Shown one piece after another: positions 1-11,413 of a DNA stretch of 11,413 nucleotides. The stretch is taken from the IMG/VR virus record IMGVR_UViG_2568526681_000003. The stretch is one strand, 5' to 3'. The notes under the pieces were generated by a model that searched no databases, was not told the DNA's origin, and saw only the letters and a program-made list of their open reading frames with translations. How positions within the stretch are numbered: the first letter of the stretch is position 1; each line of letters starts with the position of its first letter. This DNA is from a virus. Taxonomy: Duplodnaviria; Heunggongvirae; Uroviricota; Caudoviricetes. Position numbers and translations under genes: made by a program.

Positions 1-448
1 AGGCAGCACGCGCCGCCGCTTCGGTAGGAAATAAGCCAAGGTGACGGAGTACACCATCAACGCGTATGTAAGCCTCCCATTTGCTACAGCCCTTATTCCA
101 GCTATACCCCCTTGCCTTGCGTCGGTTCTGGTCGTTTTCCCGCTGCGTAACCAAGCGCAGATTGCATAGGCGGTTGTCGTCACGGATACCGTTGATGTGA
201 TCGATCTGCTTACCGTGAGGAATAGCGCCATGCGCAAGAATCCACGCCACGCGATGGGCTTTTAGCTGGTACTGCTTGCCATCAAGTCGCAGGGCAACTT
301 GACGATAGCCATCAGCTCGCCGGGTGGAGTCAGCATAGGAGCCAACCTTAACCCGGCGTCGGTTAGCTTTATGGTGCAGGCGACCTGTCACCGGGTCATA
401 CAGGAAAAGGGATCGCAACAGCTCAGGGGCGTAAGCATCATTAACCAT
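1..448 (-). CDS. HNH homing endonuclease with C-terminal AP2-like domain; partial, 3' end of gene lies beyond window start
   Basis: Own translation of minus strand from ATG at 448..446 stays open for 149 codons to the window edge: MVNDAYAPELL...HRVAWILAHGAIPHGKQIDHINGIRDDNRLCNLRLVTQRENDQN (His/Asn HNH motif) followed by GYSWNKGCSKWEAYIRVDGVLRHLGLFPTEAAARAA (AP2-like). GGAGG Shine-Dalgarno 9 nt upstream. Absent from the ORF track because it has no stop in the window. Confidence 0.8.
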   Translation of the reverse strand, partial: MVNDAYAPELLRSLFLYDPVTGRLHHKANRRRVKVGSYADSTRRADGYRQVALRLDGKQYQLKAHRVAWILAHGAIPHGKQIDHINGIRDDNRLCNLRLVTQRENDQNRRKARGYSWNKGCSKWEAYIRVDGVLRHLGLFPTEAAARAA

Positions 449-464
449 GACTCAGCCCCTCCAG

Positions 465-1460
465 CTATGCAGCTTGTCGGAAATTGATAACGCAGTCAGG
501 ACGACGCAGCCCAACGTTGAACAGGCGATATGAGTCCATCACCATCGTTATTTCGCGTTCATCATCCCACTGGCGATTGATGACGCTCTGCGCTTCGACC
601 GTCAACAGTACCGAGGAAGGTTTAAACAGCGTCGCCCTCGTCAGTGCTTCCTCTGCGGTAACGTCATAATCAGCGCCCAGTTCATGCCCGGTAATGGCTT
701 CCTGCGGGTAACTATTCAGCTCGATAACTCGCACCCCAGCGACATAGCCAACACGACGCCATGCGTAATCGTTGCCACTATCCCGGCTGTAACGGACGTT
801 CATCAGCTTCTTATGTTCCATCAGGATGCTGAACCAAGCCGGGTCGATAAGCAGTACCAGCTCCGCCACCGGAATATCTTTCTCAGTCAGGAATCGATTA
901 ACAGCAGCTTTGATAGCGTGAACCAGTTCGTTAGCCGCATCCTCTTCGCTTCCCGTTGTCAGGTCGAGCGAGACAACGTTATCCGTAAGCGGGTTAAACG
1001 TTGGTTGCAGTGTCGGCGGCGGTACGAAATCAGTCGCTTTGAGTAGCTGGATGGTGTGCGCTTCGTCGTAGAATTTAGCGTGAGCAGTACCGATATTGCG
1101 GCTCAGCTCGGCGCGAAAGGTGGGAGCTGTCCAGTCATCCTGATAGTCAATCGGGATGCGGATATAGCTCAGCGTATCCACAGAGATAACCAACTTGTCC
1201 GACTTAACGGCGGTAGGCTCCAGCGATTGCCCTGCGGTTCTGCCCTTCACCTCAAGATCACCACTCAGGCGATCAACACGATATTGGTTGCTAGCTTTCA
1301 GCGGCTTGTATGTGCTCAGCCCCTCGGCGAGAAACACGCTCTTTGCCTCAAGGCGGGTCTGAACGTCCCGGTCATACGCTTCAATGTGAATGTCGTTGTC
1401 AGCATCCACACCGCCCCAGTGCGGGCGGAATTGGTCAGGGGTATAAACATTGTCAGTCAT
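465..1460 (-). CDS. Phage major capsid protein, T7 gp10-like (HK97-fold family)
   Basis: 331-aa ORF with ATG start and GGGAG SD. C-terminal half aligns by eye with recalled T7 gp10: ELVHAIKAAVNRFLTEKDIPVAELVLLIDPAWFSIL vs EIIAALTKARAALTKNYVPAADRVFYCDPDSYSAIL, and VGLRRPDCVINF vs GGLRPEAAGAVVF. Homology is from memory, not a search. Confidence 0.65.
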   Translation of the reverse strand: MTDNVYTPDQFRPHWGGVDADNDIHIEAYDRDVQTRLEAKSVFLAEGLSTYKPLKASNQYRVDRLSGDLEVKGRTAGQSLEPTAVKSDKLVISVDTLSYIRIPIDYQDDWTAPTFRAELSRNIGTAHAKFYDEAHTIQLLKATDFVPPPTLQPTFNPLTDNVVSLDLTTGSEEDAANELVHAIKAAVNRFLTEKDIPVAELVLLIDPAWFSILMEHKKLMNVRYSRDSGNDYAWRRVGYVAGVRVIELNSYPQEAITGHELGADYDVTAEEALTRATLFKPSSVLLTVEAQSVINRQWDDEREITMVMDSYRLFNVGLRRPDCVINFRQAA

Positions 1461-1528
1461 AGAAATAGCTCCCGCGCCAGCGTTAGCCAGCGCGATTTAT
1501 GGAAAAGGGGAAAAGAGAATGTGATGAA

Positions 1529-1876
1529 TCAGGCAGCAGCTTTTTCAGCCGCGATCTCAAGAATCAGGCCGATAAGCGCGAAGGCAGGCCAATGGGGATT
1601 AAGCTCGTGCAGGTGCGCAACGCCCCCACCAAAAGCATCGCGCATATCAGCACCAGAGATGCCCGCGCGTTTGGCCGCCCGGCGCAGCAATCGCAGCTCG
1701 GAGCCGGGAACATACGCCGAGGGCATACGCACGCCGAAGCGTGAGGCGAGCCGCCGCCAGTGCGCTTCGTCAGCAAAGTCCTGCTTAAGCTGGCTGGCGT
1801 TGGCTTTCCAGTGTTCAATCCTCGCGCTACGGGCAGCCCTAGCCGCTGCCACGTTTTCAGGTGTCAGTAAGGTCAT
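1529..1876 (-). CDS. Hypothetical protein (115 aa) immediately upstream of capsid gene
   Basis: ATG-initiated ORF in operon orientation and position; no recognisable motif. Weak SD. Confidence 0.5.
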   Translation of the reverse strand: MTLLTPENVAAARAARSARIEHWKANASQLKQDFADEAHWRRLASRFGVRMPSAYVPGSELRLLRRAAKRAGISGADMRDAFGGGVAHLHELNPHWPAFALIGLILEIAAEKAAA

Positions 1877-1946
1877 TGTCAGATCTCAATGCAAAGTGGG
1901 TTTATGTGTGGTGTTTGAGAGGTAATTTCGCGTTTTACAGGTGCAG

Positions 1947-1975
1947 GTATACGAATGTACATCTGGCGATGTACA
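1947..1975. promoter_or_regulatory. Candidate operator: GTATAC palindrome plus two TGTACA palindromes 14 bp centre to centre, in the only sizeable intergenic gap of the operon
   Basis: Direct reading of GTATACgaATGTACATctggcgATGTACAa in the 160-bp gap between the scaffold-like gene and the capsid-proximal genes. No convincing sigma-70 -35/-10 pair found. Confidence 0.3.
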
Positions 1976-2035
1976 ACGCGATTCAGGCTCTAAAACGTAA
2001 GGTTAAGATGTGGGGAAGACAGGACAGGCGATTGC

Positions 2036-2731
2036 TTAACGGCCAGCGCGTTTGCCAGCGGAGCGCTGCGCAACCAGAGCGCGGTATTGATCGTCGTACT
2101 GGCGATGGCCGGGGCCATACCCTGATTGCTGCGCCCACTGCGAAAGCTGGTCATACGCCGCGATAAACTCCGCATGTGACATTCCAACAGATTGCGCGGC
2201 AGGCTGGCCGTATGGGTTTCCCTGTGCAGGAACGTACCCGGAAGCAGAACCAGCAGCCATACGTTCTTGCAGGTACTGAACCGCCCGCTGCATCTGCGCA
2301 GGGTCGCCAGACATAACCATACGTTCAAGGGTGGATTGCGTCCCAGCGTCGAGTGTGCCAGCGTACTGCAACATCGCGTCAACTGTCCCCTGCCCTAGCT
2401 GGCTTTCGACAGACTGGTGAAACTGCCCCATTAACCCTTGTAGCTCGGCGGTGTACTCAATAGCTGTTCCATCCATCAGGGGGATAGTATCGCCCACCTG
2501 CGCCCCGGCGCTGTCCGCGTTCTGGTCTTGCTGATTAGCAATGTTGCTATTATTCCATTGGCCGCCATCATTGCCGTTAACGGGCTGGGTACGGAGGAAA
2601 TCAGCATCAGAAGGCGCAGAGCTAAAGCGGGATGCGCCATTGTCAGCGCCAACAGGTGCAGCCATGTATGGCGATTGCTGCGACGCAGCATCAGCACCGG
2701 AAAGGTACGGATTAGCATTCTGGTCAGACAT
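2036..2731 (-). CDS. Low-complexity Q/A/G-rich acidic protein; putative capsid scaffolding protein
   Basis: 231-aa ORF, ATG with AGGAGA SD. N-terminal half is Q/N/A/G/D-rich and looks disordered; sits upstream of the capsid gene as scaffolds do in T7-like head modules. Function is inferred from composition and position only. Confidence 0.45.
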   Translation of the reverse strand: MSDQNANPYLSGADAASQQSPYMAAPVGADNGASRFSSAPSDADFLRTQPVNGNDGGQWNNSNIANQQDQNADSAGAQVGDTIPLMDGTAIEYTAELQGLMGQFHQSVESQLGQGTVDAMLQYAGTLDAGTQSTLERMVMSGDPAQMQRAVQYLQERMAAGSASGYVPAQGNPYGQPAAQSVGMSHAEFIAAYDQLSQWAQQSGYGPGHRQYDDQYRALVAQRSAGKRAGR

Positions 2732-2734
2732 AAA

Positions 2735-2974
2735 TTATTCTCCTGATAATGCTCTAAAGTCGTGTACCTGCGCTAACAACAGCATATGAACAGGCACACA
2801 ACGCTCCGGCAGTTTGCGTACACCGTGATACGCTTTCCCCATATCCTGACGGTCAACCTGATATGCACGGGCGAGGTCTGCCTGACTCACCTCAAGCGAT
2901 TCAGAAATCAGCTTTAATTGTGCAGCCCAGTCTGTATTCTTGCGTGGCGGCAGCAATACGATAGTTTTGCTCAT
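2735..2974 (-). CDS. Small protein (79 aa), possible helix-turn-helix DNA-binding protein
   Basis: ATG with GAGGA SD; stop 3 nt before next gene start. Segment LEVSQADLARAYQVDRQDM resembles an HTH, weakly. Confidence 0.45.
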   Translation of the reverse strand: MSKTIVLLPPRKNTDWAAQLKLISESLEVSQADLARAYQVDRQDMGKAYHGVRKLPERCVPVHMLLLAQVHDFRALSGE

Positions 2975-2986
2975 GGTAATTCCTCG

Positions 2987-3226
2987 TTAAAGTAATCCAC
3001 GTTTACGAAGCCAACGACGCTCACCAACGGAGCCGCGCGGGCGTTGTTTCGGATTCTGGTTAAGCGTTTGACCGGGGTCAGTTTGCCCATCCCCGGTCAG
3101 GTTCTGCGTTAGCACACCCCAGCCCCTTGACTCAATCGGCGCGTATCCCTCGCGCTGTTCGTCTAGGTTCGCGTATAGATCGGGATTCACTGCGGGATGC
3201 AAGAGTTCGTTATTCTCTGTCATCAC
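2987..3226 (-). CDS. Hypothetical small protein (78-79 aa), basic C-terminus
   Basis: Start is either GTG at 3226 (GTGA overlap with upstream stop) or ATG at 3223 (1-nt overlap). Either way it is translationally coupled to the upstream gene. Confidence 0.5.
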   Translation of the reverse strand: MMTENNELLHPAVNPDLYANLDEQREGYAPIESRGWGVLTQNLTGDGQTDPGQTLNQNPKQRPRGSVGERRWLRKRGLL

Positions 3227-3783
3227 TTAGTCCCGTATCGCGTGTTAACATCTTCCAGAATATCGGGATAGCCCCAGCGATTACGCATCAGGCGCAGCGC
3301 TTGAGCAGCCGCTTCGACAGGAATTTCAAGCCTTCCGGCGATCTCAGCAACAGGCCAGCCAAAGCGCTCCAGCTTGTGCGCCTCGTCAAGATCAGCGCTA
3401 GACAGGCGGCGCATCGTCTGCGGCTTCTCAGGCTTCGCTTTAACAGCTTTCGGCATCGGGTGGGTGTGGGCGTTGCTAAAGCGGGAATGTGCGATAGCCA
3501 GCACAGTCTCAGGGCGAATCAGCATATCGCGGGCAATCATAAATTCTGTATCACGGTGCAGCTTGCCGGGCTTATAGCGGCTGCGGATGGCGTTGTATTC
3601 AGCCAGAGTAATATCAGCATCGTCTTTCCACTGATCGGCCAAGTCATCGACATAGACGCCACGGATTACAGCATCAATATCGGTCATAGCATGACCAGTC
3701 TCCGCTACAATCTCTTCGTTGTTCTTGAAGTGTTTATGAGCCAGCGCGTTAATGTGCTGGATATCGGTAATGCTCAAAGTCAT
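3223..3783 (-). CDS. Putative DNA-binding protein with C-terminal sigma-70 region 4 / LuxR-like HTH
   Basis: 186-aa ORF; C-terminal LDEAHKLERFGWPVAEIAGRLEIPVEAAAQALRLMRNR fits the sigma-70 r4 / LuxR HTH pattern. Start ATG overlaps the upstream stop (ATGA). Could be a late-gene regulator or a small-terminase-like DNA-binding subunit; not resolvable here. Confidence 0.55.
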   Translation of the reverse strand: MTLSITDIQHINALAHKHFKNNEEIVAETGHAMTDIDAVIRGVYVDDLADQWKDDADITLAEYNAIRSRYKPGKLHRDTEFMIARDMLIRPETVLAIAHSRFSNAHTHPMPKAVKAKPEKPQTMRRLSSADLDEAHKLERFGWPVAEIAGRLEIPVEAAAQALRLMRNRWGYPDILEDVNTRYGTK

Positions 3784-3956
3784 ACATTAAACTCCGAATC
3801 AAAATTGATCTGGTCAGTAACCAGCGAATGAATCAGCGCAAGGCTGGATGCGGTATGTGTGCCCGACTTGCGGGCGTTGTCGTACATGAAGCGGGCTACA
3901 CGTTGATATTTCTCCGGCAACGTGGCGAACCATTGCCGGAATTGTTCAGGGGTCAT
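3780..3956 (-). CDS. Small ORF (58 aa), not in supplied ORF track
   Basis: Own translation: MTPEQFRQWFATLPEKYQRVARFMYDNARKSGTHTASSLALIHSLVTDQINFDSEFNV. Its ATG overlaps the upstream stop (ATGA at 3953-3956) and its TGA overlaps the downstream ATG (ATGA at 3780-3783), filling an otherwise unexplained 170-bp gap. Confidence 0.45.
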   Translation of the reverse strand: MTPEQFRQWFATLPEKYQRVARFMYDNARKSGTHTASSLALIHSLVTDQINFDSEFNV

Positions 3957-4162
3957 TGGTCGTCATCCTCCGGGAACACGTTGTTAAAGGTTGTATCAGG
4001 CGAGTCGGCGGCGTTCTGCTTGAGGAAGTTCACGCAGGATGACAACTCAGCAGCAGCCATGCGTGACTCTCCCGCCTCGTCCTCCTTAAGCCTGCGCGTC
4101 AACGCCCCCAGCAGCAGGGTTTTTAGTTCCCATGCTCCGGCTTCAAATTCAGATTTCGTCAT
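3953..4162 (-). CDS. Hypothetical small acidic protein (69 aa)
   Basis: ATG at 4162 overlaps stop of upstream gene (ATGA at 4159-4162); operon context. Confidence 0.5.
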   Translation of the reverse strand: MTKSEFEAGAWELKTLLLGALTRRLKEDEAGESRMAAAELSSCVNFLKQNAADSPDTTFNNVFPEDDDQ

Positions 4163-4596
4163 TGGTGGTTATCTCCAACTGGTAACAGGCCAAGCGCACG
4201 GATGTGCTGTATCACTTCTTGATGCACAGGCTTCGGCAGAAATAAACGGCGGGCAATGGCGGCGTAAACTTCATCAGGCGTCTTGCGCACTGGATGCACT
4301 CGGCCATTAAAAACCCGATCAGACAGGCGGACAGCTTTCCAGCAACGTGAGCCATCCGGCCTTTTCATGCGGTTCAGCACAGCGGCCAGACACTCCCACG
4401 GCTCGCAGTTATTGAGCAGGCAATACCGCTGTAGCGGCGTACCAGCTTGGCGCAAGATGGCCGCACGATTAAGAGTCTGGCGGTGGCGCTCAGCTAACCC
4501 ATCGAAGGAATATCCGTTCAGGGCGAAGGCAAGTTGTGCGGTGACGAGCGCATCCGCACGCGCAGCACGACGCTGCGCATGTTCGGTAACAGGCAT
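4159..4596 (-). CDS. Hypothetical protein (145 aa)
   Basis: ATG with GGAG SD 8 nt upstream, 38 bp downstream of helicase stop; no recognisable motifs. Confidence 0.6.
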   Translation of the reverse strand: MPVTEHAQRRAARADALVTAQLAFALNGYSFDGLAERHRQTLNRAAILRQAGTPLQRYCLLNNCEPWECLAAVLNRMKRPDGSRCWKAVRLSDRVFNGRVHPVRKTPDEVYAAIARRLFLPKPVHQEVIQHIRALGLLPVGDNHQ

Positions 4597-4634
4597 ATGG
4601 ATTAACTCCAGAGAATGAGGGGGAGCCTTTCGAC

Positions 4635-6479
4635 TCAGAGGTATTTAGCGATGTACTGCCAGTTGCAGTTTTCAGGGCGGTAGAAGTAAGCAAGCTCATC
4701 AGGCGCAGCATCCAGCGCCAGCGATGACCACAGCAGAAACGCGCGGGCAGGTTGACCATCGCGCCCGGCTCGTCCAATCATCTGAATGAGGTCAGGCAGG
4801 TCATCAGGAATATATGTAACGATGACGTTGCGAATGTCTGGCACATCAGCCCCCAGCCCAAAGGCTTTGGTAGCAATCAGAATCGCGCCCGGCGTAGTGG
4901 CAAACCACTCAGCGTTTGCGTGACGTTCCTCGTTACTCAGGTGCATCGTCTTCGAGTGATATGGCCGCGCCCGGTCGCCTAAGAGTTTCAGGTACGCCCG
5001 CAACGTCTTAAGGTCATTGACGAGAATGAGCGTCTTCTCTTCTTTCGACAGAGCCTCGACCAGACCAATAGCCGCACGGTATCGCTGGCGGCACTGCCTG
5101 ACCGGAATCAACTGGATATTCTCGCGAGCAACATCAGCACGGAATGTGACGTAGTCGCCACGGCATCCCAGCGCCTCCATTAAACCGCGCTCATTTTCAC
5201 GTAGTAGAGTAGCCGTAAACACGCAGCGTTGAGCCGAGGGAAAAGCATTCTGTAGTGTGTGCTGCATTGCGTCGTAAGCTGGGCGGAAATCCCAGTCTTT
5301 GACCGTGTGTGCCTCATCGATAATAAAACGATCAACGCCATAAGCCATCAGCGCCGCGAGAACCTGACTCGACGGAACCAGATGTTCAGGCGAAACAACA
5401 GCAACCCGGAACGCCCCGGCTGCTAGTCCCGCCAGTTGTTGTGCGTTGCGGTGCCTCGGTAGCTTATCGCCAAAGGCCACAGCGTGAATGCCAGCCTCCC
5501 GCAACTGGCGGAGAATCTGACGCTTAAGGGTATTAGTAGGAACCACGATTACAGACAGGCCAATGCCAGCGCGGGACTCATAAATCAATGGATAAGTGAA
5601 GGCGGCGCTTTTGCCATACCCGGTCGGCAGTACGGCAAGCACATCACTGCCACGGGAAAAGATCGCATCAGCAACAGACAACTGCCCCGGCCTCCACTCC
5701 AGCCCATCAGGTGGCAGCAGGCTAACGCGTGCGTTTCGGTCACAGCGAGCCAGCGGGCGGAACTCATACGGTGCAGTATTCAGTGCCGGCACAGACGGCG
5801 AAGCAGCCAAGCCGTTCGGGTCACAATGATGATTAGAACTATTAAATCTATCTTCGGTAGGCTTCGACTCTCCACACCACAATTGCCGAAACTCCCCTGA
5901 GTCTCCGTAGCGTTTGAAATCTGCGTTGCGCATAGCTTCCAGTTGGTTCATGCCCCGACTGATACGGCGCATGGTCTTCTCATCGCAAATCAGGAACTCG
6001 CGGCAGGCTTTGAGAAAAGCATTCTGTCCGGTTGTCGCTTCCGGCACGGCGTGCTCGCGCGGTTTCAATGCGGCATCGTCTACGCGAACACCGGGAAAAT
6101 CTGGCGGCAGCGGGTCAACATAACGAGCGGGCTTCTTATTCAACCATTGCTCAATCTCGGCGCGTCGGCAATGAATCGCGTCGCCGGGCTGGATGACTTG
6201 CCGCAACCCAGTGTCAGAGCGCTGTTTTTGTTTCTTCGGTTGAACACCGTGCAGCGTTCGCCACTCCCGCAAGGTCATCGCGGAGCCATCTGCATTGTAA
6301 TAAAACTCTTCGGTCTTTGTGTTGTATGCCGCCTTAACGGGTTTACGCTTTACAGGGCATATCTTGGAACGTCGAATAACAATCCCGTCAGCGATCATTT
6401 GCTGTACATCTGCGTTCGCAGTATTGAGCGGGTCAGCGTCGGCAGCTTGCACAAGCAGGCGGCGTAGGTTTGTTGGCAT
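4635..6479 (-). CDS. Superfamily-2 DNA helicase, RecQ-like core with ~280-aa N-terminal domain of unknown function
   Basis: 614-aa ORF, ATG with GGAGA SD. Motifs: Walker A LPTGYGKS, motif II IIDEAHTVKDWDFRPAY (compare RecQ DEAHCISQWGHDFRPEY as recalled), motif III FTAT, motif VI MIGRAGRDGQ. N-terminal 280 aa is Cys-containing with no match I recognise. Confidence 0.88.
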   Translation of the reverse strand: MPTNLRRLLVQAADADPLNTANADVQQMIADGIVIRRSKICPVKRKPVKAAYNTKTEEFYYNADGSAMTLREWRTLHGVQPKKQKQRSDTGLRQVIQPGDAIHCRRAEIEQWLNKKPARYVDPLPPDFPGVRVDDAALKPREHAVPEATTGQNAFLKACREFLICDEKTMRRISRGMNQLEAMRNADFKRYGDSGEFRQLWCGESKPTEDRFNSSNHHCDPNGLAASPSVPALNTAPYEFRPLARCDRNARVSLLPPDGLEWRPGQLSVADAIFSRGSDVLAVLPTGYGKSAAFTYPLIYESRAGIGLSVIVVPTNTLKRQILRQLREAGIHAVAFGDKLPRHRNAQQLAGLAAGAFRVAVVSPEHLVPSSQVLAALMAYGVDRFIIDEAHTVKDWDFRPAYDAMQHTLQNAFPSAQRCVFTATLLRENERGLMEALGCRGDYVTFRADVARENIQLIPVRQCRQRYRAAIGLVEALSKEEKTLILVNDLKTLRAYLKLLGDRARPYHSKTMHLSNEERHANAEWFATTPGAILIATKAFGLGADVPDIRNVIVTYIPDDLPDLIQMIGRAGRDGQPARAFLLWSSLALDAAPDELAYFYRPENCNWQYIAKYL

Positions 6480-6940
6480 GGTGAAATCTCCAGAAAATAG
6501 GGGTAGGTATTAGCTCAGGTTGGGGCGGTGGTACAGTTGCGGCAGACTCTCTGCCCTTATAGAGGTTTTCATGTCGGCAACAGTGTCAGTGTCTTTATCT
6601 GCCTTAATAGTCACTTTCAAAATCGGAGAGTTTGTCTCGCTTCGGGAGTTATTCTTTCTCCTTAGTAGATACTTTCATTAGGTCAATTTTTAACCACCTC
6701 CTCGCTAAGCCTTACTGAGCCTGGGCTGGCAATACTTAACAACGCGATTTTTGTCGGTCAAAAGCGGGAAAGTAATGCTCTATATCTCCTTATTAGTAGC
6801 CTTTAAAATTAAAAATATAAGTTACTGATATCAATAGATAATTATGAAAGTGACTATAGTGATAAGTATCGCTAGATACGCAGAGCGAGCGCGGCGCAGC
6901 CGAAACAAGCGAGCGCCGAACGGATGACGGATGGCAGACC

Positions 6941-6995
6941 GTAGGACTGACAGACGGCAGACAGTGAAGACAGTAGGACAGGTGACAGACAGTAG
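6941..6995. repeat. Cluster of GACAG pentamer repeats (six copies in 6949-6992) plus duplicated GTAGGAC and CAGTAG motifs; iteron-like
   Basis: Direct reading: GACAG at 6949, 6960, 6969, 6977, 6984, 6988; GTAGGAC at 6941 and 6974. Lies in a T-depleted purine-rich stretch of the plus strand (~6880-7350). Confidence 0.6.
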
Positions 6996-7674
6996 ACCGT
7001 GACGGCGTGCCATAGCTGGCAGTAGCACAGCAGGCAGTAAGACCGATGACCAACGGCTAAGACCTGAAAGGAAACGAACAAGGAAGATGATTGAATGCTA
7101 CAGAAATGAATTGAAGATGTTATGAAGAATACCGTACCGATATCAGGATAAGATTGAATACAGAAGTAATACCGATACAGAGTACCGTCCCACTACACAA
7201 CCCCGCCGCGTTGACCGCCCGGCAAGCACGGTTGCGTGGAGGGCCGAGCATCAGCAGCGGACGCAGGCCGATGAATGAGCCGAAGGCGAATGAAAGCGGA
7301 CTAGCGGACGCGAGAAGCGTAGCCAGTGGTGAGCGTGAAGCGATACACTGATTAGGAGATGGGGATGTAGGGGAAGAACCCTTTTTTGTACATGCATATA
7401 AAATGCAGCTTTAAAGCAAGCCAAGCAGCACCAGCCCGCGTCTCGTCTGGCTTTGTAGATGGACAACACAGCCTTTGATCCCTTCCCCTGCCCCATCCCT
7501 CGAATTGTTCAGTGATAAATCACATTCACAATCTGATCTTGATGCTCATCGTCTGGCACGGCTAAAGCCCCGCCACCTCTTCACATCAAGAGCCGCAAGT
7601 GATACGAAATACATTATAAATCATAGCATTAAGACATCACGCATAACATAACCCTCTGAAATAAATACAAAAGC

Positions 7675-7742
7675 TGTAGGTCATCCATCACCCACAGCCC
7701 AGTAACGGCCAGTCGTAGCACCTCGTTCGCTTGTAGGTCATC
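7675..7742. repeat. 11-bp exact direct repeat TGTAGGTCATC (7675-7685 and 7732-7742), second copy overlapping the recombinase stop codon
   Basis: Direct reading; both copies are followed by similar (C)ATC(A)CC extensions. Confidence 0.6.
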
Positions 7743-8316
7743 ATCCCTCGCCCTTGTTCCAGTGGCGTTTAACGGTGCTCACGCTAACGCCGAGACGCTT
7801 CGCTACCTTCGATTGAGACAGCCCCTCACTCCGCAGCTCCTGCACCTTTTGAGTGGTGTCGGTGGCTTCCTTGCGTCCCAGCTTAACGCCATTGGCTTTC
7901 GCCTTCTCCAGCCCGTCCAGCGTCCTCTCACGGATACGGTTTCGCTCGAACTCAGCAAAAGCTCCAAACATCTGGCGGATTAGCTTGCCCTCAGATGAAG
8001 TCAGATCACGCGCTGGCAGGTCAAGCGACACCACCTTCACGCCGCGTTCTAGCAGCATGTCGATGGTCTGCTGTACGTCGATGTTGTCACGCCCCAGCCT
8101 GTCCAGTTTCAGCACGACAAGCTGATCTCCCGCTTCCAGCTTGTGCTCAACCATCGCCCGAAACTTAGGGCGCTGCATAGCCTGAACACTACCGGAAATG
8201 TCCTCGCTGATTACCCGGCTTTCAGGCACCTTGTACCCGGCACGCTCAATAGCCAGCACCTGATTCTGCGTATCCTGCTCGCGTGTTGAAACGCGGCAGT
8301 AGATAAAAGTCCTCAT
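7741..8316 (-). CDS. Small serine recombinase (resolvase/invertase family) with C-terminal HTH
   Basis: 191-aa ORF, ATG with GAGGTG SD. N-terminus MRTFIYCRVSTREQ carries the catalytic Ser motif; VVLKLDRLGRD and a C-terminal HTH (LSQSKVAKRLGVSVSTVKRH) match the gamma-delta resolvase / Hin layout as recalled. Confidence 0.9.
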   Translation of the reverse strand: MRTFIYCRVSTREQDTQNQVLAIERAGYKVPESRVISEDISGSVQAMQRPKFRAMVEHKLEAGDQLVVLKLDRLGRDNIDVQQTIDMLLERGVKVVSLDLPARDLTSSEGKLIRQMFGAFAEFERNRIRERTLDGLEKAKANGVKLGRKEATDTTQKVQELRSEGLSQSKVAKRLGVSVSTVKRHWNKGEG

Positions 8317-8874
8317 GGTTCACCTCACCCGTCTGGTATCACAAAACGGTAGCATCATTTCATTGGTGGTATCATTAAGTCAAACCCTAAATTAATGACA
8401 CCAGATAGTAATCACTCAGACAGGTAGCAAGAATCGAACGATTGATGACACTAAAGCCAAAACAATAACGACAGCCAAGAGAAGCGCCAAGCATCAACGC
8501 AAAGTGCTTTAACAGTGGAGATTCAGGAGTGATTTAGCGTTTCAAGAGAAGAATAACCCTAACCCACAGCCTCACGGTCAGAACATGAAACAGGGTCATA
8601 AACGCCACAGAGGAAGGCAAATCGATATACAGCCCGCCCAGCCTTCGGCTGGGAGAGGCGCACGGGGGAAGTTGAAGCCTTAACCGTCGAGGGAGGGGCA
8701 ACCATAAACGTGCAATTTTTCAAGCCGGGGATTCAGTTATAGGCTAACGGTAGAATGCGGCTTGATACGGGGAGTGTTCACGCATCTGGTACAAATACCT
8801 AACTTCGTGAGCAACTGCCCCATATAGGCCACATCTGGCAAGTTTTGAGGTTATATAATTTACCATTCACGCTT

Positions 8875-9873
8875 TTACTTAATTGCAATCGGCGCGGATG
8901 GGATTGCTGTCAAAGAAAGAACCCGCATTTTGAAGTCTTCATACTGTTCCCCCTCACGCAATGAAAGTTCAGTTAAAGAATAGAAACGGTCGGTTGATGG
9001 CGATTCACTACGAGCTTTTGCCATATCCAACCGAGAAACATTAATCACAGTCCAGCACTCTGTATAACCCCTAGCTCGGGCTTTTTGGTGGCTCTTTTCA
9101 GCTTCGCCAATACGGTTATGGATATTTGAAACATCTGTCCCGCTTTTGACTTCAATAGCTACGACATTGCGGTAATTCTGATGAGCCATTTCTTCCCGAA
9201 TGATTATGTCTGGGTCCGCTGCAAACTCTATGAGAACCGGGCGACCTGTTGCACTGTTCACTTCAATAGCACTTTCTCGAACCTCTGCGGTAGCGTGCGC
9301 AACAATTTCTCGAATAATCTCAAACACTAACACAATTCCATTTGTGCCTCGTTGATTGTTAGCCCCGCCTCTTAATTGCGGCCCCACAGTGAGCAGAGTC
9401 AGGTCATCCAACAATTCACGGCTTACGCGTAACGGCCCAACTCCAGATAAAAGGGCAGAAGCAGCCCCGCAAAAAGCGGCGCATAATTCAGGTATTTTGG
9501 GTTTTGCCAGTTTACCAATAACACCCTTCACTTCCATTGATTTGAAACTACCAACACCAAACCCTTTATCTCTGCCATAAAACTCTTTCTGACTATATCC
9601 CATTAGCAAACGATAATAGCCCAATAGATAAGGGTTTTCTTCTAACACTGCGGGAACAGGGAATAAAAGTTCGGCCCGTAACCCGTATGTGGCTAAGGTT
9701 GCCAGATCCGCCTTGGGAACATATTCACCGAGTTGCGCATCAAGGGCGACAATATCCATATTACGCACGGTTTCTAACAACGCATTTTGAAGATAAACAC
9801 CGCGAAATCTTTTTAAAGCTAAAGCAAAATCGACCTGCTGTTTCGGTTCTGGGAAAGTGATTTTTACAGTCAT
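8875..9873 (-). CDS. Putative Type II restriction endonuclease (PD-ExK nuclease) cognate to the upstream methyltransferase
   Basis: 332-aa ORF whose ATG (9873-9871) overlaps the methyltransferase TGA (9872-9870). Candidate catalytic motif ADPD...(18 aa)...IEVK. Lower GC than the phage-like module. No family assignment possible without a search. Confidence 0.6.
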   Translation of the reverse strand: MTVKITFPEPKQQVDFALALKRFRGVYLQNALLETVRNMDIVALDAQLGEYVPKADLATLATYGLRAELLFPVPAVLEENPYLLGYYRLLMGYSQKEFYGRDKGFGVGSFKSMEVKGVIGKLAKPKIPELCAAFCGAASALLSGVGPLRVSRELLDDLTLLTVGPQLRGGANNQRGTNGIVLVFEIIREIVAHATAEVRESAIEVNSATGRPVLIEFAADPDIIIREEMAHQNYRNVVAIEVKSGTDVSNIHNRIGEAEKSHQKARARGYTECWTVINVSRLDMAKARSESPSTDRFYSLTELSLREGEQYEDFKMRVLSLTAIPSAPIAIK

Positions 9874-10772
9874 GCTGCCGCTATCCTTATCACATTAGTT
9901 TTATCACCCTGCAACCGATTAACCGCAATCTCAACATACTCAGGGTTTAACTCAATACCAACATATTGTCGATCTTCATCTTGGCAGACTACCCCCACGG
10001 TACCCGAGCCAAAGAAAGGGTCTAACACAAAATCACCCGGCTCAGTTGAAGCAAGGATACATGGCCGAATTAAATCAGGTGGGAATGTTGCAAAGTGCGC
10101 CCCTGAAAAGGGTTTCGTATTAACATTCCAAACAGTGCGACGGTTTCTTAGCCCACCATTGTCTCTTGGTTCTCTCACAGCCTGCCAATCATAAAAATAT
10201 TTCTCAGATTTTGTCAGCATGAATAAGAACTCATGGGAGCGAGTGGGACGGTCCTTAACGCTTTCAGGCATAGCATTTGGCTTGTTCCATACAATATCAC
10301 TCCGTAAATACCAACCATCGTTTTGTAGTGCAAAAGCAAGCCGCCAAGGGATACCAATAAGATCCTTCGGTTTCAATCCTTCTGGCGTATCTGGCCGAAC
10401 AGTCATAGCACGAGCTGGGTTCTTTTTATCTGGTGCTCTGTAACCGCGATTACCGCTTGTGTAACCATCCCCGATGTTAAGCCAAAGGGTGCCATCATCA
10501 CTTAAAACTCGTTTTACTTCGGCGAAAATGGTCACAAGGCGATTAATGAACTGGTGCATACTACTTTCTAAGCCAATCTGTTCATCAATCCCATAGTCAC
10601 GCAATCCCCAATAAGGTGGAGAAGTAACAACACAACGGACCGAACCACTAGGAAGCCTTCGCAATACTGTTAAAGCATCCCCCTCAAAAAGGGTAGGACC
10701 GTCCAACTCCAAAGGTTCGGCGCGATGAAGCCTCTCAACAGTTGGTGGTAAGCTACTCTTTTTCTGCGGCAT
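9870..10772 (-). CDS. Beta-class amino-DNA methyltransferase (N4-cytosine or N6-adenine; SPPY motif favours N4-cytosine)
   Basis: Motif IV VTSPPYW near the N-terminus and motif I DPFFGSGT near the C-terminus give the beta-class order. I place the start at ATG 10772 (AAGAGGA SD 6 nt upstream) rather than the track start at 10802, which is a TTG; this gives 300 aa. Confidence 0.88.
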   Translation of the reverse strand: MPQKKSSLPPTVERLHRAEPLELDGPTLFEGDALTVLRRLPSGSVRCVVTSPPYWGLRDYGIDEQIGLESSMHQFINRLVTIFAEVKRVLSDDGTLWLNIGDGYTSGNRGYRAPDKKNPARAMTVRPDTPEGLKPKDLIGIPWRLAFALQNDGWYLRSDIVWNKPNAMPESVKDRPTRSHEFLFMLTKSEKYFYDWQAVREPRDNGGLRNRRTVWNVNTKPFSGAHFATFPPDLIRPCILASTEPGDFVLDPFFGSGTVGVVCQDEDRQYVGIELNPEYVEIAVNRLQGDKTNVIRIAAA

Positions 10773-11250
10773 AACAATTCCTCTTACACATGATTCTAAC
10801 AAGCATTATGCCCGTAATCGCCGATACAATGTTGGCCGGTAGTGTAAACCGCGATGGGTGAGCCAACAACACACCCATAGAAAGTTTTCATTACCCAACA
10901 ACAGGTACAGCGGAGATATAAATTCAACCAATAGCTAGCCATAAGCGCCGTGTTGGGTATCCAAACAAACTGCGCCGTAGGCGTATCATCAGAAATGTCA
11001 CTCATTCGCTCTCTTATCGAGTACCGTTCGTTTATGGCACGGCGAACACCACGGTAGAGCCTGCCGCTTTCCCGGACAGGTTAGGCTTCCCAACATTTGC
11101 TCGTTTATCCACTGCGTGTCATCACGACAGGCGATTGTGGGACACCGCGCTAAGTGCGGAACAAATGAGTGTGATGGGATTGTTTAGAGACGGTGGCTAC
11201 GTCATAGCTTTCAAGTTGAGTCAGTACGTGTTTGACGCTTGGAACTACAC

Positions 11251-11301
11251 GCCGCTATGAGTTAACATCCCAATTACCACTATCAACCATAGCGGCTTTT
11301 T
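11251..11301 (+). terminator. Possible intrinsic terminator: 9-bp stem GCCGCTATG/CATAGCGGC with long loop, followed by TTTTT
   Basis: Direct reading; the 28-nt loop is long for a canonical terminator, so this is weak. Confidence 0.25.
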
Positions 11302-11386
11302 CAAGGGACATAACAGAGCATTTCTTACAGGCAAAAGAGACAGATTTAATCGTCTAAATAACTGTATTGTAAGGAATTTAGTGACT

Positions 11387-11413
11387 TGGTGCCGAAGGCC
11401 GGACTCGAACCGG
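11387..11413 (-). tRNA. leuX: 3' end of a tRNA-Leu gene (T-arm, acceptor 3' strand, CCA); remainder lies beyond the window
   Basis: Reverse complement of 11387-11413 is CCGGTTCGAGTCCGGCCTTCGGCACCA: T-stem CCGG/CCGG, T-loop TTCGAGT, acceptor strand and CCA. Matches my recollection of the E. coli leuX 3' end; the leuX identity is less certain than the tRNA call. Confidence 0.75.

Follow-up and report, generated by a model that had tools for sequence, protein, structure and literature searches.

The intergenic DNA upstream of the helicase operon in this stretch raises a simple question: what is the role of some 500 nt in which one strand is strongly depleted in T and crowded with short repeats? 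The original prediction, made from the letters of the 11,413 nt analysed here (the window), offered two answers, an iteron origin or a structured non-coding RNA of roughly 500 nt on the plus strand. We favor another answer and put its probability slightly above even, at roughly 0.55: the RNA polymerase of a helper phage would transcribe the region as a unit upon infection, and the surrounding island would be a satellite of Bonnellvirus. Bonnellvirus is a genus of virulent T7-like phages with their own RNA polymerase. The words satellite and helper are used below in the sense of this reading.

A T-poor domain with defined limits

The T depletion described for the plus strand is real. T makes up 8.5 % of 6880–7080 and 13.6 % of 6861–7368, compared to 23.3 % of the whole window, 32.8 % of the left flank (6480–6860) and 23.1 % of the right flank (7390–7740). 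Skew calculations agree, with an AT skew maximum of +0.52 at 6901–7100 and a GC skew of +0.2. Only one equally T-poor stretch of 300 nt is found elsewhere in the window (1461–1760, 13 % T) and it overlaps with a real gene. The position described for the region, upstream of the helicase operon, is correct. Instead of the limits initially given, 6850 and 7390, the domain has its start at about 6859 and its end at 7387. Both boundaries coincide with recognizable elements, a predicted promoter that we call P3 and a hairpin followed by six T residues; the latter was named in the original prediction and is also reported by the terminator scan. The domain is tripartite and its parts have separate histories: 6859–7045 is helper-derived, 7046–7169 is variable and 7170–7368 is satellite-specific (Table 1). 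Among P3-bearing satellites conservation is fairly uniform over the whole intergenic region and does not single out the T-poor block.

All three minus-strand frames are open over 6872–7028, and their interpretation as composition artefacts holds: the ORFs belong to no Pfam or PHROG family and single-base indels break the frames between relatives. The region was also checked for a decayed known gene. Its five ORFs have no Pfam or PHROG match, and on this ground and that of the frame-breaking indels we rejected both a coding function and a decayed gene.

Table 1. Features of the locus. Positions refer to the window, except for the last row, which gives positions in the named phage genomes.
Feature	Position	Strand	Details
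Satellite major capsid gene	465–1460	-	protein 56–57 % identical to Bonnellvirus capsid
RecQ-like SF2 helicase gene, first of the satellite operon	4635–6479	-	N-terminal 260-aa domain is family-specific
Four promoter-like repeats toward the helicase operon	6548–6812	-	6812 to 6786, 6681 to 6656, 6623 to 6600, 6570 to 6548
AT-rich spacer between predicted divergent promoters	6813–6841	.	about 84 % A+T over 6800–6849
P3, predicted promoter of the helper (Bonnellvirus) single-subunit RNA polymerase	6842–6859	+	TTATGAAAGTGACTATA followed by G; exact motif match
Conserved leader	6860–6935	+	5′ hairpin GTATCGCTAGATAC (6866–6879), two AGCGAGCGC, two ACGGATG repeats
GACAG/GTAGGAC block	6936–7045	+	copied from the Bonnellvirus stretch that separates the leftward promoter from the terminal repeat
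A-rich, T-poor variable segment	7046–7169	+	GATTGAAT and (A)TACCG repeats; satellite-specific
Satellite-specific element (part B)	7170–7368	+	helix P1, three AGCGGAC, TTAGGAGA and ATG-TAG just before the terminator
Hairpin and T6, intrinsic-type terminator	7369–7387	+	terminator scan; hairpin GGGGAAGAACCC at 7369–7383, then T-run
Serine recombinase gene (resolvase/invertase family)	7741–8316	-	same position kept in all relatives
Copy of helper left-end cleavage site	8686–8730	-	CCCCGGCTTGAAAAATTGCACGTTTATGGTTGCCCCTCCC followed by TCGAC; predicted cut between 8692 and 8691
P3 motif copies, middle and late	glasur 6971, 20845; Kc261 5847, 19775; J8-65 5664, 19630		

Predicted promoters of a phage-type polymerase

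P3 is an exact 16-mer match, for which 0.07 occurrences are expected by chance in the window, and it points rightward into the T-poor stretch, away from the helicase operon. It has the form of a T7-type promoter, an element of about 17–23 bp ending in (C/A)CTATA and followed by G at +1. The T7 promoter consensus itself ends in ACTCACTATA followed by G, and by analogy with T7 transcription from P3 would start at G6859. No sigma-70 promoter scores above the scan threshold in 6300–7900.

In the phages the same motif precedes the DNA-metabolism genes and the structural genes and has a further copy, on the other strand, at the left end of the genome. In three phages it stands on the coding strand before the middle and late gene blocks (Table 1) and is reversed at the left end; the late copy lies just after the polymerase gene, and some copies overlap CDS starts. 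The variable core of the motif differs between phages (GTGAC, GCTAC or GTAAC..G), with all copies within one phage changing together. These cores pair with the polymerase loop residues INLMGIHG, LHLMGVHQ and IKLMGVHA respectively. The loop lies in a stretch that we take to correspond to the T7 specificity loop, and the differences between the glasur and Kc261 polymerases are among the densest in the putative loop. Satellites bear P3 cores of every helper class seen. Judged by its motif and by this co-variation with the helper polymerase, P3 is a predicted promoter of a helper-type RNA polymerase.

On the other side of the AT-rich spacer, which from 6816 onward has a homologous counterpart ahead of P3 in the phages, four promoter-like repeats are directed toward the helicase operon. 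Each has a different core (GGCTA, GTATC, GTGAC and AACCT), and the copy at 6620–6605 has 13 of 13 core bases (TGAAAGTGACTAT) in common with P3. Relatives have motifs of the same type with yet other cores. From their sequence we infer that these minus-strand repeats are promoters as well; the presence of different cores in one array suggests an arms race over polymerase specificity. The operon starts with a RecQ-like helicase, for whose N-terminal 260 aa only close relatives were found and the AlphaFold model (pLDDT 38.8) was unusable.

A chromosomal island that resembles a phage satellite

The window is a chromosomal island with an integrase at one end and a tRNA-Leu at the other. We found it in 55–59 of 5426 E. 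coli genomes, its presence varying among strains, and relatives occur in six other genera and in metagenomes; a single island copy is present in the viral contig collection. By annotation and family scan, the island has only capsid, scaffold-like and HNH genes from the virion and packaging set, and no terminase, portal or tail gene is annotated in it. It combines an integrated, variably present island carrying an integrase with an incomplete virion and packaging set and a DNA-end signal of the helper. Because of the integrase and tRNA-Leu flanks, the missing terminase, portal and tail genes, the capsid similarity, the helper cut site and the patchy presence, the island looks like a satellite of Bonnellvirus. 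E. coli E2348/69 is a carrier of the island, with a P3 core (GTGTC) that agrees with those of altidsur, mellemsur and LF82-23, and Bonnellvirus isolates growing on K-12 are available.

Annotation and Pfam/PHROG scans found no markers of PICI, cfPICI, P4-like elements or PLE (alpA, pri-rep, portal, protease, small terminase, psu/delta/sid/alpha) among the genes scanned. A literature search for satellites with T7-like, Autographiviridae or Bonnellvirus helpers gave nothing relevant, and no T7-like podophage is known to us as the helper of a satellite. The satellite family is apparently undescribed and would be switched on by the RNA polymerase of its helper.

The serine recombinase gene next to the T-poor domain raised the idea of an invertible promoter segment, which we rejected: the full-length E. 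coli matches listed are all single and collinear with none inverted, the candidate dyad (7508–7528) is single-copy and repeat pairs across the island are at chance level only.

The first part of the domain matches the left genome end of the helper

Comparison of the T-poor domain with phages pointed to the origin of its first part. The sequence 6816–7045 is 87–94 % identical to the left genome end of the helper (15 phage records). About 55 nt of the leader (roughly 6865–6917) hardly differs among some 25 distinct sequences from phages and satellites, in contrast to the variable promoter core and flanks. The shared block exists as two alleles, each found in both phages and satellites. Given the 87–94 % identity, when the capsid genes reach only about 65 % at the DNA level, the near-invariant leader and the common alleles, we take this block to be constrained or exchanged. 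Several relatives (L010, L013–L017 and L022) have P3 and the leader only in decayed form or not at all; these elements are therefore not indispensable to the satellite family.

The layout of the helper end is the same as that of the satellite, since in 10 of 10 phages a leftward P3 is followed by 483–535 nt with 7.6–9.4 % T up to the cut site, compared to 523 nt in the window. The T-poor stretch of the helper runs through the terminal repeat to the physical genome end. Several Bonnellvirus records give this stretch a 'hypothetical protein' annotation, probably as an artefact of its composition.

The cleavage site copied in the island is 87–93 % identical to the phages. In J8-65 the annotated left terminal repeat, 259 bp long, begins exactly at TCGACCC. 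The cut-site block lies 2.15–2.65 kb upstream of the helicase gene in 8 of 8 genome loci. In the phages an ATCTGT-type pause motif (GGGTATCTGTCTCTTTT) follows the cut at a distance of about 256 nt, immediately beyond the right edge of the terminal repeat. Two relatives (L010 and L023) have a near-identical motif and the window has only a weaker ATCTGGT at about 8409–8403 on the minus strand. Neither a terminus at the predicted cut site nor a terminal repeat is seen in any metagenome contig. In T7, the polymerase is described in PMC3276506, citing Zhang and Studier 2004, as pausing at the concatemer junction and recruiting terminase.

Structure and repeats of the predicted transcript

The proposal of a structured plus-strand RNA of 500 nt was partly borne out. 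A transcription unit is indicated by the rightward P3, a terminator at +523, domain limits that match both and no coding signal. The terminator hairpin with T6 is the first run of at least four T downstream of P3; it is kept in most relatives and the others have a different hairpin at this place. Global structure, on the other hand, is not supported, with a folding z-score of −1.8 when the unit is taken as a whole, −1.4 when its 3′ part is folded separately and about 0 in the GACAG block. The 5′ hairpin of the leader is seen in both MFE and centroid folds. A scan of the whole window against Rfam 15 (E ≤ 1) gave no covariance-model match in the region. GGA motifs are not enriched (4 versus 4.0 expected, 6880–7050) and a CsrB-like sponge for CsrA was rejected on this basis.

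Only one helix in the unit, P1, has covariation support. It pairs 7217–7220 with 7241–7244 and encloses a conserved loop of 20 nt; none of 500 shuffles reaches the observed value of compensatory changes, and L022 confirms the helix independently with GUG/CAC replacing GCC/GGC. P1 belongs to part B, which is kept in all relatives examined (six genera and metagenomes). A covariance model of part B matched satellites alone, with no copy in phage genomes, and a phage counterpart was rejected. The variable segment before it has no phage match either and is swapped for unrelated sequence in L010, L013–L017 and L022.

The repeats described at the outset are all in place: GACAG at 6949, 6960, 6969, 6977, 6984 and 6988, GTAGGAC at 6941 and 6973, GATTGAAT at 7089 and 7152 (63 nt apart), ATACCG at 7129 and 7169 and TGTACA at 7387. 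The six GACAG compare to 1.5 expected under a first-order Markov model of 6880–7050 (p = 0.0025). Part B adds three AGCGGAC at 7256, 7295 and 7303. TRF reports a 9-nt unit with 3.8 copies and 75 % matches, and a 23-nt repeat family has 3 copies with 74 % identity at spacings of 23 and 35. TRF and the repeat search found no direct repeats of 17–22 bp with at least three copies at regular spacing in the region. GAC occurs 14 times versus 7.4 expected. The frequent GTC of the minus strand follows from the GACAG repeats, and the idea of primase sites was rejected on that account and because its strand logic is unfit for replication of a left end.

A proposed helper-dependent start signal and its alternatives

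We propose that upon infection the helper polymerase would fire both from P3 and from the opposed promoter-like repeats, the latter switching on the helicase-to-capsid operon. Transcription from P3 would yield an RNA of about 0.53 kb, low in U and untranslated, with its 3′ end at the hairpin and T6; its first 190 nt or so, together with the promoter, are common to the left end of the helper and its last 200 nt or so are satellite-specific and contain the helix. Divergent transcription around the AT-rich spacer, together with the unusually stable RNA:DNA hybrid that a U-poor transcript would form, would make the site a start point, dependent on the helper, at which satellite replication begins or terminase is recruited by recognition. 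In T7, promoters double as origins of replication, phiOL and phiOR being secondary origins. By analogy with these and with the transcription-coupled concatemer processing of T7, we infer that the region would function as a helper-dependent start signal for replication or packaging. Several observations speak against this reading. The satellite unit is ended by a terminator that lies 1.3 kb before the cut site and therefore cannot work exactly as in the phage, the AT-rich stretch is upstream of P3 and not downstream as in T7 origins, and GC skew favors the hybrid in the satellite (+0.2) but not in phages (G 30 %, C 31–34 %). The decay or absence of P3 and the leader in some relatives, the overlap of some phage motif copies with CDS starts and the fairly uniform intergenic conservation among P3-bearing satellites also count against it.

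It is conceivable, at rather unlikely odds, that the block is a recombination scar carried in with P3, and that the promoter alone or nothing at all matters. The intermixed phage and satellite alleles document exchange, some relatives have lost the block or show it in decayed form, and its conservation does not exceed that of neighboring intergenic DNA. A scar would not, however, account for a leader that stays near-invariant next to a varying promoter core and flanks, for the T-poor character of the satellite-specific parts up to exactly the terminator or for a unit as long as that of the phage. We regard as unlikely that the block is instead the terminase-recognition part of a packaging signal, with the helper small terminase binding DNA repeats and transcription being incidental. 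The satellite has the helper cut site and no terminase gene, some relatives have the phage-like pause motif, and the block consists of arrays of short direct repeats and adjoins the terminal repeat in the phage; PMC3276506 places the packaging specificity of T3 and T7 no more than 5 % away from the genome ends. Yet relatives with the same cut site lack the block, which in the satellite is 1.6 kb away from the cut with a gene between, and the T depletion over satellite-specific sequence would be left unexplained.

A trans-acting RNA seems to us improbable. It would be either a look-alike of the helper's left-end RNA or a structured RNA peculiar to the satellite, and would interfere or regulate by titrating or guiding a factor of the helper or the host. 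It would fit the defined promoter and terminator, a 5′ part of 190 nt that is the same as in the predicted RNA of the helper and a 3′ part in which a helix, its loop and, close to the end, a UUAGGAG are conserved. The lack of an Rfam family, the weak global folding signal and the GGA count that excludes a CsrB-like sponge argue against it, as do the wobble pairs that do not fix the strand of the helix and the persistence of the 3′ part in relatives without P3. The iteron origin first suggested, bound by the satellite's own helicase or initiator, we consider very improbable. Short direct repeats (GACAG and AGCGGAC), an adjoining AT-rich stretch and an adjoining helicase gene are what such an origin might show, and AGCGGAC and AGCGGGC change in concert between two element variants. 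These variants do not track helicase similarity, however, and the repeats are short and irregular instead of regular 17–22 bp units. The GACAG block is also present in helper phages that do not have the island helicase and is missing or decayed in several satellite relatives, and no initiator or primase domain is recognized in the RecQ-like helicase.

Relation to known systems

Returning to the start signal read by the helper polymerase, the left ends and concatemer junctions of T7 and T3 (short-repeat arrays SRL/SRR, promoters phiOL/phiOR, leftward promoter A0 and the polymerase pause site) likewise have a phage-polymerase promoter and strand-asymmetric arrays of short repeats beside the terminal repeat, and the ATCTGT-type motif past the right boundary of the repeat is also found in the helper phages. 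Unlike in T7 and T3, the phage-polymerase promoter here is leftward and reads through the repeat toward the genome end, T is depleted instead of the G that is depleted in the CCTAAAG repeats of T7, and the satellite unit is ended by a terminator apart from the cut site. In T7, transcription is coupled to end formation (PMC3276506).

A strong promoter leading into a stretch that forms a stable hybrid next to an AT-rich segment is found in ColE1 RNA II and the T7 primary origin, as we propose here. In our case the AT-rich segment is upstream of the promoter, and the unit is not known to have an RNA-to-DNA transition or an RNase H-type processing site. P4 (P2 cos), SaPI/PICI (helper pac/cos), cfPICI and PLE are, like this element, integrated islands with an integrase, few virion genes and a DNA-end signal of the helper; cfPICI also has its own capsid gene, and PLE has a virulent helper (ICP1). 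This island differs from all of them in having none of their family marker genes, a T7-like podophage with direct terminal repeats as its helper and a proposed activation through helper polymerase promoters instead of derepression or a transactivator.

More broadly, and tentatively, at somewhat less than even odds, we hypothesize that this is the control region of an undescribed satellite family parasitizing virulent T7-like phages. Such satellites would sense infection via the helper polymerase with promoter arrays tuned to helper specificities, would have copied the concatemer junction of the helper (cut site, terminal repeat and pause site) and would rely on hybrid formation by the U-poor transcript to start replication or packaging; the helpers would use the same device, so far unnoticed, at their left end. 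To our knowledge, the helpers of the four established satellite families are temperate phages or the myophage ICP1. If our reading is true, a T7-like podophage as helper would be a new satellite-helper pairing, and promoters read by the invader's polymerase alone would be a new mode of infection sensing for a satellite. The helpers are of interest in themselves, with a leftward promoter and about 0.5 kb of T-poor DNA covering the terminal repeat in every one of the 10 Bonnellvirus genomes.

Base composition upstream of the helicase operon

As originally predicted, the plus strand of the repeat region (about 6859–7387) is depleted in T, with 8.5 % T at 6880–7080 and 13.6 % at 6861–7368 compared to 23.3 % for the whole window. 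The flanks contain 32.8 % (6480–6860) and 23.1 % T (7390–7740), and the AT skew peaks at +0.52 in the T-poor region. Each repeat motif named in the original prediction was found in its place, including six GACAG within 6949–6992 where 1.5 are expected (p = 0.0025), and a terminator scan called the hairpin plus T6 at 7369–7387. The minus-strand ORFs over the region had been regarded as composition artefacts, and rightly so: they have no protein-family match and their frames are broken by single-base indels between relatives. A second plus-strand stretch at only 13 % T (1461–1760) overlaps a real gene of unknown function on the minus strand (1529–1876; PHROG 21723, E = 1e-52) located between the capsid and scaffold-like genes.

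Features of the unit and its surroundings in the window
Feature	Position	Strand	Remarks
RecQ-like helicase	4635–6479		
Unannotated gap	6480–7740		1.26 kb
Four promoter-like repeats	6812 to 6548	minus	face the helicase operon; differing cores
P3, predicted helper-type RNA polymerase promoter	6842–6859	plus	exact copy of the phage motif, rightward
Leader	6860–6935		5' hairpin and short direct repeats
GACAG block	6936–7045		two alleles, either one found in phages and satellites
A-rich segment	7046–7169		carries GATTGAAT repeats; variable
Conserved element	7170–7368		kept in every relative examined, also in 21 metagenome contigs
Serine recombinase	7741–8316		
ATCTGGT motif, then T-rich stretch	about 8403–8409	minus	~280 nt beyond the cut site in the phage direction
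Copy of the helper left-end cleavage site	8686–8730	minus	predicted cut between 8692 and 8691

Homology to the genome ends of Bonnellvirus

Window positions 6816–7045 match unannotated DNA of 15 phage records (~42 kb) at 87–94 % identity. All six of the matching records examined by annotation are Bonnellvirus, T7-like Autographiviridae encoding their own RNA polymerase, hereafter the predicted helper of the satellite island. The match falls in the gap separating the endolysin gene, the last of the genome, from the first, SAMase; this gap is the junction of the phage genome ends. The satellite capsid is 56–57 % identical to the Bonnellvirus capsid.

A second short match, at the cleavage-site copy, covers the exact left physical end of phage J8-65. 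This phage is annotated with 259-bp direct terminal repeats, the left one beginning at TCGACCC within a conserved block, ...CCTCCC/TCGAC. The cut-site block recurs in all eight satellite loci taken from other genomes, always oriented alike and 2.15–2.65 kb upstream of the helicase gene. Having the helper's end-cleavage site and no terminase, the island bears the hallmark of a satellite. The J8-65 terminal repeat (1–259) also contains many alternating purine-pyrimidine runs (GTGCGCGTGCGCGTGC...), which are prone to form left-handed DNA; the satellite has nothing comparable.

In the phages, the terminal repeat is followed immediately past its right boundary by a T7-like pause motif (GGGTATCTGTCTCTTTT). 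A nearly identical motif is present in some satellites, and only the weaker ATCTGGT version in the window. Taken together, the cut site and ATCTGGT motif of the window appear to imitate the helper's concatemer junction. Phage and satellite are collinear over cut site, repeat, pause motif, T-poor DNA, reversed promoter, AT-rich spacer and first genes, the satellite having a recombinase gene and the conserved element inserted. Positions 8420–8690 are likewise T-poor (14.8 % T).

The T-poor domain coincides with a predicted transcription unit

Each phage has the motif TTATGAAAG(TG)ACTATAG ahead of the DNA-metabolism genes and again immediately behind the polymerase gene, where the structural genes follow; a third copy lies at the left end, on the other strand. 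It is similar to T7-type promoters, which end in ...CACTATA/G. The core varies by phage (GTGAC, GCTAC, GTAAC..G), the change being carried by every copy within one phage, and the phage polymerases are most divergent in the stretch aligned with what we take to be the T7 specificity loop. This co-variation is clear from the sequences compared, with the caveat for the promoter call that the motif overlaps a CDS start in a few of its phage copies. A predicted promoter of this type, P3, forms the 5' edge of the T-poor region, and satellite copies of P3 have the cores of every helper class seen plus an extra core, GCATC.

On the other side of a spacer of 84 % A+T that separates the two divergent promoter sets, the four repeats facing the helicase operon have the form (A/T)TGAAAG-N-CTA-N-TAAGG with cores GGCTA, GTATC, GTGAC and AACCT, and one of them matches P3 in 13 of 13 core bases. 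Relatives have up to five or six similar motifs, with still other cores. These repeats may be a promoter array for helper polymerases of differing specificity.

In both helper and satellite, the T-poor domain equals the transcription unit predicted for the promoter. The leftward promoter of the phages is followed in 10 of 10 cases by 483–535 nt at 7.6–9.4 % T, through the terminal repeat to the cut site, with the first T4 run 29 nt beyond it. In the window, 523 nt at 13.6 % T follow P3 and the first T-run is the terminator T6. The satellite-specific portions of the unit are also T-poor and the composition is normal again directly after the terminator, so composition is maintained over the unit whatever its sequence ancestry. 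This speaks for selection acting on the transcript or on the template it is read from. Several Bonnellvirus records have a 'hypothetical protein' annotated over the T-poor terminal region on either strand (L006 41898–42374; L007 41017–41556; L047 957–1472; L048 772–1320; L046 919–1311); the impossibility of forming stop codons there is probably all that keeps these ORFs open.

Anatomy of the unit

About 55 nt of the leader (roughly 6865–6917) are almost invariant across ~25 distinct phage and satellite sequences. The occurrence of both GACAG alleles in phages and satellites shows repeated exchange between them. The A-rich segment is replaced by unrelated sequence in other relatives, and no copy of the conserved element was found in phage genomes.

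The prediction of a structured RNA holds for one covarying helix of the conserved element (7217–7220 with 7241–7244), but global stability is unremarkable: the whole unit folds with a z of −1.8, its 3' part scores −1.4 and the GACAG block about 0. Pairing in the helix is kept by two-sided changes in separate lineages and tolerates a paired A:U insertion, and the observed covariation was reached in 0 of 500 shuffles. A covariance model subsequently identified a divergent copy that pairs GUG/CAC where GCC/GGC stands otherwise. Support is less secure for a second helix inside the first.

At 7347–7368 a Shine-Dalgarno-like TTAGGAGA precedes ATG-TAG just before the terminator (ATG-TAA in other variants). 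UUAGGAG is retained even in the most divergent relatives, and three satellite relatives (L010, L013, L023) have AAA in place of the stop codon. One variant of the element has three AGCGGAC (7256, 7295, 7303) and the other two AGCGGGC at matching positions; the copies thus change together, and variant type does not track overall helicase similarity. TGTACA, for which we found no function, occurs four times in the window (1956, 1970, 6403, 7387), and the copy at 7387, which as part of TTTTTTGTACATG immediately follows the terminator, is kept in most relatives.

Proposed mechanism and alternatives

We hypothesize that, upon infection, the helper polymerase would switch on both promoter sets. The leftward set would express the satellite operon, and the rightward unit would be a cis-acting start site for replication or packaging that depends on the helper. 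The analogy is with T7, whose promoters serve as origins. Lacking weak rU:dA pairs, a U-poor RNA would hybridise very stably with its template, which would fit a priming or strand-opening role. In T7, terminase is recruited by polymerase that has paused at the concatemer junction (PMC3276506).

Counting against this mechanism, several relatives lack the promoter and leader or have them in decayed form, the satellite unit stops 1.3 kb before the cut site, an AT-rich stretch lies upstream of P3, and the unit is no more conserved than neighbouring intergenic DNA. Alternatively the T-poor block may be a recombination scar or a DNA site for terminase, the region may be the iteron origin first suggested, or the unit may make a trans-acting RNA.

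Satellites copying helper DNA-end signals are well known from P4, PICI and PLE. This island likewise carries a helper end signal, but it has none of their marker genes and its helper would be a T7-like podophage. Activation via the helper's own polymerase promoters would be new among satellites. The full-text literature searched, with most subscription journals outside its coverage, contained no description of satellites of this kind or of the Bonnellvirus leftward promoter and T-poor end; an earlier description of either elsewhere is possible.

Distribution and cargo of the island

The window is 99 % identical to an E. coli A16 chromosomal island adjoining tRNA-Leu. Integrase, variable cargo, nuclease genes, capsid, scaffold-like gene and small ORFs are followed by the RecQ-like helicase, the unannotated gap, the serine recombinase and variable cargo, which past the recombinase in the window is an XcyI restriction-modification pair. 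The gap sequence occurs in only 55–59 of 5426 complete E. coli genomes, always chromosomal and in single copy, and relatives of the island are found in Kosakonia, Kluyvera, Enterobacter, Trabulsiella and Rosenbergiella.

The serine recombinase gene, directly after the terminal-repeat-like stretch, is conserved in all relatives examined. The best-conserved part of the gap, averaging 97.5 % identity, contains a single-copy imperfect dyad, TTCAGTGAT-AA-ATCACATTCA (7508–7528), about 210 nt downstream of this gene; packaged DNA could be circularised or resolved at this dyad. The E. coli matches listed showed no inverted arrangement. Cargo at both island ends differs by strain (window 8875–10802; L002 1–771 and 11068–12871; satellite relative L022 5136–6275), being either the XcyI pair with a YafO toxin, TIR-domain proteins or a DUF3800 protein, and the ends behave as defence-gene hotspots.

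Follow-up and report, generated by a model that had tools for sequence, protein, structure and literature searches.

The small serine recombinase encoded in the window (the whole stretch of 11,413 nucleotides that was analyzed) is, taken by itself, a new member of the resolvase/res kind. For the explanation as a whole, we think it rather likely that this protein is an active resolvase-type recombinase, that an adjacent 118-bp res is its cognate site, and that the two belong to the core of a satellite island, in which they would act to make monomers or to delete DNA.

The recombinase and its candidate res

The preliminary description placed the gene in the resolvase/invertase size class, and this assignment is borne out by an intact ORF of 191 amino acids in which Pfam recognizes a catalytic N-terminal Resolvase domain (8e-37) and a C-terminal helix-turn-helix, HTH_7 (3e-8), the domains expected of the superfamily. 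Among relatives of solved structure, gamma-delta resolvase is the best (5e-23), together with Tn3 resolvase; Gin scores 2e-16, and the similarity to Sin is weak (3e-9). In a phmmer alignment, S10, R8, and the DRLGRD motif line up with gamma-delta resolvase, and the two proteins are identical at all four of R2, R32, K54, and E56 (gamma-delta numbering), residues of the 2-3′ interdimer interface. Both the pairing of catalytic and helix-turn-helix domains and the conservation of the interface residues are thus shared with Tn3/gamma-delta resolvases. Every copy of the recombinase retains the catalytic serine and arginines, and its dN/dS of 0.02–0.06 reflects strong purifying selection. Across genera, no other island gene is as well conserved, amino acid identity being 98–99% in Escherichia, Trabulsiella, Kluyvera, and Enterobacter, whereas the adjacent helicase retains just 70–95%. 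No relatives were found in IMG/VR viral contigs. Homologs with 66–73% identity occur in Dryocola, Pantoea, Vibrio, and Halomonas, where the loci are small integrative islands with their own integrases, and at the loci examined in these genera no transposase lies beside them. The gene had initially been labeled an orphan, a term that no longer fits a recombinase with a candidate cognate site, evidence of purifying selection, and a core place in a defined integrative island.

A res-like array of 118 bp (8335–8452) with six half-sites in three subsites lies directly upstream of the gene (Table 1). A resolution site had been suggested at the outset, and this array provides the candidate; the GC hairpin and the 11-bp repeat singled out at that time do not form it. 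Subsite A is a 14+2+14 dyad, aGTGTCATCAATCG-TT-CGATTCTTGCTACC on the gene strand, with its central dinucleotide at 8437–8438. The half-site pattern RGTRKCA, which was set post hoc from looking at the sequence, has 14 matches in the window, 6 of them inside the array. The A/B/C layout recurs upstream of the 66–73% identical homologs in four other genera despite diverged spacers. In particular, subsite B is conserved in Dryocola, Pantoea, Vibrio, and Halomonas, and a TTGAC box is found at the matching position, inside B, in all homologs.

Table 1. Features of the window; subsites, promoters, and terminator are predictions.
Feature	Position	Strand	Remarks
Major capsid protein	465..1460	-	Closest phage relatives are Bonnellvirus, 55-57% amino acid identity
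RecQ-like DEAD/DEAH helicase	4635..6479	-	First gene of the phage-like operon
Second promoter-like motif, GAAAGTGACTATT	6606..6618	-	Points into the helicase-to-capsid operon; identical in the E2348/69 and KE47 islands
Bonnellvirus-like noncoding DNA	6816..7022	-	87-95% identical to the phage terminal noncoding region
Phage-promoter-like motif, GAAAGTGACTATA	6846..6858	+	Points into the purine-rich stretch
Ultra-conserved noncoding block	7478..7635	.	Common to all island variants; long hairpin 7526-7602 with two compensatory pairs
Intrinsic terminator of the recombinase gene	7671..7700	-	11-bp stem, 8-nt loop, T-tail; kept in every related island
11-bp repeat, copy 1	7675..7685	+	3′ arm of the terminator stem
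11-bp repeat, copy 2	7732..7742	+	Overlaps the stop codon of the recombinase gene
Small serine recombinase gene, resolvase type	7741..8316	-	191 aa; Pfam Resolvase and HTH_7
res subsite C	8335..8354	-	TGCTACC-gttttg-TGATACC on the gene strand, half-sites in direct repeat; transcription start region
Sigma-70-like promoter of the recombinase gene	8354..8383	-	TTGACT-18-AATGAT with TG; lies within subsites B and C
res subsite B	8368..8402	-	Inverted half-sites GGTGTCA...TGATACC around the -35 box; inverted repeat I21; exact motif matches
res subsite A, candidate crossover site	8423..8452	-	Half-sites kept in the 66-73% homologs; chimera junctions
Conserved res-cargo spacer	8472..8821	.	Contains the GC hairpin 8637-8653
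Cargo: XcyI-family restriction endonuclease and N6/N4 DNA methyltransferase	8875..10802	-	Varies between islands
tRNA-Leu(CAA) 3′ end	11387..11413	-	Forms one copy of the island's 31-bp att repeat

As judged by the predicted sites, a multi-subsite res of about 120 bp is found beside the gene and overlaps its promoter, which is also the arrangement of Tn3/gamma-delta res, where three dimer-binding subsites lie upstream in a site of similar length. The distance between the centers of A and B is 52.5 bp, and that between Tn3 sites I and II is 53 bp. There are differences as well: the half-sites of subsite C are direct rather than inverted, the half-site is GGTATCA with an A-tract, and the crossover dyad measures 30 bp, not 28 bp. 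The B–C spacing of 40.5 bp departs from that in Tn3 res, and both this and the direct half-sites of subsite C count against the resolvase explanation. Sin res also has a subsite with direct-repeat half-sites. Unlike the Tn3/gamma-delta systems, the present one lacks a Tn3-family transposase and terminal inverted repeats, and its host is a phage-related integrative island.

What we infer, namely binding, autoregulation, reaction direction, and the part played in the life cycle, runs as follows. Recombinase dimers would fill the six half-sites and thereby repress their own gene. On a molecule with two directly repeated copies of res, subsites B and C would assemble the synaptic complex, and strands would be exchanged at the central dinucleotide of subsite A. 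Two copies could be brought together once the excised island has replicated into multimers or concatemers, in multimers delivered by virions, or in tandem leuX islands; because each integrated island has a single res, a two-site substrate would arise only transiently or in such tandem arrays. The outcome would be monomers or loss of the DNA between the two res sites, and a side effect, seen in genomes, would be that different leuX islands trade the entire cargo arm that reaches from res to the tRNA. Comparable systems are Sin/res, beta/six, RK2 ParA/res, and phage P1 Cre/loxP, in each of which a recombinase and an adjacent site on a replicating element reduce multimers, or injected DNA with terminal redundancy, to monomeric circles. 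Of these enzymes, Cre belongs to the tyrosine recombinases, unlike the serine recombinase described here. The present system further differs from these in that the element, whose replication and packaging are hypothetical, is normally integrated via a separate tyrosine integrase.

An island at leuX with Bonnellvirus-like DNA

The recombinase resides in an island of 14.8 kb at the leuX tRNA gene, with a tyrosine integrase and 31-bp att repeats. The capsid protein and a scaffold-like protein are the only structural genes recognizable in it, so that a full virion set is absent; neither Pfam nor PHROGs detects a terminase, portal, protease, or head-tail connector among the island ORFs, several small ones of which have no assignment, and this sets the island apart from cf-PICIs. 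No transposase is present in the window or the whole island, nor does the latter have terminal inverted repeats, and it therefore shows no sign of carriage by a Tn3-family element; the absence of a transposase, noted earlier for the window, extends to the whole island, and no inverted partner site was found in either. The preliminary description had also left it between the restriction-modification pair and the phage-like module as to which of them the recombinase travels with. It goes with the phage-like module and stays when the cargo changes, as the cargo does in the islands of E2348/69, KFu019, and S1. In about 40 E. coli islands, exactly 7724–8471, that is, the gene plus res, gives way as a block to another serine recombinase gene, 26% identical and preceded by repeats of a different kind. 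A Logan contig of 14,849 bp has the size of the island but is uninformative if Logan assembles with a k-mer of 31, as contigs would then be expected to break at a 31-bp att repeat.

On both sides of the recombinase the DNA is noncoding, as first described, with 1261 bp (6480–7740) and 558 bp (8317–8874) that hold just short, unsupported ORFs and in which relatives show 1-nt indels. The purine richness reported for these flanks is likewise present: the plus strand has 64% purines at 6860–7360 and 60% at 8460–8720, versus 50% for the whole window. Nothing credible came out of Rfam scans that covered 7380–7760 and the entire window. Within the spacer between res and cargo, an 82-bp block (8683–8764) is also found in about 90 other leuX islands.

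The Bonnellvirus-like noncoding DNA contains 23-nt periodic GACAG-type repeats (D1 and D3), and its counterpart in Bonnellvirus is flanked by the last gene and the first early gene. Phage RZ4 has four copies of the motif GAARGTGACTATW and the window has two, where none would be expected, and one of the RZ4 copies lies directly after the RNA polymerase gene, before the late genes. The variant noncoding modules of the Trabulsiella and Enterobacter islands have no match in the phage collection. We find, then, an integrated element of small size that carries an integrase and att sites of its own and an incomplete virion set, and a helper match in about 200 bp of shared noncoding DNA, the best phage matches of the capsid, and a shared promoter-like motif. 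On this comparative evidence we regard the island as most likely a satellite that encodes a capsid and has virulent T7-like phages of the Bonnellvirus group as helpers, and the satellite family that holds the resolvase/res module is probably undescribed; a literature search returned nothing usable that links satellites with Bonnellvirus or leuX, nor on SGI1 resG.

A fuller account, which we offer tentatively and regard as possible but less than even in its joint probability, is that the window represents most of an undescribed satellite that preys on virulent T7-like Bonnellvirus phages across Enterobacteriaceae. Such a satellite would bring its own capsid and scaffold, would be turned on by the helper RNA polymerase through two divergent helper-type promoters, and would borrow the terminal packaging/replication signal of the helper, while resolvase and res would yield integrable monomers and swap defense-cargo arms with other leuX islands.

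Among known satellites, cf-PICIs and cos-type PICIs such as SaPIbov5 (with the capsid homolog Ccm) are small integrated islands with integrase and att. Capsid-encoding satellites have a helper-related capsid homolog, helper-like cis-acting DNA, a variable hotspot of defense cargo, and an incomplete virion set. General background on them is given elsewhere (PMC10085698). The present island resembles them in its integrase and att, its helper-related capsid, its helper-like DNA, its variable cargo, and its incomplete virion set. It differs in that the putative helper is a virulent T7-like podophage (Bonnellvirus), in that no terminase, portal, or protease was detected and a RecQ-like helicase takes the place of Pri-Rep, and in the resolvase/res module of its core. 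Few satellites of virulent phages are known, and the setting is unusual in that the recombinase is a core gene of an integrative island apparently keyed to virulent T7-like phages. If the helper relation is true, E. coli strains, E2348/69 among them, and cultured phages (the 'sur' phages and LF82-23) would make up a directly testable system, one that would show how a satellite exploits a helper equipped with its own RNA polymerase, how it takes advantage of concatemer packaging, and which part the resolvase plays in the life cycle.

Chimeric islands and alternative explanations

A switch from this island type to another leuX type within subsite A is seen in six genomes of E. coli and in one of Enterobacter. 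These chimeras follow the other leuX type until the left half of subsite A and the present type from the central TT on, the change of parent being located between 8452 and the central dinucleotide and resolvable only to the 15-bp half-site that both share. The cargo arm of KFu019 is 98.9% identical to the other leuX island type over 2.4 kb. The earlier suggestion of a junction between two elements is thereby given substance, in that the res-like site is also a module junction. From their position, the junctions look like the footprint expected of a crossover at subsite A. The central dinucleotides of the two parental subsite A sequences are TT and AC, such that a direct crossover between exactly these alleles would leave ends that cannot be religated; the actual parents must have been different ones. 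The chimeras may instead stem from unusual homologous exchange, to which the placement of the junction only within a 15-bp shared half-site would lend itself. Tandem arrays of leuX islands, the predicted precursors of the chimeras, were not found; strain P377 is the only genome with two matches to the region, the second being short and unrelated. Tn21/Tn501/Tn1721 mosaics offer a precedent, in which the type changes abruptly at the resolvase crossover site, so that one core is joined to the passenger genes of another element. In the present case, by contrast, the partners are tRNA-integrated islands and the swapped arm extends from res to the att/tRNA end. We suggest that the subsite A chimeras point to a site-specific, rather than homologous, mechanism for rapid turnover of defense cargo at tRNA-linked hotspots.

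Of the explanations that compete with an active resolvase, the one that regards the protein as mainly a DNA-binding regulator of its own promoter, and perhaps of the cargo or the phage-like operon, with recombination vestigial, is unlikely. Such a regulator would account for the overlap of the predicted binding sites with the promoter and for the presence of one res per integrated island. However, the catalytic serine and arginines persist in all copies, the junctions in subsite A indicate past strand exchange, and binding alone would hardly account for a catalytically competent domain of about 140 amino acids that is held at a dN/dS near 0.05. We consider it very unlikely that the protein is the integrase or excisionase of a separate restriction-modification cargo element, or the real integrase of the island. 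The gene does lie at the boundary of core and cargo, and the cargo varies between islands, but integration is already provided for by a tyrosine integrase with 31-bp att repeats at the tRNA. Furthermore, neither an att copy nor a second res-like site was found between cargo and core, and the recombinase remains with the core when the cargo changes.

An undescribed invertible switch was among the first suggestions, and a Hin/Gin-type DNA invertase could flip a promoter- or gene-bearing segment, such as the 1.26-kb noncoding stretch, as a phase switch. The PHROGs family label of the protein, 'DNA invertase', speaks for this and against a resolvase, and long noncoding DNA with promoter-like motifs adjoins the gene. 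The half-site GGTATCAAAAAC also resembles hix/gix half-sites, a lead rather than a test. An invertase would nevertheless call for two inverted crossover sites, and we find one cluster with no convincing partner in the island or its flanks. Searches of the island, the chromosomal flanks, and the putative helper phage RZ4 returned chance-level matches only (the best other pair of half-sites, at 7139–7173, has two mismatches and falls within chance expectation), which argues against an inversion partner in the island as well as a target in the helper. Every complete E. coli genome with the region is collinear with the window, shows no inversion, and has the region in one place, P377 with its additional match apart. 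Moreover, the accessory subsites and the 2-3′ interface residues indicate a resolvase-type synapse, and the scores against solved structures favor resolvases. We therefore reject the invertible switch as highly improbable. We assign a lower probability still, the lowest among the alternatives, to a decayed Tn3-family remnant, in which tnpR would have been left behind by the loss of tnpA and would have no present role. The gamma-delta and Tn3 resolvases are indeed the closest solved relatives, and the layout of the sites is res-like; against this stand the strong purifying selection on the island's best-conserved gene, an island devoid of transposase and terminal inverted repeats, and homologs that occur in integrase-bearing islands and, at the loci examined, never beside a transposase.

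The GC hairpin, the 11-bp repeat, and the terminator

The hairpin CCCAGCC-ttc-GGCTGGG is present at 8637–8653, as described. The window has 4 perfect 7-bp hairpins versus 4.55 in shuffles, and we reject this one as a terminator or a site, given that it is not above chance and is without a T-tract.

The direct repeat TGTAGGTCATC is exact at 7675 and 7732, in agreement with the preliminary description, and is the sole close exact 11-mer direct repeat in the window. A role as a recombination site was rejected, since copy 1 is an arm of the terminator, there is no dyad, and the repeat does not match the conserved half-sites. An attenuator formed by the two copies was likewise dismissed, given an alternative pairing of 7 bp only and a fold no better than that of shuffles (z = -0.37). 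A comparable 11-bp repeat arises in 17% of shuffles and is thus not significant alone; both copies are conserved in all related islands, and the core of copy 2, TGTAGGT, is retained even with a different recombinase gene at that place.

A resolvase-type recombinase and its upstream array

The small serine recombinase reported in the preliminary description was confirmed by its open reading frame and domains, and it is complete. Among solved relatives, it scores best against gamma-delta resolvase (5e-23) and Tn3 resolvase, and less well against the invertase Gin (2e-16) and against Sin (3e-9). The nucleophilic serine and conserved arginines align with gamma-delta resolvase, as do four residues that are known from the literature to belong to the 2-3' interface of that enzyme. 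The protein is 98–99% identical in the Trabulsiella, Kluyvera, and Enterobacter islands with dN/dS of 0.02–0.06; the adjoining helicase reaches just 70–95% identity in the compared islands, and the remaining island proteins 55–95%. The genes beside the recombinase vary, being restriction-modification genes in the window and others in E2348/69, KFu019, and S1. Because the cargo differs between islands, the recombinase travels with the phage-like module, which settles the earlier question of its travelling partner. The recombinase appears to be functional and is part of the island core, and the term "orphan" does not suit a gene that is conserved in this way and has a res site upstream.

Directly upstream of the start codon, a 118-bp segment contains six RGTRKCA matches, compared with 14 in the whole 11.4-kb window, and these half-sites group into three subsites (see table). 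The A/B/C order, the orientation, and the embedded TTGAC box recur upstream of 66–73%-identical recombinases in Dryocola, Pantoea, two Vibrio strains, and Halomonas, where the half-sites are conserved and the spacers have diverged. The centers of subsites A and B are 52.5 bp apart, near the 53-bp spacing of Tn3 sites I and II, and the direct half-sites of subsite C resemble those of Sin site II. The layout is that expected of a res site whose resolvase regulates its own gene, which agrees with the resolution site suggested previously. The recombinase is a newly recognized resolvase/res member. The homologs in these genera sit in small islands that each encode an integrase of their own, of the tyrosine or large serine type, along with defense or toxin-antitoxin cargo. 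Since such islands are found in four genera, the resolvase/res module appears to be an accessory that recurs among integrative islands.

Features of the island in integrase-to-tRNA order, in window coordinates
Feature	Position	Strand	Details
YafO toxin, endonuclease-VII-like protein, two unknown ORFs, HNH_3 nuclease			first group after the integrase
Major capsid protein	465-1460		followed by scaffold-like protein and several small unknown ORFs
RecQ-like helicase	4635-6479		followed by 1.26 kb of non-coding DNA
GAARGTGACTATW, first copy	6606-6618	-	toward helicase-to-capsid operon
Bonnellvirus-like stretch	6816-7022		non-coding, ~200 bp
GAARGTGACTATW, second copy	6846-6858	+	toward purine-rich stretch
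~23-nt periodic repeats	6916-7000		three to four, GACAG/GGCAGAC type
Conserved block	7478-7635		155 bp; long hairpin at 7526-7602
Intrinsic terminator	7700-7671	recombinase strand	11-bp stem and T-tail
11-bp direct repeat	7675 and 7732		exact
Recombinase	7741-8316	-	followed by 0.56 kb of non-coding DNA
Res-like array	8335-8452		subsites A, B, C
Subsite C	8335-8354		two direct half-sites; transcription start region
Subsite B	8368-8402		inverted pair around TTGACT -35 box
Subsite A	8423-8452		dyad, two 14-bp half-sites; central dinucleotide 8437-8438
Sigma-70-like promoter			TTGACT-18-AATGAT, within subsites B and C
Res-cargo spacer	8600-8874	-
GC hairpin	8637-8653		7-bp stem
Conserved block	8683-8764		82 bp
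XcyI-family endonuclease and N6/N4 methyltransferase	8875-10802		restriction-modification cargo, then tRNA; ORFs overlap 4 bp

Probable exchange of island arms at subsite A

The region is matched by ~145 of 5,426 complete E. coli genomes, 15 of which carry the window-type recombinase. In a further form of the same island, present in ~40 genomes, a serine recombinase of 26% identity with other repeats upstream of it takes the place of exactly 7724–8471 (gene and res), the corresponding segment being 13340–14130 in NZ_CP141089.1. The gene and its site have been exchanged as a single unit at one position. Another ~90 genomes contain a different, partly decayed leuX island with a similar subsite A and a third serine recombinase, whose identity to the window recombinase is ~45% as estimated by eye from the two sequences.

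Six of the 15 window-type genomes switch parent inside subsite A, namely KFu019, S1, and ARS-C101, as established by direct alignment, and USMARC-50748, NCTC11023, and EC09, as assigned from identical match coordinates. The same switch is present in the Enterobacter island L009. These chimeras are of the third island type through the left half of subsite A, and beginning with the central TT they are of the window type. The KFu019 arm between subsite A and the tRNA matches the third island type at 98.9% identity over 2.4 kb and carries the cargo gene of that type, and the KFu019 core shares 93.5% identity with the window; the chimeras are found on differing core variants and with differing cargo. 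The switch interval is a half-site of 15 bp that both types share and that reaches as far as the central dinucleotide. This is the place at which a serine recombinase would exchange strands, and the interval is shorter than ordinary homologous recombination needs. The parental alleles sampled here carry different central dinucleotides (TT vs. AC), and so the actual parents of the chimeras must have matched each other.

The chimeras bear out the idea of a junction between modules, one of the roles first suggested for this region. The invertible switch that was raised alongside it is contradicted by the single site cluster, by the accessory subsites and resolvase-type residues, and by the lack of any inverted segment among the matching complete E. 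coli genomes. Thus, of the preliminary interpretation, the resolution site and the junction are retained, and the switch and the orphan gene are not. It had also been considered that the gene might be a decayed transposon resolvase; this is contradicted by the purifying selection, by the conservation of the gene as part of the core, and by the lack of a transposase. A pure regulator is hard to reconcile with an intact catalytic domain and with chimeras at subsite A. A cargo-specific integrase is in turn contradicted, as there is neither a second site nor an att copy between core and cargo.

A probable satellite of Bonnellvirus phages

The window is 99.7% identical to E. coli strain A16, in which it accounts for the greater part of a 14.8-kb element whose insertion site is the 3' end of tRNA-Leu(CAA), leuX. 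The tRNA 3' end is repeated directly and exactly over 31 bp at the two boundaries of the element, and a tyrosine integrase lies at the end far from the tRNA. Between the 82-bp block and the tRNA is a hotspot that holds unrelated genes in other islands. The endonuclease-VII-like and HNH_3 nuclease genes lie beside the capsid gene, left of the window (12412–14019 in comparison locus L002), and their products are candidates for concatemer processing or helper interference. The plasmid match for this region is an artifact, because NZ_CP141089.1 is a 4.94-Mb E. coli chromosome that is listed in PLSDB as "plasmid unnamed1".

Non-coding DNA in 15 Bonnellvirus phages matches the Bonnellvirus-like stretch at 87–95% identity; these are ~42-kb T7-like phages of Escherichia, Enterobacter, Kosakonia, Pantoea, and Cronobacter. 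One of them, LF82-23, has been reported as a virulent Bonnellvirus (PMC12509680). The match falls in the ~1.7-kb gap from the last gene to the first early gene, that is, in the genome-terminus region. The best phage matches of the capsid protein are these same phages, at just 55–57% amino acid identity, and no other island protein matches phage RZ4. Given that the non-coding stretch is near-identical while the proteins diverge or lack a match in RZ4, we infer selection on a cis-acting sequence. Furthermore, the motif GAARGTGACTATW, which resembles SP6/T7-type promoters, occurs four times in RZ4 (5806, 19893, 20162, and 41602) and twice in the window, with 0 expected, and one RZ4 copy immediately follows the RNA polymerase gene and precedes the late genes. 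The two island copies are divergent, and their placement suggests that a helper RNA polymerase may activate the helicase-capsid operon. The ~23-nt repeats lie inside the phage-homologous stretch, and similar CTGTC-type repeats are found in the phage terminal region. Short repeats also adjoin the T7 terminal repeat, and those of the island could be packaging- or origin-related.

The Trabulsiella and Enterobacter islands have unrelated sequence in place of the Bonnellvirus-like module, and this sequence has no match in the phage collection. Among homologous islands (L007, L009, and L035), the helicase-proximal non-coding half (6480–7160, or to ~7480 against Trabulsiella) exists in at least two unrelated versions, of which only that of the window matches known phages; the two versions may reflect different helper specificities. 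Because the island combines phage-like DNA, an integrase with att sites, an incomplete virion gene set, and a cargo hotspot, we regard it as a probable satellite, and its sequence fits dependence on a Bonnellvirus helper. Our literature search found no paper describing such a Bonnellvirus-linked element.

We hypothesize that resolvase dimers would occupy subsites A, B, and C and repress their own promoter, and that a lone integrated island would be inert. Two direct-repeat res copies would arise when the excised island replicates as the multimers or concatemers needed for T7-type packaging, when a virion injects multimeric DNA, or when two islands are in tandem at leuX. The enzyme would then recombine the two copies at subsite A, giving either monomers suitable for integration by the tyrosine integrase or hybrid islands with a new cargo arm. 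The core of a probable T7-like phage satellite with res-mediated cargo exchange would be a new setting for such an enzyme and merits experiments.

Conserved non-coding sequence around the recombinase

The lengths of the non-coding flanks are as first described, and their purine richness is real (64% in 6860–7360 and 60% in 8460–8720). The GC hairpin noted upstream is present but not above chance, as a perfect 7-bp hairpin is fully expected and nothing else supports it. The exact 11-bp repeat is also present and, though a close exact 11-mer direct repeat occurs in 17% of shuffles, it is conserved in every related island. Copy 1 is the descending arm of the recombinase terminator. Copy 2 overlaps the stop codon and is not a coding accident, because its core TGTAGGT persists where a different recombinase gene ends there. 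An attenuator model for the repeat is weak.

The 155-bp block hardly varies across all the island variants, even where the neighboring DNA is unrelated. Its long hairpin shows two compensatory base-pair changes, the block tolerates 1-nt indels, and Rfam contains no match for it. It represents either a cis element or an RNA. On the other side of the gene, the 82-bp block has ~95% identity to the ~90 further E. coli genomes (14001–14082 in L028), where it sits upstream of the third serine recombinase, and it marks where the variable cargo region starts. The res-cargo spacer folds clearly better than shuffles (z = -3.1) and is 89% conserved in islands carrying the other recombinase.

Follow-up and report, generated by a model that had tools for sequence, protein, structure and literature searches.

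A predicted CCCGGG-specific restriction-modification operon of the XmaI/XcyI/Cfr9I family in a variable slot of a tRNA-Leu-integrated island of Escherichia coli

An R-M operon of the XmaI/XcyI/Cfr9I family beside tRNA-Leu

The window, that is, the whole stretch of 11,413 nucleotides that was analyzed, carries a compact two-gene restriction-modification (R-M) operon close to a tRNA-Leu gene. With a probability of roughly 0.88, this pair is a functional Type IIP R-M operon of the XmaI/XcyI/Cfr9I family with the predicted target CCCGGG. The first gene (9870–10772, minus strand) encodes a beta-class N6_N4 methyltransferase of 300 amino acids, predicted to be an M.XmaI/M.XcyI-type N4-cytosine enzyme, and the second (8875–9873, minus strand) encodes a PD-(D/E)XK nuclease of 332 amino acids from the XcyI/XmaI/Cfr9I family. 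The two genes overlap by the four nucleotides ATGA (9870–9873, minus strand), in which the TGA stop codon of the methyltransferase and the ATG start codon of the nuclease can be read directly. The preliminary description of this DNA had already given the order of the genes, their overlap, and the sizes of the two proteins. All three were confirmed, the sizes by the list of open reading frames (ORFs) with the ATG at 10772 and by the coding sequence limits in the RefSeq record of E. coli strain A16. The window matches the chromosome of that strain (NZ_CP028758.1) over its full length with 99.92% identity, and positions 8600–11413 are 100% identical. At identical coding sequence limits the A16 record lists a 'DNA-methyltransferase' and an 'XcyI family restriction endonuclease', followed by a tRNA-Leu.

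The surroundings of the pair also agree with what had been proposed. Upstream of it, no ORF for a controller or helix-turn-helix (HTH) protein was found, as the preliminary description had stated; the sole ORF there of more than 50 amino acids (10796–11005, 69 amino acids) has no Pfam or PADLOC match, and RefSeq has no annotation at that position. The adjoining tRNA is a tRNA-Leu with the anticodon CAA, the last 27 nucleotides of which lie in the window (11387–11413, minus strand, according to the A16 annotation), with 615 bp between the start codon of the methyltransferase gene and the end of the tRNA. A search of the window with ARAGORN and Rfam detected no tRNA, because just these last 27 nucleotides fall within it; the complete gene is present in the A16 record and is taken to be leuX from its position beside ahr (yjgB). 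The GC content of the R-M pair is 45.5%, compared with 55% in the phage-like module at positions 1–6479, which bears out the lower value that had been suspected. At third codon positions (GC3) the pair has 38% and the neighboring genes 57–67%.

An island with a variable cargo slot

The R-M pair lies within a phage-related island of 14.8 kb, which is flanked on either side by a direct repeat of 31 bp from the 3′ end of leuX. The tRNA end in the window is part of one copy of this attachment (att) repeat, and the second copy is found 14.8 kb away, adjoining an integrase gene at the far end of the island. The backbone of the island is made up of genes for a RecQ/DpdF-like helicase, a scaffold-like protein, a major head protein, and a serine recombinase, in addition to small genes and genes of the HNH and endonuclease VII-like types. 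It is present in 53–61 of 5426 complete E. coli genomes, including enteropathogenic strain E2348/69, and just one of these 53–61 backbone-bearing genomes has the R-M pair. The whole island including the R-M genes was also found in Enterobacter hormaechei and Cronobacter sakazakii. As an object in its own right, the island is more unusual than the R-M pair itself.

Comparison by blastn with the islands of E2348/69, LD26-1, and CFSAN061761 delimited a variable cargo slot at 8765–11174, which here holds the R-M unit. Its left edge falls at 8730, 8765, or 8822 depending on the relative compared, and its right edge at 11174. In related islands the flanks of the slot are 89–97% identical, and its interior is swapped for other small genes. 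The separate acquisition of the R-M genes, which had been proposed from GC content, is supported both by these swapped contents and by the GC contrast. The R-M unit is thus horizontally acquired cargo in a variable slot beside the leuX attachment site. The extent of the core mobile unit (8883–10871, minus strand) was obtained by blastn against the copy on an Enterobacter conjugative element, as the sole stretch that the two have in common: DNA identity is 78.5% over 1989 bp, and the flanks are without homology.

The family to which the pair belongs is large and mobile. More than 3800 relatives were found, and the best 120 are all at least 67% identical. A tblastn search returned 57 plasmids with a relative, with 52 copies being 80–90% identical and 31 located in Xanthomonas; the same kind of search in phage records returned no relative in any of them. 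Proteins identical to those of the R-M pair occur on about 285 contigs throughout the Enterobacteriaceae, and close copies reside on plasmids, on a conjugative element, and on SGI1-like islands. In Enterobacter, a 90%-identical nuclease is encoded at the edge of a type IV secretion element. The plasmid homologues agree with the pair in the order of the genes, in their overlap by ATGA, and in sizes of about 300 and about 333 amino acids, and no controller gene was found in the plasmid or integrative and conjugative element (ICE) homologues. Named plasmid members of the XmaI family, such as the pairs from Klebsiella oxytoca and Xanthomonas citri, are 84–87% identical to the R-M pair at the protein level, and the K. 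oxytoca copy is annotated as 'restriction endonuclease Cfr9I'. The present pair differs from these plasmid copies in other respects. Their GC3 is 66–78% in contrast to 38% here, with a DNA identity of just 70–72%, and they follow a recombinase gene, whereas the pair in the leuX island is preceded by a region of its own.

It is established that a Type II R-M system may also behave as an addiction module, and the pair might accordingly serve mainly to stabilize the island by post-segregational killing instead of defending the host against phages. Its position inside a mobile island and adjoining the attachment site would fit such a role, as would the close copies on other mobile elements described above. 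CCCGGG does not occur in the window (0 observed versus 5 expected), the island, or the candidate helper phage, and this absence is likewise compatible with an addiction module. The two roles are not mutually exclusive, and in related islands the slot holds other small cargo genes, which recalls the defense hotspots of satellites. We consider it unlikely that addiction is the main role.

The depletion of CCCGGG was also considered as evidence for the specificity of the enzymes and was rejected. Palindromes of 6 bp are all depleted in the window (70 observed versus 158 expected), CCWGG was observed once where about 25 occurrences were expected, and islands without the R-M pair are equally free of CCCGGG. 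Because it reflects a general avoidance of palindromes, the absence of CCCGGG is uninformative on specificity.

The nuclease

The assignment of the nuclease to its family is based on full-length matches. It matches the Pfam profile RE_XcyI (PF09571) with an E-value of 4.2e-112 and 374.8 bits (cut-off 25) over profile positions 4–305 of 305, and this is its sole match to a nuclease family in Pfam. The PADLOC profile REase_II is also matched over the full length, with 681 bits, and the identical protein in RefSeq is named 'XcyI family restriction endonuclease'. Over 325 amino acids the nuclease is 84% identical to Q32XB3, a 'probable R.XmaI' from a Xanthomonas plasmid (UniRef tag XANCG). Judged by name and host alone, Q32XB3 probably corresponds to XaxGORFAP, which is encoded on plasmid AG1 of X. 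axonopodis pv. glycines. XaxGORFAP was placed by Zheng & Roberts (2007) in the XmaI family along with XmaI, Cfr9I, XcyI, and Pac25I (PMC1920265). Starting from the Xanthomonas plasmid enzyme, a further search for homologues yielded no Swiss-Prot entry, and the identity to the prototypes XcyI, Cfr9I, and XmaI is known here solely via named homologues. The membership in the Cfr9I/XcyI/XmaI family that the preliminary description had offered was substantiated by the RE_XcyI match, by the identity to Q32XB3, and by the 99% identity of the methyltransferase to a protein named M.XmaI.

The candidate PD-ExK motif that had been pointed out in this protein corresponds to D220-P-D222 (encoded at 9208–9216) and E241-V-K243 (encoded at 9145–9153), a canonical PD-(D/E)XK signature. 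An alignment of 44 homologues shows no variation at D220, P221, D222, E241, and K243, nor at H252, nine residues past K243.

These data bear on whether the nuclease could be inactive, leaving the methyltransferase to work alone. There is a precedent in the CCCGGG system XveII of Xanthomonas vesicatoria, a relative of the SmaI family, the nuclease of which was reportedly found to be non-functional by Yu and Yang in 2007. The gene examined here, by contrast, is full length and encodes all of the residues that are invariant in the 44 homologues, and the alignments of these and of 34 methyltransferase homologues revealed intact catalytic and motif residues. In comparison with the plasmid homologues, nonsynonymous divergence (pN) is about 0.10 (0.11 for the nuclease) and synonymous divergence (pS) is about 0.9, which is saturated, for both genes. 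A low pN relative to a saturated pS indicates long-term purifying selection on both, and the occurrence of the identical nuclease on 287 contigs also speaks against decay. An inactive nuclease is very unlikely.

To our knowledge, no structure has been solved for the XcyI/XmaI/Cfr9I nuclease family, and the PDB yielded no meaningful match to the nuclease, whether searched by sequence or by profile. A structure was predicted with a pLDDT of 88, and a fold search with this model returned BsoBI (PDB 1dc1) as the best match, followed by NgoMIV, AgeI, BsaWI, Bse634I, SgrAI, and Cfr10I. BsoBI and the CCGG-family nucleases leave 4-nucleotide 5′ overhangs on sites that contain CCGG. BsoBI cleaves C^YCGRG, a degenerate target of which CCCGGG is one form, at the same position, and uses a histidine downstream of its ExK motif; by analogy, the invariant H252 may perhaps act like the BsoBI histidine. 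With the CCGG-family enzymes (NgoMIV, Cfr10I, Bse634I, SgrAI, AgeI, BsaWI, PspGI, and Ecl18kI), just about 130–150 residues of the nuclease align, and the R-(D/E)-R recognition motif of that family is not evident past K243.

The resemblance to BsoBI, together with the fact that CCCGGG recognition is assigned here by homology, raises the question of whether the pair could have another specificity, such as the BsoBI/AvaI-like CYCGRG or another site containing CCGG. BsoBI shares 13–14% identity with the nuclease and no match at the sequence level, as opposed to 84% for the listed XmaI-family member, and its specificity is degenerate. The characterized members of the XmaI family (XmaI, Cfr9I, and XcyI) all recognize CCCGGG and cut C^CCGGG (PMC1920265). 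Accordingly, a target other than CCCGGG is regarded as extremely unlikely. The pair can also be distinguished from the SmaI family (CCC^GGG), with which it shares the target, as the nuclease family and the position of the cut differ, even though the m4C methyltransferases of the two families are reported to be close relatives (PMC1920265).

The methyltransferase

The methyltransferase matches PF01555 (N6_N4_Mtase) with an E-value of 1e-56 and the PADLOC profile MTase_II over its full length with 477 bits. Motif IV, the SPPY previously noted in this protein, occupies amino acids 51–54 (encoded at 10611–10622) and precedes motif I (FGSG, amino acids 254–257, encoded at 10002–10013), which is the order of the beta class. 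SPPY and the longer DPFFGSGT are invariant across 34 homologues. The protein shares 99% identity with a GenBank entry from Enterobacter sp. FY-07 that bears the name M.XmaI, and 86–87% with the plasmid homologues. SPPY is an established mark of N4-cytosine enzymes, although it is no absolute rule.

In the XmaI family, all methyltransferases form N4-methylcytosine, and where the position is known, it is the second C (Cm4CCGGG; PMC1920265); this product is documented for Cfr9I and XcyI, and also for SmaI. M.Cfr9I and M.XcyI are also catalogued as N4-cytosine enzymes (PMC8557920). The SPPY motif and the beta motif order found here agree with this chemistry, and the product is predicted, from 86–99% identity to named homologues, to be N4-methylcytosine at the second C of CCCGGG. 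That the enzyme is instead an N6-adenine methyltransferase is barely credible: JGI labels many close homologues 'adenine-specific' and CcrM is the best NCBIfam and PDB sequence match, but the CcrM matches are far below the family cut-offs (102 bits versus 830), motif IV is an invariant SPPY and not DPPY, the XmaI-family enzymes are documented as m4C (PMC8557920, PMC1920265), and the predicted target contains no adenine.

Candidate expression signals and probable coupling of the two genes

If translation of the methyltransferase began at an alternative upstream TTG, the protein would have 310 amino acids in place of the 300 obtained with the ATG at 10772. A GAGGA Shine-Dalgarno sequence (10779–10783, minus strand) is located 6 nucleotides before this ATG and is kept in 5 of 5 aligned lineages, and its conservation supports the ATG over the TTG. 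The alignment also suggested a candidate extended −10 promoter of the operon, TGTTAGAAT (10793–10801, minus strand), on the basis of the pattern TGnT(A/T)GAAT, which is retained in the Enterobacter ICE copy at 78% DNA identity. A consensus promoter scan, which requires a −35 element, found no canonical −35/−10 pair just upstream of the methyltransferase gene and did not list this candidate.

For the nuclease, a possible weak Shine-Dalgarno sequence, AAGGA (9884–9888, minus strand), precedes the ATG by 10 nucleotides and is located within the 3′-terminal part of the methyltransferase coding sequence. The ATGA overlap is conserved in four other lineages, among them the plasmid copies of K. oxytoca and X. 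citri and the ICE copy of Enterobacter. From the start/stop overlap and the modest AAGGA 10 nucleotides upstream, synthesis of the nuclease is probably coupled to that of the methyltransferase and lies below it. Translational control in the Cfr9I R-M operon was reportedly described by Lubys et al. in 1994, and in that system a hairpin reportedly masks the ribosome-binding site of the nuclease. A search for an RNA hairpin that would mask the corresponding site here gave a 101-nucleotide fold with a dG of −21.5 and a z-score of −0.82, no better than shuffled sequences.

Discussion

The R-M pair resembles its relatives XmaI, XcyI, Cfr9I, and Pac25I (Type IIP; C^CCGGG, Cm4CCGGG) in its architecture, with the full-length RE_XcyI nuclease, the beta-class SPPY methyltransferase, the methyltransferase gene in first position, the 4-bp ATGA overlap, sizes of about 300 and 332–334 amino acids, and the lack of a controller. 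By analogy with these systems, the methyltransferase would transfer an N4-methyl group from S-adenosylmethionine to a cytosine of CCCGGG, the second C in characterized relatives, and would in this way protect the host and the island. The nuclease, presumably a homodimer, would depend on Mg2+ and use a PD-(D/E)XK center with the predicted catalytic residues D222, E241, and K243 to cut unmethylated C^CCGGG in incoming DNA. Both genes would be expressed as one transcription unit without a controller protein, probably driven by TGTTAGAAT (10801–10793). The methyltransferase would be translated first, and nuclease synthesis would depend on it and lag behind, as studied in Cfr9I.

Within the XmaI/XcyI/Cfr9I family the pair is an ordinary member that has been annotated before, and its recognition as such is correct but not novel, because RefSeq already names the identical proteins. 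The island that carries it resembles a Bonnellvirus podophage satellite. Two matches in phage Kc261 were considered as a possible terminal repeat, an explanation that was rejected as they correspond to two different segments of the island. Literature searches turned up no satellite that had been reported for Bonnellvirus or T7-like phages. We tentatively propose, while regarding it as doubtful, that the R-M pair is an interchangeable payload, harmless to the helper, of apparently undescribed leuX-integrated satellites of virulent T7-like (Bonnellvirus) podophages that have their own capsid and scaffold proteins. As neither the island nor the candidate helper phage contains CCCGGG, such a satellite would equip its host to fend off other invaders and would leave the helper unharmed. 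The Bonnellvirus phage altidsur has 0 CCCGGG sites, and lambda has 3.

For the strain that carries it, the operon predicts restriction of unmethylated DNA bearing CCCGGG. [quoted passage not shown] The R-M genes also mark the slot in which small genes are swapped, and thereby offer a handle on the way in which modules for defense or addiction enter a satellite-like island of a lytic podophage.

Phage-like module of the island

The island's phage-like module occupies window positions 1–8764, and the island continues outside the window over a full span of 2013–16818 in record L001, one of the loci carrying it. The major head protein gene (465–1460) matches phrog_267 with an E value of 2e-67, and its product shares 57% identity with the capsid protein of altidsur (L011), a T7-like podophage of the genus Bonnellvirus that is a candidate helper of the island. 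A gene for a scaffold-like protein lies at 2036–2731, and the C-terminus of that protein matches the scaffold of the phage with 32% identity. The island also contains a helicase gene, HNH and EndoVII-like genes, an integrase gene, and 31-bp att repeats, and terminase, portal, and tail genes are absent from its gene content. The module resembles a small phage satellite, inserted at leuX, that encodes a capsid. The island backbone is carried by 53–61 of 5426 E. coli genomes, among them E2348/69, and literature searches for a described satellite of Bonnellvirus or T7-like phages yielded no account of the island.

A single PADLOC model, "DpdF", covers the 614-amino-acid helicase (4635–6479, minus strand) almost end to end with a score of 916 bits, and RecQ-family models match it more weakly. 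No further Dpd genes were found near the helicase gene, and the protein is probably the replication helicase of the island rather than a defence protein.

Variable slots and genes beside the restriction-modification pair

The gene adjoining the restriction-modification (R-M) pair encodes a serine recombinase of the resolvase/invertase type (7741–8316, minus strand). A recombinase or resolvase gene is likewise the neighbour of XcyI-family R-M pairs in SGI1-related elements of Vibrio and on plasmids of Klebsiella oxytoca and Xanthomonas; however, identity among the recombinases is just 29–40%, and the gene in the island is part of the backbone. On the other side, a stretch of approximately 300 bp (10872–11174) that precedes the R-M core is confined to R-M-carrying islands and contains an unannotated ORF for a cysteine-rich product of 69 amino acids (10796–11005, minus strand). 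This ORF has no family match and is probably not a gene.

The island has a second variable slot at its opposite end, flanked by the integrase and EndoVII-like genes (3421–3894 in L001, and 20780–20999 and 5867–6769 in the island records L005 and L006, respectively). In E. coli A16 this slot is occupied by a YafO toxin gene, in Cronobacter by a gene for an AbiTii protein, and in other cases by genes for hypothetical proteins.

Features shared with Bonnellvirus

Palindrome avoidance is extreme in both the window and altidsur. The whole window contains 70 six-base palindromes where 158 would be expected, and a single CCWGG site where the expectation is approximately 25; the chromosome adjoining the island has 32 CCWGG sites in 13.8 kb. 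The altidsur genome lacks GATC (153 expected), CCCGGG (23 expected), and CCWGG altogether.

Two non-coding segments of the window (6816–7022 and 8686–8730), which flank the serine recombinase gene, are 87–95% identical to parts of one non-coding stretch in Bonnellvirus podophages, where that stretch is located between the genes for the endolysin (the last late gene) and SAMase (the first early gene). The segments retain the order and orientation that they have in these phages, and they may mimic a packaging signal, a genome end, or a promoter.
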